Program-made: the position numbers and the translations under genes
Assembly: GCA_964545145.1 (NCBI GenBank)
Contig: CAZJFB010000001.1
Coordinates: 27,616-91,615, forward strand
Origin: an uncultured Chloracidobacterium sp.
GTDB taxonomy: Bacteria > Acidobacteriota > Blastocatellia > Pyrinomonadales > Pyrinomonadaceae
DNA: 64,000 bases
Direction: 5' to 3'
Part shown: one piece after another, positions 1-64,000 of the stretch
How positions within the stretch are numbered: position 1 is the stretch's first letter
How the letters are laid out: the number at the start of each line of letters is the position of its first letter
Notes under the pieces: model-generated
Told to the model about the DNA's origin: nothing
The model's input: the letters and a program-made list of their open reading frames with translations, nothing else
The model's database searches: none

Positions 1-21
1 AGATATAATTGTAGCTTGTCA

Positions 22-44
22 GAACCGCGAGCGGTAGCGACCGG
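22..44. repeat. 23-nt exact repeat, copy 1 (GAACCGCGAGCGGTAGCGACCGG), in the argG 5' leader
   Basis: The identical 23-mer recurs at 55731-55753. Including the flanking TGTC, the match is 27 of 28 nt (17-44 vs 55726-55753). Confidence 0.9.
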
Positions 45-64
45 CATTGCGACGACAAATAGAG

Positions 65-1264
65 ATGGACAAAGAGATCAAAAAGGTGGTGCTTGCCTAT
101 TCAGGCGGACTTGATACTTCAGCGATGCTACTGTGGCTCAAGGAAACCTACGGCTGTGAGGTTGTGTGCTATTGCGCAGACGTTGGGCAGGGCGAGGAAA
201 TGACGGGCCTTGAGGAGAAGGCACTCACAACCGGTGCATCAAGGCTATATATCGAGGACCTTCGAGAGGAATTTGTAAAGGATTTTGTATGGACGGCTGT
301 TAAGGCAAACGCGTTGTATGAGGGCGTTTACCTACTCGGAACCTCGCTTGCACGCCCAGTGATAGCAAAACGACAGATCGAGATCGCGCAACGCGAGGGT
401 GCTGACGCCGTAGCCCACGGGGCCACGGGGAAAGGCAACGATCAGGTACGTTTTGAACTTACGTATTATTCGCTCCAGCCGGACATCAAGGTCGTCGCAC
501 CGTGGCGGCATTGGAACTTTAAGGGACGTGCCGAGTTGATCGCGTACTGTCAGCAGCACGGTATTCCGGTGACCGCGACAGCCGAAAAGCCCTATTCGAT
601 GGACCGCAATCTGATGCACATTTCCTATGAGGGTGGGATCCTTGAGGACCCTTGGGCAGCACCGCCAGAGAATATTTTCCTTCTGACCAAGTCGCCCGAG
701 AATGCATCAGATGCGGCAGAGGAGATCACCATTTCGTTCGAGAAGGGCGAGCCGGTTGCCATCAACGGTGTCGCCCATGGACCTGTCGATCTGCTCTCAC
801 ATTTGAACTATCTTGGTGGAGAACACGGTATCGGCCGCGTTGATCTGGTCGAAAATCGTTTTGTCGGCATGAAATCACGCGGGGTATATGAAACGCCCGG
901 AGTAACGATCCTGCAAACAGCCCACCGCGCACTTGAGTCCATCACGATGGATCGCGAGGTAATGAGGCTTCGCGACTCGCTCGGGACCAAGTTTGCCGAG
1001 TCGGTTTACTACGGATTTTGGTTCGCACCGGAATTTGAGATCCTCCGCTCGATGATCGACCAGACGCAGGAAACCGTGAACGGTGAGGTCCGCCTCAAAC
1101 TTTACAAGGGCAATGTGACCGTCAATGGCCGCAAGTCACCGAACTCGCTTTACCGCGAACGCGTCGTTACCTTTGAAGACGACGCCGGCGCCTACGACCA
1201 GCACGACGCCGAGGGCTTCATTAAACTGCAGGCGTTGAGACTGAGATTGAGGAACATGGAGTAG
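65..1264 (+). CDS. argG: argininosuccinate synthase
   Basis: ORF 47..1264. PP-loop [19 protein letters not shown] and [17 protein letters not shown] blocks; length is typical of type-1 ArgG. The ATG at 65 (MDKEIKK) is preferred over the TTG at 47. Confidence 0.95.
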
Positions 1265-1265
1265 G

Positions 1266-1667
1266 ATGAGTACCACCGTGATCGCGAAATGGCACGATGT
1301 CGTCAGAAGGCGCGACCCATCGGGGTTGAACGATCTGCTCGCAAACGACGTAGTCTTCTACTCACCCGTTGTACATAGACCACAGGTCGGGAAAGCCATA
1401 ACGTCGACATACCTCGCAGCTGCCGTGCGCGTATTTGGTAATGAGAGTTTTCGATATGTCCGCGAGGTCATTGGTGAGAGCGATGCCGTTCTCGAATTTG
1501 AGACCGAGATCGACGACATCACCGTGAATGGCGTCGACATGATCAAATGGAACGCCGACGGGCGGATCACCGAGTTCAAGGTAATGGTCCGCCCGCTCAA
1601 GGCGATCAATCTCATCCATCAGAGAATGGGTGAAATGCTTGCCGCCGCTAACCCAAATATCCCCTAA
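1266..1667 (+). CDS. NTF2-like / SnoaL-like small protein
   Basis: 133 aa, starting 2 nt after the argG stop. The alpha+beta cone-like pattern (WHDVVRRRD...VVFYSPVV...ITVNGVDMIKWNADGRITEFKVMVRP) is typical of nuclear transport factor 2 family proteins. Confidence 0.6.
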   Translation: MSTTVIAKWHDVVRRRDPSGLNDLLANDVVFYSPVVHRPQVGKAITSTYLAAAVRVFGNESFRYVREVIGESDAVLEFETEIDDITVNGVDMIKWNADGRITEFKVMVRPLKAINLIHQRMGEMLAAANPNIP

Positions 1668-2919
1668 ACTTTGCAGCGCTTGCCGAGTAATTCGGGAAGA
1701 TCTTGCCGAGATCTTTTGCTCCCAAATGCTTATAGGCGGCTTCTGCAAATACGTCACGGAAGTCGGTAGTGACGTCAAGGTCACGGCCCTCATAGAGCTT
1801 GTCGCTTTTTAGTCCGCGAAAGTCGCCATACACCTTGCCGCCCTTGACGGAATTGCCTAGTACGAACATCGCATTTGCATGGCCGTGGTCGGTACCGCGT
1901 GTACCATTCTCGCGGGCGGTTCGGCCAAATTCACTCATGGTAAGAACGACAACATCGTCCATGCGCTTGCCAAGATCGGTGTTGAAAGCCGCGATGCTCG
2001 CCGCGAAGTCACGTAAGAGGTTGGCAAGCTGTCCCTGTGACGGATTCTGCGGATTGCCCTGATTAGAGTGAGTGTCCCAGCCGCCCATTTCGGCAAACGC
2101 GATCTCTAAGCCGATGCCGGCCTTGATCATCTGCGCGATCTGCTGAAGCGAACGCCCTAAAGCAGTCGCCGGATAGACGGCGCCGTTCTCGGGCTTGTAT
2201 TGAGCGGGGTCAGCCTGCTTTAGGAAGTTCACCGCTTCGAAAGTCTCTTTGCCGGTCTCGCTAAGCGTGTCCTTAGAATTCTGCTCGTAAATGCCCTCAA
2301 AGCCTCCCCGCATATTATTTGAGTAAATACCGGCCTTGATCGAGAAATCCGACAGGTTGGTCATCGCGACCGACGGAGCCTTGCCATAAAGGGCGCGCGG
2401 CAGCGACTGAGTCATCGCAACGGCGCGGAATGGCGATTCTTCTTTCTTCGATGTCGTCTGCAAAACACGGTTGAGCCAGCCATCCTTGGTACCTTTGTAG
2501 CCCGGCGTGCCCGACTCCATGTAGTCCTGCGCGTCAAAGTGCGATCGCGTATTATCGGGCGAACCGGCTGCATTTACGATCGCAAGCCGCTTGTCTTTCC
2601 AAAGCTGCTCGAATGGCTTCATCGACGGATGTAGCCCAAAGTATCCGTCTAGGTCGATGGCACCACCATTCTCGGTCGGCCTTTTGATCGCGATGTTCCG
2701 GCGAAGGTTATAGTACTCGCTCTCGCCGTATGGTACGACCATGTTAAGGCCGTCGACCGCGCCGCGTTGAAATATCGTGACCAGGACCTTTTTCTTTCCA
2801 AAGCCCTTTGCCGCCGTCTGAGCTGCCGCAAATTGATGGAGAAATTCAGGGGCCGCGGCCATCAGCCCAAAGCTCGCGAGGCCGATGCCGCCAGTCTTCA
2901 AAAAATACCGTCTGTCCAT
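1648..2919 (-). CDS. DUF1501 domain protein (sulfatase-like, Tat-exported)
   Basis: Twin-arginine leader MDRRYFLKTGGIGLASFGL. Conserved DUF1501 blocks (LVTIFQRGAVDGLN, GGWDTH, SEFGRT...GTDHGH). No DUF1800 partner lies next to it in this window. Confidence 0.85.
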   Translation of the reverse strand: MDRRYFLKTGGIGLASFGLMAAAPEFLHQFAAAQTAAKGFGKKKVLVTIFQRGAVDGLNMVVPYGESEYYNLRRNIAIKRPTENGGAIDLDGYFGLHPSMKPFEQLWKDKRLAIVNAAGSPDNTRSHFDAQDYMESGTPGYKGTKDGWLNRVLQTTSKKEESPFRAVAMTQSLPRALYGKAPSVAMTNLSDFSIKAGIYSNNMRGGFEGIYEQNSKDTLSETGKETFEAVNFLKQADPAQYKPENGAVYPATALGRSLQQIAQMIKAGIGLEIAFAEMGGWDTHSNQGNPQNPSQGQLANLLRDFAASIAAFNTDLGKRMDDVVVLTMSEFGRTARENGTRGTDHGHANAMFVLGNSVKGGKVYGDFRGLKSDKLYEGRDLDVTTDFRDVFAEAAYKHLGAKDLGKIFPNYSASAAKFRGYLG

Positions 2920-3038
2920 GAATGCTTACCTCTAACAAACAATTATCAACCAATGCTTAGACGATAGATCACCGCAGTTTGTCGGTTTTTTTTGTATTTG
3001 TCACGATGCGATGTTGATAATAGAGTAGTTGATACGAA

Positions 3039-3848
3039 ATGCGCGAGGAACTAATCAGGCTCATTATGGAAAGGCTCGTCCGTGATGCTGACGCGATCAG
3101 GGCGGAGTATGCGGCTGAGAAAGGCGTGACCGCAAAGCACGTGGCCATCGACGATCTACTGCCGGAGGAGATAGCCCATCGGATCGCGGCAGCCTTCCCA
3201 CCGACGAATAAGATGCGGCTGATCGACAGCTTTCGCGAGCGTAAGTTCAATGCGAAGAATCTCGACGACTTTGACCCGATAATATCCGACATCACATTCG
3301 CCTTTCAGGACGAACGAGTGATCGATACGGTCGCGGAGTTGACCGGCATCGAGGACGCCGTCGGCGACCCGCATCTTTACGCAGGCGGACTGAGCGCGAT
3401 GGAACGCGGCCATTTCCTCAATCCGCATCTCGATAATTCTCACGACGGCGAGCAGAAGAACTATCGCGTACTCAACCTGCTATACTACATCACTCCGGAC
3501 TGGAGATCGGAAAACGGCGGAAACCTTGAACTTTGGGATATCGACGTCACGCAGCCGCTCGAGATACCGAGCCTTTTCAACCGTCTCGTGCTAATGGGTA
3601 CCGGCGATAAAACGTGGCACTCGGTAAATGAGGTCAAGGCCGACGACGCCCGACGCTGCGTTTCCAACTATTACTTTTCGCCCCACAGTCCGAATGGCTA
3701 TGAAACTTCGCATGTCACTTACTTCATGGCACGCCCCGAGCAAAAGCTGCGCAGACTGATCACAAAGGTTGACAGCGATCTGCGTACCGTCCTGCGAAAG
3801 GTCAAGCCCGACGGCTTTGCAAAGAAGGATATTTATGAAAAGAAGTAG
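3039..3848 (+). CDS. 2OG-Fe(II) oxygenase family protein
   Basis: HxD...H facial triad context (NPHLDNSHD ... GGNLELWD ... KTWHSV), as in prolyl-4-hydroxylase-like 2OG oxygenases. Confidence 0.75.
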   Translation: MREELIRLIMERLVRDADAIRAEYAAEKGVTAKHVAIDDLLPEEIAHRIAAAFPPTNKMRLIDSFRERKFNAKNLDDFDPIISDITFAFQDERVIDTVAELTGIEDAVGDPHLYAGGLSAMERGHFLNPHLDNSHDGEQKNYRVLNLLYYITPDWRSENGGNLELWDIDVTQPLEIPSLFNRLVLMGTGDKTWHSVNEVKADDARRCVSNYYFSPHSPNGYETSHVTYFMARPEQKLRRLITKVDSDLRTVLRKVKPDGFAKKDIYEKK

Positions 3849-3851
3849 TGT

Positions 3852-6800
3852 TCACCTGATAATTACTTCGTCCACAAAGATCCACGGATCCCCGCCTGCC
3901 CCGAGATGCCACGACGGGATCTTGCCAAAATTATCTGCTCGGACCCTAATGTAACGCGCGGTGATCGGATCGATGTCGAACAAGAACTCTTTCACCGTTG
4001 GTTTGGTGTCTTTCGTCGGATAGTTTGGCCTAAAGTCCTTGATCTCTGTATATTTCACACCGTCCTCCGAGGCCTCAAAACGGACCCTGTCCGGGAACCA
4101 GATCCACGGATCAACGACCTGCAAAAAACTCGCCCCAATGACTTTAACAACCGTCGGTCTGCCAAGGTCGATGACCGCTTCGAAAGGCTTGCCCTGATAG
4201 CCCTGCCATTCCCCGCTAGCGAAGTTGACCGTTCCACGAATGCCATCGATCACGCCGTCGTCCCCGCCGCCGGTGTATTGCGTGCTGTACGGGTATTTCA
4301 GCTTAACATTCCAATCGTTCGGCCGTTTCTTAAGTACTGCCTCCACCGGAAAACTCACCTGACCTTTTGGACCAATGGCGACGGCTTTCACCATCGTCGT
4401 CTGGTCCACAGTTAATGGGCCCGAGAATTTCGCGGATGCCGCAGTTGGCAGGCTGCCGTCCGTCGTGAAGTGAATTGACGCGTTTTGGCTAATGCTTGCA
4501 ATAGCTACACTCGAACTGTCTCTGAATGTTCGGTCACCGGTGATCACCGGAACTGCGACCGTATCAATATCAATTGAGGAGAGCGGAAACTCAGTAAATG
4601 CGGACATAACCGGCTGATCGTTCATCGCAAATTCGAGCAAACCACCTTTCATAAGGTCGGCGTGGGTTATGTAGGCTTTCTTATAAGGCTGGCCGTTGAG
4701 CTTGGCGTTGAGAATATACGTGTTCTTAGCAGAGATATTCTTTGCTTTGATAGTAAAGGTCTTGCCGTTCTCCAGCCGGTACGTCATCTCGGGAAACAGC
4801 GGCGTTCCAAAAACGTACACCCCGTCCCCCGGAGCGACCGGATAGAAGCCGCTCGCCGACATGATGTACCACGCCGACATCTGGCCGCAGTCTTCGTTGC
4901 CGATGAGACCGTCGGGTGTCGGCTTGTAAAATTCGTCCATTATATTTCGGACGTACTTTTGTGTCTTCCACGGCTCACCGGCGTAGTTGTAAAGGTATGT
5001 GATGTGATGCGAAGGCTCGTTGCCGTGGGCGTACTGGCCGATCAGGCCGGTAAGGTCAGCCTGCTCGCGTCCGCCGAGTTTCTGGTCGGTGGTAAAAAGT
5101 TCGTCGAGCTTCGCGACAAATTTCTCTCGCCCGCCCATCAACTCCATCAGACGCGAAACATCCTGCGGCACAAAGAACGAATACTGCCACGAGTTTCCCT
5201 CGGTAAAGCCGAATGTCACCTCATTCGGAGCGAAAGGTTCGACAAAGCCGCCGTTCTTTTTCGGGCGGAAGAAGCCGATCTTCGGATCGAAAAGATTTTC
5301 GAAGTAGCGTGCCCGTGCCGAGTATTTTTCAATGTCGGATCGCAGGCTTCCAGCCTGCGGGTGATTCGCAGGCAAGCTGCCTGCGATCCGACGAGCCATT
5401 TGTGCGATGCACCAGTCGTCATAGGCGTATTCGAGCGTTCGCGACACGGATTCGTTCTCGTCTTCCATCGAGATGTAGCCGCGCTTCTTGTAGCCGGCTA
5501 GGCCGAAATGGTCGAGTTCGGCCGAGTGTTTCGCTGCGGCGTAGGCCTTTTCGTAATCAAAGCCTTTTATGCCCTTTGCCATCGCATCGGCAATGACCGA
5601 GACCGAATGATAGCCGATCATGCAATCGGTCTCGTTCGCCGCCAGCTCCCAAACCGGCAGGCGGCCGCCCTGCTCGTATTGGCGGATGAACGTGTTGATA
5701 AAATCGACCGTTCGCTTCTGGTCGATGATCGTGTACAGCGGATGTGCCGCCCGGAATGTGTCCCAGAGCGAGAAGACGGTGTATTGGTTCGAAGTTGCCG
5801 AGGCCCGCGCGTTAGCAAGGGCGATATCCGAACGTTGAGCCTTTCGCCCTTGCTCACGCGCGGGCTTTTGCATTCCGTCGGAAACGTTGTGAACCTTCTT
5901 ATCCATGCCCAGATACGAACCGTCGACATCGTTAAAGATATTCGGCTGGATCATCGTGTGATAAAGCGCCGTGTAAAACGTCGTCGTCTGAGCGTCAGTC
6001 CCGCCCGAAACCTCGATCTTCGACAGCTCCTTGTTCCAAGCCGCCTTTGCATCGGCACGGACCTTATCAAAATCCCAGCCGGGAAGCTCGGCAGCGAGAT
6101 TTTTACGGGCACCTTCGATGGAGACGTGGGAAATGGCGACCTTGAGCAAAATCTGATCGCCAGCCTTTGGCGAGAAGGCGAAGAAGGCACTAACCTTCTT
6201 ACCTCCTTTTTCGAATATTGCGATTTCTTCAAATGAACGCGAAAACTCTGCCACGAAGTAAACAGTTTGGTCCTTCGCCCAAGATGAAGAGCGACGGTAT
6301 CCTTCAATCCGCTTTTTATCAACGATTTTGAAATCGCCTTCTAGAAGCTTGTCACGCCATTTTAGATCAAGGCTAACGCCGGCTTTACGTGACTGAGGAA
6401 ACGAGTATCGATGAAGTCCTACTCGATGGGTCGCCGTCAACTCGGCAGAGATCTTCTGATCGGCAAGTTTAACGGAATAGTAACCAGGTGTAGCAACCTC
6501 ATCCGAATGTGAGAATTTGGAAGCATACCCAGGATAATTGTCAAAGTTCGGCGGTTTTGGACTCTCGTATTCGGCAATAGCGGGCATGAACAAAATATCG
6601 CAATAATCCGGAATGCCCGTGCCGTTCAGGTGCGTGTGCGAAAAGCCGTAGATCGTGTCGTCGGAGTAGTGATAGCCGCTCGATCCGTCCCAGTTGTCGA
6701 TGCGTGTGTCGGGCGAGAGTTGCACCATTCCGAAGGGCATCGTCGCTCCGGGAAAGGTATGCCCGTGGCCGCCGGTGCCGATGAACGGGTTGACCCAATT

Positions 6801-6878
6801 GGCGAAGTCTTTGGTCTGGGCGGCGAGGCCGATCGATAATGTGAGTACGGCAAGACTGACGAAGAATTTGGTTTTCAT
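3852..6878 (-). CDS. secreted GH92 alpha-mannosidase with C-terminal discoidin (F5/8 type C)-like domain
   Basis: Signal peptide. GH92 blocks NWVNPFIGTGGHGHTFPGATMPFGMVQLSPDT, FSLWDTFRAAHPL, QYAHGNEPSHH. C-terminal roughly 150 aa are carbohydrate-binding-like (RYIRVRADNFG). Confidence 0.9.
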   Translation of the reverse strand: MKTKFFVSLAVLTLSIGLAAQTKDFANWVNPFIGTGGHGHTFPGATMPFGMVQLSPDTRIDNWDGSSGYHYSDDTIYGFSHTHLNGTGIPDYCDILFMPAIAEYESPKPPNFDNYPGYASKFSHSDEVATPGYYSVKLADQKISAELTATHRVGLHRYSFPQSRKAGVSLDLKWRDKLLEGDFKIVDKKRIEGYRRSSSWAKDQTVYFVAEFSRSFEEIAIFEKGGKKVSAFFAFSPKAGDQILLKVAISHVSIEGARKNLAAELPGWDFDKVRADAKAAWNKELSKIEVSGGTDAQTTTFYTALYHTMIQPNIFNDVDGSYLGMDKKVHNVSDGMQKPAREQGRKAQRSDIALANARASATSNQYTVFSLWDTFRAAHPLYTIIDQKRTVDFINTFIRQYEQGGRLPVWELAANETDCMIGYHSVSVIADAMAKGIKGFDYEKAYAAAKHSAELDHFGLAGYKKRGYISMEDENESVSRTLEYAYDDWCIAQMARRIAGSLPANHPQAGSLRSDIEKYSARARYFENLFDPKIGFFRPKKNGGFVEPFAPNEVTFGFTEGNSWQYSFFVPQDVSRLMELMGGREKFVAKLDELFTTDQKLGGREQADLTGLIGQYAHGNEPSHHITYLYNYAGEPWKTQKYVRNIMDEFYKPTPDGLIGNEDCGQMSAWYIMSASGFYPVAPGDGVYVFGTPLFPEMTYRLENGKTFTIKAKNISAKNTYILNAKLNGQPYKKAYITHADLMKGGLLEFAMNDQPVMSAFTEFPLSSIDIDTVAVPVITGDRTFRDSSSVAIASISQNASIHFTTDGSLPTAASAKFSGPLTVDQTTMVKAVAIGPKGQVSFPVEAVLKKRPNDWNVKLKYPYSTQYTGGGDDGVIDGIRGTVNFASGEWQGYQGKPFEAVIDLGRPTVVKVIGASFLQVVDPWIWFPDRVRFEASEDGVKYTEIKDFRPNYPTKDTKPTVKEFLFDIDPITARYIRVRADNFGKIPSWHLGAGGDPWIFVDEVIIR
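5803..5865. repeat. 63-bp near-perfect palindrome inserted in frame within the GH92 CDS
   Basis: The arms 5803-5824 (GCCCGCGCGTTAGCAAGGGCGA) and 5844-5865 (TCGCCCTTGCTCACGCGCGGGC) are complementary at 21 of 22 positions, with a 19-nt loop. The length is 21 codons and the frame is preserved; it encodes PAREQGRKAQRSDIALANARA. Confidence 0.85.
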
Positions 6879-6879
6879 G

Positions 6880-8010
6880 CTATTTCCAATTGACCACCTT
6901 CAGAACGATCCTTTTGTAGTCGTCTTTTTCATAGAGGACGCCGATGCGGTCCTTATCTATCAGAACGATATCAGAATATGCCGTGATATCACGTCCTTTG
7001 GGATCGGCGACACCATCGATCGCGATACTTTTCGTCCACGTTAGGCCTTCGTCACGGCTTATCCGCAAGGTCAGGTTATTGCGGTTTCGCTGATCCGCGT
7101 TATTCGAAAATGCGAGGACCTTTCCCGTTATCCGCAGCAGGCTGCCCTCGCACACGGGGTCGGGCAAGCGGCGGTCAAAACCGGCTTCCCGCCAACTCTC
7201 ACCGCCGTCATCGCTTCTGGCCGTAATTCGGTATCGCTGATCGCCTTTCTGGTTTCGGGCGTTGAGCAATATGCTGCCGCCTTTGAGTTCCGCCGCGGTC
7301 GATTCGTTGCTGCCGGCGATGCCGATGTCGTTACTGACCTTGAACGAAACGCCATGATCGTCGGTGAAGAATCCGCTCGCCATGTAATCTTCAAAATTCT
7401 TCGACGGCTCGCCCTTTGAGTAATTGACCGGGACAAATATTCTACCGCGGCGCTTCCCTTCTGTGAGCTGTATCGCGTGTCCCGGCGTATTAGCGTACGA
7501 ACGCCAATCCGCACGCTTAACCTGCGAGGTGATGTTGACCGCCGCTGACCATGACCGGCCTTCGTCGATCGAGGTCTTGAACCACACCTCGCGAGTGCCG
7601 TTACCGCGTCTGACCTCTTGTTCGTTCTTATCGCCGGTGTTGTAGAAAAGGAAGATCCGCCCTCTAGGGTAACGTCGATCAAGCTCATCCACGACCGGTG
7701 CCGGATTGCCCGCCTGCATCGAGCCGTACTCAGCAACGACCTGCAGTTCAGACCAAGTTTTTCCGTTGTCGTTGCTGGACCTTAAGACAATATCGATATC
7801 GCCAAAGTCACTCCCGCCTTTTCGTCTCGCCTCGGCAAACGCTAGAAGCTTACCTGACCTTAGCTTTATGATCGCAGGTATCCGGTAGGTTGCGGCTCCG
7901 TCTTTGCCGCTTTCGAACACCACATTGTCCTGACTAAGTACAATGCTCGACAGGACCGTGGTGATCATAAATATGCGAAGTGACATCAACATATATGTAA
8001 GTCGCATCAA
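6880..8010 (-). CDS. secreted GH33 sialidase (exo-alpha-sialidase, BNR repeat)
   Basis: FRIP-like YRIPAI plus four Asp-box motifs: SNDNGKTW, SIDEGRSW, SDDGGESW, SRDEGLTW. Confidence 0.9.
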   Translation of the reverse strand: MMRLTYMLMSLRIFMITTVLSSIVLSQDNVVFESGKDGAATYRIPAIIKLRSGKLLAFAEARRKGGSDFGDIDIVLRSSNDNGKTWSELQVVAEYGSMQAGNPAPVVDELDRRYPRGRIFLFYNTGDKNEQEVRRGNGTREVWFKTSIDEGRSWSAAVNITSQVKRADWRSYANTPGHAIQLTEGKRRGRIFVPVNYSKGEPSKNFEDYMASGFFTDDHGVSFKVSNDIGIAGSNESTAAELKGGSILLNARNQKGDQRYRITARSDDGGESWREAGFDRRLPDPVCEGSLLRITGKVLAFSNNADQRNRNNLTLRISRDEGLTWTKSIAIDGVADPKGRDITAYSDIVLIDKDRIGVLYEKDDYKRIVLKVVNWK

Positions 8011-8016
8011 CCTCGT

Positions 8017-9438
8017 TTACATTCCGCTGTCGAATAACTGCAGCGTCGAGAGTACCGGACACGCCTTAGAATCTTCGATCACTATCCTGATCTTGCTTGT
8101 TCTCGCCATAGGAAATCGTACGATCCGCTTGTACCCGATCGTTGTCCCGTTTGCTTTTTTGACAAATTCGCTTCCGTTCCAGATCCGCACCGAAAACCTT
8201 CGAACACGTTGGCCGAGCGCGATGTTCTCCTGTAACAGAACGGCGTCGATCTCTGTCTCGCGGCCGAGGTCGAGCGTGAGCGAAGCATTCGTCACGCCGT
8301 CGTCGGTCGCCCAATATGTGTTAAATGAATCGTCAAGCACATTCGACGCCGCAAAACGCTTATCACCGCCGCGCACGTTTGTCGCTGTGATCTTGCCCTT
8401 GGCAAGGTTGACGCCAAATGCCTTTTCGCGTGCGGCCCTAAACTCCATCAATCTCGCGATGTCGTTCTCATTGACGAGGCCGCGGCGGTCGACGCCGACA
8501 TTGAGGAGCAGGTTACAGTTGCGGCCGACCGAGCCGAGATAGATCGACATCAGGTCGGCAACGGATTTGAGTTTCTTATCTTCCTCAGCGTGGTAGAACC
8601 AGCCCGGACGGATCGAGACGTCGCATTCGGCTGGCAGCCAAGTCGTGCCGTTCTCGTCGCCGCGATTGAGGGCTTTTTCGTCGGCAAAGCCGGGAAACGA
8701 GCCCTCGTTATCGCGCATTGACCAATTAGTCTCGCCGGCGAGCCCGCGCTCATTGCCGACCCAGCGGATGTCCGGCCCGGCGTCGCTGAAGATGATCGTC
8801 TCGGGCTGTAGGCTCTTTATCGTCGAGAAAAATCCGCCGAAATCATACACCATCCGCTTCTTGTTATCGTTGGCACCGTCGAGCCAGGATTCGAAAATCG
8901 GGCCGTAATTCGTAAGCAGCTCGCGCCACTGTTGTTTGTAGATCTTGTTGTACTGCGGTGTGCCGTATAGCGGATGATTGCGGTCCCACGGAGAGATATA
9001 AATGCCGAACTTGAGGCCGTATTCGCGGCACGCGGCAGAAAGCTCCTTGAGAACATCGCCTTTGCCGTCGCGCCATTTCGAGTTCTTGACCGAATACTCC
9101 GTCGTCGCCGACGGCCAAAGGCAAAAACCGTCATGGTGTTTAGCCGTGATGATGATGCCTTTCATTCCGGCGTCGCGAACCACACGCGCCCACTGCCGTG
9201 CATCGAACGCCGTCGGATAAAAATCTGTCGCCGGCGCCCGGCCCTCGCCCCATTCGTGGTCGGTAAAGGTGTTCATCCCAAAGTGGATAAAAGCGTAGTA
9301 TTCCAGCTTTTGCCAGCTGAGCTGTGATCTGGTTGGGACGGGATCGATCGGTTTCGGCGGAGGGTTTGCGTTCGCCAAGGCCGCCAATAGAGCGATCACC
9401 GGCAGGCACGTCGAAAATCTGTTAACAACTTGCAACAT
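8017..9438 (-). CDS. secreted GH29 alpha-L-fucosidase with C-terminal F5/8 type C-like domain
   Basis: HFGMNTFTDHEWG and ITAKHHDGFCLWPS blocks. C-terminal discoidin-like region (NTYWATDDGV...IRIVIE). Confidence 0.9.
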   Translation of the reverse strand: MLQVVNRFSTCLPVIALLAALANANPPPKPIDPVPTRSQLSWQKLEYYAFIHFGMNTFTDHEWGEGRAPATDFYPTAFDARQWARVVRDAGMKGIIITAKHHDGFCLWPSATTEYSVKNSKWRDGKGDVLKELSAACREYGLKFGIYISPWDRNHPLYGTPQYNKIYKQQWRELLTNYGPIFESWLDGANDNKKRMVYDFGGFFSTIKSLQPETIIFSDAGPDIRWVGNERGLAGETNWSMRDNEGSFPGFADEKALNRGDENGTTWLPAECDVSIRPGWFYHAEEDKKLKSVADLMSIYLGSVGRNCNLLLNVGVDRRGLVNENDIARLMEFRAAREKAFGVNLAKGKITATNVRGGDKRFAASNVLDDSFNTYWATDDGVTNASLTLDLGRETEIDAVLLQENIALGQRVRRFSVRIWNGSEFVKKANGTTIGYKRIVRFPMARTSKIRIVIEDSKACPVLSTLQLFDSGM

Positions 9439-9450
9439 CTTGCCGGGAAC

Positions 9451-9490
9451 GCAGCCGCCCTCGGCTGCAAAGCGTCCCTTTAAGGGCGCT
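9451..9490. repeat. twin GC-rich hairpins in the GH20/GH29 spacer (REP-like)
   Basis: Hairpin 1 is GCAGCCG-cctt-CGGCTGC (9451-9468). Hairpin 2 is AGCGTCC-cttaa-GGGCGCT (9471-9490, one G-U pair). No U-run follows on either strand. Confidence 0.5.
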
Positions 9491-9537
9491 CACGAACACT
9501 GGACTCATTCAACAAATGAGCTATTAACTCTCAACGG

Positions 9538-11826
9538 TTAGTGGACCAATTCGCCGCCGCCTATCTGCCTGAGGCCCTGTCCCTTGATACCCCAACGAAA
9601 ACGGAAATGAGCATCGCCGCCGCGGTGGTTGTAGCGCAGGCTTATCCTATGGAGTCCAGCTTTAAGAGGAACGACGACCGATCTCATCTTGCGGTCCTTG
9701 GTCCCGGCGTCGTTGATGACCATTTTACCGCCCAGGACAAACGTTGTATCCCAGGTGGAATCAACCTGAAATTCGTAGATGCCGTCCTGTGTCGCTTTGA
9801 AATAGCCGTCGAATTGCACGCCATACGGCACCTTAAGGTCGATCTGTTTTTCAAATTGCGTGACAAATATCGAGCGGGTTTCACCTTCGAGCTTTCTCGG
9901 CTCGCCGCTGTCGGTTGGCACCAAGAGGGAGTAATTCACGCCCGGCTTGGTCTCGGCCAGGGTGACCGGTTCCCGCATCGCTCCACGGACTATTGTTGCT
10001 GCATAAACGACGCTTTTCCGCCCCAAGGCATTTACGACGACCGTCTTTAGCGTGGCGGAATTGTCTTCATCGAGAGTGATCTCGATCGGACCGGAATATC
10101 TTGCGGAAGTATCGTCCGGAGTGGAACCGTCTGTAGTAAATAAGACTTTCGTTCCTGGTGCCGGGGTGAGCGTGATCAGAGTCCGTTCGCGATCGGTGAT
10201 GATATTCTTGAGCCCTTCAGGCTCGGGAATTCGGTAATTTACATTTTGACGGTCCAGCAACGACAGGTTGCCGGCGAGGCGACGTTTGAAGTCAGCGAAG
10301 TTCTTGTTTTCTGGCGTTGACCACACGCTCTCGGCGATGGCGAGCATTCTCGGGAATGCCATATATTCGACCTTATCGCCGGTTTCGATGTACTCGGTCC
10401 AGATGTTAGCCTGCCCGCCGAGGATATATTTTTGTTCGTCGGCGGTCAGCTCTTTCGGCATAGGGTCGAACTGATATACCTTTTCGAGCGGAAGATATCC
10501 GCCGATGTTTAGCAGTTCGTATGCGGGATCGCCCTGGCCGTAGTCGAGATAGCAAAAATCTGTAGGCGTCATGATCACGTCATGTTTTGCCTTGGCCGCC
10601 TCGATGCCGCCTTTCATACCGCGCCAGCTCATGATGGTCGCGTTCGGAGCGATGCCGCCCTCGAGGATCTCGTCCCAGCCGATGATCTTTTTGCCCTTTG
10701 AATTTACGAATTTTTCCATTCGGCGAACAAAATAGCTCTGCACCTCGTGCTCGTCCTTGAGATTTTCGCGTTTCTTCAACTCCTGAACATAGGGCGACTC
10801 TTTCCAAAAGTCTTTCAAGACTTCGTCACCGCCGATATGAATGTACGGCGATTCGGGAAATAGCTTGATCGTCTCGTCCAAAACGTCGTCGAGGAACTTG
10901 AACGTCTCTTCGGTCGGACAGAAGACTTCCTTGAAGATGCCCCATGTCTTTTTCACTTCGTACTTGTAATCGCGTCCGGCGCATCCAACGCCGAGTTCAG
11001 GATAAGCCGCCAGAGCAGCCGAGGCGTGCCCCGGCAGCTCTATCTCGGGCACAACGTTGATGTATCGTGCCTTTGCATAGGCTACGACATCCTTGATCTC
11101 CTGCTGAGTATAAAAACCCTCGACCGGACGGCCGTCGCCCTTGAAAACAGTAGAGTAAACGCCCTCATGACTCTCCGACCGCTTAGAACCGATCTCGGTC
11201 AGCTTGGGATACTTCTTGATCTCGATCCGCCAACCCTGGTCGTCGGTCAGATGCCAGTGAAAGGTGTTGAATTTGTACTGCGACATGAGGTCGATGAACC
11301 TTTTGACGTAAGAAACCGGCATGAAATGACGAGCGACGTCGAGGTGCATGCCGCGATAGCCAAATCTGGGATTATCCGATATCTCAACTTCGGGGAGTTT
11401 GGCTTCATTTTTGAATTCCGTCGGAATCAGTTGGATCAGCGACTGCAGGCCGTAAAAAACGCCCCGTTCGTCGCCAGAAATTCTTATAGTATCAGGCGAT
11501 ATCTTCAAGAAGTACGCTTCCGGCCTAACGACTGGAGAGCCAGTTTGCGAGAGGATTGCAAATTGAATGACATTCTTAGCCTGCGGTTTGTTCGTTGTCT
11601 GAAGTTCAAATCCGTAGTTGCGTTTGATGAGTTCGTTAAGCATCGCGCTGAACTTACGGCCCGAATCGGAAACAGCCAGGATCTTTGTTTTCTTGCTCAG
11701 CGTGAACGAGCCCGCTCCGCGATCAATGGATGCGGCCTTTGGAATGAGATTTATCTCGTCAGATTGAGCGAACGCGAAAGACACAAACAGAAGACAAAAT
11801 GCGGCTGCGAAGAGCGAGTATTTCAT
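9538..11826 (-). CDS. secreted GH20 beta-N-acetylhexosaminidase with C-terminal PA14-like domain
   Basis: GMHLDVARHF, FHWHLTDDQGWR and HIGGDEV blocks. C-terminal PA14-like region (FDGYFKATQDGIYEFQVDS...). The ATG at 11826 (MKYSLFAAAF signal peptide) is preferred over the TTG at 11868. Confidence 0.9.
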   Translation of the reverse strand: MKYSLFAAAFCLLFVSFAFAQSDEINLIPKAASIDRGAGSFTLSKKTKILAVSDSGRKFSAMLNELIKRNYGFELQTTNKPQAKNVIQFAILSQTGSPVVRPEAYFLKISPDTIRISGDERGVFYGLQSLIQLIPTEFKNEAKLPEVEISDNPRFGYRGMHLDVARHFMPVSYVKRFIDLMSQYKFNTFHWHLTDDQGWRIEIKKYPKLTEIGSKRSESHEGVYSTVFKGDGRPVEGFYTQQEIKDVVAYAKARYINVVPEIELPGHASAALAAYPELGVGCAGRDYKYEVKKTWGIFKEVFCPTEETFKFLDDVLDETIKLFPESPYIHIGGDEVLKDFWKESPYVQELKKRENLKDEHEVQSYFVRRMEKFVNSKGKKIIGWDEILEGGIAPNATIMSWRGMKGGIEAAKAKHDVIMTPTDFCYLDYGQGDPAYELLNIGGYLPLEKVYQFDPMPKELTADEQKYILGGQANIWTEYIETGDKVEYMAFPRMLAIAESVWSTPENKNFADFKRRLAGNLSLLDRQNVNYRIPEPEGLKNIITDRERTLITLTPAPGTKVLFTTDGSTPDDTSARYSGPIEITLDEDNSATLKTVVVNALGRKSVVYAATIVRGAMREPVTLAETKPGVNYSLLVPTDSGEPRKLEGETRSIFVTQFEKQIDLKVPYGVQFDGYFKATQDGIYEFQVDSTWDTTFVLGGKMVINDAGTKDRKMRSVVVPLKAGLHRISLRYNHRGGDAHFRFRWGIKGQGLRQIGGGELVH

Positions 11827-11868
11827 TGTTAATGATCGGAACTTTTTTGGATTCGAACTTCGCTCCAA

Positions 11869-12831
11869 TCATAACAAATCCAGAAACTCATTCAATTCGG
11901 ACGGCACCGGCTGTTCAAATTCCATTCGTTCAAGGGTTTGGGGATGGACAAACGAGAGTTTTTCAGCGTGGAGGAAGAACCTCTGCATCGACGCTATCGC
12001 ATTGCGAACGGTTATGTCGGCGACGGTGTTGTCGCGGCCTTCGTTGTAGATCTCGTCGCCAACGACAGGGTGGTTGATATACGCCATGTGAACGCGTATT
12101 TGGTGCGTGCGGCCTGTTTTGATCTCGACCTCTAGAAGCGTGAATTTCGCGTAACGTTTTCGCACTTTCCACAGGCTGAGAGCGCTGCGGCCATGGCCGG
12201 CGACCTTCATCCGCAGGCGATTGTGTTTGTTGCGGCCGATCGCAGCCTCGATCTTGCCGGTGTTCTGCTCGGGCGAACCGTGAACGAGAGCAACATACGA
12301 TTTGTAGACCTGTCGCTCACGAAACTGCTCGGACAACGCCTCGTGAATCTCGTCAGTTTTGGCGACGACGATCAGTCCGGAAGTGTCTTTGTCTAAACGA
12401 TGGACGATTCCGATACGGATGCTGTCGGGATCGGTGCGGTTCTGCTCGGCAAACGACTCGGCAAAATGAAACGCGATCGCATTCGCCAGTGTGCCGCTCT
12501 GTACACCGGCTCCGGGATGGACGACCATCCCGGCAGATTTGTTGATGACAGCGAGGTACTCGTCTTCATAAACGATATCGAGCGGAATATTCTCGGGCTC
12601 AAACCTTGCCACCGGAGCCTCGACCAGGTCGATCTCGATCTCGTCACCTTCTCGTACTTTGTAAGAAGGCTTAACTGCCTTTTCATTGACCAGAACATCT
12701 TCGTTCTCGATCAGCCGCTGAAGCCGCGAACGAGACCATCCCTCGACCCTTTCGGTCAGAAATGCATCGAGACGTTTGCCTGTATCAACGCCAGTGGGAA
12801 TTAGGACAGAGGACGATTGGACTTCGATCAC
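11869..12831 (-). CDS. rluD: 23S rRNA pseudouridine synthase, RluA/RluD family
   Basis: N-terminal S4 domain plus the catalytic HRLDKDTSGLIVVAK motif. Confidence 0.9.
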   Translation of the reverse strand: MIEVQSSSVLIPTGVDTGKRLDAFLTERVEGWSRSRLQRLIENEDVLVNEKAVKPSYKVREGDEIEIDLVEAPVARFEPENIPLDIVYEDEYLAVINKSAGMVVHPGAGVQSGTLANAIAFHFAESFAEQNRTDPDSIRIGIVHRLDKDTSGLIVVAKTDEIHEALSEQFRERQVYKSYVALVHGSPEQNTGKIEAAIGRNKHNRLRMKVAGHGRSALSLWKVRKRYAKFTLLEVEIKTGRTHQIRVHMAYINHPVVGDEIYNEGRDNTVADITVRNAIASMQRFFLHAEKLSFVHPQTLERMEFEQPVPSELNEFLDLL

Positions 12832-13640
12832 GTGGCGGTTTGGGCCTCGGCCCGCGAAACAGATCTAAGCCGCCAAATCATAAAGATCACTGAAGATGCG
12901 GCAACGATCAGGCTAACGATCTGTGATGTTGAAAGCCCGGTAAGTGTAGTCAGTCCAAAGAGATCACCGCGAGGGTCATCGCGAATGAACTCGATCGAAA
13001 ACCTAAAGATCGAATAGATGATCCCATAAGCGATCAAGATCTGACCGTCAAACTTCTTTCTGCGGTGCAGCCAAAACAGAAGGCCAAATACGGCCAGCAT
13101 CGTAAACGACTCAATAAGCTGCGTTGGGTGAAGGTGAAGGTCACCACCATCGGGCCCGTATATCGGAACGCCGGTATATTCGTTACCAAGCTTGGAAAAA
13201 TGAACTCCCCAGGGAAGATCGGTCGGTTTGCCCCAGCAGCAGCCGGCAGCAAAACAGCCCTGACGCCCAAAAGCCTGTCCCAAAGCAACCGCAGGGGCGA
13301 ATGCGTCGGCGACCTTCCAAAATGGAAGCTTGTAGTAGCGGACGATGACCACTACAGCTAGAAATCCGCCTATTAGCCCTCCGTAAAACACGCCGCCCGA
13401 ACGCAAAAAATCTAGTGTAAATACCTGAACATTCTCCTCGACAAAGAACATCAGGACCTTTGAGCCGACCAACCCGCCAACCAGTGTCCACAATCCCAGG
13501 TCGTAGATATTGTCTCGTTTAAGGCCGTCTCGAGCAGCCAGTCGCGATGCGGCAAATAGTGCAAAGAGCATGCCCAACGCCAGCCAGATGCCGTACGTCG
13601 TCACCGGAAAAGAGCCTATTCGGAATAATTCAGGGTACAT
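12828..13640 (-). CDS. lgt: prolipoprotein diacylglyceryl transferase
   Basis: Polytopic membrane protein with Lgt blocks (YGIWLALGMLFA, GRQGCFAAGCCWG, HLHPTQLIES). It overlaps rluD by 4 nt. Confidence 0.9.
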   Translation of the reverse strand: MYPELFRIGSFPVTTYGIWLALGMLFALFAASRLAARDGLKRDNIYDLGLWTLVGGLVGSKVLMFFVEENVQVFTLDFLRSGGVFYGGLIGGFLAVVVIVRYYKLPFWKVADAFAPAVALGQAFGRQGCFAAGCCWGKPTDLPWGVHFSKLGNEYTGVPIYGPDGGDLHLHPTQLIESFTMLAVFGLLFWLHRRKKFDGQILIAYGIIYSIFRFSIEFIRDDPRGDLFGLTTLTGLSTSQIVSLIVAASSVIFMIWRLRSVSRAEAQTAT

Positions 13641-13642
13641 CG

Positions 13643-14167
13643 CTAGTTGCCTGCTGGTTGCTGGTTGGTTGGGGCCTCGGCCTTTCTCTTAGAAAAGAGC
13701 ATGTCCAATAGAAGCAGCCCGGCGCCGACACAGATAGAAACGTCAGCGACGTTAAAGGTCGGATAGTGCCAACTCCCAAACTGAACGTCGATAAAATCGA
13801 TCACGAAGCCAAGCCTCAGCCGGTCGGTCACGTTGCCGGCAATACCGGCAAGCAACAGAGCCAGAGCTCCTAAAATTCGGTCATCGCTTCTTGGTGTTCG
13901 CCAGAAAAAATAAAGGACCAGCACTGCCGCTATGAAAGCCACAGCCGAGAGGCCCCAACGTCCCGCGTCGCCATGATCGTCAAACATTGAGAATGCGACA
14001 CCGGTATTCGTTGCATACGCAAAATTAAGGAAGCCGCCGATGATCGGCCGATCGCCCTCGAACCTCAAGACACGCGCCGCCCATGCCTTCGACGTCTGGT
14101 CGATCATGAAGACACCGCCTGCGATCGCAAGGTATGCCAACTTCCAGATGATGCCGCGCTTGGTCAT
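13643..14167 (-). CDS. lspA: lipoprotein signal peptidase II
   Basis: Blocks NTGVAFSMF and FNVADVSI, four TM segments, and the classic position downstream of ileS. Confidence 0.9.
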   Translation of the reverse strand: MTKRGIIWKLAYLAIAGGVFMIDQTSKAWAARVLRFEGDRPIIGGFLNFAYATNTGVAFSMFDDHGDAGRWGLSAVAFIAAVLVLYFFWRTPRSDDRILGALALLLAGIAGNVTDRLRLGFVIDFIDVQFGSWHYPTFNVADVSICVGAGLLLLDMLFSKRKAEAPTNQQPAGN

Positions 14168-14617
14168 TTAGTTCTTTTTGAGCTCGATCTGCGGACGCGG
14201 CTCGGCGAAAAACGTCTTGTTAACTATTTTCCACTCGCCGTTGATCTTTAAGAGTGACATATAGTCGGTAAACTTTGCGCTCGGATAATCGAGAATGATC
14301 TTAGCAAAGGCAGCGTTTCCGACGACCTCGACCGAAGCGATCCATCTCTTCCGTTTCGACTCATCTGCGGCCGGTTTGCCGGTTGCTCCTGCAATATATT
14401 CGGCAAACGAACGCGTTGTATACTTCCCGTCTCGAATAAAGATCAACTGGCCCTCGGTATGAAACGCCTTCTTAAAATACTCGCCGTCGCCCGTTGCGTG
14501 CCCCTTGAGATAGTTCTCAAGCGGGATCTTAACCAACTCCATGTCGTTCGCCTGTCCGTAAGAGACGGCTGAGAACGCAAATACAAGCAATGCAGCCACA
14601 AAGCCAGCTCTTTTCAT
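14168..14617 (-). CDS. secreted NTF2-like (lumazine-binding-like) protein
   Basis: Signal peptide, then an NTF2-fold-like pattern (YLKGHATGDGEYFKKAFH...YMSLLKINGEWKIVNKTF). Confidence 0.55.
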   Translation of the reverse strand: MKRAGFVAALLVFAFSAVSYGQANDMELVKIPLENYLKGHATGDGEYFKKAFHTEGQLIFIRDGKYTTRSFAEYIAGATGKPAADESKRKRWIASVEVVGNAAFAKIILDYPSAKFTDYMSLLKINGEWKIVNKTFFAEPRPQIELKKN

Positions 14618-14685
14618 TTAAGTCAGCTCCTCAAGACCAATCGGATGTGCCGGAACCACAGCGAACTTCACCGTGTTTCACTCGC

Positions 14686-15120
14686 CTACTCAGTATACGG
14701 AAATATTGCCTTCGGCGCTTTATACCGCCGCCACCAGTCAGCGTAGCAAACATCCGTGCAGCCAATGGCGTAATGTACGACTTTCCATCTTCCGGCGGTC
14801 TTTCTGAGGATCGCAAAAAAGTTGTTGTCGAACATATCGGCGTCGATCGCCCGCTGATACGGCGTACCGCGATAATTCGGCCGGCCGCCTTCCGGCGTTT
14901 GCGGATCACCGCCGAGGAACGCCCAGTTTCCCGACACATTGAAATGCTCGGCCGCAAATATGATCTTTTGCTTCAGCTCTTTTTCAACGGGCACGCGTAG
15001 AGCATCAAGTATTGCCTTTCGTTCCGCCGAGCCTTTTTCCGGCGTGTAGACCGCCTGGCCGGCAGCAACACCGGCGAACAGGATCGTTATCGCAAACAAA
15101 ATTAACGGCCTTTTCAGCAT
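14686..15120 (-). CDS. hypothetical secreted protein
   Basis: ORF 14686..15243. I start it at the ATG at 15120 ([23 protein letters not shown], a signal peptide), which overlaps the ileS stop by 7 nt. No recognisable family. Confidence 0.5.
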
Positions 15121-17987
15121 ATTTCCTCCTTCGCCTCGGCAGCTTTGACTATCTCGGGCAGAGCATCGGCACAGCGTTCGCAAACGGTCGGCCATTGGTT
15201 GAATTCCCCGACGCGTGTGGAATAGTTCCAACAGCGTTCGCATTTTTCCCCGTCAGCCTTACGGATCTCGACGGCAAACTTTTCGTCCTCATGCACCTCG
15301 ACCTGAGATACGATAAAGATATAGCGAAGCTGTTCATAATATTCGAGTAGGAATCGTGTCGTCTCGGCGTCAGTCGTCAACACGACCTTTGCCTCGAGCG
15401 AAGAGCCGATCTGCTTGTCGTTGCGAGCCGTTTCGAGCGATTTGAGAACTTCGTCGCGGATCGCGAAGACGCGTTCCCAGCGCTCGATCAATTCCGCATT
15501 ATCAGTTTTGGAGACCTCGGGAAACTCCGCAATGTGTACCGACGCGACATCGCGTGCCGGCAGATTCTCCCACGCCTCGTCCGCCGTGTAGGCCAGCAGC
15601 GGAGCCATTAGCCGGCAGAGCGAATCTGCGATCTTGTAAAGCGCGGTTTGAGCAGCACGTCTCGCTTCGGATTTCGGAGCGAAGATGTACAACCGGTCTT
15701 TGATGATGTCGAAATAGCGGGCCGACAACGTGACCGTGCAGAAATTGTAGAGTGCATTGTACGCTGCCTGAAAGTCGTACGCTTCGTATCCGGCGAGTAC
15801 TTTCTCATTCAGGTCGTCGAGGCACGCAAGGGCCCAGCGATCGACCTCTTCCATACGATCGAGGTCGACCGTGTCCGTCGCCGGGTCAAATCCGTCGATG
15901 TTGCCGAGAGCATACCGCAGCGTGTTGCGCATCTTTCGGTATGCATCGACGACGCGGAGAAGGATCTCGTCCGAGCATCTCACATCCTCTGTGTAATCAA
16001 CCGCCGCCGCCCATAGCCTCAAGACATCTGCACCCGAACGGTCGATGATCTCATGCGGTGCCGTCACGTTGCCGAGCGATTTCGACTGCTTCTTGCCCTC
16101 GCCGTCGACGACCCAGCCATGAGTGATGATCTGTTTGTAAGGTGCCGCATCGTGTGCCGCGATGCCGCAGCTAAGGCTCGAATTGAACCACCCGCGATAC
16201 TGATCGCCGCCTTCGAGGTAAACGTCTGCCGGAAAGCGGAGCGTCTCGCCCCGCGTTTCAAGCACCGCAACGCAACTCGAACCCGAATCGAACCAAACGT
16301 CGAGAATGTCTGTCTCTTTTCTAAAATCTCCGCCGCCGCATTTCTCGCACTTGTAACCGTCGGGCAGCAATTCACTTTCCGGCCGCGCATACCACGCATC
16401 TGCGGTTTCCTGGGCAAAGATGTCGGCGACATGATCGACGATCTTCGGGTCTGCGACCGCCTCTTCGCATCCGCTGCAATAAAAAACGGGTATCGGCACG
16501 CCCCAGAAACGCTGTCGCGAGACGCACCAATCCGGCCGCCCTTTGAACATATTTGACATGCGGCCTTCGCCCCAAGCCGGATGCCATTTGGTTTTGCCGA
16601 TCTCCTCCAATGCTCGCTGCCGTAAACTCGAGCCGTCAACTGCCTCGTCCATCGAGACGAACCACTGCGGCGTAGCCCGAAAGATCACGGGATTCTTACA
16701 TCGCCAGCAATGCGGATAGCGGTGAGCATACCTTTCTGAGTGAAGGAGCATACCGCGTTCGCGTAAGAATTCGACGATCTTCGGATTCGCGTCAAAGATA
16801 TCCTGACCTGCAAAGTGTTCAACCTCATCGATGAATCTTCCTGCCGAATCGACCGGATTGTAGATCTCAAGGCCGTATTTCTTACCGATGTGAAAGTCGT
16901 CCGCACCATGGCCCGGAGCCGTGTGGACGCAGCCTGTCCCACTCTTTTTGGCGGACTTGTCCTCAAAACGTACATCCAATTCGACCTCGGCATCGGCTTC
17001 GCCCAGGGTGACATGCTCGCCATTCATGATCAATGACGTACGATCTAGCCAGGCATGCTTCGCCTCCATACGGTCGAGCTTTAAGCCCTTGAATCGAGCA
17101 AGTTCCTTCGCATTTTCCAATCCGCATGTTTCACCGAAAGCGGCGGCTAGTTCGCTGGCGACGATGTAAACCTCGCCATTCGCCTCGACCGCCGAATAAT
17201 CAAAATCCGGATGCACGGCGATGCCGAGATTCGCGGGTAGCGTCCACGGCGTTGTCGTCCAGATGACCACAAATACATTTTTGCCGGCTAGTGCCGCGTC
17301 GATATCGGCCGGATCTGTCTTCATCGGAAACTTCACATAAACGCTCGGCGATGTGTGTTCCTTGTACTCGACCTCGGCCTCGGCGAGGGCAGTCTGGTCA
17401 TAAGTGCACCAGTAAACCGGCCGTAGGCCTTTGTAAACAAAGCCGCGTTCTAGAAATCTTCCAAATAGTCTTGCGGTAGACGATTCGTACTCGGCCGACA
17501 TCGTCAGATACGGATCCTTCCATTCGCCGAGGATGCCTAGCCGCTGAAAGTCGCGCGTCTGTCCGTTCATTGCCGTCGATGCATGCTCGCGGCATATGCG
17601 ACGGAAAGTGGCGACCGGCAGATCGTTCTTGTTCTTACCTTTCTCAGCAAGCTTTTTTTCAACAAGCGTCTCGATCGGCAGCCCGTGGCAATCATAGCCC
17701 GGCACATATGGAGCATCGTAGCCCATCATCGAGCGTGTCTTGACGACAAAATCCTTCAGGATCTTGTTGAGAGCGGTGCCGATGTGAATGTCGGCGTTGG
17801 CATACGGCGGCCCATCGTGGAGGATAAATTTGTCGCGGCCACGCCGTGCCTCCATCACCTTTTCGTAAAGCCCCATTTCCTGCCATTTCTTCAGACGCGC
17901 AGGCTCCATCTGGCCGAGATTCGCCTTTTGCGAGAAATCGGTCCGCGGTAAGTTAACTGTTTTCTTCAGATCCAGTGCTTCAGTCAT
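15114..17987 (-). CDS. ileS: isoleucine--tRNA ligase (type 1, C-terminal Zn finger)
   Basis: HIGT variant of the HIGH motif ([13 protein letters not shown]), KMSKS variant (KQSKSLGN), CP1 editing domain, and C-terminal CxxC...CxxC (CERCWNY...CERC). Confidence 0.97.
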
Positions 17988-17991
17988 ACGT

Positions 17992-18031
17992 CAAACAAAC
18001 TAAAAGTCCCAAGCCATGTTTGACTTGGGAC
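17992..18031 (-). terminator. intrinsic-terminator-like hairpin + U-run between clpS and ileS
   Basis: On the minus strand: GUCCCAAG-ucaaacaugg-CUUGGGAC (18031-18006), followed by UUUUAGUUUGUUUG. It ends about 5 nt before the ileS ATG. Confidence 0.6.
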
Positions 18032-18148
18032 CGATGAGCAAATCTTCATATGCCGCTCAGCTACAGCTGAGCGAGGTCCCGCCTAATGTCTATTGTAATG
18101 GGCGATGGCCTCCGCATAATTCAAGTAATAATAACATAGCCCATAAGA

Positions 18149-18469
18149 TTATTCTTCCTCAACCGTGCACAACAGCGGATACTCTCTTGCTCGTGCCAGA
18201 TTGATCGCCTTGTCGCATTTCATTGTTGCGATCTCGTACGGGTAAACACCGGCAAGGCCGACGCCTTCGTTGTGGACCTTTAGCATGATAGTGAAAGCCT
18301 CTGCCTCGGTTCGAGCGAAGACGTATTGCAGGACGAACACAACGAAATCCATCGTTGTGAAATCGTCGTTGTGCAGCAGGACCTTGAAGAGCTTTGGCTT
18401 TTCGAGCCTGGTCTTTTTCTCGGGCAGTACGTCGACGCCGTCGTGCTCAATGTCGGGAAATCCAGCCAT
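18149..18469 (-). CDS. clpS: ATP-dependent Clp protease adaptor ClpS
   Basis: 106 aa; core KVLLHNDDFTTMDFVVFVL...A..IMLKVHNEG is typical of ClpS. Confidence 0.9.
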   Translation of the reverse strand: MAGFPDIEHDGVDVLPEKKTRLEKPKLFKVLLHNDDFTTMDFVVFVLQYVFARTEAEAFTIMLKVHNEGVGLAGVYPYEIATMKCDKAINLARAREYPLLCTVEEE

Positions 18470-18509
18470 CCGACAATTAGATTAGCATAAGGTGAAGTTC
18501 AGATTGACG

Positions 18510-21500
18510 TTAGACTCTTGCCTCGACGGTAGCTTTGCGTTCGAGCTTGCCCCAGCCGACGACGGCTCCGCGAATAGCGGTATAAACGGACTTGACCATC
18601 ACCCAGTACATCACCTGACGATAACCGAACCTTTGGATCAGGAGCCAGCCAAGAAGTAGCTTCTGCTCGCCCTTTTCCATCAGGAATGCGGCAAATGCAC
18701 CGAACCAATCGACCGCCAGGAAGAGTGCGTAATAAAAGAGCACTTCGTTCAGGTTGGTCGGCGTGTGAGCGTATTCCTGCTGGTGCGACAGCGCGCTCAG
18801 TGCAGCGGCGACCATCGTCCAAACGAACATCAGGTCCATGATCGGCGAGATCAGCGGGAAGAGCACTTGAAAGATCCAGATGTTCGGCATCGCAATGAAG
18901 CCGAGTGTGCCATACTTCGGATTAAGCAGCGCGTCCTTGTGCTTCCACATGCACTGCAGCGTGCCGTAAGACCAGCGGAAACGCTGCTTGGCGAGATTTC
19001 GCAGACTGTCCGGAGCTTCGGTCAAGCCGATCGCAGCCTCCTCGTAGCCGATCTTATAGCCGAGCTTTCGCACTTGAATGGTCAGGTCCTGGTCCTCTGC
19101 CAACGTGTCGGACGAGAAGCCGCCAGTTTCCTCGAGCACCGAACGCCGCCATGCGCCCACTGAACCCGGGACGACCGTAATACAATTGAGAGACGAGAAT
19201 GCACGCCGGTCAAAGTTCTGTGAGGTCACGTATTCCAGTGCCTGCCATTTCGTGACAACGTTGATGCGATTGCCGACCTTGGCATTGCCGGCAACGGCGC
19301 CGATCCGTTCATCGGCAAAACGGTGCACCAGAGCCGCGAGTGTATGCGGCTCAAATATCGTATCCGCATCAAGAGCGACGACGATATCACCCTGAGCTTT
19401 GCGCCAGCCGAAGTTCAGCGCCTCGGCCTTGCCGCCATTCTCTTTCGTATAGATCGAAACCTTCTCGTTGTCGGCATAGCCGGTCCGTGCGACCTCAAAC
19501 GTATCGTCTGTCGAACCATCATCAACAACTATGACCTCAAAATTCGGATGATCGGACGCCAGCAGGCTGTCGATAGTTCGGGAAATAACCTTACCCTCGT
19601 TAAAGGCAGGCACTACGACTGAGACGAACGGTTGATACTGCTCGCCAAAATGTGTCACCTCACGCCGACGCGATCTTAGGAATTGAGCAAACGCAAGAAC
19701 ACCGATGAAGATCATGCGGCCGAGGCCAAGGATGATGCCGATCAGAAAGATCCAGCGCATCAGCCAGCCGCCGATCGAAATGCCGTAAAATACATACGCA
19801 TCTGCTTTGGCATAGAATGTCTGATCTTCTGGTACGAGCGGCATCGCCTCGTCGCGCGTGATGCTTGCGAGATCTGCAACCGTCGTAAATTCGTAACCGC
19901 GGTCTTTTAGTTCGTGAATGATCTTGGGCAGAGCATCGACGGTTGCGCTGCGGTCGCCCCCGCTGTCATGCATGAGAACAATATTGCCGCGCTCTTCAGG
20001 AGTTGTGATCGCGACCTGTTTCAATATCTCGCCCACCATTTGGTCAGCCGTATGCGGCGAACCATCGTCATTTCTAAGCTTCCAATCGTCCGGATCCAGG
20101 TGAAGCCCGACCGATATATAGCCGAGATCTTGGGCCTGCACGGTGGGATCGACCTCGTCGGGCGTTCTCGGCTCGGCGTCACCAAAGTATGGTGCGCGAA
20201 ATAGCCTCGTCGAGCGTCCTGTTAGTGACTCGATCAATCGCTGGGTCGCGTTCAGTTCGACATCAGTCACCTGACGCGGCACCTCGCCCAGGTTCGGGTG
20301 AGTGAACGAGTGGTTGCCGATCTCATGCCCCTCGGCAACGATACGCTTTACAAGCTCCGGATTGGCCTGTCCATTTTGCCCGACGATAAAAAATGTCCCG
20401 GGCACACCTTCCTGCTTGAGGATATCCAACACCTTCGGAGTCCAAACCGGGTCCGGGCCATCATCGAATGTAAGCACGATCTTGCCGACTTTATCGCCGG
20501 TTCGCTGAATTACATATGATGACGGGATCTGACGATAAACTTCGCTTCCGACCCTGCCATCGGTTCCTACTGTGAGGTCACGATCGCCATCCTGAGGTTG
20601 TGCGATGACCTGGAGGATCTCTCCTGTCCCGCGAAAGTCGACATTGTAGCCGTATTTGATCGCTTGAAGATCGGCGACGGTTGAACCGGCATTAGCACCA
20701 AATATCTTCCATATCGATGGGTCTTCGCTCCCAAGGCGCCATAGGGCAAATCCGGCAGGCCTGTAATCCCGCGAGCTTTCGATCTCGTTAAAGGCAGTCG
20801 CCGCATCTAGGAACCAGACCGTATGCTCCTTTCCATCATCCTCTGTATAACGGAAATATGGATTCTTCGAAGACGGATCGAATTTGATACTGTCGGGCCC
20901 ATCTAAAGATTCCTTCGCACTCAGCAACGCTTCCTGGAACGAGACCGTCTCAGCCTCGGCCTTGTCGCCCGGCCAGTTATAACCATAGCTGCCGATACAG
21001 ACAATGGTCTTATCGGGCGAGAGTTCACTCATCCTCTTCTTCAGAAGAGACTCGAACCAATCCTGTCCAGCGACCGGGCCGGCCTCGCCGGTGGACCAAT
21101 GCTGGTCATAAGCCATCAGCATCATGTAATCCGTGACGCTTGCATACGATCTGTAATTCCAGTCCGGATTATCAAAAGGCACTGCCTGGGCAAGGATCAG
21201 TCCGCGTTGGCGAAACTCTCCACGCAGTTCGGTCATGAACATGAATAGATCGGGCTGTGAGGCCGAAGGGATCTCTTCAAGATCGATCGTAACGCCACCG
21301 AACTTATATTTATCGACCGCCGCAAGTATCGCCGAGGTCAGCTTTTTGCGCGCCGCTTCATTCGAGATCGACCTAACAAGGATGTCCGAATTCCATTGTT
21401 CGTTCTTGTAATTCTGGATAAGCGGTAAGACCGGCATGTCCGGGCGTTCGGCCTTTATCAACTCTATAGCCGGCTCGCTGATGTCAAAGACAAGTGGGTC

Positions 21501-22010
21501 TTTTGGGTCGCCGGACAGCCGTATCCATTCAGGAACGACCCAGTCGAGGTTGTTGATATTTTGCCTTAGTGAAGCGAGGCTCGAATCGTCCCAATTTACA
21601 AAAAAGCCTATTGACAATGGCCTGCCGTCGTGCGGTCTTTTCACATCGGCTGCGTGACGTCCCGCCCGGGCAAGCTCAACGGCGGCGATCCGCTCGAGCT
21701 TTTTATCTTCCCTGCGTTTTTTCTCCAGTTTGGCGGCGTCACCAATACGCCGAGCGACGGCCTCACGTTTCGTGACCGGCAACTCAGGAGCATGTGGGAG
21801 AATGTCTGACTGCTGCGGCAGTGTTGCGACCGGCTTCAGCTTGATCTTAGGAAGAAATGGATTGATAAGTACGCTGACGATAAAGACAGCGAGAAACACC
21901 GTTACAAGTCCACCGACGATCAGTCCGGAGTAATGGAGAAATCTGCTGCGGCGGCCCTTTTCATCACTGAATACTGGTTTGGGCTCGTCATCAATGCCAT
22001 ATCTACTCAT
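18510..22010 (-). CDS. multidomain membrane protein: GH18-like domain + CE4 (NodB) polysaccharide deacetylase + GT2 processive synthase
   Basis: N-terminal TM segment. GH18-like region with GGVTIDLEE (DxE). NodB block LTFDDGPDPVWTPKVLDILKQEGVPGTFFIVGQN...HSFTHP. GT2 region with VSVVVPAFNE, DDGSTDDT, ALDADT and QRFRWSYG, plus C-terminal TM helices. Confidence 0.85.
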   Translation of the reverse strand: MSRYGIDDEPKPVFSDEKGRRSRFLHYSGLIVGGLVTVFLAVFIVSVLINPFLPKIKLKPVATLPQQSDILPHAPELPVTKREAVARRIGDAAKLEKKRREDKKLERIAAVELARAGRHAADVKRPHDGRPLSIGFFVNWDDSSLASLRQNINNLDWVVPEWIRLSGDPKDPLVFDISEPAIELIKAERPDMPVLPLIQNYKNEQWNSDILVRSISNEAARKKLTSAILAAVDKYKFGGVTIDLEEIPSASQPDLFMFMTELRGEFRQRGLILAQAVPFDNPDWNYRSYASVTDYMMLMAYDQHWSTGEAGPVAGQDWFESLLKKRMSELSPDKTIVCIGSYGYNWPGDKAEAETVSFQEALLSAKESLDGPDSIKFDPSSKNPYFRYTEDDGKEHTVWFLDAATAFNEIESSRDYRPAGFALWRLGSEDPSIWKIFGANAGSTVADLQAIKYGYNVDFRGTGEILQVIAQPQDGDRDLTVGTDGRVGSEVYRQIPSSYVIQRTGDKVGKIVLTFDDGPDPVWTPKVLDILKQEGVPGTFFIVGQNGQANPELVKRIVAEGHEIGNHSFTHPNLGEVPRQVTDVELNATQRLIESLTGRSTRLFRAPYFGDAEPRTPDEVDPTVQAQDLGYISVGLHLDPDDWKLRNDDGSPHTADQMVGEILKQVAITTPEERGNIVLMHDSGGDRSATVDALPKIIHELKDRGYEFTTVADLASITRDEAMPLVPEDQTFYAKADAYVFYGISIGGWLMRWIFLIGIILGLGRMIFIGVLAFAQFLRSRRREVTHFGEQYQPFVSVVVPAFNEGKVISRTIDSLLASDHPNFEVIVVDDGSTDDTFEVARTGYADNEKVSIYTKENGGKAEALNFGWRKAQGDIVVALDADTIFEPHTLAALVHRFADERIGAVAGNAKVGNRINVVTKWQALEYVTSQNFDRRAFSSLNCITVVPGSVGAWRRSVLEETGGFSSDTLAEDQDLTIQVRKLGYKIGYEEAAIGLTEAPDSLRNLAKQRFRWSYGTLQCMWKHKDALLNPKYGTLGFIAMPNIWIFQVLFPLISPIMDLMFVWTMVAAALSALSHQQEYAHTPTNLNEVLFYYALFLAVDWFGAFAAFLMEKGEQKLLLGWLLIQRFGYRQVMYWVMVKSVYTAIRGAVVGWGKLERKATVEARV

Positions 22011-22248
22011 AAATTGCCCTAATAACTATTTGAGACTCTACTTCAGCAAGCGGCCTGACAATATGCGATTTAGATGTGGCTAGATCCTACCGCGTTTCCA
22101 GCGGTCGCGTACAAAGAAATGTCTGGACTCAGTACCATTTTTTTGATAGATTTCATCTGCGCTGTTTACTTAGTATTCAATTGTTTTCGATTTTCCGTCT
22201 TAGATTTGAAACCCTTGGCGGATTGGTCGTTTTCTTCGCTACCGTTCG

Positions 22249-25200
22249 ATGAGAAAAGATCAGCAACTCCACAGTGGTTCGTCCGCGCGCTCAGGGCATG
22301 CAGCTGCCGCCCGCGCCATCTCTCACGATGCTATCGACGGGATCTTCTCGAAGGTTGGGCAAAAGCTTCGCGAGGGTCATTCCGCTGAGGCAGAACGCAT
22401 CCTTGTTCGTACTATCGAGGGGTATGACCATTCGCCGACAGATCTCGCGAACCTCAAGCGATTGTTGTCCTTCACGCTCGAAACTGCCGGTCGATATAAG
22501 GAGTCTCTAGAAACGATACGGCCGTTTGCCGACGAAGAGAATATCTCCGTACTCGATGCCGAGACGCAGATAAAAGTCACAACGCAACTCGCAATCGCGT
22601 ATAACAACATTGGCGATCAGCCTAAGGCGATCACGCTGCTAAAGGAAACCCTCGAAAAGGCCGAGGCGAGCGAACTTCGACATACCTTCGGCAACATCGA
22701 GATCGCACTTGCCAGGGTGTATCGCAAACTCGCCGAGTTTCCGATATGCCGCGATCACGCACAAAAGGCTCTTGAACATTTTCGCGAGACCGGCAATTGG
22801 CTTGGCATGGCCGAGTCTTATCGCGAGATCGCAAATAGCTATCACCAGGAAGGGAATAGCGAGCGGTCGATCGAAAATTTTGAGCTTGGCATCAATATCA
22901 TAGGTGAGAATTCAGCTCCGTTCATGCTTGGCAAACTTTACACCGACATGTCGGGAGCATATTGGTTTCTCCGGCGACCGCAGGACGGGATCGCCTGCCT
23001 CGAGAAATCGATCGAGTTTTTTGATCAGACCGAACACGCTCTAAATTCCGTCATCGCTTATAACAACCTCGGGATCAATCTTGTACTTATCGGCGAATGG
23101 GACAAGGCCGAGCAAATGATCCAGCGTGCCCTCGAGATAGGGCTAAAAGAAAAATACGTTCATGTCGCCGGTATTTACGATTCGCTGGGGGAACTCAAGA
23201 TACTCCGGGGCGAGCTTGCAGAAGCCGAGACGCTGCTCAACAAAGCAGTCGATTTTGCCCGGCAGCACAAACATGCGTGGTACACGGTCCAGTCGATGCG
23301 AAATGTCGCGAGACTCTATCTGGCTCAGGGCCGATTTGGACCCGCCATCGAACAGGCCCGCGCGACGATAGACAAATGCCACGAGATCGGCGACAAGCAT
23401 TATGCAAATATGGCAGGGATCGTCCTTGCCGAAAGCTACCTGAGCCAGGGTGGCATTGAGGAGTGCGAGAACACACTCGAAGTCATCGAAGAAACCGACC
23501 CTTCAGCAGACTTTTTTATCTTGGGAAACATTCAGCGCATTCGCGGGCTGATCGCCCTTGAAAACAACGACACCGAACTTGCGATACATCATTTCAGCCG
23601 AGCGCTAACAATATTCGAGGCTGCCGAGGACATTTATCACACTGGCCTTGTTCATCACTTGCTTGGTGCAAATCTGGACGGCCGAGATGCAGCACGCGCA
23701 AAACGCCATCTTGCATCGGCCGCAGATATCTTCAAGAAGCTTAGGCTTTCTGAACATTCAAAGCAGGTCAACAAGGAACTCGAGCGTCTCGAGACCATAG
23801 GCGCTCCCAAGCGTTCAAATCCTAACGAAAAGCGAGTGAACTCGGTCGTATCTCAACTGCTTACCGTCCGCCTGGCTGAGGCGACCGCGTCACGAGAGCT
23901 TCTCTTCCGCGAACTTGTTGCGGTCCTGCAGCAAGAGAGTAACGCTAAAAAGATCGTGATTGCTCAGTACAATGAGCAGAAACGTCTTTATCCATTTATT
24001 ACGCACGGGTACTCGCCGCCAGAGAGTAATGACCTGTCTGTCAGACTGAACAATGCGATCGCTAAGAATGAGGAAAAGGAATTCGCCCGCGCTAAGAATA
24101 TCGCGGTGTTTCACCTTCGCGGTTCTGCAGCCCAGCCTGCGGTTCTTGTGATCAGCCCGCAATCGGGGGCGGTACTCTCAGACGACACGTCGCTCGCCCC
24201 ATTGCTGCGGGTGGTAGAACTCGGTATGGATGTCATTGCTCTGCGTGAGCGGGACAAGTCACAGCCGACCGAGACCGATTCGTCACCTTACACCTCGAAT
24301 AGCTTGATGCCCGGCTTTATTCACTCGTCGCCGGCTATGACCGCCCTCGTCGAAGAGGTTTACAAGATCCGATCGTCCGATGTGACCGTGCTTGTGACCG
24401 GTGAATCCGGGACCGGTAAAGAGCTCGTGTCACGAGCGATCCACACGCTATCAAACCGAAAGGACAAGATCTTTGTCCCGTTCAACTGCACCGCCGTTCC
24501 AAAGGAACTTGCCGAAGGGCATCTCTTCGGCTACAAGAAAGGTGCTTTTACCGGTGCTGTCGCTGATTCACCCGGGACGATCCGGACTGCTGACGGAGGC
24601 ACTTTGTTTTTAGACGAGGTCGGCGACCTGCCGATCGACGTCCAGCCAAAACTTCTGCGGTTCCTGCAAGAGGGCGAGATCCAGCCGCTGGGCGAAAAAA
24701 AGCCGATCAAGGTAGATGTACGCATTATCGCCGCAACAAACATGCCGCTCGAGGAAAAGGTTGCGGACGGATCGTTTCGCGAGGACCTCTATTATCGGCT
24801 TAACGTTATTCGACTCCGCGTTCCGCCGCTCCGTGAAAGGCGCGCCGAGATCCCACCGATGGTCAACTACTATGTCAATCACTATTCCGCCCGGTTTGGA
24901 AAGCATGATGTCACGTTCACACCGCAGACGATAGATATGCTGATGGTCTGTAATTGGGAAGGGAATGTCCGCCAGCTATGTAATGAGATCCAGCGAATTG
25001 TCGCCCGTGCCGTCGATGGCGAGGTCGTCACGCCCGACCACTTATCCCCTGAGCTAAAGCGGAGCGCCAAGCCGCTTACGCCGTTTGATATCAGCTCAAA
25101 TGTAAAACCTATAGCCAGCTACGACGGGACCTTCTCGCCCTTTACTAGTATTTCGGCGGGCGGCACGCTTGAGGAAGCAGTATCTGAACTCGAGATGCAG

Positions 25201-25323
25201 CTCATCCGTTCAGCTCTCTCTCGCCACAACTGGAACATCTCACGAGTTGCGAGCGAACTTGGCCTAACCCGCCGCGGGCTATATCTGAAATTGTCGAGAT
25301 ATGGGATAGAAAAAGCTGCATGA
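22249..25323 (+). CDS. sigma-54-dependent transcriptional activator with long N-terminal TPR region
   Basis: About 500 aa of TPR-like repeats. AAA+ sigma54-interaction domain (VLVTGESGTGKELVSRAIH, GAFTGA, LFLDEVGD). C-terminal Fis-type HTH (NISRVASELGLTRRGLYLKL). The exact start is uncertain. Confidence 0.9.
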   Translation: MRKDQQLHSGSSARSGHAAAARAISHDAIDGIFSKVGQKLREGHSAEAERILVRTIEGYDHSPTDLANLKRLLSFTLETAGRYKESLETIRPFADEENISVLDAETQIKVTTQLAIAYNNIGDQPKAITLLKETLEKAEASELRHTFGNIEIALARVYRKLAEFPICRDHAQKALEHFRETGNWLGMAESYREIANSYHQEGNSERSIENFELGINIIGENSAPFMLGKLYTDMSGAYWFLRRPQDGIACLEKSIEFFDQTEHALNSVIAYNNLGINLVLIGEWDKAEQMIQRALEIGLKEKYVHVAGIYDSLGELKILRGELAEAETLLNKAVDFARQHKHAWYTVQSMRNVARLYLAQGRFGPAIEQARATIDKCHEIGDKHYANMAGIVLAESYLSQGGIEECENTLEVIEETDPSADFFILGNIQRIRGLIALENNDTELAIHHFSRALTIFEAAEDIYHTGLVHHLLGANLDGRDAARAKRHLASAADIFKKLRLSEHSKQVNKELERLETIGAPKRSNPNEKRVNSVVSQLLTVRLAEATASRELLFRELVAVLQQESNAKKIVIAQYNEQKRLYPFITHGYSPPESNDLSVRLNNAIAKNEEKEFARAKNIAVFHLRGSAAQPAVLVISPQSGAVLSDDTSLAPLLRVVELGMDVIALRERDKSQPTETDSSPYTSNSLMPGFIHSSPAMTALVEEVYKIRSSDVTVLVTGESGTGKELVSRAIHTLSNRKDKIFVPFNCTAVPKELAEGHLFGYKKGAFTGAVADSPGTIRTADGGTLFLDEVGDLPIDVQPKLLRFLQEGEIQPLGEKKPIKVDVRIIAATNMPLEEKVADGSFREDLYYRLNVIRLRVPPLRERRAEIPPMVNYYVNHYSARFGKHDVTFTPQTIDMLMVCNWEGNVRQLCNEIQRIVARAVDGEVVTPDHLSPELKRSAKPLTPFDISSNVKPIASYDGTFSPFTSISAGGTLEEAVSELEMQLIRSALSRHNWNISRVASELGLTRRGLYLKLSRYGIEKAA

Positions 25324-26493
25324 TCAACCCGCCATGCTTCTGAGCCGAGACACTATCGACGGTAAGACGCCCAGAACAGCATCGACCTCAGCTTCAGTAT
25401 TCATCCTGCCGAGTGAAAATCTGATCGAGCCCATCGCCCAGGAATACGGGACATTCATCGCCGCTAGTACTGCCGAGGCCCTGTGATCATGGGAGTTGCA
25501 CGCCGAGCCGGTCGAGACACAGATGCCAAGGTCATCCAACCGTGCGAGTATCATTTCACCGTTCGTATTTTCGAAACAGATACTGGATGTATTCGGAAGG
25601 CGCAGTTCCGGATCGGCGGTCCCGTTCAGCCGGGAATTTGGGATCCTATTCAGGATCTCTGTCTCAAGTCGATCGCGCATCTTCTGGACGCGTTCCATCG
25701 GCTCCATGTTGCTGACAAGGCCTGCTGCAGCTCCGAGACCGGCGATCTGATGGACCGCCTCCGTACCCGCCCGCCGTCCGCCCTCTTGTCCGCCACCGAT
25801 AGATAAAGACGGTAGTTTGACGCCGTTACGAATATACAGTGCACCTATGCCCTTCGGGGCGTGAAACTTGTGCCCCGATACCGAAAATAGATCTATTTCG
25901 GTTGTCTTAAGATCGATGGGGACTTTTCCGACCGCGTTGACGCCATCGACATGAAAAAGTGCGTTCGACCTTGCCTTAACGATCCGGCCGATCTCGTCTA
26001 CAGGAAAAAGGATGCCCGTCTCATTATTCGCGAGCATCACCGATACGACAGCAGTCTCATCGGAAAGGGCCGCTCGGAGAGAATCGAGGTCGAGCGAACC
26101 GTTCTCGTCAACGTCGAGCCACGTTATCGAGTAGCCGCCTACCTCGAGTTTCTCGCAGAGCTTTCTTACAGCCTCATGCTCAACACGTGTCGTGATCACC
26201 TCTCGCTTACCGGTCATCTCAAGTGCTCCCAAGATCGACCAGTTATCGCTCTCGGTCCCGCCCGAGGTAAACACGATCTCGTCTGGTGACGCCGCTCCCA
26301 AAAGCTCGGCCACTCGCTCGCGCGCAGCCTCAACGGCATGTTTCGCCTCCCTGCCGGGAAAATACGTCGATGACGGATTACCAAATCCATCGCTTAGAAA
26401 GCGACTCATCACCTCGAACACTTCCGGGGCCACTTGTGTGGTCGCATTATTGTCAAAATAGATCATTTCTCGTTGGTCGACCGGCGCCGTCAA
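25324..26493 (-). CDS. nifS: cysteine desulfurase (NifS/IscS family, class V aminotransferase)
   Basis: PLP-lysine block SGHKFHAPKGIGALY and catalytic-Cys loop STGSACNS. Its stop codon directly abuts the stop of the convergent activator gene (TGATCA at 25321-25326). Confidence 0.9.
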   Translation of the reverse strand: MTAPVDQREMIYFDNNATTQVAPEVFEVMSRFLSDGFGNPSSTYFPGREAKHAVEAARERVAELLGAASPDEIVFTSGGTESDNWSILGALEMTGKREVITTRVEHEAVRKLCEKLEVGGYSITWLDVDENGSLDLDSLRAALSDETAVVSVMLANNETGILFPVDEIGRIVKARSNALFHVDGVNAVGKVPIDLKTTEIDLFSVSGHKFHAPKGIGALYIRNGVKLPSLSIGGGQEGGRRAGTEAVHQIAGLGAAAGLVSNMEPMERVQKMRDRLETEILNRIPNSRLNGTADPELRLPNTSSICFENTNGEMILARLDDLGICVSTGSACNSHDHRASAVLAAMNVPYSWAMGSIRFSLGRMNTEAEVDAVLGVLPSIVSRLRSMAG

Positions 26494-26531
26494 TTTACCA
26501 TTTACGCTTAACCAATTACAATTACTCTACC

Positions 26532-28226
26532 TTGAGCGCGACCCTAAACATCACCGAACCGACTGGCCGAACATGGGAAGCCGTGCTGAAGCCGGGCCAC
26601 CCGACGTCTATCGGGCGGGCAAAGGACAACGATATTATCCTTAATGACCGCCGAGCGTCGCGCAAGCATGCCTTCATTTTTAGTGACAAAGGCGAATTCA
26701 AGATCGTCGACGGTTACATCGAGAACGGCCAGTTATTGCGCAGCGTGAATCATGTCTTTGTTAACGGAGCTATTAAGCTCGAAGCTTCACTCGTCGACGG
26801 CGACGTGATCACTATCGGCGAGAGCCGGCTTGAATTCAAGGCGGCGGCAGAGGTCCTGGCGACTCAGGTCAGCCTTGCCCCCTCAGCGCCAAAAACATTG
26901 GTACCTGACGGCGAGAGATCTCAAAGCGTGAAATTTGACGATTCTCCCCTGGGCCACACTCAGGTCCAGATCTCGGTCAACGAGATCATCGGCGGCAGTT
27001 CAAACCTATCGCTCGAATCCGCCACGGCGACGCCTGAAGAGATCAAGGACCTTCGCCGCAAGGCAAAGTTTCTTGACCTTCTTTTTGAAATGAGCAAGAC
27101 GCTCGGTACCGTCTTTGATCTCGAAGAAATATTTGAAAAGGCGACCGACCTGATATTTCGAGGAACACCGGCCGATCGTGTCATTGCCTTGCTCAAGGAC
27201 GAATCTGCCGACGATGAGTCGCTCTACCAGATCGGTGCGAAGACGCGTGAGGCAAGCTTTCAGAAACTGACCGAAACGCTGACGGTCAGCCGCACGATAA
27301 CACGCCGCGTTATGACAGACGGTGTGGCGATATTGTCTCAGGACGCAAAGACCGATGAGCAGTTTCAGGGAGCCGAGTCGATCGTCTCGCAGGGCGTTCG
27401 GTCGACGATCTGTGCACCGCTCATTACGCAATCCGGCGTTCACGGCGTCCTGTATGCCGACCGGCTTGACCCATTTGCCGCGTTTCGCCATGACCATCTC
27501 GAACTGATCTCGGCTGTGGCGGCGCAGGCCGCCGTAACGGTCGAGACAGTCAAGGCTCACCAGCGGCTCGCCCGCGAAGAGGTCGCTCGTGCCAACTACA
27601 GCCGGTTCATGCCTGAGTATGTTGTGCAGCAGCTCCTTGAAAATCCCGACTCATTCCGTCTGGGCGGAGCAAATCAGATAATTACTGTCCTATTCGCTGA
27701 CATCCGAGGTTTCACTGCGATCTCTGAGAATGAGAATCCTGAAACCGTCGTCGGCCTGCTCAACCAATACTTCACCGCAATGTCCGAGATCATATTCGAG
27801 CACGGCGGAACGCTTGATAAATATATTGGCGACGGCCTCATGGCGCTCTTTGGTGCTCCGACCGCCACACCTGAAGACGCCCGAAACGCCCTAAACGCAG
27901 CGGTAGCGATGCAGAACAGGCTTCTGAGCCTCAAACACGAGCTCGGCGATCAGGGTTTTGCAGACATTGCCGTTGGCATCGGCCTGCACACAGGCGTTGC
28001 GACGATCGGCTATATAGGATCTGAACGACGCTCCGAGTATACGGCTATCGGCGACACAGTCAATCTTGCGTCGCGTCTCGAGTCAAACACGGTCGGCGGC
28101 CAGATCCTCATCAGCGAGGCAACCGCCAGGGCTGCCGGCGACATCTTTCCCTTGGTTAAGCGCGAACCGCTGACCGTCAAGAACCGAAAACAGCCGGTCG
28201 AGCTTTTCGAAGTAAAATGGAACTGA
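26532..28226 (+). CDS. FHA-GAF-class III adenylate/guanylate cyclase
   Basis: FHA domain (SIGRAKDNDIILNDRRASRKHAFI), central GAF-like region, and cyclase homology domain (ITVLFADIRGFT...GDGLMALFGAP...GDTVNLASRLE). ORF 26286..28226 overlaps nifS, so I start it at the in-frame TTG at 26532. The start is uncertain. Confidence 0.85.
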   Translation: MSATLNITEPTGRTWEAVLKPGHPTSIGRAKDNDIILNDRRASRKHAFIFSDKGEFKIVDGYIENGQLLRSVNHVFVNGAIKLEASLVDGDVITIGESRLEFKAAAEVLATQVSLAPSAPKTLVPDGERSQSVKFDDSPLGHTQVQISVNEIIGGSSNLSLESATATPEEIKDLRRKAKFLDLLFEMSKTLGTVFDLEEIFEKATDLIFRGTPADRVIALLKDESADDESLYQIGAKTREASFQKLTETLTVSRTITRRVMTDGVAILSQDAKTDEQFQGAESIVSQGVRSTICAPLITQSGVHGVLYADRLDPFAAFRHDHLELISAVAAQAAVTVETVKAHQRLAREEVARANYSRFMPEYVVQQLLENPDSFRLGGANQIITVLFADIRGFTAISENENPETVVGLLNQYFTAMSEIIFEHGGTLDKYIGDGLMALFGAPTATPEDARNALNAAVAMQNRLLSLKHELGDQGFADIAVGIGLHTGVATIGYIGSERRSEYTAIGDTVNLASRLESNTVGGQILISEATARAAGDIFPLVKREPLTVKNRKQPVELFEVKWN

Positions 28227-28296
28227 GCCGAATTGGAAGGATATCCGAAATAGGCATATAATTCTTTAATTCCTAAAGCCTCGAGAGATTTGTCTT

Positions 28297-29370
28297 ATGC
28301 TAAAGATCTCGTCACTCAAAAAGCTGGTCACTGATTCGATGGCGATCGATCTCGGTACCGCCAGCACGATCATTGCTGTTAAGGGCCGCGGTATCGTGCT
28401 TGACGAACCTTCGCTGGTCGCTATCAACGAAATGACCGACGAGATCGTCGCTTTTGGACAGGAGGCCGCCGATATGACAGGTCGCGAGGGACGCGACGTC
28501 ATGGTCAAAGCACCTCTCATCGGCGGTGTCGTCGCTGATTTTGAACGTACCAAGCGAATGCTCGCTCATTTCGTCAAGAAGGCGAAGACCGGTGGATCGA
28601 ACATCTCGATACAAGCTGTGATGAGCATGGTGTCGGACGTGACGCATGTCGAGCAGCGAGCGCTGCTCAACGCGGCCGACGATGCCGGAATCGGAAAGGT
28701 CTTTATGATGGAGGAAGGCCTTGCGGCAGCATTTGGTGCGGGCGTCCTGCCGACTGACAAGCGTGCCTCTGCCATCGTGGACATCGGTGCCGGCACGACC
28801 AACATCGCTATCGTCGCTAAGGGCACTATTGTCCACTCGACTTCTGAGCGGTACGGCAGCAACGCGATCAACGAGAGCCTTGCGACACATCTTCGCCGCC
28901 ATCGCGGGCTGCAGGTCGGTGAAGAGACGACCGAGATGCTCAAGACGACCTTCTCTTCCACATTCCTGCCGGACGATCTGGAAAAATCGATCGAGGTCCG
29001 CGGCCGCGACGTTCAGACCGGCAGCCCTGGTGCGGTCGAGATCACGGCGGGCGAGGTTTATCCGATCGTCGAGGGCATCGTCCGGCGTATCGCGATCCGC
29101 ATAAAGGATACCCTGACAGAACTTCGCCCCGAGGTCGCTGCAGACATATACGACCGCGGTGTCATCGTGACCGGCGGTGGTGCTCTGCTCGAGGGAATCG
29201 ATCAATATCTTCGCTCATTCATCAATCTGCCCGTCACAATATCGGACGAGCCGAGATATGCGACCGTCAACGGGCTCATTAAGATGTTCGATGACCAAAA
29301 GCTACTCGAGCGGGTCGCACGTAACGAGCTTAGCATTCTCCAGAATGCCGAGATCCCGTTCGAGGTTTAG
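28297..29370 (+). CDS. MreB-family actin-like ATPase (paralogue; no mreCD downstream)
   Basis: Blocks IDLGTASTIIAVKG, VDIGAGTTNIAIV and VIVTGGGALLEGIDQYL. N-terminal amphipathic MLKISSLKKLV. Confidence 0.8.
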   Translation: MLKISSLKKLVTDSMAIDLGTASTIIAVKGRGIVLDEPSLVAINEMTDEIVAFGQEAADMTGREGRDVMVKAPLIGGVVADFERTKRMLAHFVKKAKTGGSNISIQAVMSMVSDVTHVEQRALLNAADDAGIGKVFMMEEGLAAAFGAGVLPTDKRASAIVDIGAGTTNIAIVAKGTIVHSTSERYGSNAINESLATHLRRHRGLQVGEETTEMLKTTFSSTFLPDDLEKSIEVRGRDVQTGSPGAVEITAGEVYPIVEGIVRRIAIRIKDTLTELRPEVAADIYDRGVIVTGGGALLEGIDQYLRSFINLPVTISDEPRYATVNGLIKMFDDQKLLERVARNELSILQNAEIPFEV

Positions 29371-29494
29371 CGATCGGCAACACCTGCTTTCCATTCATTT
29401 TCCATATCTCTTTCGCCGCCTTTCCTTTTGCGATCTAAAAAGGAATTGGCATCGGATTTTCTTGTGATATTCTAGGACAGCCGAAAGTAGAGCT

Positions 29495-30331
29495 ATGGAG
29501 TTTAACGACTTGTTACCGGCTTTGACGACCCTGCGAAATGTCGTTGACATCGCGCTCGTCTTCATTATCGTGTACGTCGTCCTCAAGCTCTTTCGCGGCA
29601 CCCGTGCCGTGCCGACGCTGGTCGGAATGGTCATACTCGCACTGCTCTACTGGCTCGCCGTCACGCAGGAACTTTCGACCCTTGAGTTTGTCCTTCGATA
29701 CGCGGTCGGCTTCATCGGCATCGCTATCATCGTTCTTTTCCAGTCAGAGATCCGACAGGCTCTGATCTACTTTGCTAACCGATTCCGGTTTCCGATCCTG
29801 CGAAAACAGCGAGGCCAATTTGGCGGCAGTGTCTATGATGAGATCGTGCTGGCCGTCACGACTCTGGCCACCGAAAAGACCGGTGCGCTTATCGTCATCG
29901 AGCGGAATGTCGGCCTGCGAAATTTCATCGACGCCGGCGTGCAGCTCGACGCCCGGATCAGCTACGACCTTCTTGTATCGATATTTCACCCTGAAACGCC
30001 GCTCCACGACGGTGCGATCGTCATACAGAACGAACGTATCGCCGCGGCGTCGGTCTTTTTGCCGCTGACCAAGAATCCCGAGGTATCGCGTGAACTGGGC
30101 ACACGCCATCGTGCGGCCATAGGCATTACGGAGGGATCTGACGCGATCTCGCTCGTCGTCTCTGAGGAGACGGGCCTGATCACCTATGTCGAGGCCGGGC
30201 AGGTTCGGCGTAATATCGAGACGACCCAGCTTCGCAAGCTGCTCCTCGAGGCGCTCGAGATACCGCTTGTCGATACGCGCCGAGAGAAGAAATTCGCCGC
30301 CGATAACACCGAGGGGCCTGAGATAGTCTGA
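29495..30331 (+). CDS. cdaA: diadenylate cyclase CdaA (DisA_N/DAC domain, three N-terminal TM helices)
   Basis: DAC blocks TGALIVIER, LHDGAIVI and TRHRAAIGITEGSDAISLVVSEETG. Confidence 0.9.
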   Translation: MEFNDLLPALTTLRNVVDIALVFIIVYVVLKLFRGTRAVPTLVGMVILALLYWLAVTQELSTLEFVLRYAVGFIGIAIIVLFQSEIRQALIYFANRFRFPILRKQRGQFGGSVYDEIVLAVTTLATEKTGALIVIERNVGLRNFIDAGVQLDARISYDLLVSIFHPETPLHDGAIVIQNERIAAASVFLPLTKNPEVSRELGTRHRAAIGITEGSDAISLVVSEETGLITYVEAGQVRRNIETTQLRKLLLEALEIPLVDTRREKKFAADNTEGPEIV

Positions 30332-30336
30332 TCGCA

Positions 30337-31230
30337 ATGGCCGATAAATTCCTGGTAAAACAAATACTGCGAAAGATCTTTTTAGAAGATTGGGCCCTCA
30401 AGCTGCTCGCTCTGGTGATCACCTTCGCGCTGTGGCTAGGTGTCACGGGCCTTAGCACGCCGACGACCAAGCGCCTGACCGTTCCACTGAATCTCGATAT
30501 TTCAAGCAACGCTCAGGTGACCAACATTCCTCAGCAGGAAGTCGAGATCGAGATCAGCGGCGACAAGCGAAAGATCGAGCAGATCCGCGGCAGCGATCTG
30601 GTCGCGTCGCGCGACCTGACTGACATGCGGCCCGGGGAATGGGTCGTCACGCTCTCGCCGGACACCGTATTCGTCCCGCTGCCACAGGGCGTAAAGCTCG
30701 CCGATGTCGTTCCCGGCCGAATTGCCGTAAATATAGAGGCGGTCGAGGAACGCGAGGTCGAGGTAAGGGCTGAGACGTCGGGTACGCCCGCTGCCGGCTC
30801 TGAGGTCTATGCTGCCTCGGCATTGCCGCCGAAGATAAGGGTGCGCGGCCCCGCCAGTGTGATGAGGTCGCTGGATTTTGTTCGGACTGACAAGATCGAT
30901 ATCGCAGGGAAGAAATCAGATTTCACGGCCCGTCAGATCGCGGTCGTCTCGCCGGACACCAAGGCGGCGGTGCTCAATACGGTCGTTGACGTCTTTCTCC
31001 GCATCGGCGAAAAGCGCGTCGAACGTGCGTTTTCGATACCCGTGACAAATGCCGCGGGCAAGACCGCCTCGTTTGTCCTCTATGCGCCAAAGACCTTGAT
31101 CGCCAAGCTGCGCTCCGACGACCTGAAGGTCGAAATGGTTCTCGGCGAATCGGGCGAAGAAGAGCCGCAGGTCGTGCTGCCGCCAGAACTGCAGGACCTC
31201 GCCGAAGTCAGACGGCTAAAGATGAATTAG
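30337..31230 (+). CDS. cdaR: YbbR-domain protein, CdaA regulator-like
   Basis: Single N-terminal TM segment followed by repeated YbbR-like beta modules. Sits immediately downstream of cdaA (5-nt gap). Confidence 0.8.
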   Translation: MADKFLVKQILRKIFLEDWALKLLALVITFALWLGVTGLSTPTTKRLTVPLNLDISSNAQVTNIPQQEVEIEISGDKRKIEQIRGSDLVASRDLTDMRPGEWVVTLSPDTVFVPLPQGVKLADVVPGRIAVNIEAVEEREVEVRAETSGTPAAGSEVYAASALPPKIRVRGPASVMRSLDFVRTDKIDIAGKKSDFTARQIAVVSPDTKAAVLNTVVDVFLRIGEKRVERAFSIPVTNAAGKTASFVLYAPKTLIAKLRSDDLKVEMVLGESGEEEPQVVLPPELQDLAEVRRLKMN

Positions 31231-31913
31231 CCGGCCGCTGCAGCAAGGAACGCTCGAATGTCTGCTCGCATCTCGTCGGTGATCTCGTGTTTGGCGGTGT
31301 AGTGATTCGAACGATAATTTGGCAGCATCGCCGCCAACCTCTCATTAAATTTGGCAAACTGTTCCTGCGTATAAAACTCGTCGTCGTCCCCAAATAAGTA
31401 AAAAGTGTCAGCCGTAAAGGGCGTGTAATTCTCATTAGTGTCGAGGTCGCCCGGGATGCCGCCGCAGACGCCGATGATCCCTTTGAGCACATCGGTGTGC
31501 GTGAACGCAAACCTGAAATTGAGCGCGCACGCCTGCGAAAATCCATACATAAATACCTGCCCGCGATCGATCAACCCGTCAGAGTCCAGTTTATCTATGA
31601 CGTCGAGCACAAACTTGTGGTGCAGCCGCACCTGCTCTTCGGGCCGCCGGTCAGACAGCCAGCCATAGCCGATACGATAACCGTCATCCGTTCGGCGGTA
31701 ATGCGGGTGAGGAGCTTCGATCGATGCGATCACAAATCGGTCGCCCGCGACCAGCTTTGCCTCGCGCATCATGTATCGCTTGTGAGCACCGTAACCGTGC
31801 ACGGCGATCAGCAGTGGAGCCGGTGTCGAGAGGCCCGCGGGCACATAAAGATCGTAATAGAGGCTGATCTCGGCGGTGACGCTGAGGTCGACCTGAGTAT
31901 TATCAGAGGACAT
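31227..31913 (-). CDS. alpha/beta hydrolase (phospholipase/carboxylesterase-type esterase)
   Basis: Nucleophile elbow GFSQAC, acidic and His residues near the C-terminus (DDDEF...AKHEI). 228 aa. Confidence 0.7.
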   Translation of the reverse strand: MSSDNTQVDLSVTAEISLYYDLYVPAGLSTPAPLLIAVHGYGAHKRYMMREAKLVAGDRFVIASIEAPHPHYRRTDDGYRIGYGWLSDRRPEEQVRLHHKFVLDVIDKLDSDGLIDRGQVFMYGFSQACALNFRFAFTHTDVLKGIIGVCGGIPGDLDTNENYTPFTADTFYLFGDDDEFYTQEQFAKFNERLAAMLPNYRSNHYTAKHEITDEMRADIRAFLAAAAG

Positions 31914-31920
31914 AGTTCTT

Positions 31921-32457
31921 TCATTTCTTGACGCGGTACAGGACGTAAACGCAGCCGTTCTTCATCGCCTTGCATTCGAGCAGCTCGAGGTCGATCTGCC
32001 GCGACATCTCATAAAATAGCGGAACGCCCGAACCAAGCAACACGGGATGAATATTGAAACCGATCTCGTCGATGACGCCGGCCTCAAGCAGCGTGCGGGC
32101 AAGGTTGCCGCCGCCCATCACGCAGATATCTTTGCCTTCCTGCTGTTTCAGTTGGCGGACAAACTCGCCCGGGTCCGTCGGCACGACCTCGGCGCCGCCG
32201 GGTTGCTTACCCTCGGGCAGCGTCCGCGAGAACACATACGTCCGCATTCCGCTGTCGTCGGCCGGCGGTGGCTGGCTTGCGATCGCAGCCTCGTATGTCC
32301 TTCGGCCCATGATCACGCAATCGACCTTTGGCCAAAAGTCGTTCATCAACTCCATCGCCTCGTCGCTCCAAAGCAGCCAGTCCATACCGCCATCGGCGCG
32401 GGCAAAATAATTATCGAGGCTGTTGGCCCCGCCGAATGTCACTTTGCGCATATTCAA
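31921..32457 (-). CDS. dihydrofolate reductase-like protein (RibD C-terminal domain family)
   Basis: Blocks MRKVTFGGANSLDNYFA...DCVIMGRRTYE...ICVMGGGNLA are typical of the RibD_C family. Confidence 0.8.
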   Translation of the reverse strand: MNMRKVTFGGANSLDNYFARADGGMDWLLWSDEAMELMNDFWPKVDCVIMGRRTYEAAIASQPPPADDSGMRTYVFSRTLPEGKQPGGAEVVPTDPGEFVRQLKQQEGKDICVMGGGNLARTLLEAGVIDEIGFNIHPVLLGSGVPLFYEMSRQIDLELLECKAMKNGCVYVLYRVKK

Positions 32458-32570
32458 ATGCCTTCCCGGCGTTACAATAATTTAAGATTGTAGGCATTCA
32501 AAAGCTATTCTCAAACAGAACATTTTCGACGCCGCGGCGTATGATTGTCTTGATCAATTACCGGAGATAA

Positions 32571-35018
32571 ATGATGGCCAACCGTACCTCGAGATACTTA
32601 TTCTCGCTTCTTCTTGTCCTGTCTTTCATTACTGCGTCGCTGCCGACGGTCGCGCACGCCCAGGCCGGCACGGCCGCTGCCGCATCGAGCGGTTACGAAA
32701 AAGCCCTTGCCGAGATCGAGGCAAAGGTCGATGCACGCCGCAAGGAACTCGGCATTCCGGGCATTTCGCTCGTGATCGTCAAGGACGACAAACCGATCTA
32801 TATGAAAGGCCTCGGCTACAAGGACTTTGAGAATAAGGTCGCGGTCACGGCCGATACGCAATTTGCGATCGGCTCGGCTACCAAAGCGTTCACCGCTCTC
32901 TCAGTCCTGATGACCGCCGACGAAGGCAAGCTCTCGCTCGACGACAGTCCCAAAAAGCTGCTGCCGTACTTCAGGATGTACGACCCCGACACCGACAAGA
33001 ACATCACGATCCGCGACCTGATGTGCCATTCGTCGGGGCTCAACCGCACCGACCTCGCGATGATCACGGGCAGGCTCAGCCGCGCCGAGTTGATCCAGGT
33101 CGCCGCACAGTCAAAGCCGACTGCAAAGCTCCGCGAGAAATTCCAATATCAAAACATCATGTTTGCCGCCGCGGGCGAGCTCGTTACGCAGGCGCAAAAA
33201 CAGCCGTGGGAGAGGTTCGTGCCCGAGCGGATCTTCAAGCCGCTCGGTATGACGAACAGCACGATGTCCATCAGCCAGATGGAAAAGGCAAAGGATTTCT
33301 CTTTCGGCTATGAATACAACTTCGACACAAAAGAGACGATAAAGAAGCCGTTTCGCGAGATCGACCAGGTCGCTCCCGCCGGGTCGATAAATTCGAGTGC
33401 GCGTGACATGGCAGAGTGGCTAAGGTTCGTACTCAACGGCGGCACGGCCGGCGGCAAGCGGCTCGTCAGCGAAAAGAGCTACGCCGAGTGGCTCAAACCG
33501 CAGATGAAGATGAACCCGACGGGCACCGCAAACTATGCTCTCGGTTGGATGCTCGGCCCGTGGAACGGCCTGACCGTCGTCCAGCACGGCGGCAACATCG
33601 ACGGCTTTAATTCGCTCGTCGCGATGATCCCCGAGAAGAAACTCGGTTTCGTGCTGCTTACGAATGTCTCCGGTTCGAGTCTCGGCAACGACTTGATGCC
33701 CATTGTGTGGTCAAACCTGATCCCCGAGGCCGTTCCCTCGGCGGCAAGACCGGCGGCCGGCACGGGTTCGCCCGAGAGCGAGGCCGGCAAGTATCGTTTT
33801 GAGGCGGCAGGATTTGATATAGACATCGCCTGGAAGGACGGCAAGCTGGTCGCGACCGTCCCCGGACAGCCGCAATATGTTCTTGAGAATGTCGGCGGCC
33901 GCAAGTATAAGCTCACCGGTGCTCCGGACGGCTTCTTTATGACCTTTAAGGGCAACGAGCTTTTCCTCGAACAGCCGCAGGGCGATTACACGCTGCCGCG
34001 CGTCGGCAATGACGGCAAGCCCGCATCGTCCGGCGGCTCAGCCGCAGCCGCTCCGTCAGGTGCCGCAAAGGACCTCGTCGGTACGTATCTCACGCCAGCC
34101 GGCATCGCCGCGATCGAGATCAAGGAATCGGGCGGCAAGGTCACATTCAATATCACGGGCCAGCAGCCGTACGAGCTCAGGCCGCGCCCCGAAGGCGGGT
34201 TTCTGCTCTCGCCGCTGCCCGAGTCTTACTGGCTCAGGCCCAAGCTCGACGCCGCGGGCAAGCTCACCAGCGTCGTCGTCACACAGCCCGAGGGCGAATT
34301 CGAGTTCAAGCGTTCGTCCGGTACCGAGGCGGCAACTTATCCCTCGATCGACGAACTCTACAAGAAGGCGATCGACGCGATCGGCGGCGAGGCCGCGTGG
34401 CGCAAGCTAACTAGCCGTGTGACCGAGGCCGACGTCGATCTCGAGAATCAGGGCGTAAAGGCAAAAGTCACAAGCTGGGCAAAGGCACCTGACAAGAGCG
34501 CGTCCGAGACGGTGATGACCGCGCTTAACAAAGAGATCGCCCGCGGTTGGGACTACTTTGACGGCACCGGCGGCGAACAGATATACAGCTTTGCACCCGC
34601 TGACAAATTCACCGGCAAACGCCTCGACGACGCCCGGCTCGGCGCCGACTTTTACGCTCCGCTCGACTGGTCAGCCAAGTACAAGCGGGTTGCCGTCACC
34701 GGCATTACGAAGATCGACGGCGAGGATGCCTACGTGGTCGATTTTGAGCCAAAGGCCGGCTCGGCATTCAAGGAATACTATTCGACCAAGACGTTCCTGG
34801 TGCTCCGACGCGACGCAGTGGAATCATCGAGCACAAGCTCGGTGCAGATACCGTACACCGTTACCTTCAGCGACTACCGCGAGATCGACGGCATAAAACT
34901 GCCGTACAAAACGGTCACCAACTCGATCTCGAACGGCAACATCGTCACGGTCCTGACATCGGTTAAACACAACGTACCCGTCGATGACAAGACCTTCGCC
35001 CCGCGCAAGGTGAAGTAA
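32571..35018 (+). CDS. secreted serine hydrolase, class C beta-lactamase/PBP-like, with long C-terminal extension
   Basis: Signal peptide, SxxK motif (IGSATKAF), YxN-like region, and about 400 aa of extra C-terminal beta-rich sequence. Confidence 0.8.
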   Translation: MMANRTSRYLFSLLLVLSFITASLPTVAHAQAGTAAAASSGYEKALAEIEAKVDARRKELGIPGISLVIVKDDKPIYMKGLGYKDFENKVAVTADTQFAIGSATKAFTALSVLMTADEGKLSLDDSPKKLLPYFRMYDPDTDKNITIRDLMCHSSGLNRTDLAMITGRLSRAELIQVAAQSKPTAKLREKFQYQNIMFAAAGELVTQAQKQPWERFVPERIFKPLGMTNSTMSISQMEKAKDFSFGYEYNFDTKETIKKPFREIDQVAPAGSINSSARDMAEWLRFVLNGGTAGGKRLVSEKSYAEWLKPQMKMNPTGTANYALGWMLGPWNGLTVVQHGGNIDGFNSLVAMIPEKKLGFVLLTNVSGSSLGNDLMPIVWSNLIPEAVPSAARPAAGTGSPESEAGKYRFEAAGFDIDIAWKDGKLVATVPGQPQYVLENVGGRKYKLTGAPDGFFMTFKGNELFLEQPQGDYTLPRVGNDGKPASSGGSAAAAPSGAAKDLVGTYLTPAGIAAIEIKESGGKVTFNITGQQPYELRPRPEGGFLLSPLPESYWLRPKLDAAGKLTSVVVTQPEGEFEFKRSSGTEAATYPSIDELYKKAIDAIGGEAAWRKLTSRVTEADVDLENQGVKAKVTSWAKAPDKSASETVMTALNKEIARGWDYFDGTGGEQIYSFAPADKFTGKRLDDARLGADFYAPLDWSAKYKRVAVTGITKIDGEDAYVVDFEPKAGSAFKEYYSTKTFLVLRRDAVESSSTSSVQIPYTVTFSDYREIDGIKLPYKTVTNSISNGNIVTVLTSVKHNVPVDDKTFAPRKVK

Positions 35019-35219
35019 CGGAACGCGGACACTCTTTTCCGCATCGCCGGTTCCTCCGGAGAGACCCCCGGTTTCGGGAAACCGACCGTCGGACCGGAGG
35101 CAGCTTGTCTGCGTCTCGCCGCTTACATAAAATGCAGCCCTTTGCCAACGACTTCACGCCGAGTATCTGGGTTAAGCCCGGTCGATCTGTATCAAAGACT
35201 GACCATTCGATAGGCGACC

Positions 35220-37157
35220 TTACGGTAACGTCCCAAAGTGAGCTCGAAGGCTAAGTTCGAGCCAGTTCAATTCACTCGGTGCAATGCCCTTAAGGATGCC
35301 GTAGTGCCGGAACGCTCCTTCTCTGTTTCCAATCCGAATATAAAGCCAAGCCAGTCTGAAATTGGGTCTGCGGTCGCCAGGTGCGATCTGAAAGGCCGCT
35401 TGAAACTCTTTCATCGACTCGTCACGTCGGCCCCTTGTTCCCAACAACTCGCCGAGCTCAATACGTGCCTCGAGCGAATCCTCCTTTAACTCGACTGCTC
35501 GCCTGCCTGCTTCAATCGCCTCGTCGAGGCGGCCCAATCGCGCAAGTTCCCTTGAGAGCCAGAGATAATAGACGTGGTTTGGGTTGATCGCGATCGCTTT
35601 ACGAACGGCGTTGATCTCTTTTTCTTTCTGACCGGTTTCCGAATAGAAACCTGCTAATTCAGCCCAGTTTCTGTAGTCATTTGGAGCAAGTCCTACCACC
35701 TCCAAATACAGCTTTTCGGCCTCTGCGGGCAGACCCTTGAACATATAGATCTGCGCCAGATTGAGTCTCACGTTAACGTAACTGGGATTGTTCCTAGCCA
35801 ACTCCAGATACTCGTCAAATTTCGCTATCAACTGATCGCGATTCTTCAGAAAGGAGAAGTCCATCTTTATGTTCGGCGGAAGCGGCGAAAGCTGATTCGC
35901 TCGCTCATAGAGAACTACTCCCTCATCGTAACGACGAACCTTGAGATACGCCGTAGCCAGAGCCCTCATTATGTCAGGATCGTTGGGTTGCATGCGGTTA
36001 GCAAATTCAAGGGGTTCGATCGCCTCAGAAGGTGACTCGATCTCCAGCAGCGCGTCCCCGAGTGAATAAGCTAGAGCAGATGTACGCGGAAGTTGTCGGT
36101 AGGCTATCAAAAGGTGTCTCAGGGCATTCTCCTTATCACCCAGAATCAAATAGGTTTCCCCGAGAATACTTGCGGCGTGCCCTGAATTTGGATCAAGGGC
36201 CACCGCTTTGTTAACCGCCTCTATCGATTCTTCAAAATACCCTGTTGACTGCAGTTTTTGTGCGAGATTTATGTGGGAATGGATCGATTTCGGTTCAAGC
36301 TCTACAAACCGCCTTGCGGCCGTGATCGAGTCATTCGGCCGATCGAGGTAATCATAAACTTGTGAGAGACGAAGCTGAGTCAGACTTATCGACGGCCATC
36401 TGGTGGCGATCTTTTCATAGACGCTTGCTGCAAGGAAGTACTCTCCACTCAGGAAATATCCATCGCCCAGCAGCCCAATTGAAACGAGATCGTCCTGCGA
36501 TGCGCCGAGCATCTCTATCGCCGCGACTGTCTGGTCGGTGATCAGGTACAGACGTGCCAGCTCATGCTTAAAGGCAAGGCGTGTCGGGGCGAGCCGAACC
36601 GCCTCACGGCACTCGTCTATCGCCTCGATTCGTTTCGACGTCTCAGCCAGGACCTGGCACAGCCCCATACGGGCCTCAGCACTACGCGGGTTCAGCTTTG
36701 TCGCCTTCTGAAACGCACTGACTGCCTCGTCGTTTTTTCGCAGCATGGCAAGGGAAATGCCGAGATGATACTGTATCTCGAATTTGTCCGGAGCGGTGTT
36801 GGCCAGCTCTAGCAAGACCGGAAGCGCCAACTCCGGCTTCTTCTCCCGCAGAAATGACAGTGCCTTCTCATACTTGACCCGCAAGTTCTCTTCCGCGGTT
36901 TGTACCGCGTTCGAGATCGCATAACCGTCGGTGGGGAAGGGCCATTTCTGTTCAAGCAAGTTTTTTGGTGGATTCCTGCGGGTTATCAAGCGAGGCGGCA
37001 CCGGCTTCGGCGTACCGGTCGGACCCTGGGTTGCAGTTACTAATTTTGGCGGACCTGGAGAGGGCGTTGACAAAGGTGTCTGAGCCAAATATTGGGTTAT
37101 CGATCCAGCGGTCAGGAATATGATTAATGTCTCAATGATCGAAGAGTTTTTCATCAT
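35220..37157 (-). CDS. secreted tetratricopeptide-repeat protein
   Basis: Signal peptide, Pro-rich linker, then TPR-like repeats throughout. Confidence 0.7.
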   Translation of the reverse strand: MMKNSSIIETLIIFLTAGSITQYLAQTPLSTPSPGPPKLVTATQGPTGTPKPVPPRLITRRNPPKNLLEQKWPFPTDGYAISNAVQTAEENLRVKYEKALSFLREKKPELALPVLLELANTAPDKFEIQYHLGISLAMLRKNDEAVSAFQKATKLNPRSAEARMGLCQVLAETSKRIEAIDECREAVRLAPTRLAFKHELARLYLITDQTVAAIEMLGASQDDLVSIGLLGDGYFLSGEYFLAASVYEKIATRWPSISLTQLRLSQVYDYLDRPNDSITAARRFVELEPKSIHSHINLAQKLQSTGYFEESIEAVNKAVALDPNSGHAASILGETYLILGDKENALRHLLIAYRQLPRTSALAYSLGDALLEIESPSEAIEPLEFANRMQPNDPDIMRALATAYLKVRRYDEGVVLYERANQLSPLPPNIKMDFSFLKNRDQLIAKFDEYLELARNNPSYVNVRLNLAQIYMFKGLPAEAEKLYLEVVGLAPNDYRNWAELAGFYSETGQKEKEINAVRKAIAINPNHVYYLWLSRELARLGRLDEAIEAGRRAVELKEDSLEARIELGELLGTRGRRDESMKEFQAAFQIAPGDRRPNFRLAWLYIRIGNREGAFRHYGILKGIAPSELNWLELSLRAHFGTLP

Positions 37158-37269
37158 GTTTCGTCACCCATCTCTACTCAGAGTAGAGTTCCAATAGCTA
37201 TCGAGTTGCCTAACCATTGATGCGTTCGCGTATTACACGGATTGATCGCTTGATAGAGGTTAGGCTCTG

Positions 37270-39201
37270 TCAATTCTGTTCGGCCCGACAAAAAATGCGG
37301 GATCCGGGGATCCGCGCTACATATTCCTTGGTTCCGGCCCATTCGTTCACAAGAAGGGCGAAGTAATGGACCTCTCCGGTGTCCAGTCTTTTTGCCACAA
37401 TGTCCAATACGGTAGACGGGTCGGCATCGTTACGATTCTTGAACCGTCCTTTAGGCCGAAGCTCGATCAGCAATACACGGTAGGGTATGTCAGGCAGGTA
37501 GTTTACTACCTTGTTTACAGCATATACGGCAGTCACTTCATCCATACCGGCGAGTTTGTGTGGGATCGAGTCGATGAACTCCTGCGTCAGGTCGTGTGCC
37601 TTGAAGTCATCGCCGGGCAGAGCTGCCTGGCGTTCCTTCTGAGCTTGTTCGTACATCTCTGCCTGTTCGTCAAGTGAGTTGGCATAGCGCTTTGCCTCAT
37701 CGAGCCGCCCTTTGCCGCGAAGAAACTCAAACGCGATCTGATCGGCCTCGAACTTTAGGCTCGTGTCCATCTCGGAGGCTTTCTGAAGATCGGCCAGCCC
37801 TCGTTCATCGTCCTGAAATAATCGTGAAAGCCCGAGGTTATACCATGTCACTGCTGCTTCAGGAAATCTCTCGACCGCCTCGTCGATCATCGGGATCGCT
37901 GCCTTGAAGCCGTCCTTTTCCGTAATCAGCTGCGCCAGTTCGCGAAGTTCCTCATGAGACAGTTCACCATTTGCTCGCGCTTCTTCGAGCTCGGCGATAC
38001 GTTTTTGCGCACCCTGAAAATGCTCGTGACGGTCCTTCCACGTTTTATCTGCCTGTTCGTCCCATTCCGCGTCGAACCCGGCGGCAAATCGCTCAGATGC
38101 TTCTCCAAGGAAAACGGTCGCGGCGTCTTGCGCTGTATCAGCCGGCAAGTCCGGCAACTCACCCGAGGTCCAATACTCAATGAGGCGAAGACGGTCGGCC
38201 AGCGACGGATGCGAGTCGTCATGATCGGTTGGCACCGCCACCGCCTTTGAAAGGGTGGCTGCGGCCTGTTCGTCCGCAACAAAACCAAGCGAATTGACCA
38301 TCCGTGTGAAGATACGCTCGGATGGTTTGTCCGAAGCAATATTCTCCTCGTGCACCTTGCGCCAAAAATCGTCCTGCAGCCTCGCACCTTTGGTCTCGAT
38401 CGAGATAAGTGCCTCGCCGAGAGCTCGAGCGCCGGCCAGTTTCGCCGCTTCGCGGTCGGCATCCTTTTCGTGCTCTCGCATCAATACGAATGAATATGCA
38501 GTAAAATACGGAAAAAACCACTCGACGAACTTCTTATATAGGGCCGAGAACCTGTGATCTGTCTCGTCCTGCGATTCAATTAGCCTGCCCCAGGCCTCAC
38601 GCATCTGATACGCCCATTTCGCGAAACCGCCATGCTTACCGGATATATGGCCGATCTCATGGGCAAGGACCGCTTTGAATTGATCGGGCGACAGTGCCTT
38701 CATCAAGGGCAGGCCGAGCAGCAATATTACCTTTTGACCGAAAATGCCGAATCTCGGCATGGTGGAGACCGCCGCGTTAAATTCATCCGTTAGAAGTACC
38801 TTAGACGGTCTTTTTGCCTTTAGCTCTTTACATGTCCGGTCGACGAAATCGAAAAGCTCGGGAGCGTCGGACCGTTTCAACTCGACGCCAGCTGGGTCGG
38901 GCAGCCTGGCCGTGATCGATTTTAACGCCGCGCCAATAAAGCCGAAGTAGACCGCGAGCCCCGGCACGAGGATCCACCATAGTTTCGCTCCTATGAGAAC
39001 AAGCCGCCAAACTTGTTCCGGTGCCTGCCAAAGAAGTAAAGCTACAACCGGGATCGGTACGAAAAATAGTAGGAGTAGCCCGAAGAAGTAGCCATAACCC
39101 ACAGCAATGAGCAGAAGTATCTTGAGTTCATAAGCACGCCGGTTCTTCGCCGCGCTGACCTCAAGATCCTGGATGAGAGAAACGTATTGATCGTATTTCA
39201 T
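37270..39201 (-). CDS. M48-family zinc metallopeptidase with membrane anchor and C-terminal TPR-like region
   Basis: N-terminal TM helices and HExxH in the M48 context (LAHEIGHISGKHG). Confidence 0.8.
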   Translation of the reverse strand: MKYDQYVSLIQDLEVSAAKNRRAYELKILLLIAVGYGYFFGLLLLFFVPIPVVALLLWQAPEQVWRLVLIGAKLWWILVPGLAVYFGFIGAALKSITARLPDPAGVELKRSDAPELFDFVDRTCKELKAKRPSKVLLTDEFNAAVSTMPRFGIFGQKVILLLGLPLMKALSPDQFKAVLAHEIGHISGKHGGFAKWAYQMREAWGRLIESQDETDHRFSALYKKFVEWFFPYFTAYSFVLMREHEKDADREAAKLAGARALGEALISIETKGARLQDDFWRKVHEENIASDKPSERIFTRMVNSLGFVADEQAAATLSKAVAVPTDHDDSHPSLADRLRLIEYWTSGELPDLPADTAQDAATVFLGEASERFAAGFDAEWDEQADKTWKDRHEHFQGAQKRIAELEEARANGELSHEELRELAQLITEKDGFKAAIPMIDEAVERFPEAAVTWYNLGLSRLFQDDERGLADLQKASEMDTSLKFEADQIAFEFLRGKGRLDEAKRYANSLDEQAEMYEQAQKERQAALPGDDFKAHDLTQEFIDSIPHKLAGMDEVTAVYAVNKVVNYLPDIPYRVLLIELRPKGRFKNRNDADPSTVLDIVAKRLDTGEVHYFALLVNEWAGTKEYVARIPGSRIFCRAEQN

Positions 39202-39224
39202 GGGAAAAATACGGCCGGCAAATG

Positions 39225-39773
39225 TTACTTGTTGGTTCTCATTTCGGCCAGGGCTTTTTTGAATTTGTCGCTTTCGCGAAACTTGGCAAAAGAACTATCG
39301 ATCTCGGGATCGGGGAACCTCTCACCCTCGAGCATATTTGCCTTGTACTTGAAGGCAGGACGCAGCCATTTTATCGCGTTATCCTCGTCACCGAGTTCGC
39401 CATAGCCGCACGCCATGTTGTAGTAAAAGAGCGGATAAGTTGGCTCTTTGCTTATCCCGTATTCAAAGACTGCGTGCGACGATCTGATATCGCCCGTTAT
39501 GCCATATGATATTCCGAGATTGTCGACGAGCGCGATCCAGAGCTTGCGTTCGAGCTTGCGCTCCTGCTTTTCCAGGTCGAGGGCTTTCTGATACGGCGGT
39601 ATGGCCTTCTTGTAATCACCGGCCAGGTAGTACCTGCTCCCCTCGGCCATATATTCAAGAGATGATTTCTGTTTATCAGCGGCCGGTGCGCGCTCAGCGT
39701 TGGCCACATTTAGTGTGGTTGAGGTACATGCTATCAATACGAAGAAAAAGGAGAATAGGAGTAAGGCTTTCAT
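39225..39773 (-). CDS. TPR-like lipoprotein
   Basis: Lipobox-like FFFVLIAC leader. Short TPR-like repeats (YYLAGDYKKAIPPYQKALDL). Confidence 0.65.
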   Translation of the reverse strand: MKALLLFSFFFVLIACTSTTLNVANAERAPAADKQKSSLEYMAEGSRYYLAGDYKKAIPPYQKALDLEKQERKLERKLWIALVDNLGISYGITGDIRSSHAVFEYGISKEPTYPLFYYNMACGYGELGDEDNAIKWLRPAFKYKANMLEGERFPDPEIDSSFAKFRESDKFKKALAEMRTNK

Positions 39774-39975
39774 AATAGTTGAGAGTTACCAGTTGTCGGT
39801 GTTCCTACGTTATAGCACCAAATATATCCGGAATAAAAGACATTTCTTTAATGCTGCACCGATCTTCTGATCTCTCTGCCCAAAAGAGGGGACACACGAC
39901 GTTGGCGGCGGGTGGTGCGCAGCGGTATTACAAACTCGCCGTCATCATCCCTCGCGTTCAGCCATTTCCGAAGCC

Positions 39976-41622
39976 TCACTTTGTCCCAAACTCTGCCAGG
40001 TAGCGCAGGTTGATCTGCGAGGCGTCGTAAACGATACATTCATGATTGAGGACGCCGCCGCGGCCGGGCTCGACCCAGGTCGTGTTGGTATTGCGGACGG
40101 GATAGCTGCCGCTGTAAGAGTGGACCTTATGCACGCGGCCCAGGGCGACGGTACACAGGAACATAAACGTTCGCTGGGCGCTGGCGCCGCTGCGATTCCA
40201 GTAACCGGTCGCGTAGTTGAGCGCCTTGGTGCTCTGCAGGCTGGTGTAGATGCCGTTGCCAAACATTCGCCCGGTGCAGTGTGCAGCATTGGCAGGTGGA
40301 ATGACGAGGCCGTGCTTGAGTATCGAGAGCAGGTTTGACGCGCGGGTGCCGTGCCACAGGTCGTCGCGGATGTTGCCGAGCCTGGCGGCCGTCGCGTCGT
40401 ATCGCCGCTTCATATCGGCGATCTCGACCTCGTAAAGCCGAGTCATCTGCAGCCCGGCCGCGACTGGGTGATGCTGTACGTTTCGCGTCGAGAAATACAG
40501 GTCGCGTATCCTTCGGTAAAGCTCGCGGCCCTCGGTGGTGTAGTGCGGCACCTTGGTAAGGCGGCATTCAAAGAGCCTCGGCCTGTCGGGCGTAGGCTCG
40601 TCGCGGGATAGCGCCGCCTCGAGCGCGTCGAGTATCGACACTTCCTCCTGAAACTGCTCCTCGGTCGCGATCAGCGTCTCGGCGGCCGGTATCTTCATAC
40701 CGAAATCCTTTGGCACGAGCTGGAAATACTGCCGCACGACGCCGGCACGTTTTTTGTGCTGCCGCCGCGTCAGGCCGTCGAGCCGGCGCAGCTCGGCGAT
40801 CAGGTCGCGTGCCTCATTGATCGCCTCGGGCGTCAGTATGCCGAGCGGCGTCGAGAATGAACCGGTCTTTGCGTTGTACTTGATGTTGGTCGAGTGTGTG
40901 ATGTGGTGTATGTTGACCTCGGCGAGGTACTTGATAAGCTCGGCCGTGGCGTTGTCGGACGAACCTTCGATCTCGTCGGCGGCGATCTTTGAGAGGCTGG
41001 ACCTCTTTCCCGCGGGAAGCACGGCCTGCGTGTCGTTGTCGATCGTGACCGTGTCCTTGTACCCTTTGCGAAGCTTTTCGCGGCGCTTTCGCTCCAACTC
41101 CTGCAGGGCGGCAGACTGGTCGCTAAACCGCTTTGTGCTCGAATGGAGATTTGCCTCGTCACGCACACGCCCAAACCGCGTCTCAAATCCACCGTCGGAA
41201 TACGCGATGCCGATCCACACCTTGTTTGAGTTCTCGTCCGGGTCGAAGTAGTTCATCCGGTACTGCTTGACGACGGTGCCGCTGCTGCTGGTGACAGCGA
41301 CCGTCGAACTCAGCTGCACTCTGCGCACGGCCCTCGGCACGATCTTCCCGAGCGAGACCGGAGCGTAACCCAATAACCGCCGATAGAACGCCAGTGTGCG
41401 GTCGGCGATCTTGCCCGTTAGACTCTGCGGCAGCAAAAACCAGCCGACCACGCCAACGACGATCACAACAAAGGCGCCGACCAAAATGATCCAAAACCTC
41501 GCGTCGGGAGTGTACACTGTCCGCGGCTGACCGGCATCGGAGATCCCGGTCATGAGCACCCGCATCCCACCGGCCACACCCAGCCAGATCAAGAATATCG
41601 ATATTCCGCGCCTTAGGTTCAT
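39976..41622 (-). CDS. membrane-anchored WGR-domain poly(ADP-ribose) polymerase (PARP) homologue
   Basis: Two N-terminal hydrophobic helices. WGR-like block KVWIGIAYSDGGFETRFGRV. PARP catalytic blocks LWHGTRASNLLSILKHGL (His), GNGIYTS (Tyr) and NHECIVYD (Glu). Confidence 0.85.
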   Translation of the reverse strand: MNLRRGISIFLIWLGVAGGMRVLMTGISDAGQPRTVYTPDARFWIILVGAFVVIVVGVVGWFLLPQSLTGKIADRTLAFYRRLLGYAPVSLGKIVPRAVRRVQLSSTVAVTSSSGTVVKQYRMNYFDPDENSNKVWIGIAYSDGGFETRFGRVRDEANLHSSTKRFSDQSAALQELERKRREKLRKGYKDTVTIDNDTQAVLPAGKRSSLSKIAADEIEGSSDNATAELIKYLAEVNIHHITHSTNIKYNAKTGSFSTPLGILTPEAINEARDLIAELRRLDGLTRRQHKKRAGVVRQYFQLVPKDFGMKIPAAETLIATEEQFQEEVSILDALEAALSRDEPTPDRPRLFECRLTKVPHYTTEGRELYRRIRDLYFSTRNVQHHPVAAGLQMTRLYEVEIADMKRRYDATAARLGNIRDDLWHGTRASNLLSILKHGLVIPPANAAHCTGRMFGNGIYTSLQSTKALNYATGYWNRSGASAQRTFMFLCTVALGRVHKVHSYSGSYPVRNTNTTWVEPGRGGVLNHECIVYDASQINLRYLAEFGTK

Positions 41623-41781
41623 AGGAGTCGATCTGCTTCGATGGCGAGTCGAGATCTCAGGCCACGGCCGCGCTTGGGATAAGCTTGTCGGGCATCAAGC
41701 CTGTGATCGTTAGAGATCGGTCCTTAGAATCTACTTTATCTATGCCTTTTGTGTCTATCGAAGCTGTTGGCAGCCGCCTGC

Positions 41782-42186
41782 TTATAGCGCTCGCTTCTTA
41801 TGTGCCGCGGCCCGCGGGCACGGGCGGGCGGTGCGCAGGTCAAGGACAAGGAAGCCGTCGTCGTCGATGTCGGCGTCGTAAAATCGCACGGTGTGCGGCA
41901 GCTCGATGCGGTATTCGCGCGTTAGGCGGTGGCCGCGAACGAGCTTTGCCCCCGAGCGGTTTGATGCTCGCACCGGGTAGGCATTGCGGGCATGCAGCGA
42001 CGCGGGCTTTAGGCCGATACGCCTGTTCGTCTCGTCAAAGAGCAGGACAAACGCCTTTGGCTCGCCCATCTTTTCGAACGTGATCCGGCTCAGTACAATG
42101 TCGCCCATCGGGTTCATCGTCACATAGATGCCGGCGTATTGCGGCAGAACGTCGCCGCGTGGGCACTCTCGCCAGTCTGGTCTCAT
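41782..42186 (-). CDS. small hypothetical protein, paralogue A of 61825-62310
   Basis: 134 aa with GGAGG 8 nt upstream of the ATG. It aligns to the 61825-62310 product over about 120 aa, with shared blocks LLFD(E/D)xN, IGxxPA, (Y/F)PVR, RFxD and G(F/I)LxLDL(R/K)T. No family recognised. Confidence 0.6.
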   Translation of the reverse strand: MRPDWRECPRGDVLPQYAGIYVTMNPMGDIVLSRITFEKMGEPKAFVLLFDETNRRIGLKPASLHARNAYPVRASNRSGAKLVRGHRLTREYRIELPHTVRFYDADIDDDGFLVLDLRTARPCPRAAAHKKRAL

Positions 42187-42257
42187 ATTTTTGCCTCCAT
42201 AGGATAATTCCCGGGCACAATATGAGCAGAATTAGAATTCGATTGGAATACCGAACC

Positions 42258-42343
42258 GCCGATAATGTCGCAAAATGCCGATAATGTCGCATACCGCCGA
42301 TATTGCCGATACTGCCGATACTGCCGATACCGACGCTATCGGC
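42258..42343. repeat. GCCGATA heptamer array (6 direct + 1 inverted copy)
   Basis: GCCGATAATGTCGCA occurs twice (42258, 42277). GCCGATA(T/C)(T/C) 9-mers then occur four times in tandem (42296, 42305, 42314, 42323), followed by an inverted TATCGGC at 42337-42343. Confidence 0.85.
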
Positions 42344-42459
42344 GGCACCAACGGCACAGTCAACGATGGGGTAAACGGCAGTCTCAGCGTGTGCCGTAAG
42401 CGAGCGCATGGCGGGTCGTCAACGCGGGGTTCAATTTTGGGAACGGATCCGGCAAAAGC

Positions 42460-42539
42460 GGTGACACAACTGGGTGTTTTTGGTGACCCAACCGGGGGTT
42501 TTTGATGACACAACGGGCAAAAGCGGTGACCCGAGCGGG
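42460..42539. repeat. four iteron-like repeats, GGTGAC(A/C)C(A/G)A(C)YGGG, at 21-22-bp spacing
   Basis: Copies start at 42460, 42482, 42504 and 42525. The array is bracketed by GGATCCGG at 42445-42452 and 42538-42545. It lies about 270 bp upstream of the 41782-42186 gene. Confidence 0.8.
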
Positions 42540-42623
42540 ATCCGGATCATCTATGCCAATGAAGTCGTACGGGCGACTAAGTCCTTTAAGTTTGGGGCTT
42601 TAGCCTTTGCTAAAAGACCATTG

Positions 42624-43517
42624 TCAGGAAAGGACTGGCAGCGACGCTCCGGAACCCGTTTGCGAAGCAAAGGCGGCGTCCGAGTGGTCAAAGACCTCGT
42701 CGAGCTCGCGTTCGACCGAGCCGTGGCCCGCGGGGATCGCCTTGATCATCGGCTCAAAACTTTTGAAGTTATAGAGTTTGTTATCCAACAGGTGCGAGCC
42801 CGTAACGTTGGTCAGCGCGGTCATCATTGTCTGACGGATAAATGGCGTTTCCTTTTCCAGCTCGGTAATGAGCCGCTTGACGCGTGCACGTTTGAGGTTC
42901 GGCTGCGAACCGCAAAGATTGCACGGAATGATCGGGAACTTTTGCTCTTCGGCGTAGGCAGCGATCTCTTTTTCCTGGCAGTACGCTAGCGGACGGATCA
43001 GCGTATTGCGGCCGTCGTCCGACTTAAGTATTGGGGGCATTGCCTTTAGCTGGCCGACATAGAAGAGATTCATCAGAAACGTCGCGATGATATCGTCGGC
43101 GTGGTGTCCGAGTGCGATCTTTGTACAGCCCATTTCCACGGCCGTGGAATACAAAATTCCGCGCCGCAGGCGGCTGCAGAGCGAGCAATAGGTCTTGCCC
43201 TCGGGGATGTGCATTTTGACGACCGAGAATGTGTCTTCCTCGACGATCCGGTACGGCACGCCGCGAGATGCGAGATACTCGGGCAGCACGTGCTCGGGGA
43301 AATCAGGCTGTTTTTGGTCGAGGTTAACCGCAAGGATCTCAAACTTGACCGGCGCCCGTCGCTGTACGTCGAGCAGCAGATCGAGCAGCGTATAACTGTC
43401 CTTGCCGCCCGACAGACAGACCATCACACGATCGCCATCCTCGATCATTGAGAAATCTTCGATCGCGCGGCCCATCTTTTTGAGCAACTTCGTCTTTGTC
43501 TTTGTCTCAGCCTGCAA
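42624..43517 (-). CDS. ttcA: tRNA 2-thiocytidine biosynthesis protein TtcA
   Basis: PP-loop CLSGGKDS plus Fe-S cysteine pairs ([17 protein letters not shown]). Confidence 0.9.
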
Positions 43518-43754
43518 CTTTGTCTCGACAGCCTCCGAAAGCTTTGAATTCTCGCACTTTAAGGGCCATTTTACAAGGTGGAAAAAAGCGCTAGACCTCT
43601 CGGGAAAAGTGACCTATTATCTATTTGATAGGAAAGATGAGGCACCTGTGGGCTCTTGGCTGACACATGTTGAGTTCAGCCGCGAGGCGGATATTTTGGC
43701 AAATGACCGTGGCGCGTGCATCTTCGACTTAATTTTATTGCGAGGTAAACATCA

Positions 43755-44381
43755 ATGATTAGAATGGGACGCGGAAATCGGGACGACGCCACCACCCCAG
43801 AGCCGGCTCAACCGAGCGGCTATAATTACGCCAGCGAGGCACAGCCTGCGGTTGCTTCGCGTGCGATATCGGAAAGCGATTCGATGGCACGCGATATCAA
43901 GGAAGGCCGGCTGAGCGGATTCGTCGGCCACGGCACGACGCTGACCGGCGAGACCGAGTTTCACGCGATGCTCCGCGTTGACGGCCATCTGATCGGAACC
44001 GTTTCGTCCGAATCGGGCACGCTTATCATCGGAACCAACGGCCAGGTCGACGCGAACGTCTCCGTCGCTGCCGCGATGATCAACGGGACCGTAAACGGCG
44101 ACATCTACGCGAGCGAAAAACTCCAACTCGGTCGCACGGCACGCGTTCTCGGTAACATTCACAGCCCGAAACTCATCGTCGAGGAAGGCGCAATTCTTGA
44201 GGGCAGCTGCAACATGCTCAAGGCCCGCGAGGTGCAGGAAGAAGAAGCCGTTGCCGCTGCGACCGCAGCCGCAGCACCGCAATATCAGCAGGCTCCGCTG
44301 GCTATGGCCGCCGATGACGACGAGCTAGAGCTGATCGGTGATGATGAAGACGAAGAATCAGCAGACGCAGCAGCTGTATAA
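43755..44381 (+). CDS. bactofilin-family cytoskeletal protein with acidic C-terminal tail
   Basis: Bactofilin (DUF583) beta-helix repeats (TLTGETEFHAMLRVDGHLIGTV...INGTVNGDIYASEKLQL...). Confidence 0.85.
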   Translation: MIRMGRGNRDDATTPEPAQPSGYNYASEAQPAVASRAISESDSMARDIKEGRLSGFVGHGTTLTGETEFHAMLRVDGHLIGTVSSESGTLIIGTNGQVDANVSVAAAMINGTVNGDIYASEKLQLGRTARVLGNIHSPKLIVEEGAILEGSCNMLKAREVQEEEAVAAATAAAAPQYQQAPLAMAADDDELELIGDDEDEESADAAAV

Positions 44382-44404
44382 ACAGAACATTTTGTGGTAC
44401 TTAC

Positions 44405-44428
44405 AAGGCGGGATATCCCGCCTTTTTT
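44405..44428 (+). terminator. Rho-independent terminator after the bactofilin gene
   Basis: AAGGCGGGA-ta-TCCCGCCTT followed by TTTT. Confidence 0.85.
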
Positions 44429-44455
44429 AGTTAGCTTTTTTGGAGGAAGAAAACT

Positions 44456-44875
44456 ATGTGGAGTGAATTCAAGGCTTTTATCGCTCGCGGCAACGTGCTC
44501 GATCTCGCGATCGGCGTGATCATCGGTGCAGCATTCGGCAAGATAGTTACAACATTTACTGAAGGCATAATCATGCCATTTGTCGGTTTGATCACCGGCG
44601 GCATGGACTTCAAGACCAAGTTCTACGACCTTAGCGGCAAGCTCGGCCCCGGTGCAACTCCGGAACAGATCGATGCTGCCGTCAAAGGTGGTGCTCCGCT
44701 GGTACGCTACGGCCAGCTAGTCAGCGACTTTATTACATTCATTATCGTCGCACTGGTGATGTTCATCATCGCCAAGCTCGCGATGGACTATTTTGCAAGG
44801 CTCGCTGCCAAAAATCCGCCGCCGCCTCAGGAAGCTCTGCTTACCGAGATACGCGACATTCTCAAAGCCAAGTAA
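44456..44875 (+). CDS. mscL: large-conductance mechanosensitive channel
   Basis: MWSEFKAFIARGNVLDLAIGVIIGAAFGKIV is the canonical MscL N-terminus. GGAGGA lies 9 nt upstream of the ATG. Confidence 0.95.
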   Translation: MWSEFKAFIARGNVLDLAIGVIIGAAFGKIVTTFTEGIIMPFVGLITGGMDFKTKFYDLSGKLGPGATPEQIDAAVKGGAPLVRYGQLVSDFITFIIVALVMFIIAKLAMDYFARLAAKNPPPPQEALLTEIRDILKAK

Positions 44876-44896
44876 CAGAATTATCAAAGATCAGCG

Positions 44897-44935
44897 ACGC
44901 GAAGGTGCAGTATCAGTCTGTCGCCTTCGCGTTTT
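44897..44935. terminator. hairpin + T-run between the convergent mscL and MTHFS genes
   Basis: ACGCGAAGG (44897-44905) pairs with CCTTCGCGT (44924-44932) across an 18-nt loop, followed by TTTTCTATTTT. Confidence 0.6.
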
Positions 44936-45511
44936 CTATTTTGTGCGATAGGCCGCCGACGGCGTGACGCATAGATCGAGTGCGACATCGGACTCGGTAA
45001 CATCGTCGATCACCTCGACTGGCGGAAAGAAACTGACGCCGACCTTCAGGCAATCGGGCCGGCAACTCGCCAAAAATCGGTCGTACATTCCTTTGCCGTA
45101 GCCGACGCGGTGTCCCCGCTCGTCAAAGCAAAGCAGCGGCACGATCACGAGATCGATCTCGTCCGGCTCGATCGCATTGCCGGTGGCCGGTTCGCGAATT
45201 CCCCAGCTGTTCTCGCTCCACTCGGTCGCCTCGTCAAACGCCACGCTCCCGATCGTCCCCGATTTGAGATCCGTCTTCGGGGCGATGGTCACGATACCGA
45301 AATGATCGCGCCAGAGCCGGTAATAGATCATCGACGTGTCGATCTCATTGAATTTCGGTATTCGAATGAATGTGTGTACCTTCGCGACGCCGGTCAGATC
45401 GACGTTCTCAAAAAAGCGGTCCGCTATCTTCCGGCTCGCCGCCGCAACCTGGGCCGCCGAGAGCGAAGCACGTTTCTCGAGATACAGCTTTCGTAGATCG
45501 GATTTTATCAT
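44936..45511 (-). CDS. 5-formyltetrahydrofolate cyclo-ligase
   Basis: 191 aa. Blocks IDLVIVPLLCFDERGHRVGYGKGMYDR are typical of MTHFS. Confidence 0.85.
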   Translation of the reverse strand: MIKSDLRKLYLEKRASLSAAQVAAASRKIADRFFENVDLTGVAKVHTFIRIPKFNEIDTSMIYYRLWRDHFGIVTIAPKTDLKSGTIGSVAFDEATEWSENSWGIREPATGNAIEPDEIDLVIVPLLCFDERGHRVGYGKGMYDRFLASCRPDCLKVGVSFFPPVEVIDDVTESDVALDLCVTPSAAYRTK

Positions 45512-45526
45512 TGGCCGCGAAAGGCG

Positions 45527-45712
45527 TTATCCGCGCTTTTTGTCGGGACGCGGTTTGATCGCCTCGCTCGTTCGTGGTGAGACGACCGATGCTTTGAACT
45601 CCGAGCCGGTTTGGATGTCGCTCTCAGCCTTTGCTGCCAACAGTTTTGACTCGCTCACGATCTTTTTCGCGGCCTTAGCAGCTTTGCTCGGTCTTTTCTT
45701 TGCTTTTGTCAT
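45527..45712 (-). CDS. possible small Lys/Ala-rich basic protein (61 aa)
   Basis: Internal ATG of ORF 45527..45850, 10 nt after the mnmA stop (MTKAKKRPSKAAKAAKKIVSE...). There is no homology evidence, so it could be non-coding. Confidence 0.35.
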   Translation of the reverse strand: MTKAKKRPSKAAKAAKKIVSESKLLAAKAESDIQTGSEFKASVVSPRTSEAIKPRPDKKRG

Positions 45713-45722
45713 ATAGATCCTA

Positions 45723-46832
45723 TTATTCCTTGATGATCCAACCGCCGCCGACGACTTCGTCGCCGTCATAGAATATCGTAGCCTGACCGGGCGTGATCGC
45801 ACGCTGCGGTTCGTCGAAAACGATCCGGGCATGCGCGTCGGGCAGAGCATAGATCGTCGCAGGCGACGGGTCGTGGCGGTATCGTATCTTCACATTGGCA
45901 CGCACCGGTTCGGCCGGCGTATCGAACGCGACCCAATTCACGCCTTTCGCGACAAACTCGACCGCCTCTAGCTCGTTTTCCTCGCCGACGATGATCTGAT
46001 TTCTGGCACGCTCGATCTGCACGACATAGAGTGGCTTTTCGTGGGCGATGCCGAGACCGCGCCGCTGGCCGATCGTGTAGCGATGAATTCCGGTATGCGT
46101 CCCAACTATGTCGCCGGCGGTATTCACGATCTCGCCTCCCTCGGGCATCTCTGCCGTGCGTCCCTCGTGTTCGAGATAGCGATCGATGAACTCGCTGTAT
46201 TTGCCGTCGGGCACAAAGCAGATCTCCTGCGATTCCTGCTTTTCGGCAGTATATAGATTTGCGCCGCGTGCTATGTCGCGAACCTCTTCTTTCTGCATCT
46301 CGCCGAGCGGAAAATACGATCGCGAGAGCTGTTCCTGCGTGAGTTCCCAGAGGAAATAGCTCTGGTCCTTCCAATGATTGGTCGAGCGAAAGAGCCGATA
46401 GCGGTCCGCAGCGTCGTCGTAAATGACGCGTGCATAATGCCCGGTCGCGACCTTTTCGCAGCCGAGGCTCAAGGCCATCCGATCCAGCGACGCAAACTTC
46501 AGACGTGAATTGCACGCGACGCACGGTATCGGCGTCTCGCCGCTCAGATAGCTCGCAACAAAGGGCTCGACGACGTCGCGTTCGAAATCCTTTTCGAGAT
46601 TGAGCACGTAGAACGGAAACCCTAAGCTTTCGGCGACTCGCCGTGCATCATAAACGTCATCGAGCGAGCAGCAGCGTGACGGCAAAGGATCGCCGTTCTC
46701 GTCCGTGCTGATGCCGCGGCGCTGATTCCACAGCTGCATCGTGAAGCCGATGAGTTCGTGCCCCTGCTCTTTTAATAATGCGGCCGCCGCCGAACTATCG
46801 ACGCCGCCGCTCATTGCTACTGCTATCTTCAT
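45723..46832 (-). CDS. mnmA: tRNA-specific 2-thiouridylase
   Basis: PP-loop [10 protein letters not shown] and blocks GHYARV and FCFV-like ICFVPDG. Confidence 0.95.
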
Positions 46833-46927
46833 TACGTCAAGCCCATTATTCTGACAGGCTCATCGTATTGGATGCAAGAGGTATTCCTGGTAGTTAAGGC
46901 TCGTCTTTGAAATAAAATATCACTGAC

Positions 46928-48055
46928 CTAATCTGATAAGGCCTTACGCAATTCCGCGATGATAGCGTTAGCGTAAAGCCTTGCTCCGGCCGGATCAGGG
47001 TGACCAACTGCAGCATAGGAACATCGCTTTGGTGAGTATTTGATACCAGTCGTTTTCTGCAACTCCTCAAACGCGGCCTTGCAGTCTGCCTTCCGTTCTG
47101 CATACAGAGGGTCCTCAACGGTACCATCCTTTCGCATTCTAAAGAGCTTAGTGTTCGGGGCCTCAACCACGTGTTCTTCGGTAAGTGGCGACTTTACAAA
47201 GACGGCTTGTTCCCGGCCTATTACTGTATTGTGTGCTGCCACGGCTGCCTGCAGATTACGTTCCGATTCAGCAACCCAGACTCGCGAGCGCTTGATCGCT
47301 TTTTTCAACAACTTACCAAAAACAATAGGACGCATGACGGGATTGTTGACAAACCCCTGCAGCCAGCCGGGAACATTAAGCGTCTCTAACCAACCGTTGA
47401 AGACCTTACTGCGTGACGAATATTCCGAAAGTATCGGATAATAGCCAACCACAACGATATGAGCATCAGGGTTTTGCCCGGCGATATACCTGAGAAGTGA
47501 TCCTACGCGGTCCCGACAAACCTCATCGATCTTACGGATCAATTCCTTCTCATCACCAAATGGGTCGAGTACTCCTTCGACAGCAATATCTGTAATTCCG
47601 GCGGTCAGCATTACGAGGTCCGCTCCTCGCTCAACTCTTCGGGATTTGAACTCTGCGGCTGCTGTATCGACCTGTTTGAACATGCTTGGCGACGATACAT
47701 TCACTTCACCCTTATATGGAAAATTCTCGTCCTTTCCGGCAGCCCTATACCTTGCCGCCTCCTTTGGATCGAATCTAATGGTCGCACCCGAATGGGCCTT
47801 CACTGTCAAATTCACTTCGCGTTTCCCACCGAAGGCTTCATTCTCAAGCCATTCAGTTGTAAGCGAATAGAACTTGTCCTTTTCAAGTAATCCTTGTCCC
47901 CAAACAAGCGAATCACCCACAACCAAGAACTCAAAAGGACGATGTTGTTCAAATGCTCGGTCGAATCCCCCCTTGCCAACCACGGCCAAGATAGATGTCA
48001 TGGCCATTCCCCTTAGGAACTCACGGCGATTCAGGTTATTTTCCCTGGAATTCAT
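46928..48055 (-). CDS. exported SGNH/GDSL-family hydrolase
   Basis: Tat-like leader NRREFLRGMAMTS, block I VVGDSLVWGQG, and a C-terminal HP motif (AVGHPDPAGA). Confidence 0.75.
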   Translation of the reverse strand: MNSRENNLNRREFLRGMAMTSILAVVGKGGFDRAFEQHRPFEFLVVGDSLVWGQGLLEKDKFYSLTTEWLENEAFGGKREVNLTVKAHSGATIRFDPKEAARYRAAGKDENFPYKGEVNVSSPSMFKQVDTAAAEFKSRRVERGADLVMLTAGITDIAVEGVLDPFGDEKELIRKIDEVCRDRVGSLLRYIAGQNPDAHIVVVGYYPILSEYSSRSKVFNGWLETLNVPGWLQGFVNNPVMRPIVFGKLLKKAIKRSRVWVAESERNLQAAVAAHNTVIGREQAVFVKSPLTEEHVVEAPNTKLFRMRKDGTVEDPLYAERKADCKAAFEELQKTTGIKYSPKRCSYAAVGHPDPAGARLYANAIIAELRKALSD

Positions 48056-48147
48056 ACTTTTCTAAATGGAGGAAACGGGATTCCACTTTCGCTAGAACAA
48101 TCAGGCTTTTCGCGTCAGGTTAGTTTATTCGGATCGAAGTTGTAAAG

Positions 48148-48924
48148 TCACTGCCCATAACCAGGGATCGGACGCCGCCATCTTAACGCAAGGAATATTG
48201 CCAGGCATCCAGCAGCTGCTAGAAGATGCTTCAGTGTGTGTCCGCTCACATTTTCGCCGGTTGCCCTAAAGATCACTTTGTCGCCAAGTTCTGTGAGTTT
48301 CGCAAGTCCGTAAAGAATGGCACCGGCAAGTATTAGCGATTGATGTGTATACCGCGGCCGAAATGCGAGCATTACAAAGGGCACGATCAACAATGGAACC
48401 ATCTGCACCCAATAGTATATTCGGAGGTCATCAAACCAGTGCCAATATAGAACACTTGCCACGCCGAGGAAGACCGCGGGACCTAGCAGCATCCTTAGCC
48501 TTTCACCGAGGTACTCGCCTAATAGCCCAATAAAGAGCCCCATGAAACCTACAGTTAATGAGCTCCTGTCCCATACCAAGGTCTCATCATTTGGTGTCCA
48601 GTGATAGTAAGACGACGCGACGCCGACTAATGCGATCCCAGTAAACATTACCAACCAAGCGTTACGAAGCGGTCCAAGATCCCTGCTAAGGCAAAGCCAC
48701 AACCCCGCCAATCCGACTATTAGGAACGGAAGATTCGAGGCGACATCACCGAAATTTGGTATCCCTGACAAAGCCCGGCTATCCGCAAAGGCGTGATAAT
48801 TCTGATCCTGCGCAATCGGGGCCTGGAGCAACAATGCGGCGAATGAACCAAAAACTACCACACCGATCAGCGAATACCGCCAATAGCGGGAACCGGTACT
48901 TTGAACTTTAGGTCCTGTATCCAT
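48148..48924 (-). CDS. ceramidase-like (alkaline phytoceramidase family) 7-TM protein
   Basis: Blocks YHAFADSR...GIPNFGDVASNLPF, SSYYHWTPNDETLVWDR and SGHTLKHLLAA match my memory of bacterial alkaline-ceramidase-family proteins. Confidence 0.65.
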   Translation of the reverse strand: MDTGPKVQSTGSRYWRYSLIGVVVFGSFAALLLQAPIAQDQNYHAFADSRALSGIPNFGDVASNLPFLIVGLAGLWLCLSRDLGPLRNAWLVMFTGIALVGVASSYYHWTPNDETLVWDRSSLTVGFMGLFIGLLGEYLGERLRMLLGPAVFLGVASVLYWHWFDDLRIYYWVQMVPLLIVPFVMLAFRPRYTHQSLILAGAILYGLAKLTELGDKVIFRATGENVSGHTLKHLLAAAGCLAIFLALRWRRPIPGYGQ

Positions 48925-50036
48925 TATTGCTTCCGTGGACCAACGGTCGGCATCACATTCGACCTTAACGTTTCTACTATTGCGGAGGCAAATGCTCGTG
49001 AACCGGCGACATTGGGATGCGCAACTGAGGACAGCTCACACATTCGCTTTGATAAGCAACCGTAGTGGCGATAAGTCATTTCCGCAAATACCTGAGCGCA
49101 TCCGGCCTTGCGTTCCGCGTAAGTCTCGTCGTTAGGTCGATGGTCTTTGCCGATCTCCCAAACAAGAGTATCGGGGGCACCGTAACTGTGTTCTGATGCT
49201 ATCGGCGACGGTACATAGAATACTCGCTCGGCATGTAACCGACTATTTACAGTATTAACTGCATCGGTAATGTTGCGGTTTGACTCTCGCATCCATAGCT
49301 CGGAGCGCTCCGCGAATTTATTACGGAAAGGTTTGAGTAATTGACGGCTCAGCGGGTTGGTTGCGACAAACTGCAACTTTGGAGGAAAGCTCACGATCTT
49401 AAAGAAGTATCTTGCCATAGCTTTGATGTCTGTCTTTCTCGAGGCAATCGGGGCATACCCCACAACCACTATCTTAGCTCGCGGAAAAGTGGCAGCTATA
49501 GTTTCAAGTAGCTCAGTCATCGATACGTTACAAAACCGCCGTACTCGTTCGCGGAGTTTCGATCGTGGATAGAAGGGACTCATAATGTCCGCGACGAGTA
49601 CATCCGTGATGCAACCGGACAACATAACGAGGTCGACCTCGTCAGGATCGGTATATTCGGTGGCGGCAACCTCTACCTGACGCCTAATGCTCGGAGCGGA
49701 GAGATTTGCTTCGGTAAAACGAAAGACATTTATGTCGTCACCCGCATCCGCCATGGCCTTGAGCTCCTCTGGATGGATAGTGATTCGCGAACCCGCATGG
49801 GCTTTTACTTTAAGCTCCACGCGTCTCGATGACCCAAGCAGCTCTTTTTCAAGACGCTCCTTCACAACCGAGTAGGATCGATTTTCTTCTCGTAGCCCTT
49901 GTCCGGAGATATGGGAATCACCCACAACGAGCATTTTGAAGGGCTGCTCCGACTGGGCCAGAAATTCGGAGCGGAGCAACAGCGATATGATCGCCAAGCC
50001 AGAGATCTTGATCCACAACTTCAACAGCATCTTCAC
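48924..50036 (-). CDS. exported SGNH/GDSL-family hydrolase (paralogue of 46928-48055)
   Basis: Signal peptide, block I VVGDSHISGQG, C-terminal VAHPNVAGS. Its stop overlaps the ceramidase-like start by 1 nt. Confidence 0.75.
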   Translation of the reverse strand: MKMLLKLWIKISGLAIISLLLRSEFLAQSEQPFKMLVVGDSHISGQGLREENRSYSVVKERLEKELLGSSRRVELKVKAHAGSRITIHPEELKAMADAGDDINVFRFTEANLSAPSIRRQVEVAATEYTDPDEVDLVMLSGCITDVLVADIMSPFYPRSKLRERVRRFCNVSMTELLETIAATFPRAKIVVVGYAPIASRKTDIKAMARYFFKIVSFPPKLQFVATNPLSRQLLKPFRNKFAERSELWMRESNRNITDAVNTVNSRLHAERVFYVPSPIASEHSYGAPDTLVWEIGKDHRPNDETYAERKAGCAQVFAEMTYRHYGCLSKRMCELSSVAHPNVAGSRAFASAIVETLRSNVMPTVGPRKQ

Positions 50037-50359
50037 GCAACTTTAGCTTTGCAAACACTATGCCTGCGAGATAGGTGCTCAGTTTATGTACGCAATGCCA
50101 AAAATACTCGCAATTCTCTAGCTAACGACCAGAGTAGTACCGCTAATAGACCGATTCCTCGCAGAAATGCGCGAAATTTCTCATTGCCCCGGCTTTTGCA
50201 TTATCTTAGGGCCGTGTTATATTCACAACACTATGAAGCTTGCCACCCGCTAAATAATCCTCAAAATTAGTGCCCAGTTTCGTCGCAGCGCGCGTAAGAA
50301 CGGGCGTCGTCCGGCACATATTTGTGTCTTTGGCTCTCTTTTTCGAAACAAGAAAATTT

Positions 50360-51784
50360 ATGTCCAAAACTGTGGAAACCGCAAACGCGGAAGCATTAGA
50401 CAATTCATTTTGGGCGGTAGTTCGAGAAGCAGTCCGCGGTTCGAATCGTGACTTCACACAAGGACCTATCGGACTTGGCATCTTCTTGCTCGCGGTACCT
50501 ATGATACTGGAGATGAGCATGGAAAGTCTCTTCGCGGTCGTGGACATCTTCTTCGTCGCCAAGCTCGGTGCGGACGCAGTTGCTATTGTCGGACTGACCG
50601 AAAGTGTCATGGCCCTGATATATGCGGTCGCCTTCGGATTTGCCATTGGAGCTACAGCCACTGTAGCTCGGCGAACCGGCGAGAATGACCCGGTTGGGGC
50701 AGCGAGATCCGCGGCGCATGTCATCTATTGCGGCGTGATCGTTTCCGTTGTGATCAGCGCGATCGGCATTGTCTTCGCTCCACAGATCCTTACGATTCTC
50801 GGAGCTAAACCGCACCTGCTCGAGGAAGGTTCTCGATTCATGCGGATCATGGTCGGCGGCAATGGCGTAGTACTGTTCATCTTTTTGCTGAACGCGATCT
50901 TTCGCGGTGCGGGCGACGCCGCCGTCGCGATGCGAGTGTTAGTACTCGCTAATGGATTGAACATGATCCTCTCGCCGTGCTTCATTTACGGCGTCGCTTT
51001 CTTTCCTGAACTTGGCGTCACCGGTGCGGCGGTCGGCACGACCATCGGCCGGGGGATCGGCGTCGCATATGCGGCGTGGAACCTCTTCCGCCCGGGCGGC
51101 CGCATCCACGTTCATCGCGATAGCTGGAAGCTCGACGTCGGCCTCCTTTGGAGGCTGATCAAGCTCTCAGCAACGGGTGTTATACAACTTCTGATCGCGA
51201 CCGCGAGTTGGACTGCATTGATGCCGATCATGGCCGGATTTGGAGAAGCTGCGATCGCGGGCTATGTGATCGCGTTGCGTGTAGTGATGTTCGCGTTGCT
51301 GCCGGCGCTTGGTTTGAGCAATGCTGCGGCAACGATGGTCGGCCAGAATCTCGGTGCGGGAAAACCGGAGCGGTCCGAAGCCGCCGTTTGGAAGGCCGCG
51401 TGGTTCAATGCCGCGTTCTATTTCGGCATCGGGCTCATCTTTTTGTTCTTTTCGCATCCGATCATCGGCATATTTACCCACGAACCTGAAGTGCTCAAAT
51501 ACGGCACGTCGGCGCTCCACGTTATCGCCTACGGTTTTGCTTTCTACGGACTTGGAATGGTGCTCGAGACGGCATTTAACGGCGCCGGCGACACATGGAC
51601 GCCGACCTATCTCAATCTGCTCGTCTTTTGGATATTCGAGATTCCGTTGGCCTACACGTTGGCGTACCGTTTTGAGATGGGGCCGGATGGTGTGTTCTGG
51701 GCGATCACTTTGGCCTTCTCGCTCCTCGCTGTCGCCAGTGGATTACTTTTCCGCCGGGGCAAATGGAAACTAAAGGTCGTCTAA
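50360..51784 (+). CDS. MATE-family efflux transporter
   Basis: 12-TM pattern with MATE-like N-terminal region (GPIGLGIFLLAVPMILEM). The ATG at 50360 is preferred over the ORF start at 50270. Confidence 0.9.
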   Translation: MSKTVETANAEALDNSFWAVVREAVRGSNRDFTQGPIGLGIFLLAVPMILEMSMESLFAVVDIFFVAKLGADAVAIVGLTESVMALIYAVAFGFAIGATATVARRTGENDPVGAARSAAHVIYCGVIVSVVISAIGIVFAPQILTILGAKPHLLEEGSRFMRIMVGGNGVVLFIFLLNAIFRGAGDAAVAMRVLVLANGLNMILSPCFIYGVAFFPELGVTGAAVGTTIGRGIGVAYAAWNLFRPGGRIHVHRDSWKLDVGLLWRLIKLSATGVIQLLIATASWTALMPIMAGFGEAAIAGYVIALRVVMFALLPALGLSNAAATMVGQNLGAGKPERSEAAVWKAAWFNAAFYFGIGLIFLFFSHPIIGIFTHEPEVLKYGTSALHVIAYGFAFYGLGMVLETAFNGAGDTWTPTYLNLLVFWIFEIPLAYTLAYRFEMGPDGVFWAITLAFSLLAVASGLLFRRGKWKLKVV

Positions 51785-51837
51785 TGATATTTGATCACTT
51801 ACTGTTCAGCGCGAGGCCGTTATGGTAAAAACTCACT

Positions 51838-52530
51838 ATGCCGCCCGACGCGTTTCGGGACCCGCGACAGCACAGCTTTGACGAATGGATCGCCATCGGC
51901 GACTACCTTTACCGCGCCAAAGACGTCGTCGCATTCGGCACGCCATTGACGGCGGCGAATGTCCGCGAAGCCTATCTCAAAGGCATTTTTCCGTGGTATA
52001 CCGAGGGATTTCCGCTGCCGTGGCATTGCCCCGAGCAGCGGGCGATCCTCGATTTCGCCGACCTTCGTATTCCGCGAAGTCTTGCAAAGGAACGGAGAAA
52101 GGGCGAGTTCACATTCTCGATCGACCGTGACTTCAGAGCCGTGATGCGAGAATGCTCGCTCGCTAACCGCCCGGGACAGCGCGGAACGTGGATAACTCCA
52201 GAATTTGAGAAAGTTTACAGCCGGCTTCACGACGAAGGCATGGCCCACAGCGTCGAGGTTTGGAACAAGTCGGGCGAACTTGTTGGCGGGCTCTACGGCA
52301 TCGACGCCGGCGGTGTTTTCTGCGGCGAATCGATGTTCTATAAAGAGCCGAACGCATCTAAGCTCGCATTGCTTTTCCTCATCGATCACCTTCAGAAACG
52401 ACGTGCGACCTGGCTCGATTGCCAGGTAATGACGCCGCACATGGAGGCTCTCGGTGCGAAAGACATTGACCGTTTGGAATTTTTGGATAGACTCGGGGAA
52501 ACACAAGAATTACAGCTTGAGGCTTTTTGA
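51838..52530 (+). CDS. aat: leucyl/phenylalanyl-tRNA--protein transferase
   Basis: Blocks GIFPWY, TWITPEF, LVGGLYG...GESMF and SK.AL are typical of Aat. Confidence 0.9.
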   Translation: MPPDAFRDPRQHSFDEWIAIGDYLYRAKDVVAFGTPLTAANVREAYLKGIFPWYTEGFPLPWHCPEQRAILDFADLRIPRSLAKERRKGEFTFSIDRDFRAVMRECSLANRPGQRGTWITPEFEKVYSRLHDEGMAHSVEVWNKSGELVGGLYGIDAGGVFCGESMFYKEPNASKLALLFLIDHLQKRRATWLDCQVMTPHMEALGAKDIDRLEFLDRLGETQELQLEAF

Positions 52531-52536
52531 GGGAAA

Positions 52537-53004
52537 ATGGACGACCAAATCGAACTCCGCCGGCATCTTAACGAACTCCTGACAGGCAGTTCGGCTCACA
52601 TCGATCTCGAGGCCGCTCTCGACGGTTTCCCGCTCGAACACATCAATACCCGCATCGAAAATTCGCCGCATACCGCGTGGGAATTGCTCGAGCATCTGCG
52701 GCTGGCTCAGTGGGACATTCTCGATTTCAGCGTAAATCCGGCATACCGGGAAATGGCGTTTCCCGACGATTATTGGCCGAAAGACGCGGGAACTGAAGTC
52801 GCATGGAAAGCATCGGTCTCGCAGGTCCAGGCCGATCTGAGGGCAATGCTCGATCTGGTCGAAGATCCGGCGACCGACCTTTACGCCGTGATCCCGCACG
52901 GCGACGGCCAAACGATCCTCCGTGAGGCATTGCTCGCCGCCGATCACAACGCATATCATGTCGGCCAGATCATGCTGCTGAGACGAATTCTGGAGAAACA
53001 GTAG
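52537..53004 (+). CDS. DinB-family protein
   Basis: Four-helix-bundle pattern with conserved His residues (WELLEHL...HNAYHVGQI). Confidence 0.8.
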   Translation: MDDQIELRRHLNELLTGSSAHIDLEAALDGFPLEHINTRIENSPHTAWELLEHLRLAQWDILDFSVNPAYREMAFPDDYWPKDAGTEVAWKASVSQVQADLRAMLDLVEDPATDLYAVIPHGDGQTILREALLAADHNAYHVGQIMLLRRILEKQ

Positions 53005-53008
53005 ATCG

Positions 53009-53206
53009 ATGCCGCATCGCGAACGAAAAAATATCCGTCCGGGAATGCAGGTCGCCATCGTCCTGAAACAAGACCAGCGAACCGGCAAAGAGACAGTCGG
53101 AGTGGTGAAAGACCTGCTGACAAATTCACCGAACCATCCGCACGGGATCAAGGTGAGATTAGAAGATGGACAGGTCGGACGAGTTCAGAGAATCATGGCA
53201 GAATAA
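53009..53206 (+). CDS. YwbE-family small protein (DUF2196)
   Basis: 65 aa. Blocks GV.V.IVLKQDQRTGK...HPHGIKVRL..GQVGRV are typical of YwbE. Confidence 0.75.
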   Translation: MPHRERKNIRPGMQVAIVLKQDQRTGKETVGVVKDLLTNSPNHPHGIKVRLEDGQVGRVQRIMAE

Positions 53207-53278
53207 TTCTGCATTCAACGACGCAGATTTGTGTTATACTTGCAACGCTGTTGAAAGACAATTTTAGGAGGGCCTCCC

Positions 53279-54409
53279 ATGGCTACTTTTTCTGACAGTA
53301 CTTCCGATTCTGTTTTACCTGAGCACTCGGTGGCGAAAGTTAAATTGCTCGGCGAATATTTAAGGTTGTTTTTGAGCATCATTGCAAACGATGGTTATAC
53401 GAAGCGAATACGTATCTTTGACTTATTTTGCGGTGAGGGTATTTACGGTGATTCTGGGGAGGGAAGCCCAATCGTCATTATGAAGGCCGTGAAAGACCTT
53501 TATTACACAAGGGAATCAAAATCATTTCGATCGCCCAAGATAGATTGCTACTTCAACGATAATAATAAGGACAAAGTTCTAAAGGTTGAAGAAAGTATAA
53601 AAACAAAACATCTTCACTACTCTCAAATTGGCGAGATAGCCTATAGCAATCGAAACTACGACGATTTTATTAAGGAACTAATCCAAAGACTCCCGGAAAG
53701 TCGGGATGAAAAGAACTTTGTTTTTATTGATCCCTACGGATACAAGCATATAAGAGCAAGTGACATCCAAGCTCTCCTTTCAAAAGGAAACGTAGAAGTC
53801 CTACTATTTCTGCCCACTCAGTTTATGTATCGCTTCGATTCAAATGGAATGCCGGAAGCTTTAGTAGATTTCATCGAAGAGATCGTTGACTATGGGCAGT
53901 GGAAAGAGACTGATAGCGTTTGGGGGTTTGTCGAGCAACTGAAAATAGCATTTAGACAAAACCTTGGTGCAAGAAGATTTGTCGACACATTCACGATTCA
54001 GAAAGATCCTCAGACTGTATTTTGCTTGTTCTTTTTTAGCAGCCATATCAAAGGCTTTGAAAAAATGTTAGAAGCAAAGTGGAAACTTGATAAAGATCAG
54101 GGGAAGGGGTGGAATTATAGAGGTGATCAACAAAGTAGTTTGTTTTCTGAACTCAAGATTCATCCGCTTGAACAGAAAATGCGAGCATTTCTAACAGAAG
54201 AAGTTAGAGGGAACGGTGATGTGTATGAATTTACACTTCAATGCGGTTTTCTACCCAAACACACGACTGAAGTCTTTACGAACTTGCAAAAATTAGAACA
54301 ATTAATTGTGGAAGACAAACACGGTACGCGAGTACGGAAAGGTTCATTCTATATTAATTACAAGGCGTTTCGAGACGATCCGACTAAAGTACGCTTCTTC
54401 TTAAGCTAG
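53279..54409 (+). CDS. three-Cys-motif partner protein (TcmP)-like, Rossmann/methyltransferase-like fold
   Basis: AGGAGG 8 nt upstream of the ATG. Motifs [14 protein letters not shown] and FVFIDPYGY. Located directly upstream of a Gp37/Gp68 gene, and AT-rich. Confidence 0.75.
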
Positions 54410-54411
54410 TT

Positions 54412-55131
54412 ATGGCACACAAATCTCCGATCGAATGGACCGAATCGACTTGGAACCCGGTAACAGGCTGCAAAAAGATCAGCCCGGGCTGTAAGAATTG
54501 CTACGCCGAGCGGTTATCAAAACGGTTGCAAGCAATGGGTCAGGCAAATTATGTAAATGGATTTGAGCTGACACTCCAGCCACATATGCTTGAACTTCCG
54601 TTGAGGTGGAAAAAGCCACAGACCATATTCGTAAATTCGATGAGCGATCTTTTCCACATCGACGTTCCGCTGGATTACATTCAGCAGGTCTTTGATGTGA
54701 TGAATCAGGCATTTTGGCATCGCTTTCAGGTTTTGACCAAACGAGCGGATCGCTTGGAAGAGCTTAGTTCTGAACTCAATTGGTCAGCAAACATTTGGAT
54801 GGGGGTTTCTGTTGAGAATCAGAAGTATGTCCATCGAATCGATCATCTGCGCCGAACTGATGCGAAAGTGAAATTCCTTTCGCTTGAACCATTGATCGGC
54901 CCTTTGAAGGGAATGAATTTGTCTGGTATCGATTGGGCAATTGTCGGCGGCGAAAGCGGCTATGGCTTTAGACCGATCAAAGAAGAGTGGGTACTGGATA
55001 TCAGAAAACAATGCGACGAATTTAATGTTCCTTTCTTCTTCAAACAGTGGGGCGGTTTTAACAAAAAGAAAACTGGGCGAATGCTCGAGGGACGTACTTA
55101 CGACGAAATGCCAAAACTAGCTTATGCCTAA
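54412..55131 (+). CDS. phage Gp37/Gp68 family protein (DUF5131), Cx6Cx2C motif
   Basis: [28 protein letters not shown]-terminus, then LSLEPL and WAIVGGESG blocks. AT-rich. Confidence 0.85.
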
Positions 55132-56197
55132 TAATTTTCTGATCTACGGTGCCAATGGCTACACCGGCGAACTCATCACCCGAATGGCAGCAGAGCGCGG
55201 CCTAAAGCCGATCCTTGCCGGTCGCAATGAGGCAAAGGTCGCCGAGCTTGCCGCAAAGTACGGCTTCGAGCACCGGGCGTTCTCGCTCGATGACACCGAG
55301 AAGCTCGACGCTGCGCTGAACGAGGTCGATATGGTGCTGCACTGCGCCGGGCCTTTTTCGATCACGAGTCTGCCGATGGTGAAGGCGTGCATTCGAAATA
55401 AGAAGCACTACACAGACATCACGGGCGAGATCAGTGTGTTCGAGACATGTGCGGCGATGGGCAAAAAGGCCGAGGAGGCCGGCGTGATGCTGATGCCGGG
55501 CGTCGGCTTTGACGTGGTGCCGAGCGACTGTCTCGCACGGCATCTCAAGGACCGTCTGCCGACAGCGACGCATCTTTCGCTCGCATTCTATGGCATGGGC
55601 CGTATCTCGCACGGCACTCAGGCGACGATGACGATGAACGTCGGCCGCGGCGGCGCTATTCGCAAAGACGGCAAGATCACGCCTGTTCCGGCGGCGTGGA
55701 AGACCCGCGAGATCGATTTTGGTCCTGTCGGAACCGCGAGCGGTAGCGACCGGGTGAAAAAGCAAGGAGTGACCATTCCGTGGGGCGATGTTTCGACAGC
55801 ATTTTACTCGACCGATATCCCGAATATCGAGGTTTTCACCGTCGTGCCGCCGGATGGCTTGAGATTGATGAAAATGAGCCGCTACCTTGGCTGGCTGCTG
55901 GCAACGAAATTCATCCAGAAATACCTACAGGCGAATATCCCGCCCGGCGGCCCGTCTGACGAGGAACGCGCTAAAGGCAGAACGCTGATGTGGGGCGAAG
56001 CTTCTGACGCCGAAGGCAACCGCGTCGAGTCGCGCCAGCAAGGCCCCGAGGGCTACACGCTCACGGCGATCGCGGCTCTGAACATCGCCGAAAAGATCAT
56101 GGCCGGCAGCTTCACGCCCGGCTATCAAACTCCCGCAAAAGCTTATGGAGCAGGCCTCGTCTTAGAGATCGACGGCGTTGAGCGTGAGGACACTTGA
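55124..56197 (+). CDS. saccharopine dehydrogenase-like NAD(P)-binding oxidoreductase
   Basis: N-terminal Rossmann motif [12 protein letters not shown]. Family-typical length. Its start overlaps the preceding gene by 8 nt. Confidence 0.85.
55731..55753. repeat. 23-nt exact repeat, copy 2, inside the saccharopine-dehydrogenase-like CDS
   Basis: GAACCGCGAGCGGTAGCGACCGG is identical to 22-44. Here it encodes (G)TASGSDR. Confidence 0.9.
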
Positions 56198-56216
56198 TCT
56201 GAACCCACCCCAATGC

Positions 56217-57152
56217 CTACTTTATCGATAGACGTTGTTGATTTGCTGACAATGCTTGTTGGTAAGAAGTTATCAGATTAGGAATAGCTATGCATGCGAT
56301 TATCAGCATAATCACGATTGCGAATATTCGTTCGACGAATACGATGTTCGCTTTTCGACGCTCTATCTCGAATAAAGCATATACAGATCTACAGATTCCA
56401 AAGAGGACATAGCCTGCGCCAAAAAAGGCGAGTATGAGAGTTGGAATCACCAGAAGCTTGAGAAGGTTACCTAGGCTGTTGGCGATAGGTTCAGGCCGTT
56501 CAACCGGAGGTGTATTATGGTACTCGCTATAACTAACACTAAGAATTCTAAGGATCTCAAAGAGCACAAGGTAAAGAAATACCATGATCGCTCCGCGGAG
56601 AACGAATTTTCCACCTCGCCGCAATCCCAGACTCCTTATTGATCGAACCTCGGACCTCGCCGTCTGGTCGACTGAGGTCTTCTCATCGGTTCTCACGGTG
56701 TCCACAATGACGGTTGGAAACTCAAATACCTCCGCCGTTGTTTCGTCGCTATAACGGAAAGCAGCAACGGTTCCCGATTTCCTTAGCTCCCCATTGAATC
56801 TATACCCGCGACGCCGAAGCGTTTCGATCATCGGACGGCCATCGGCAGCCTCGCCGAGGACCTTTCGCAGGACGTGAATGTTCTGGATCAGGTTCGATTC
56901 CTCAACGAAGGCATTGGGCCAAAGTCTGGTCATCAAGGCGTCCTTGCTGACGATCTCGCCGTGGTGCTCGATCAGAGCGAGTAACGTTTCGACCTGCTTC
57001 GGGGTAAGAGGAAGTTCTTCGCCGTCGATCTTCGAGAGCATCAGGTGCTCAGTGTCGAGCCTAAATCCCTCGAACTCATATACCGGCTCAACATCGCCTT
57101 TGAGGTTAATTTGAGGCGATTTTGATTTTAAATCTAACGACATCCCAAGCAA
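56217..57152 (-). CDS. ToxR/CadC-like membrane-bound winged-helix transcriptional regulator
   Basis: N-terminal OmpR/PhoB-type DNA-binding domain (FRLD...LTPKQVETLLALIEHHGEIVSKDALMTRLWP...RRGYRF). Three C-terminal TM helices, and the C-terminal coding part is AT-rich. Confidence 0.75.
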   Translation of the reverse strand: MLGMSLDLKSKSPQINLKGDVEPVYEFEGFRLDTEHLMLSKIDGEELPLTPKQVETLLALIEHHGEIVSKDALMTRLWPNAFVEESNLIQNIHVLRKVLGEAADGRPMIETLRRRGYRFNGELRKSGTVAAFRYSDETTAEVFEFPTVIVDTVRTDEKTSVDQTARSEVRSIRSLGLRRGGKFVLRGAIMVFLYLVLFEILRILSVSYSEYHNTPPVERPEPIANSLGNLLKLLVIPTLILAFFGAGYVLFGICRSVYALFEIERRKANIVFVERIFAIVIMLIIACIAIPNLITSYQQALSANQQRLSIK

Positions 57153-57283
57153 CTCCGGTTATGTTGAAGGCGTATCTGCCGGACAAGGAGCGAATAAGAC
57201 TTTTTGGAGCATTGTATGCCAAAAATGTGAAAAAGTCAGCATTTTTTATTAGTAAGTTAACCCCCAACAAAAAGGAGTCAAAC

Positions 57284-58654
57284 ATGACACATAATTCATC
57301 CTTTAAAACTATAGTCGTCGCGGTCTTGGCTGCGGTTCTGTCCCAGCCCATTGCTTCCATTGCAAATATCGAGGGTGTTGCAGCTGCAGGTGCTTTTTCG
57401 GGCTTCAGCGTACCACAAAATCTGGGTTCGCCGATCAATACAGCAGATAATGAAGAGCTCCCGACGATCTCACCTAACGGACTGAGCATGTATTTCAGCA
57501 GCAATCGGGCGGGTGGGCAGGGTGGTCTAGATATTTGGGTTTCGCAGCGGCCCACGCTTAGCTCGGCCTGGGGAACGCCCCAGAATCTGGGAGCGACCGT
57601 TAACACGGCCAGTGGTGACAATCTGGCCTCGATATCGCCAGACGGGCGTGAGATGTTCATGCACAGCAACCGTGCCGGCGGCACCGGCGGTGTTGATCTG
57701 TACGTCTCGACCCGAACTGATCCAAACAATGATCTCGGATGGACTGCCCCTGTAAATCTCGGCCCGGTTGTGAACTCGACACTGGCCGACCAGAACGCCA
57801 ACTACTTTGTCAATCCGGCGACCGGTGCGGGCACACTGTTCTTTGCCAGTGATCGAAGTAGCGGTACAACGGGCGTCAAAGACATATTCCAAAGCACGAG
57901 AAATGCCGATGGCACGTTCAATGTCCCGACCATCGTCAATGAGCTAAACAGCCCTGCAGACGAAGCGAGAACAGCGATCAGCCGCGACGGGCTCGAGATC
58001 TTCCTCAGCTCGAGTCGCTTGAGCACCGTGTTCGCTACATTCGTCTCAACGCGAGCGTCGATCAGTTCGCCATGGAACGCGCCGGTCCCATTGAACGGTC
58101 TCAACTCGGGTGGAAGCGCTGCCCAACCGGCCCTTTCGGCTGACGGAACTGTCCTCTATTTCACATCGAACAGGACTGGCGGTTCGGGAAATGGCGATCT
58201 CTATTCGGTGACGCGGGGCGCCGTTAATCGAACAGTCGCCGGAGATTTCGACGGCGATGGTCGCAGCGACATTAGCATCTTCCGTCCGTCGGATGGCAGT
58301 TGGTGGATCATGCAAAGTGGAACAAATACATTGAGCGTTCGACAGTTTGGCGTCGTCGGGGACAAAGTCGTAACCGGAGACTACGATGGTGATGGGCGAA
58401 CCGATCTAGGGCTATTTAGACCGTCTGATCGGAACTGGTACATCCATCGAAGCTCTGACAATGTCGTTTCGGTCACCAATTGGGGACTAGGAACTGATCG
58501 GCCGGTTCCGGGCGACTACGATGGCGATGGACGAACGGACATTGGCGTGTATAGGGACGGTGTCTGGTACATCATCTTTAGCTCGACCGGGCTGACTACT
58601 TATTTCACCTTTGGTGTCAGCAGCGATATACCGATTACCGGCATAGCTCAATAG
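57284..58654 (+). CDS. secreted PD40 (TolB-like) beta-propeller + FG-GAP/VCBS repeat protein
   Basis: AAGGAG 6 nt upstream of the ATG at 57284. PD40-like repeats (ISPNGLSMYFSSNRAGGQGGLDIWVS and others). Three GD(F/Y)DGDGR(S/T)D repeats. Confidence 0.75.
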   Translation: MTHNSSFKTIVVAVLAAVLSQPIASIANIEGVAAAGAFSGFSVPQNLGSPINTADNEELPTISPNGLSMYFSSNRAGGQGGLDIWVSQRPTLSSAWGTPQNLGATVNTASGDNLASISPDGREMFMHSNRAGGTGGVDLYVSTRTDPNNDLGWTAPVNLGPVVNSTLADQNANYFVNPATGAGTLFFASDRSSGTTGVKDIFQSTRNADGTFNVPTIVNELNSPADEARTAISRDGLEIFLSSSRLSTVFATFVSTRASISSPWNAPVPLNGLNSGGSAAQPALSADGTVLYFTSNRTGGSGNGDLYSVTRGAVNRTVAGDFDGDGRSDISIFRPSDGSWWIMQSGTNTLSVRQFGVVGDKVVTGDYDGDGRTDLGLFRPSDRNWYIHRSSDNVVSVTNWGLGTDRPVPGDYDGDGRTDIGVYRDGVWYIIFSSTGLTTYFTFGVSSDIPITGIAQ

Positions 58655-58678
58655 AAACACTTGAGCCAAGGAGACCTT

Positions 58679-59845
58679 ATGATCGGATATTGCGCCTTTC
58701 TAATCCTGACCATCACCAGCGTCTTTCCACTTGGGGCCCAAACGTCGCCAGGAGCGGGAAATGGAAAGATCGTGTTTTCAAGTTCGCGTGACGGAAACCG
58801 GGAGATCTATACCATCGAACCGAATGGCGTCGGTTTGATGCGATTGACCAGCAACAACGAATTTGACGGATATCCTTCATTTTCGCCAAACGGCCGAAAG
58901 ATAGCCTACTTAAATGTCGTTTACCGTGGATCGCTCTTCGTCTTCACGATCAAGACCATGAACGCAGACGGTTCCGATCAACAATTTGTAACGGAGGTAG
59001 ATTTTGGTGGATCCCATCGCCAGGACTTTGGAATGGACTGGTCACCTGACGGCGAAAAGCTTGCTTTTCCTTCGAACGGAGACATATGGACAATTAACAT
59101 TGACGGGACTTGCCTGACAAATCTCACCAACTCAGTGCACGAGGACGGGGAACCCTCCTTTTCACCGGACGGCAGTACTATAGCTTTCTCCACGGATCGA
59201 TTCAACAACGGGATGCCGGATATTCACTTGATGAATTCCGATGGGTCCGCACTTAGGCCCTTCACGACCTATGGCGGGGCAAATCTTATCTACGTGAACC
59301 CCAAATGGTCACCAAACGGGAATCAGATCGCATTTTTGGGCAATGACCCGTATCTCTTTGCGGACGAGGGCCGACTGATCGTCCGAGACGCGACCGGCGG
59401 ACCATATCTTGACCTGCTTCCTTATACCTCGACAGGTATTGCCTGGTCGCCTGATGGTACGCGGATACTCGTGTCTTATGGAAACGAGGAAAATATCTGG
59501 GGACTCTATACTGTTGACCGATCTGGCGGTACTCCCTCGTTGCTTTACGTTGGCAGCCTCAATTCACCTGATCCCGACTGGGCCCCCGCAACGACAGGAG
59601 GTGTATCGGGGAGGATCAAGGATCCGCAAGAGCAAGGCCTGCGTAATGCACGTGTCACGCTGACATCGCAGCAAGGAATCACCTGGTCGACCACCACATC
59701 TTCCTTCGGGTACTTCAGTTTTGAAGACTTACAAACTTTCGAAAATTACACGATTACCGTTAGATCGAAACGTTATCGTTTCGCACCTCACAACATAATG
59801 CTGCTGAGTGATCTTTCCGACATAGAACTAACTGGGTCGGAGTGA
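58679..59845 (+). CDS. secreted PD40 beta-propeller protein with C-terminal carboxypeptidase-regulatory-like domain
   Basis: AAGGAG upstream of the ATG at 58679. Repeated (F/W)SP(N/D)G motifs. C-terminal GRIKD...ARVTLTS...FGYFSFEDL. Confidence 0.75.
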   Translation: MIGYCAFLILTITSVFPLGAQTSPGAGNGKIVFSSSRDGNREIYTIEPNGVGLMRLTSNNEFDGYPSFSPNGRKIAYLNVVYRGSLFVFTIKTMNADGSDQQFVTEVDFGGSHRQDFGMDWSPDGEKLAFPSNGDIWTINIDGTCLTNLTNSVHEDGEPSFSPDGSTIAFSTDRFNNGMPDIHLMNSDGSALRPFTTYGGANLIYVNPKWSPNGNQIAFLGNDPYLFADEGRLIVRDATGGPYLDLLPYTSTGIAWSPDGTRILVSYGNEENIWGLYTVDRSGGTPSLLYVGSLNSPDPDWAPATTGGVSGRIKDPQEQGLRNARVTLTSQQGITWSTTTSSFGYFSFEDLQTFENYTITVRSKRYRFAPHNIMLLSDLSDIELTGSE

Positions 59846-59881
59846 TCCTTATGCACATGATCAAATAAAGGAGAAACAACA

Positions 59882-61189
59882 ATGAGATCAAAGTTCCTGC
59901 ACCTTCTAGTTCTATGCATATACTCGGCGTCCGCAAATCTGTATGCTCAGGGCAATCAGGCCAGCGACCGAGAGATCCCGGGAGAGGAGATCGTCCTTCA
60001 ATGGAATCGAGTTCTCACACAGACCCTTGCCATCTCTGGTCAGCACCCCACAACGGTACGCATCCAGCGAAGCTATGCGGTGATGCACTTGGCAATGTTC
60101 GATGCCATCAATTCTGTTGACGGCAATTTCACCCCGTACCTTACGAAGGTGCCCAGCGCCGGGGCCTCATCGCGCGCCGCGGCGGCGTTTGCGGCACACG
60201 GGGTTCTCTCGAGCTTGTATCCTTCGCGGGTAGCAGTATTCGATGCTGAGTTGGCAGATTCATTGATCGGCGTTCCCAATAATGGTGCCGTCGCCGGTCG
60301 TCAGATAGGGATTCTTTGTGCCCAGCGTATGCTGGCTAATCGAGCAAACGACGGCTGGAATGTAACCCCGCCTCCATATATTCTCCCAACCACCCCGGGA
60401 AACTGGCAACCCACCCCTCCTGGAAACGCGGCGGCTTCGCTCACCCATTTTCGAGGCGTCACACCATTTACGATGTTTCAAAATACTCAGTTTCTGCCGG
60501 TTCCGCCTCCGACGTTGACCAGTTACGAGTATGCGGCAGAAGTGAACGAGGTAAAGACCCTCGGCTCCGCTACCGGATCGTCCCGCACGGACGAACAAAC
60601 GCAGACGGCGCAACTCTGGGCCTCCGGAACAACAAGCGAGGTTTACCTCAACGACCTCATTCGCAATATGGCGATCAGCCGAAACCTTTCCGTATCGCAG
60701 AATGCCCGACTTTTCGCCCTTGTCTATATGGCTTCGCATGATGCGCTTCAGACAACGAACACGACGCAATACACATACGGAAGATGGCGTCCGATTACAG
60801 CCATACGACGGGCCGATGAAGACGGCAATCCCGGAACAACTGCCGATGCAAATTGGTTGTCATTGATCAACGCGCCAGCTACTCCCACTTACTCGTCGAA
60901 TGCTTCTGCCCTGACGTCTACTCCGGCGCGATTGTTATCGCTGTTCTTCGGTCGGGACGACATACCTTTTCAGATCAACTTTGGCGGTACGCCAAATGTT
61001 ATCCGGAGCTACTTAAGCTTCTCGGCAATGACAAATGAGGCCGCGCTAAGTCGCATTTACGCTGGAATACACTTTCGCAGCGATATAAACGCCGGTCAGA
61101 TCGCCGGCAATAATGTTGCGACCTACGTGTTTCTCAACTATCTGAGGCCCATTGAGTGCAAAGATCTCGCCAGCGACTCAAGCCCCTGA
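59882..61189 (+). CDS. secreted PAP2 / vanadium-haloperoxidase-like protein (two of three motifs degenerate)
   Basis: Signal peptide. Motif 3 is intact (SRIYAGIHFRSDINAG). Where PxYxSGH is expected the sequence reads PTYSSNA, and the Lys of KxxxxxxRP is Gln (QYTYGRWRP). Confidence 0.75.
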   Translation: MRSKFLHLLVLCIYSASANLYAQGNQASDREIPGEEIVLQWNRVLTQTLAISGQHPTTVRIQRSYAVMHLAMFDAINSVDGNFTPYLTKVPSAGASSRAAAAFAAHGVLSSLYPSRVAVFDAELADSLIGVPNNGAVAGRQIGILCAQRMLANRANDGWNVTPPPYILPTTPGNWQPTPPGNAAASLTHFRGVTPFTMFQNTQFLPVPPPTLTSYEYAAEVNEVKTLGSATGSSRTDEQTQTAQLWASGTTSEVYLNDLIRNMAISRNLSVSQNARLFALVYMASHDALQTTNTTQYTYGRWRPITAIRRADEDGNPGTTADANWLSLINAPATPTYSSNASALTSTPARLLSLFFGRDDIPFQINFGGTPNVIRSYLSFSAMTNEAALSRIYAGIHFRSDINAGQIAGNNVATYVFLNYLRPIECKDLASDSSP

Positions 61190-61199
61190 CCGGGGCGAC

Positions 61200-61511
61200 C
61201 GGCTTCCTCTAGACCTCGCAGAAAGGAAGGTTGGACAGATTGGCTAAAGTGGTCTTCCCCTTGACTGAGCGGCGCACTCAGTGGAGCCAAGGCAACCTCG
61301 GCGTCTGTACTGTGGCACGCGTTCTTTTGCGTGACGGGGGGGTATGCGCTCCCCTGGATCGAGAGAACCGATCCCGACGTTGAGAACCACCCTCCGGGCT
61401 ACCGCCATACCGCTCCTTCGGAGGGAGGGGGGCAGCGATGGCTTAACGCCGTAGATCGGCACGCGGACTAAGTGCACAATTTCGTGGATCTTGCCCGTTC
61501 TGCTCCCACCA
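61200..61511. ncRNA. hairpin-dense GC-rich non-coding stretch; candidate structured RNA of unknown class
   Basis: No credible ORF. At least six local stems: 61203-08/61224-29, 61264-69/61277-82, 61316-20/61329-33, 61339-42/61351-54, 61356-61/61369-74, 61390-95/61424-29, plus a nested CTCC-ttc-GGAG. It ends in ...TGCTCCCACCA. Strand and class are undetermined. Confidence 0.3.
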
Positions 61512-61521
61512 ACACCTAGTT

Positions 61522-61594
61522 CTGGTCACATACAATACCCGTTGGGTCACCGGAAATCGCCGTTGTGTCATCATAAACACCCGGTTGTGTCACC
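61522..61594. repeat. second iteron array (same motif as 42460-42539, opposite orientation)
   Basis: On the minus strand: GGTGACACAACCGGG (61594-61580), GATGACACAACGG (61572-61560), GGTGACCCAACGGG (61551-61538), and a degenerate GTGACCAG (61529-61522). Spacing is 22, 21 and 21 bp. Confidence 0.8.
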
Positions 61595-61758
61595 ATGTTT
61601 TAGTGCGCCGTTCCCGGAAATGGACCGGTCGCCGTGGTGGCGGTTCGCGGCATCTATAGCGTGATCGCGTTCAAACCGACAGTCGCAGCGATGGCGGCGA
61701 CGGCACACCCTGATCACAACGCACGGCTGACGGCCACCGGTGCGGTGAAATTTTTCTC

Positions 61759-61787
61759 TTGACATCTCGCTCAATGTGTGCTATCTA
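61759..61787 (+). promoter_or_regulatory. sigma70-like promoter for the 61825-62310 gene
   Basis: TTGACA (61759-61764), a 17-nt spacer, then TATCTA (61782-61787). AAGGAG lies 8 nt before the ATG at 61825. Confidence 0.55.
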
Positions 61788-61824
61788 TGCAACAGCCTAT
61801 TATATATGCAAAGGAGATAGCCAA

Positions 61825-62310
61825 ATGGCCACAATATGGAAAACCTATCGCGGCGGGCCGACAAAGGCTCCCGCAACTGTCGTAAACATTTCGATCAACA
61901 GCAAGAACGTCATTACGCTTAACCGCCAAGCGTACGAATTGATCAGCCGTGCCGAGTCGGCCGTGCTGCTGTTTGACGACAAGAACAGCGTGATCGGCAT
62001 CGTACCGGCAAACCACAAGAATGCCGAGGCATTCCCCGTGAGGCCCAAGAACGAAGGGAATTGGATCATCAACGCCGCACCATTTTGCCGGCACTTTCGG
62101 ATCTCGGTGGACCGGACCGAGCGGTTTGACGACCCCCAGGTAGATAACGAGGGAATTTTACACCTCGACCTGAAGCGCACGCACAACGTCAGCCTGAAAC
62201 GCGGCCGCCGCCAAAAGGCCGACCCGTCCCCAAACCAATATGCGGGCAGATCAGGCGGCTCTGTTGCCGAGCTTGAACCAGCTCGCGATGAACAAAACGC
62301 CAAGCAGTAG
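61825..62310 (+). CDS. small hypothetical protein, paralogue B of 41782-42186
   Basis: The ATG at 61825 has a good SD (the ORF-track start at 61759 falls on the -35 box). It is alignable to paralogue A and has a basic/disordered C-terminal tail. Confidence 0.6.
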   Translation: MATIWKTYRGGPTKAPATVVNISINSKNVITLNRQAYELISRAESAVLLFDDKNSVIGIVPANHKNAEAFPVRPKNEGNWIINAAPFCRHFRISVDRTERFDDPQVDNEGILHLDLKRTHNVSLKRGRRQKADPSPNQYAGRSGGSVAELEPARDEQNAKQ

Positions 62311-62625
62311 ATCGATCATGCCGGCGGCAAACATCTCGACGCCGAGGCGGCCCGCGGCAAAGAGCACCGCTGCCGCTATGGCAAAGCTGAATTTCTCGAC
62401 GATAGACGGCAGGATCATCAGCCGATATTTTACGGGGTCGCGGCTGATGATCAGAAATACGATCTGAAAAGCCACGGCAACTCCGACAAAACCGTAAAAG
62501 AACTCGGGATGCGTTATCGCGGGCGGGTTATCCGCACCGATCTTGTTCTCAAGAAAGTACTGCGGCAGCAGGACCAGCAGCCCATAGATACCGGCCGTGA
62601 GGAATGTATATTTTGCGAACTTCAT
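62251..62625 (-). CDS. small 4-TM membrane protein, unknown function
   Basis: 124 aa with four hydrophobic helices. Its 3' end overlaps the convergent 61825-62310 ORF by 60 nt. Confidence 0.55.
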   Translation of the reverse strand: MKFAKYTFLTAGIYGLLVLLPQYFLENKIGADNPPAITHPEFFYGFVGVAVAFQIVFLIISRDPVKYRLMILPSIVEKFSFAIAAAVLFAAGRLGVEMFAAGMIDLLLGVLFIASWFKLGNRAA

Positions 62626-62676
62626 GTTTCGCCTCCACCTGTAATAGCGAGATCCAGACGATCGCGGTATCAGTCT

Positions 62677-64000
62677 CTATCTGGATATAACCTCAAAATC
62701 TATCCATTGAGACGAGGTCGCTCCTTTTGCGCCTGCGGCAAGGTCGGTGACGATGACCTGTATGGCGTAATCGCCTGGGTCGGTATTCTTGGCAAGCTGC
62801 ATGTACGAGAACGAGTCTATTCGCGTCAGGTCTTTGGCGTCCGAGACGTCGACCTCCTGCGGTTTGCCCTCAACAATTAACTTTCCGCCCTGGTACAGAT
62901 TGACGCGGACCGAGACCCGCGGCTTGCCCTGCTCGAGCTTTGCGTTATAGATCGTGTAAAGATAGGCGACGATCGAGCCGGGCGAGAATTTCCGGATAGC
63001 GGGTATCTCGCCCGACGTCGGCAGGGTGATCGCCGTCTCGGGCGTCGGTGCCTTTGGCGTGTCAAAGCGGCCTGCCGAATCGACGCCGGTCACAGTGAGG
63101 CCCGACAAATAGAGCCCCGAGCGTTTTAGGTCGGGAATGGTCACGACCTGGCTTGCCGAACCTATACCGCGGCTGTTGCCGTCGCGAACTGCTACGCGGA
63201 AGGTGTAAGTACCGGGCTTCTTTACCGGAACGTCTGCCGAGTAAACGAGGCCGCGTTCCTTGATGATCGCGGCTGTGTTCGCGTCAAATTTGACGGTATG
63301 CGTCCGCGTAAATTCGTCGACCACCTCGTTTTTCTCGTTCATGGTAACGGCAACGACGTCGAGCACGACCTTTTTCATGCCGTTCGGCTCATCCGCAAAT
63401 GTGATCTCGTCGCCATTCAGATGAAATGTCGAGCGTACCAGGTCGCTGGCGTAGAGCGTGTTGGCAAAGTACGCCGACAGGCCGACCGAAAATCCTGGCC
63501 GCGGCAGCGGGGCAGCTATTGCCTCGTAAAGGTCGCTGTCAGCGGATCGACGCTTCACCGGCTTTGCCGCCTCGTCTGGAACGCCCACATAGCCCGACCG
63601 GTAACCGACCTTAAGGTCAGGCACCTTTACCTTGACCTCGATAGAATTGAATTTTTTGCTCTTGAACGAATCATCCGCCGGTTCATAAGCAAGGAGGTAA
63701 TAGCCCGTCTCTCGCCGCAGTATCTCACCCATCGGCCGGTCCAGCAGGTCTTGTCCCTGATAAAACTCGCCGCCGGTCTCGTAAGCAAGCGCCGCGAGGC
63801 CGTCCTGCTGCCGCGCCGCATCGGCAATGCGTCCATCGGAGATCGCCTTGGTCGCGTTAAAGTCGTCGCGAACGTAAACCTCGTCTTTTGACTCGATCAT
63901 TCCCGGAACGTTTGCCCCGCGTATGTCAAATGTATTGACCACGACACCGGCCCGGTTGGCTGCGTCGGTCACCTCGCGCATCGCCTCGCGGGCACTGAGC
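62677..64000 (-). CDS. VWA-domain protein of the acidobacterial VWFA type (N-terminus outside the window)
   Basis: C-terminal part of a VWA fold (VNTFDIRG...LAALAYETGGEFY...GYYLLAYEP) followed by beta-rich domains. The ORF probably continues past 64000. Confidence 0.8.
   Translation of the reverse strand, partial: LSAREAMREVTDAANRAGVVVNTFDIRGANVPGMIESKDEVYVRDDFNATKAISDGRIADAARQQDGLAALAYETGGEFYQGQDLLDRPMGEILRRETGYYLLAYEPADDSFKSKKFNSIEVKVKVPDLKVGYRSGYVGVPDEAAKPVKRRSADSDLYEAIAAPLPRPGFSVGLSAYFANTLYASDLVRSTFHLNGDEITFADEPNGMKKVVLDVVAVTMNEKNEVVDEFTRTHTVKFDANTAAIIKERGLVYSADVPVKKPGTYTFRVAVRDGNSRGIGSASQVVTIPDLKRSGLYLSGLTVTGVDSAGRFDTPKAPTPETAITLPTSGEIPAIRKFSPGSIVAYLYTIYNAKLEQGKPRVSVRVNLYQGGKLIVEGKPQEVDVSDAKDLTRIDSFSYMQLAKNTDPGDYAIQVIVTDLAAGAKGATSSQWIDFEVISR

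Follow-up and report, generated by a model that had tools for sequence, protein, structure and literature searches.

PARPs are central to DNA-break signalling in eukaryotes and are major drug targets. Their prokaryotic counterparts have barely been studied: two enzymes have been assayed and 72 sequences surveyed, with no established physiological role. The surveyed bacterial PARPs came from six phyla, Acidobacteria not being among them, and are described as having just WGR, PARP_reg and PARP domains, with no mention of a TM segment (PMC4245714, PMC5966428, PMC8120803). HaPARP of Herpetosiphon is DNA-activated and makes PAR, HaPARP and CdPARP (C. difficile) were both purified as soluble proteins, a functional PARG is found in both organisms, and bacterial PARPs are thought to have been acquired horizontally (PMC4245714, PMC5966428, PMC8120803). 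Phage PARPs have been pointed out bioinformatically (PMC7824862, PMC9503650). Among eukaryotes, PARP16 and a PARP12-like sponge protein that has its TM segment at the N-terminus are membrane-anchored, and their ART domain faces the cytoplasm (PMC4245714). NAD+ is used in conflict between phage and host by DarTG, Thoeris and SIR2 systems, DarT being an enzyme that ADP-ribosylates DNA (cited in PMC9503650).

The gene studied here, from a soil bacterium, lies in the window (the whole stretch of DNA analysed, 64 kb in length) and is a complete ORF of 548 aa on the minus strand (39976..41622), with an ATG start and a TGA stop in the ORF listing and in-frame stops 5' of the ATG. The first-pass annotation, which gave no strand, had reported a WGR-like module and a PARP catalytic domain in this ORF, and it proposed a Pfam check for PF00644, PF05406 and PF02877; all three domains were matched above their curated cut-offs. 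Based on Pfam and an AlphaFold2 (AF2) model of the protein (pLDDT 79), the layout from N- to C-terminus is a membrane hairpin, helix 3, a linker, WGR, HD (PARP_reg) and ART (PARP catalytic). An identical protein is present in a public collection (P0001), and an NCBIfam search with the 548-aa PARP gave noise only. The upstream intergenic region of 159 bp (41623..41781, minus strand) contains a single weak promoter-like site (TAGACA-18-TAGATT, 41757-41728), a count not above shuffle expectation, and a terminator scan at the gene performed no better than shuffled controls.

The ART catalytic domain occupies residues about 350-548 (39979..40575, minus strand), as judged by Pfam, triad alignment and Foldseek, with PF00644 matching residues 369-543 (E 1.3e-23, 84 bits against a cut-off of 26.7). 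On the minus strand, H424 (LWHGTR; 40351-40353) aligned to LWHGSR of PARP2, Y459 (GNGIYTS; 40246-40248) to GKGIYFA, and E528 (NHECIVYD; 40039-40041) to NYNEYIVYN. The H-Y-E triad, which had been called intact, is indeed in register with that of PARP2 and is conserved in 54 family members, with no variation at H424 or Y459 and at least 90% conservation of E528. The human PARP2/PARP1 module gave the best sequence matches (E 4e-19 with the single sequence, 5e-30 with the family profile) and also the best structural ones: Foldseek aligned the AF2 model to DNA-bound PARP2 (7aeo) and PARP1 (4dqy) with E about 1e-22, and to PARP1/2 catalytic structures with E 1e-18 to 1e-23. Ala467 (40222-40224, minus strand) was placed by alignment and an Ala/Ser count at the position of PARP1 Ser904, a nicotinamide-contacting residue; the close family has Ala there throughout, which may bear on activity. 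The triad had also been read as the mark of polymer-forming PARPs, and that reading could not be kept. H-Y-E is needed for polymer, yet is insufficient, as shown by PARP3 and PARP4, which have the triad but act as mono-transferases; PARP4 chains among our matches bear the name mono-ADP-ribosyltransferase.

The WGR domain spans residues 117-191 (41050..41274, minus strand), with PF05406 matching residues 122-191 (E 1.4e-5, 25.5 bits against a cut-off of 22). It contains an invariant N-x-N-K (131-134) and, in place of the eponymous motif, F-G-R (150-152), the first residue of which is W, F or Y in relatives; in the family profile, N-x-N-K and [W/F/Y]-G-R are in register with NNNK and WGR of PARP2. 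The HD, or PARP_reg, covers residues about 210-340 (40603..40995, minus strand), as seen from PF02877 (residues 225-335, E 5e-8, 33.5 bits against a cut-off of 26.8), AF2 helices at 210-338 and alignment to the PARP2 HD. Taken together, the alignments and the model establish the 548-aa product as a genuine clade 1 PARP with a predicted WGR sensor, a predicted autoinhibitory HD and an ART domain bearing H-Y-E.

About 116 residues precede the WGR domain, and these include a hydrophobic hairpin. Helix 1 (LRRGISIFLIWLGVAGGMRVLMTG, residues 3-26; 41545..41616, minus strand) is helical in the AF2 model, with a KD of 1.8 and an apparent insertion energy of about +1.9. It is the marginally hydrophobic, putative first arm of the hairpin, and a conserved Arg close to its end makes it no more than borderline as a TM helix; its layout (RR, then a hydrophobic run) is signal-peptide-like, and a G-x-R-x-L pattern within it is common to the hairpin variants. 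A short loop (residues 27-40; 41503..41544, minus strand), with a net charge of 0 and predicted to be periplasmic from charge counts in seven variants, leads to helix 2 (ARFWIILVGAFVVIVVGVVGWFL, residues 41-63; 41434..41502, minus strand), which is also helical in the model and, with a KD of 2.94 and a summed apparent insertion energy near -3.1 (-3.08 for residues 45-63), a strong candidate for a TM span. Both of the N-terminal hydrophobic helices noticed in the first-pass annotation therefore exist as segments, but only helix 2 is a confident TM span. An insertion-energy scan of the 548-aa protein gave no further membrane-insertion-grade segment past residue 70. Helix 3 in the AF2 model (residues 66-84; 41371..41427, minus strand) is moderately amphipathic (hydrophobic moment about 0.5) and positively charged, and by sequence correspondence is homologous to the N-terminal extension of hairpin-less relatives of ~466 aa; the ancestral N-terminal helix has a median hydrophobic moment of 0.455, with p<0.05 against shuffles in only 56% of members. 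It is followed by a flexible Ser/Thr/Val-rich linker (residues 85-116; 41275..41370, minus strand; pLDDT <50 at 87-112) with a conserved VSLGKI-P motif that is common to crown-clade relatives.

The protein start, MNL[KR]/MNVK, is conserved in the window gene (WIN), L005/L011, L010 and P0121, and the reading frame is open across the N-terminal segment in all variants compared. In three comparisons dN/dS over residues 1-65 was 0.31-0.45, against 0.17-0.19 in the core, which indicates that the hairpin segment is translated and under purifying selection. MAGs with hairpin copies include GCA_049643185.1 and JBEBJB01. Stop codons or frameshifts were seen in some MAG hairpin copies, and these could be sequencing errors or the sign of a dispensable gene. 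A two-segment pattern recurs in seven variants (WIN, P0002, P0003 read from its upstream start, P0014, P0025, P0121 and L010), from about seven related lineages, despite strong sequence divergence. The net charges in the query are +2 for the N-flank, 0 for the loop and +3 for the C-flank; across the seven variants the loop ranges from -2 to +1 and the flanks, mostly positive, reach +3, the C-flank being more positive than the loop in most. This N-in/C-in charge pattern places the enzyme in the cytoplasm, and two hydrophobic segments would leave the C-terminus cytoplasmic with or without cleavage of helix 1. From hydrophobicity, charge and conservation we infer a hairpin in the inner membrane with both ends cytoplasmic, as an estimate of topology.

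It had been suggested beforehand that a membrane tether on a WGR-PARP is unusual, and the searches bear this out: published surveys do not mention one, and among the best 150 representatives of 50%-identity clusters the other 149 are without TM, save for a TM-like segment in a fragment from the same clade. TM segments were likewise absent from the 73 other family loci examined. The hairpin was also considered as a module of unrelated proteins, and a search with the N-terminus only returned one further PARP N-terminal fragment alone. The hairpin-anchored PARP is a rare variant whose anchor-less relatives are mostly borne by phages or prophages. As for the family as a whole, "sporadic", the word used for bacterial PARPs in the first-pass annotation, is an understatement, since one search gave 709 matches and another 344 cluster representatives below E 1e-30; the family spans Acidobacteriota, Cyanobacteria, Armatimonadota and phages and is largely unsurveyed.

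Phage relatives were detected through PHROG 23333, which matched query residues 132-545 against profile positions 18-382 of 383 (E 6.1e-39), and annotated phage PARPs showed 28-30% identity over about 77% of the query. In IMG/VR, an alignment-based scan placed the family on 23 contigs, many >300 kb; such a scan was required, as a scan of viral contigs with a single protein (P0093) gave no match. Prophage relatives of ~430 aa in Acidobacteriota are 52-57% identical to the window PARP, and these short-clade copies adjoin terminase, portal, tape-measure, tail, endolysin and excisionase-like genes. Around the prophage copies at L007 and L008 there are toxin-antitoxin, anti-restriction and methyltransferase genes. 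In 8 viral loci and at L018 the PARP has an ATP-dependent DNA ligase close by. The basal ~430-aa forms are found either in prophages or in jumbo phages, in the latter often beside this ligase. An NJ tree, built without bootstrap or other support values, orders the family from short forms to forms with an N-terminal extension to hairpin forms, the last interleaving with hairpin-less forms within the crown clade. This unbootstrapped tree and the gene contexts suggest that the ancestor was an accessory gene carried by temperate and jumbo phages and that the gene later came to stand alone on the chromosome in Pyrinomonadaceae (Acidobacteriota), where a chromosomal subclade would have gained the N-terminal helix first and a small Pyrinomonadaceae crown group the hairpin thereafter.

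The window itself contains no phage hallmark genes and no tRNA genes that might mark an island or integration site, nor is it a defence island. Housekeeping or envelope genes, not defence genes, surround the PARP, and the ORFs beyond the 27 covered by Pfam were recognised by eye as housekeeping genes. In keeping with the first reading of the window as free of erasers, Pfam annotation of 27 ORFs found no PARG, macrodomain, NUDIX or ARH in its 64 kb. Eraser genes (PARG, macrodomain, ARH) were also absent from the flanks of the 9 homolog loci with Pfam-annotated genes, and no Ku, LigD, RecA-type repair, PARG or macrodomain gene was linked at any chromosomal locus examined. With the PARP as query, PADLOC-DB 2.0 yielded 0 families up to E 1. 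Chromosomal regions of L003, L005, L010 and L011 share synteny with the window, but the position of the PARP differs among them; the TtcA-to-beta-lactamase stretch varies, and relatives have MazE, RhuM and IS200-like genes in it. GC content is elevated over the PARP and an upstream 134-aa ORF (0.59-0.64), and the PARP has the highest GC3 of the window (0.79, against a median of 0.64); since several neighbours come close to such values, this is weak evidence for recent transfer.

Conserved neighbours of the hairpin-PARP, for which a search had been proposed along with one for the architecture, were not found: when the ORFs up to 6 kb either side of the PARP were clustered over 83 loci, no conserved operon partner emerged. 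The 134-aa ORF (41782-42186) recurs in WIN, L003, L010 and L011, but it was rejected as an obligate partner because it tracks TtcA by synteny and is separated from the PARP in other genomes by M48, an IS200-like gene or a methyltransferase cassette. A recurrent partner of the AbrB/MazE fold was also considered, the candidates being the 134-aa family, the MazE downstream of the PARP at L003 and a downstream cluster of 166-226 aa that occurs at Blastocatellia and jumbo-phage loci; hhalign gave probabilities of 0.1-0.35% and there was no PDB profile match, and this partner was rejected as well.

As a whole, these observations are best explained by a phage-derived WGR-HD-ART PARP held at the inner membrane by the hairpin, facing the cytoplasm and activated by nucleic-acid ends, and we consider this explanation probable. 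Since WGR and HD are intact and phage relatives neighbour a DNA ligase, we argue that DNA-end sensing has been retained rather than replaced. The inserted hairpin would leave the enzyme flexibly tethered to the cytoplasmic side of the membrane, near NAD+ and nucleic acids. Binding of a nucleic-acid end by WGR would then relieve autoinhibition by the HD, by homology with PARP1/2/3 and the DNA-dependent Herpetosiphon enzyme, after which ADP-ribose from NAD+ might be transferred to the enzyme itself, nearby proteins or DNA ends, as polymer or mono-adducts. Its role is a matter for speculation. Action on DNA ends at the envelope, such as those of entering phage or foreign DNA, as an exclusion or defence function inherited from prophage ancestors, is a possibility to which we give somewhat less than an even chance, and the phage and prophage ancestry of the family lends circumstantial support to a role in conflict. 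In its most specific form, the protein would descend from prophage superinfection exclusion and sit at the membrane entry point of linear phage, plasmid or transforming DNA, where WGR detects the free end and ADP-ribosylation of that end or of nearby proteins, or local use of NAD+, blocks the invader; put so precisely, the proposal is unlikely.

A housekeeping role would be the likeliest alternative: the enzyme may mark chromosomal breaks under DNA damage or stress, as do the Herpetosiphon and C. difficile enzymes and PARP2, the anchor serving only to limit its activity or to confine it, for instance, to nucleoid or replication sites close to the membrane. Intact WGR, HD and ART domains with their DNA-contact motifs fit such a role, as do a stable chromosomal site among housekeeping genes in several genomes and the DNA activation of the characterised bacterial PARPs (PMC8120803), and the DNA ligase beside phage relatives hints at break metabolism. 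However, a membrane tether would limit the reach of a break sensor over most of the chromosome, the repair and eraser genes listed above are unlinked at the chromosomal loci examined, and a patchy, phage-linked family does not look like a conserved core function, and we regard this alternative as rather improbable. A mistaken start or an exported product is very unlikely. The hydrophobic N-terminus would then lie outside the mature cytoplasmic protein, either because translation begins downstream and gives a soluble enzyme like the ~466-aa relatives, or because helix 1 is a cleaved signal peptide or helix 2 a type II signal-anchor, either of which would put the enzyme outside the cytoplasm as an exported toxin. 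The segment is missing from most relatives, helix 1 has the signal-peptide-like and marginal character noted above, and in-frame TTG and GTG codons occur at codons 83 and 95. Yet the ATG-proximal sequence is conserved with an open frame and a dN/dS <0.5 over residues 1-65 in several lineages, and the first in-frame ATG past M24, M122, would truncate the WGR domain. Given two hydrophobic segments, cleaving helix 1 would not move the C-terminus out of the cytoplasm, C-flank charge exceeds that of the loop in most variants, and the NAD+ and DNA substrates are cytoplasmic.

Somewhere between these lies an abortive-infection effector that senses phage nucleic acid and burns NAD+, or whose hairpin oligomers perturb the membrane, so that the cell dies or arrests. 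The catalytic domain is NAD+-consuming, N-terminal TM segments are, as general knowledge has it, frequent in such effectors, and the prophage ancestry, the toxin-antitoxin, anti-restriction and methyltransferase genes at L007 and L008 and the variable content of the TtcA-to-beta-lactamase stretch in relatives (MazE, RhuM, IS200-like genes) are all compatible with it. On the other hand, PADLOC gave no match, the gene stands alone with neither sensor nor effector partner, the hairpin consists of two helices only, one of them marginal, and retention of HD and WGR suits regulated transfer more than bulk NADase activity; we find such an effector quite unlikely.

The PARP1/2-type module emerges as a large family well past the six published phyla, one that its gene contexts connect with phage biology and, where a phage carries the gene, with DNA ligase. 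One small lineage has the enzyme fixed to the membrane, an architecture unreported for any WGR-PARP in published surveys. If the tethered enzyme is active and responsive to DNA ends, it would be a simple single-gene system in which to study bacterial PARP function, and would raise the question of whether spatial confinement makes a repair-type sensor a guard against incoming DNA; if it is inactive or soluble, it is merely another divergent bacterial PARP homolog. Blocking of invading DNA at its entry point, if true, would amount to a single-gene PARP-based immune mechanism in bacteria and would set the origin of eukaryotic DNA-break-sensing PARPs in a prokaryotic and phage context.

Compared with known systems, the window PARP is closest to the C-terminal module of PARP2 and PARP1, with the same WGR-HD-ART order and with H-Y-E, NNNK and WGR in register, at about 20-25% identity to human PARP1/2. 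It differs from these in having a membrane hairpin instead of zinc fingers, BRCT or a basic N-terminal region, F-G-R rather than W-G-R, Ala for Ser904, and a bacterial host without an HPF1 or PARG context. With HaPARP and CdPARP it shares a bacterial WGR(-PARP_reg)-PARP arrangement and H-Y-E, but unlike them it has an N-terminal hairpin, an Acidobacteriota host and an eraser-free 64-kb window. The phage PARPs of PHROG 23333 (for example those of Xanthomonas jumbo phage XacN1, Klebsiella phage vB_KpM_FBKp34 and Stenotrophomonas phage CM1) match it fully from WGR to ART; they start at WGR, without N-terminal extension or TM, and many are near an ATP-dependent DNA ligase, whereas the window gene is chromosomal with phage genes absent nearby. 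PARP16 has a single C-terminal tail anchor, lacks WGR and HD, and is a mono-transferase with no catalytic Glu, while the window PARP has an N-terminal two-helix anchor, WGR and HD, and Glu as its third residue; as there is no specific sequence relationship to PARP16 or the sponge protein, membrane anchoring arose independently. There is no homology to DarT beyond the ART superfamily, nor an antitoxin or partner gene or a PADLOC match, but it is possible that DarT and other NAD+-using anti-phage enzymes are functional analogues of this membrane-tethered PARP.

The PARP gene occupies 39976..41622 of the minus strand and encodes 548 aa; it begins with ATG, ends with TGA and has in-frame stops ahead of the start. 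An identical protein (P0001) was found on a 3.9-kb contig in the public collection. Pfam matches exceeding the curated cut-offs were obtained for WGR (residues 122-191, E 1.4e-5), PARP_reg (residues 225-335, E 5e-8) and the PARP catalytic domain (residues 369-543, E 1.3e-23), in agreement with the WGR-PARP ORF proposed in the first-pass annotation. The top solved relatives of the query were PARP2 (E 4e-19) and PARP1. In alignments with solved relatives, the query motifs LWHGTR, GNGIYTS and NHECIVYD match the His, Tyr and Glu of PARP2. H424 and Y459 never vary in 54 family members and E528 is kept in at least 90% of them; the H-Y-E triad is indeed intact. The triad had also been read as a marker of polymer formation, which does not hold, as H-Y-E alone is insufficient to call poly- versus mono-ADP-ribosylation. 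The family profile carries the PARP2 alignment across the WGR domain, where an invariant N-x-N-K corresponds to NNNK and [W/F/Y]-G-R (F-G-R in the query) to WGR. The AlphaFold2 model of the query (pLDDT 79) has a confident WGR/HD/ART body, and Foldseek aligned it at E about 1e-22 with DNA-bound PARP2 (7aeo) and PARP1 (4dqy). All three modules, the WGR sensor, the autoinhibitory HD and the catalytic ART with its H-Y-E triad, are intact and conserved. The query belongs both to the clade-1 PARP enzymes and to the phage-linked family PHROG 23333, which it matches over its entire length (E 6e-39).

Ser904 of PARP1 contacts nicotinamide and is exploited by PARP inhibitors. Its equivalent in the query is Ala467 (window 40222-40224); all 54 sequences of the family alignment have Ala here, as do 161 of 240 collected motif-matching sequences, Ser being kept in more distant relatives. 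The GC3 of the PARP gene is the maximum for the window (0.79 versus a median of 0.64), but several neighbours come close and the compositional signal is weak. Promoter and terminator scans around the gene were uninformative.

Ahead of the WGR domain lie a hydrophobic hairpin and a flexible linker, modelled by AlphaFold as helices at residues 3-26, 41-63 and 66-84 followed by disorder at 87-112. Two N-terminal hydrophobic helices had been read as a membrane anchor, and they are not equally good transmembrane spans. Residues 41-63, the second hydrophobic segment, make a strong transmembrane candidate (KD 2.94, with a summed apparent insertion energy of about -3.1 for residues 45-63), whereas the first (residues 3-26), at about +1.9, is marginal, largely owing to a conserved Arg close to the segment end. 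The start MNL[KR]/MNVK and the two-segment pattern recur in independent lineages, each with an open reading frame, namely the window copy, P0002 (loci L005/L011), P0146 (L010), P0121, P0014, P0025 (L001/L013) and, via an upstream start, L003. In the three least saturated comparisons, dN/dS was 0.31-0.45 for residues 1-65 versus 0.17-0.19 for the core. The hairpin is constrained, and these observations together argue that it is not an artefact of start-codon choice. Charges in the query are +2 in the N-terminal flank, neutral in the 17-residue loop and +3 in the C-terminal flank, and the remaining six variants have near-neutral loops and mostly positive flanks. By the positive-inside rule, hydrophobicity and charge predict an N-in/C-in hairpin with a cytoplasmic PARP body; were helix 1 cleaved as a signal peptide, the C-terminus would still be cytoplasmic, since the hydrophobic segments number two. 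A single in-frame TAG interrupts the hairpin-type PARP at L010:9399-11054, and frameshifts interrupt hairpin- or extension-type genes in MAGs at L014:10007-11462 and in L017; these may be sequencing errors (in long-read assemblies above all) or signs that the gene is decaying.

This architecture, which had been called unusual, proved to be a new and rare variant. The 120 best homologs are mostly 430-470 aa long with no hydrophobic segment. HMMER was run exhaustively against 1.84 billion cluster representatives and gave 2584 matches at E <=1e-3, 344 of them below 1e-30. Of the best 150 representatives, the 149 others have a single TM-like segment between them, in P0146, an N-terminal fragment from the same clade. 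None was seen in 50 genome loci and 23 viral loci beyond the Pyrinomonadaceae crown group, and a search with the N-terminal 128 residues only returned one further PARP N-terminal fragment and nothing else. Other N-terminal additions were observed in the WGR-PARP representatives P0174 (490 aa) and P0196 (549 aa), the latter with a Lys/Pro/Ala/Thr-rich low-complexity tail of ~115 residues that recalls histone H1 or AT-hook tails, which suggests that the N-terminus of the family is a site of repeated innovation.

All relatives came from metagenomes or MAGs. Pattern-based scans placed close relatives in Pyrinomonadaceae, 'Chloracidobacterium' and Blastocatellia MAGs, Armatimonadota, one Gemmataceae MAG, and many pleurocapsalean and other cyanobacteria, and 23 IMG/VR viral contigs, many of 300-540 kb, also carry relatives. 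Annotated Xanthomonas, Klebsiella and Stenotrophomonas phage PARPs are 28-30% identical to the query; comparative studies mention phage PARPs and assign them no role (PMC7824862, PMC9503650). Relatives of ~430 aa in Acidobacteriota (52-57% identical) belong to prophages or phages, with tape-measure, phiTE_241_C, ArdC-N and HTH_17 genes around them in L007 and L008, terminase and portal genes in L021/L060, tape-measure and tail genes in L020 and L022, and an endolysin gene in L018; the terminase, portal, tape-measure, tail and endolysin genes are no more than 10 kb away. They often lie close to one end of the phage region, adjoining a divergent excisionase-like HTH_17 gene, and HigB/HTH_3, SocA_Panacea, ArdC-N and N6-methyltransferase genes are also found nearby. 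The surroundings of the ~466-aa and hairpin forms are ordinary chromosomal genes. For the core region, a neighbour-joining tree without support values was rooted on the viral and cyanobacterial members. It puts the short forms at the base and the ~466-aa 'extension' clade inside them; the hairpin forms share a crown group of 15 leaves with extension-only forms and are mixed among these, so that either the hairpin was gained or lost several times or the tree is poorly resolved there. The extension is predicted to form a moderately amphipathic helix (median hydrophobic moment 0.455, with 56% of members exceeding their shuffles at p<0.05), which corresponds to query helix 66-84 and is followed by a shared VSLGKI-P motif. 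We infer that the gene began as an accessory gene of phages, then became chromosomal with an N-terminal helix, and gained the membrane hairpin last.

Flanking ORFs of 83 loci were clustered. Eight viral loci (L061, L068, L077-L082) and one Pyrinomonadaceae prophage-like locus (L018:12535-13581) carry an ATP-dependent DNA ligase gene (PF01068 plus ligase OB domain) no more than a few kb from the PARP, usually in the same orientation, and the phage PARP and ligase may form a break-handling pair. In seven cyanobacterial loci (L035, L038, L039, L041, L043, L045, L056) a TetR-like regulator, identified by eye, is divergent and directly upstream, suggesting regulated expression in that clade; in most of these loci a GST-like gene lies beyond it, together with a gene of ~206 aa that by eye is possibly of Uma2 type. 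Two Blastocatellia, one Capsulimonadales and three jumbo-phage loci (L049, L050, L055, L063, L069, L071) have, after the PARP and on its strand, a gene for a 166-226-aa protein with a conserved FTAFD motif and no Pfam match, which may be a partner of the PARP in this subclade.

Hairpin-type genes occupy two chromosomal settings, a RecO/LptFG to AdoHcyase/MetK region (L001/L013/L014) and a stretch between TtcA and a beta-lactamase-family gene (the window, L003, L005, L010, L011). The latter carries cargo that varies by genome (MFS/LysR, MazE, an IS200-like gene, RhuM, a methyltransferase-type pair), and the position of the PARP relative to an M48 peptidase gene varies. Conserved neighbours were looked for, and none recurred as a partner of the hairpin-type PARP across the loci compared. 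Immediately downstream in the window are genes for a 182-aa TPR lipoprotein (39225-39773, minus strand) and a 643-aa membrane M48-family peptidase (37270-39201, minus strand). In L003/L004 the M48 gene adjoins the PARP, and in L005 the PARP is followed by the TPR gene, but synteny rather than function probably accounts for this, because gene order is reversed in L003. Just upstream, the 134-aa ORF at 41782-42186 (minus strand; GC 0.625, as high as the PARP) was rejected as an operon mate and is a syntenic neighbour of TtcA, also found beside it in L003, L010 and L011 (55-79% identity). Its product has no Pfam, PHROG or PDB match and a 29% identical paralog at 61822-62310 (plus strand). Two short tandem-repeat arrays lie in the intergenic region between it and TtcA, at 42247-42330 (period 9/19, about 3.4-6 copies) and 42460-42514 (period 22, 2.5 copies). 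A two-gene cassette, in which the first protein of about 370 aa has a GMT-like wHTH domain and which by eye encodes a TcmP-like and then a DUF5131 / phage Gp37-Gp68-like protein, is found at window 53279-55131 (plus strand), L010:6939-8767 and L016:7567-9294; it is just upstream of the PARP in L010 and L016 and looks mobile.

Judged by its sequence, the hairpin would hold the enzyme to the inner membrane, on the cytoplasmic side. WGR would bind a nucleic-acid end and so lift HD autoinhibition, by analogy with PARP1/2/3 and the DNA-dependent enzyme of Herpetosiphon, and the activated enzyme might then move ADP-ribose from NAD+ onto itself, nearby proteins or DNA termini. Phage ancestry, the variable-region setting and membrane confinement suggest action on DNA entering the cell, a reading we favour tentatively and rate somewhat short of an even chance. 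Its main rival is a conventional break-signalling PARP, to which the ligase association lends circumstantial support, as it points to a family acting on DNA breaks. An abortive-infection NADase or membrane effector is less likely. For the broader suggestion of the first-pass annotation, an effector of stress or abortive-infection type that consumes NAD or ADP-ribosylates, in place of a DNA-repair factor, the circumstantial evidence is mixed; PADLOC gave no match for the query PARP, which is not of any known defence system. Also less likely is a mis-called or exported N-terminus, for which the marginal first segment might speak and against which stand the recurrent start and the predicted topology. 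The data show no new mechanism so far; the hairpin architecture and the unexpectedly large phage-linked family are relevant to specialists in ADP-ribosylation and phage defence.

Published surveys list 28 and later 72 bacterial PARPs from six phyla without Acidobacteria, with WGR, PARP_reg and PARP domains only and TM segments unmentioned; the membrane-anchored PARPs in them are all eukaryotic, namely PARP16 with its C-terminal anchor and a sponge PARP12-like protein (PMC4245714, PMC5966428, PMC8120803). As had been noted from the sequence, no PARG, macrodomain or NUDIX partner, nor an ARH, was found in the scanned window ORFs or the annotated flanks of nine homolog loci. The query differs from the characterised soluble bacterial PARP-plus-PARG type and is not a PARP of that type.

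Follow-up and report, generated by a model that had tools for sequence, protein, structure and literature searches.

The pair formed by tcmP (gene A) and a gene of the DUF5131 / phage Gp37-Gp68 family (gene B) in a soil acidobacterium is a horizontally acquired accessory insert in a variable slot, and its two genes evolve separately, an observation that is new in this analysis. Judged by its profile matches, the pair is a further copy of a catalogued candidate kind, matching PDC-M30. We put at about one in two the probability that it is a horizontally exchanged, two-subunit, SAM-dependent nucleic-acid conflict module, most likely acting on DNA.

In the 64-kb window, which is the whole stretch of DNA that was analysed, the pair consists of two intact ORFs on the + strand, separated by a gap of 2 nt:

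53279..54409, + strand, gene A, tcmP, 376 aa
54412..55131, + strand, gene B, DUF5131 / phage Gp37-Gp68 family, 239 aa

These ORFs bear out the coordinates and the 2-nt spacing given by an earlier, sequence-only reading of this DNA. That reading had also placed the start of the insert in the short gap after ywbE and, indeed, the ywbE stop (TIGR03833, 115.6 bits) was found at 53206, 72 nt upstream of gene A. Likewise, the described 8-nt overlap with the next gene is present, the ATG of a saccharopine-dehydrogenase-like gene lying at 55124, inside the end of gene B. The insert (53207-55123) has a GC content of 41.8%, compared with a window median of 54% and 53% in the 5-kb flanks. This is the second lowest value among 1242 same-size windows of the 64-kb window, and the insert is also the most deviant tetranucleotide stretch (L1 distance 0.488; median 0.226, 99th percentile 0.415). 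The AT-rich character reported earlier is thus evident in both profiles that had been suggested as checks. GC3 is 0.40 in gene A and 0.50 in gene B, compared with 0.55-0.72 in the adjoining genes. The pair lies between housekeeping genes in the window and is not part of a defence island. The same locus recurs, identical, across many independent metagenomes.

Synteny was analyzed in 80 related Pyrinomonadaceae/Blastocatellia loci. The slot was empty in 52 of them, held other cargo or a larger gap in 21 and was uninformative in four; the remaining three carried the pair, which is hence present in 3 of 76 informative relatives. Absence from syntenic relatives had been named as a check of the claimed horizontal acquisition, and the result (52/80 empty, 3/80 occupied), together with the foreign composition, indicates that the pair is a horizontally acquired accessory module. 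The occupied loci are scattered over the tree of the flanking genes, and A and B were never found apart in the 80 loci. The other slot cargo is mostly not related to defence and comprises beta-lactamase-family hydrolases, TPR proteins and surface proteins; a dedicated defence hotspot is consequently not supported. Both this cargo and the housekeeping surroundings in the window count against a conflict module.

The pair is not restricted to chromosomes. Plasmid copies adjoin recombinase, toxin-antitoxin and IS genes, and further copies were found on phages and ICE-like elements. In the temperate Gordonia phage Jablanski, the pair is located between the integrases and the immunity repressor. Phage copies of B that lack TcmP adjoin DNA methyltransferases, a PAPS-reductase-like gene and an HNH gene. 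The DUF5131 family comprises at least 8,000 proteins, with homologues in 438 plasmid and 180 phage records, and the TcmP family about 3,200 clusters at 50% identity, without a Pfam model for the catalytic domain. No nuclease, helicase, ATPase, other recognisable effector or third conserved gene was found with the pair. A set of only two genes, without a nuclease or other recognisable effector, is a further point against a conflict module.

The borders of the insert contain four features:

53208..53227, + strand, short imperfect hairpin followed by a T-rich run, read from the sequence, directly after the ywbE stop
53230..53249, + strand, promoter-like element TGTGTTATACTTGCAACGCT 5' of gene A, extended -10 TGnTATACT
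53266..53271, + strand, Shine-Dalgarno AGGAGG, read from the sequence, 7 nt 5' of the gene A ATG
55124..55131, + strand, 8-nt overlap ATGCCTAA, in which the final codons of gene B contain the dehydrogenase start codon

The hairpin is situated at the left margin of the foreign DNA and may act as a weak terminator of ywbE; a terminator scan marked its stem on the opposite strand. The TGTGTTATACTTGCAACGCT element, at which a simple sigma-70 scan made no call, occurs with one mismatch upstream of a different TcmP subtype (L044) and with two mismatches upstream of an unrelated gene (L067). Since it also precedes an unrelated gene, it appears to be a generic type of promoter, and the conserved upstream 20-mer was ruled out as a cassette end. 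At the right border, the ATGCCTAA overlap points to translational coupling of gene B and the saccharopine-dehydrogenase-like gene. The junction, as ATGCCTAA, ATGCCTGA or ATGCATAA, is also present in seven further occupied loci. In empty sites the dehydrogenase has its own ATG after an intergenic spacer, in which a motif is conserved in several relatives. A donor-like tract in the dehydrogenase 5' end was not found past its initial 4-5 codons, and the following 26 nt match an empty-site relative (L004) exactly. The direct repeat formerly described at both borders did not withstand analysis. Its sole exact common word is the 7-mer AATAATT. Two border windows of 61 nt have a 7-mer in common in 16% of shuffles, and the figure for real pairs of windows spaced 1.92 kb apart is 22%. 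The right copy corresponds to dehydrogenase codons 3-6, for which empty sites have the homologous AACAAATTCCTG, and the left copy to the conserved Glu-stop of ywbE. A target-site duplication was ruled out, since chance accounts for the 7-mer and each half belongs to native coding sequence. A 16-nt inverted repeat around gene B (54402-54417 / 55109-55124), considered as a recombination site or conserved mRNA clamp, is missing from 12 other occupied loci and was rejected. Rfam gave no matches on the insert region.

Both protein families proposed in the sequence-only reading were recovered with the profiles it had named. Gene A matched TIGR04474 (TcmP) over aa 15-269 with 143.8 bits (E 9.3e-42; curated cut-off 53 bits), and gene B matched PF07505 over its full length with 337.3 bits (E 6.9e-101; gathering threshold 28.9 bits) as well as phrog_2045. 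Every protein motif cited there is present, those of protein 1 in A and WNPVTGC-x6-C-x2-C in B. Gene A opens with a helix, continues as a Rossmann domain like that of class-I SAM methyltransferases (aa ~40-275) and ends in a winged helix (aa ~285-375), within which PF22560 (GMT-wHTH) matched aa 285-349. The AF2 model (pLDDT 83) has a Rossmann-like seven-strand fold of consistent strand order with a beta6-beta7 hairpin. Foldseek retrieved class-I methyltransferases (probability 1.0, E 5e-6 to 1e-5), the best compact matches being 2oo3 (DUF519/RlmJ family, TMt 0.57), RlmJ 6qe5 and Trm1 3axs. Conserved residues are K20, D48, G52, G62-S63, D94 (D/E), D151-P152 and R185. In motif I, D48, F50 and G52 are invariant within the subtype, and conservation of D48 and G52 between subtypes reaches 90% or more; the acidic D94 at the end of beta2 is D or E in other subtypes. 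The SAM motifs D-x-F-x-G-x-G, GSP and D-P-x-G are kept in 14 TcmPs that share merely 14-55% identity. Motif IV of gene A is D151-P-Y-G and departs from the (D/N/S)-P-P-(Y/F/W) form. Between subtypes it reads D-P-x-G, where x is Y, F, W, L, T, V or K; as this third residue is not aromatic in all cases, some subtypes may lack methyl transfer. At the sequence level, the methyltransferase part of four TcmP subtypes gave no Pfam matches at E 10, and PDB searches with single sequences and three profiles gave no significant relatives. Using hhalign, gene A aligned to RlmJ with 55% probability, over motif I only (control RsmJ, 0.5%). Among the best 120-150 matches, A was never fused to an effector or to B. 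The modelled fold and the conserved motifs thus support the earlier reading of protein 1 as a methyltransferase-like fold with putative SAM-binding motifs, closest to RlmJ/Trm1. These closest methyltransferase relatives act on rRNA or tRNA, which counts against a DNA target.

Gene B is probably a radical-SAM enzyme. Its cysteine triad, C20-x6-C27-x2-C30, is invariant in 47 homologues, as are C201 and GGESG (179-183). The AF2 model (pLDDT 78) consists of beta1-loop-alpha1 and six beta/alpha units and resembles a partial TIM barrel, with the triad, whose CX6CX2C spacing is non-canonical, placed between the strand 12-14 and the helix 31-41. The top PDB fold match was spore photoproduct lyase (probability 0.99, TM 0.41-0.50, weak E 5e-3); other matches, also with weak E-values, were TIM barrels and, in the viral fold set, phage radical-SAM proteins. 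A Cys-triad radical-SAM-like fold, as supposed earlier for this three-Cys protein, is supported by the model and the invariant cysteines. The canonical radical-SAM GGE motif, which binds SAM, lies at the end of beta2. In gene B, beta2 ends in an invariant SMSDLFH and GGESG follows the sixth strand, so that it may or may not play the part of the canonical motif. This position of GGESG and the weakness of the spore photoproduct lyase match are further points against the proposed conflict module. DUF5131 has been grouped as a radical-SAM subgroup beside spore photoproduct lyase in RadicalSAM.org megacluster 5 (PMC9477430).

The pair had been put forward as an undescribed system. This claim fell, since the cassette is already in PADLOC, where PDC-M30 and PDC-M41 are listed as candidates for phage defence, and the TIGRFAMs pairing has been named for years. 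Gene A matched PDC-M30A with 485.4 bits and gene B matched PDC-M41B (412.6 bits) and PDC-M30B (395.2 bits); both component HMMs of PDC-M30 are hence matched by adjacent genes. PDC-M30 (FAM_02577>>FAM_00989) and PDC-M41 (FAM_02405>>FAM_00989), which have one B family in common, came from a guilt-by-embedding screen, with copies inside BREX, DISARM or type I RM loci, and are among the 145 PDCs put forward by Payne et al. as untested candidates (10.1101/2024.01.29.577857). A literature search found no functional study of TcmP or DUF5131 and no later paper mentioning PDC-M30 or PDC-M41.

The separate evolution of the two genes is apparent from their identities. The window B is 79-89% identical to acidobacterial Bs, and their As are 15-24% identical to the window A. 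Conversely, the window A is 54-55% identical to Bacteroidota As, the Bs of which are just 62-63% identical to the window B. One B lineage is thus found beside at least four A subtypes, with 15-24% identity between subtypes. The dN of B (0.075-0.147) is below that of a housekeeping neighbour (0.157-0.212), and within a subtype the dN of A is 2-3x that of B. With dN/dS at ~0.03-0.05, purifying selection is strong. Recent transfer among the occupied acidobacterial loci was ruled out, since dS is saturated in every pair. Conservation of B above that of core genes, together with its translational coupling to the dehydrogenase in eight deeply diverged loci, also fits a long-resident, housekeeping-like enzyme and so counts against a conflict module.

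For the proposed conflict module we infer Fe-S and SAM chemistry, a DNA substrate, a physical partnership of A and B, and a conflict role; an anti-phage or modification function of the pair is suggested on the same footing. DUF5131 would be the catalytic engine, its three invariant cysteines holding a [4Fe-4S] cluster that would cleave SAM. The resulting 5'-deoxyadenosyl radical would then attack the base or sugar bound in the active site, in a manner likened to spore photoproduct lyase acting on flipped-out DNA bases. TcmP would be the targeting subunit, picking the site, presenting the base and perhaps methylating it. Its winged helix would bind nucleic acid, and its D-P-x-G pocket is of the kind that receives the flipped base in exocyclic-amine methyltransferases. 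The rapid turnover and subtype swapping of A beside a near-frozen B would then reflect shifting target specificity in an arms race. The role in conflict could be phage or plasmid defence, or else protective DNA marking.

An RNA-modifying pair is unlikely. In this case TcmP would be an rRNA/tRNA methyltransferase of the RlmJ/Trm1 type and DUF5131 an RlmN/Cfr-like radical-SAM RNA modifier, together altering a ribosomal or tRNA base, for example for antibiotic or toxin resistance or retuned translation. Radical-SAM RNA methylases are well known, RNA methyltransferases (RlmJ/DUF519, Trm1, TYW4, MnmM, CmoA) make up the best compact matches to the fold of A, the order of TcmP motifs is collinear with RlmJ, and some annotators label phage DUF5131 as 'RNA methyltransferase'. 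However, B groups with the DNA enzyme spore photoproduct lyase, both by fold and in RadicalSAM.org, and not with RlmN/Cfr, and the phage copies of B have DNA methylase, HNH and replication genes around them. DNA binding is the more typical role of a winged helix, and a universal RNA target would leave the swapping of at least four A subtypes beside one B unexplained.

We regard a nuclease-free, restriction-like immunity as rather unlikely. Here, TcmP would methylate host DNA at subtype-specific sites and guide DUF5131 to unmarked invader DNA, where a radical lesion, e.g. hydrogen abstraction from a flipped base or sugar, would lead to a break, crosslink or blocking adduct. A swap of A would re-programme specificity while the radical engine stayed constant.

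It is quite unlikely that the pair is a DNA-repair accessory, with DUF5131 reversing a lesion by radical chemistry and TcmP finding or flipping it, of use to soil bacteria and phages under UV and desiccation. Spore photoproduct lyase is both the best PDB fold match of B and its RadicalSAM.org neighbour, one phage record annotates its B homologue (H17) as such, purifying selection on B is very strong and B stands alone in many phages. Yet B has no spore photoproduct lyase HMM match in NCBIfam or Pfam and a different cysteine spacing, and the pair occurs in merely 3 of 76 informative relatives. Unexpected for a repair function are the foreign composition, the presence on plasmids, on ICE-like elements and in prophage lysogeny modules, and the embedding in RM, BREX and DISARM loci; moreover, a constant lesion target would not drive the turnover of A subtypes.

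Prokaryotic viperins are established radical-SAM makers of antiviral nucleotides. By analogy, DUF5131 could make a chain-terminating or toxic nucleotide analogue that TcmP methylates or tailors. Such small-molecule immunity would suit a pair without a nuclease, and Ophion, a viperin-related radical-SAM system, has recently been validated. Nevertheless, we find it improbable: B is unrelated in sequence to viperins, with only PF07505 and sub-threshold TIGR04471 matches, A combines an RlmJ/Trm1-like fold of macromolecule methyltransferases with a winged helix that binds nucleic acid, and a small-molecule substrate leaves the diversification of A unexplained. Ophion itself was rejected as a relative of B, its radical-SAM protein being viperin-like and unrelated. 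Finally, functionless passenger DNA, with both ORFs as decaying mobile-element remnants, would fit the AT-rich foreign composition but is effectively refuted by the purifying selection (dN/dS ~0.03-0.05) and by conservation, both ORFs being intact with every family-invariant residue, the locus identical across many independent metagenomes and the homologues numbering in the thousands.

If the proposed conflict module does act by radical modification of, or attack on, DNA, it would represent a new biochemical principle for bacterial immunity or epigenetic marking. An almost invariant B with several very different As at one chromosomal slot provides a testable design for what A specifies, and 'empty' and 'occupied' genotypes that can be compared occur naturally at the acidobacterial slot.

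Among known systems, PDC-M30 and PDC-M41 have the same two families in the same order, and their combination of one B family with different A families corresponds to the subtype swapping seen here. Their source copies lie inside BREX, DISARM or type I RM loci, whereas the window copy is a solitary insert amid housekeeping genes. The TIGR04474/PF07505 pairing of adjacent genes, for which the window pair passes both cut-offs, is a naming convention; the window TcmP is the long form with the C-terminal winged helix (PF22560), which short TcmPs lack. RlmJ/DUF519 (23S rRNA m6A2030) and Trm1 (tRNA m2,2G26) have the class-I methyltransferase fold in common with TcmP. TcmP and E. coli RlmJ are collinear in the N-terminal Lys helix, D-x-(F/H)-A-G-x-G-x-Y, GSP, the acidic beta2 end, D-P-x-x and (F/W)-x-P, and the D-P-Y/F-G of TcmP resembles motif IV of Trm1, DPFG. 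In contrast to RlmJ and Trm1, TcmP belongs to no methyltransferase HMM family at the sequence level and has an additional winged helix, and its gene always has a radical-SAM gene as its partner. Spore photoproduct lyase resembles B in its partial TIM barrel and its N-terminal Cys-triad loop. The canonical cysteine motif of the lyase is CX3CX2C; B has CX6CX2C, is ~11-13% identical, ~100 residues shorter and obligately partnered by a methyltransferase-like protein. Type I/III restriction-modification and BREX display a like pattern, namely a swappable, fast-evolving methyltransferase-like subunit beside a conserved partner, with a patchy and mobile distribution. The pair differs in having no nuclease, helicase or ATPase and a radical-SAM partner, and the analogy is one of logic only. 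Lastly, B has weak homology to TIGR04471 (radical SAM mobile pair protein A; 83 bits, cut-off 355 bits) and is 28-29% identical to its Bacteroides plasmid copies, which also belong to a mobile two-gene set; the partner of TIGR04471, however, is a second radical-SAM protein, while that of B is TcmP.

The insert consists of two intact genes 2 nt apart, a tcmP gene encoding a 'three-Cys-motif partner protein' (gene A) and a gene of the DUF5131 / phage Gp37-Gp68 family (gene B). In the window it is preceded by matE, aat (a Leu/Phe-tRNA protein transferase gene), a DinB_2 gene and ywbE, and followed by a saccharopine-dehydrogenase-like gene (sdh). The locus is laid out as follows.

ywbE, ending at 53206: 5' neighbour of the insert
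53208-53227: short hairpin, in the 72-nt spacer 5' of gene A
53230-53240: extended -10-like element TGTGTTATACT, in the same spacer
53266-53271: Shine-Dalgarno sequence AGGAGG, in the same spacer
53279-54409, + strand: gene A, intact ORF of 376 aa
54412-55131, + strand: gene B, intact ORF of 239 aa
55124-56197: sdh, 3' neighbour, whose start (ATG) overlaps the end of gene B by 8 nt

The stretch 53207-55123 has a GC content of 41.8% (window median 54%), the second-lowest value among 1242 windows of equal size, and its tetranucleotide content deviates most of any stretch in the window. GC3 is 0.40 in gene A and 0.50 in gene B, against 0.55-0.72 in neighbouring genes. Thus, the AT-rich insert described in the sequence-only reading was borne out. 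The direct repeat described at its borders was discarded: the exact match is a 7-mer only, of the kind expected by chance, since 16% of shuffles and 22% of real window pairs with this spacing also share one. Comparison with sites lacking an insert (empty sites) revealed both halves to be native coding sequence.

A 20-mer in the spacer, TGTGTTATACTTGCAACGCT (53230-53249), carries an extended -10 of the form TGnTATACT and recurs 5' of unrelated genes in related genomes (L044 6090 and L067 2633, - strand); it is probably a promoter type common in the lineage. A 16-nt inverted repeat (54402-54417 / 55109-55124, 15/16 complementary) flanks gene B exactly, one arm lying over the stop of A and the start of B, the other over the 3' end of B as far as the sdh ATG. 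By chance, the 2.15-kb region would contain about 0.03 such repeats, and the arms, if paired in the mRNA, could block both start sites. The repeat is not conserved in 12 other loci carrying the pair. In Logan contigs identical to the window (L082-L087), DUF5131 was automatically called as a 198-aa protein lacking the Cys triad. This is a gene-calling artefact and no truncation, the DNA being 100% identical to the full 239-aa ORF of the window.

The family assignments of the sequence-only reading were confirmed, and all protein motifs it quoted were found. Protein A matches TIGR04474 (TcmP) with 143.8 bits (cut-off 53), its sole Pfam match being a C-terminal GMT-like winged helix (PF22560, aa 285-349). 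Protein B passes PF07505 with 337 bits and weakly resembles 'radical SAM mobile pair protein A', at a score far under the family cut-off. In PADLOC, A matches the phage-defence candidate component PDC-M30A (485 bits), and B matches PDC-M41B (413 bits) and PDC-M30B (395 bits). These candidates were nominated by guilt-by-embedding, in a screen that covered BREX, DISARM and type I RM loci, and all 145 PDCs are, by the authors' own statement, candidates only (10.1101/2024.01.29.577857). According to the supplement, PDC-M30 is FAM_02577>>FAM_00989 and PDC-M41 is FAM_02405>>FAM_00989 (10.1101/2024.01.29.577857); hence, a single B family is combined with two distinct A families. The locus is therefore a new member of an already catalogued candidate system (PDC-M30) and not, as had been proposed, an undescribed one. 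Our literature search found no paper characterising TcmP or DUF5131; TcmP is mentioned in passing, once on a Sinorhizobium megaplasmid, where it adjoins the Hna defence gene, and once as prophage cargo.

The window belongs to an acidobacterium of the Pyrinomonadaceae/Blastocatellia, and GCA_041910475.1 and many metagenome contigs contain an identical locus. For synteny analysis, 80 species-level relatives were gathered via sdh. In 52 of them the last 5' anchor (aat, dinB or ywbE) lies at most 200 nt from sdh and the site is empty; 21 carry other cargo or a larger gap, four are uninformative, and only three (L044, L053, L065) hold TcmP and DUF5131. In the comparison suggested by the sequence-only reading, the pair is thus missing from most related loci. 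Occupied loci are scattered over the sdh tree, and the closest relatives of the window (L005, L004) are empty. Additional look-ups placed the pair in the same slot at four loci (L099, L102, L111, L112), beside aat-dinB-ywbE but lacking sdh at L101, and at unrelated sites at L104, in Chitinophagaceae (L089) and in Lewinellaceae (L092). No third conserved gene accompanied it in the loci inspected; it was always a stand-alone two-gene unit.

Other cargo of the slot comprises beta-lactamase-family hydrolases, TPR proteins, a 1772-aa surface protein, an M48 peptidase, an aminotransferase-kinase (APH) fusion and DUF6642. None of four such proteins scanned with PADLOC matched a defence model. The only other cargo hinting at defence is a 225-aa protein (L015, 537-1214) with sub-threshold HEPN (RiboL-PSP) and DUF4145 matches. 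In Pyrinomonadaceae the slot is a general, variable accessory-gene site and not a defence island.

In all sdh-linked copies the end of gene B provides the sdh start codon via the same 8-nt overlap, and in several empty sites sdh has its own ATG and a conserved intergenic motif. This motif (...TTTGCGTCCTTTGCGGCTTTGCGTGAAAAT...), possibly an sdh promoter or operator, was seen 5' of sdh in 7 of 18 empty sites inspected, e.g. L004 3828-3879, L016 and L046. It is gone from 53207-53278 of the window and from occupied loci, where sdh now probably relies on transcription of the cassette. Synonymous divergence (dS) is saturated for all pairs of occupied loci, and hence none of these copies was recently exchanged. 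Long residence with many losses is a possible history, as is spread among relatives by homologous recombination via the conserved flanks.

The main new observation is that A and B evolve separately. The window B is 79-89% identical to the B proteins of other acidobacterial loci, where A shares only 15-24% identity with the window A, save at the two loci with the same A subtype (L111, 78%; L112, 62%). Conversely, the window A is 54-55% identical to A proteins of Bacteroidota, whose B proteins reach only 62-63%. Within this slot, a single B lineage is accompanied by at least four A subtypes.

A subtypes found beside one B lineage
Subtype 1: M30A-type, about 376 aa
Subtype 2: L044/L101 type, 375-380 aa
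Subtype 3: M41A-type, 279 aa
Subtype 4: L099/L102/L104 type, 236-293 aa

All A subtypes tested, including two phage proteins, pass TIGR04474 (117-216 bits). Gene B (dN 0.075-0.147, dN/dS ~0.03-0.04) is very strongly constrained, more so than sdh (dN 0.157-0.212, dN/dS ~0.11) or aat, and within a subtype A accumulates 2-3 times the non-synonymous change of B. Both cassette genes are AT-rich in all hosts (GC 33-45% for A, 36-48% for B, 57-60% for sdh).

The AF2 model of B (pLDDT 78, pTM 0.77) predicts a radical-SAM layout: a strand (12-14), a loop with C20/C27/C30, a helix (31-41) and six beta/alpha units. The top PDB matches are weak, namely spore photoproduct lyase entries (probability 0.99, TM 0.41-0.50, E 5e-3), followed by generic TIM barrels; in a viral fold library, DUF5131 homologues come first, then many phage 'radical SAM' proteins. 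RadicalSAM.org gives DUF5131 as megacluster 5-2, beside spore photoproduct lyase as 5-3 (PMC9477430). The Cys triad, C201, SMSDLFH after beta2 and GGESG (179-183) are among the invariant residues; GGESG was not equated with the canonical GGE motif since it follows the sixth strand.

The AF2 model of A (pLDDT 83, pTM 0.82) has a helix at the N-terminus, then a Rossmann methyltransferase core of seven strands, and at 296-375 a winged helix made up of three helices. Foldseek assigned it to class-I SAM methyltransferases with probability 1.0, and the proposed methyltransferase likeness thus held. K20, Y27, D48, G52, G62-S63, D151-P152 and R185 are kept across 14 TcmPs of 14-55% identity; motif IV reads D-P-x-G instead of DPPY, the third residue being variable. 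For A, neither a curated methyltransferase family nor a sequence relative in the PDB was detectable. The best compact superpositions were on 2oo3 (DUF519/RlmJ family; TMt 0.57, rmsd 4.5), RlmJ and Trm1.

Gene B occurs in 180 phage records. The temperate Gordonia phage Jablanski carries B and a TcmP gene in convergent orientation between integrases and immunity repressor, a region that often holds prophage-expressed genes, and the same convergent pair is found in a Synechococcus phage. Many phage B proteins have no recognisable TcmP, yet are near DNA methyltransferases; for gp68 of Che9c, this is the Dcm-like gp65, three genes upstream. In the Mycobacterium prophage prophiGD13-2 (L109, 606-4964), DUF5131, annotated 'RNA methyltransferase', lies close to and co-oriented with genes for a CcrM-like DNA methylase, a DNA-binding protein, a hypothetical protein, a PAPS-reductase-like protein and an HNH endonuclease, which looks like a phage DNA-modification cluster using DUF5131 without TcmP.

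We propose, with a probability of about one half, that the pair is a SAM-dependent module of two subunits that acts on nucleic acid, probably DNA, in a conflict role (defence or protective marking). B would be the frozen radical-SAM catalytic engine and A a swappable, methyltransferase-like targeting subunit bearing the winged helix. The conflict role is suggested because the pair is patchily distributed, has a foreign composition, is carried on mobile elements and turns over its A subunit. The pair includes no effector nuclease. Of the earlier proposal of a horizontally acquired modification or anti-phage module, acquisition agrees with foreign composition and patchy occurrence, but the window copy does not sit in a defence island. 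The affinities of A to RNA methyltransferases would fit an RNA-modifying pair, which we consider unlikely; DNA is the likelier substrate because B has affinity to spore photoproduct lyase, because neighbouring genes in phages include those for DNA methylase, HNH and replication proteins, and because A carries a winged helix. A DNA-repair accessory is a still weaker candidate, and a viperin-like small-molecule pathway is no better placed. Functionless passenger DNA is scarcely credible as an account of two intact genes, one so constrained. The proposed conflict module would represent radical-SAM chemistry of an uncharacterised kind; the separate evolution of its subunits suggests a direct experimental design, and empty and occupied genotypes form a natural series.

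Among known enzymes, E. coli RlmJ has motifs collinear with TcmP (K18; YLDTHAGAGRY; YPGSP; IDPPYE; WYP); hhalign aligned it with A at 55% probability over motif I only (control RsmJ, 0.5%). A TcmP profile search of 1.84 billion proteins gave 3,193 representative clusters, with no fusion among the best 150. On plasmids, B occurs in 438 records, 164 of them conjugative; the pair adjoins a tyrosine recombinase, HigB and IS4 in Hymenobacter, and ImmA/IrrE and PIN genes in Mycolicibacterium. A P. aeruginosa conjugative plasmid with integrative-conjugative-element genes (L097, 242-8308) carries two different TcmP genes in tandem, with no Gp37/Gp68 gene listed beside or between them in the incomplete PLSDB tables. 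They adjoin a DEAD/DEAH helicase and a DUF6094 protein, an adjacency resembling that of TcmP beside the Hna helicase in S. meliloti.
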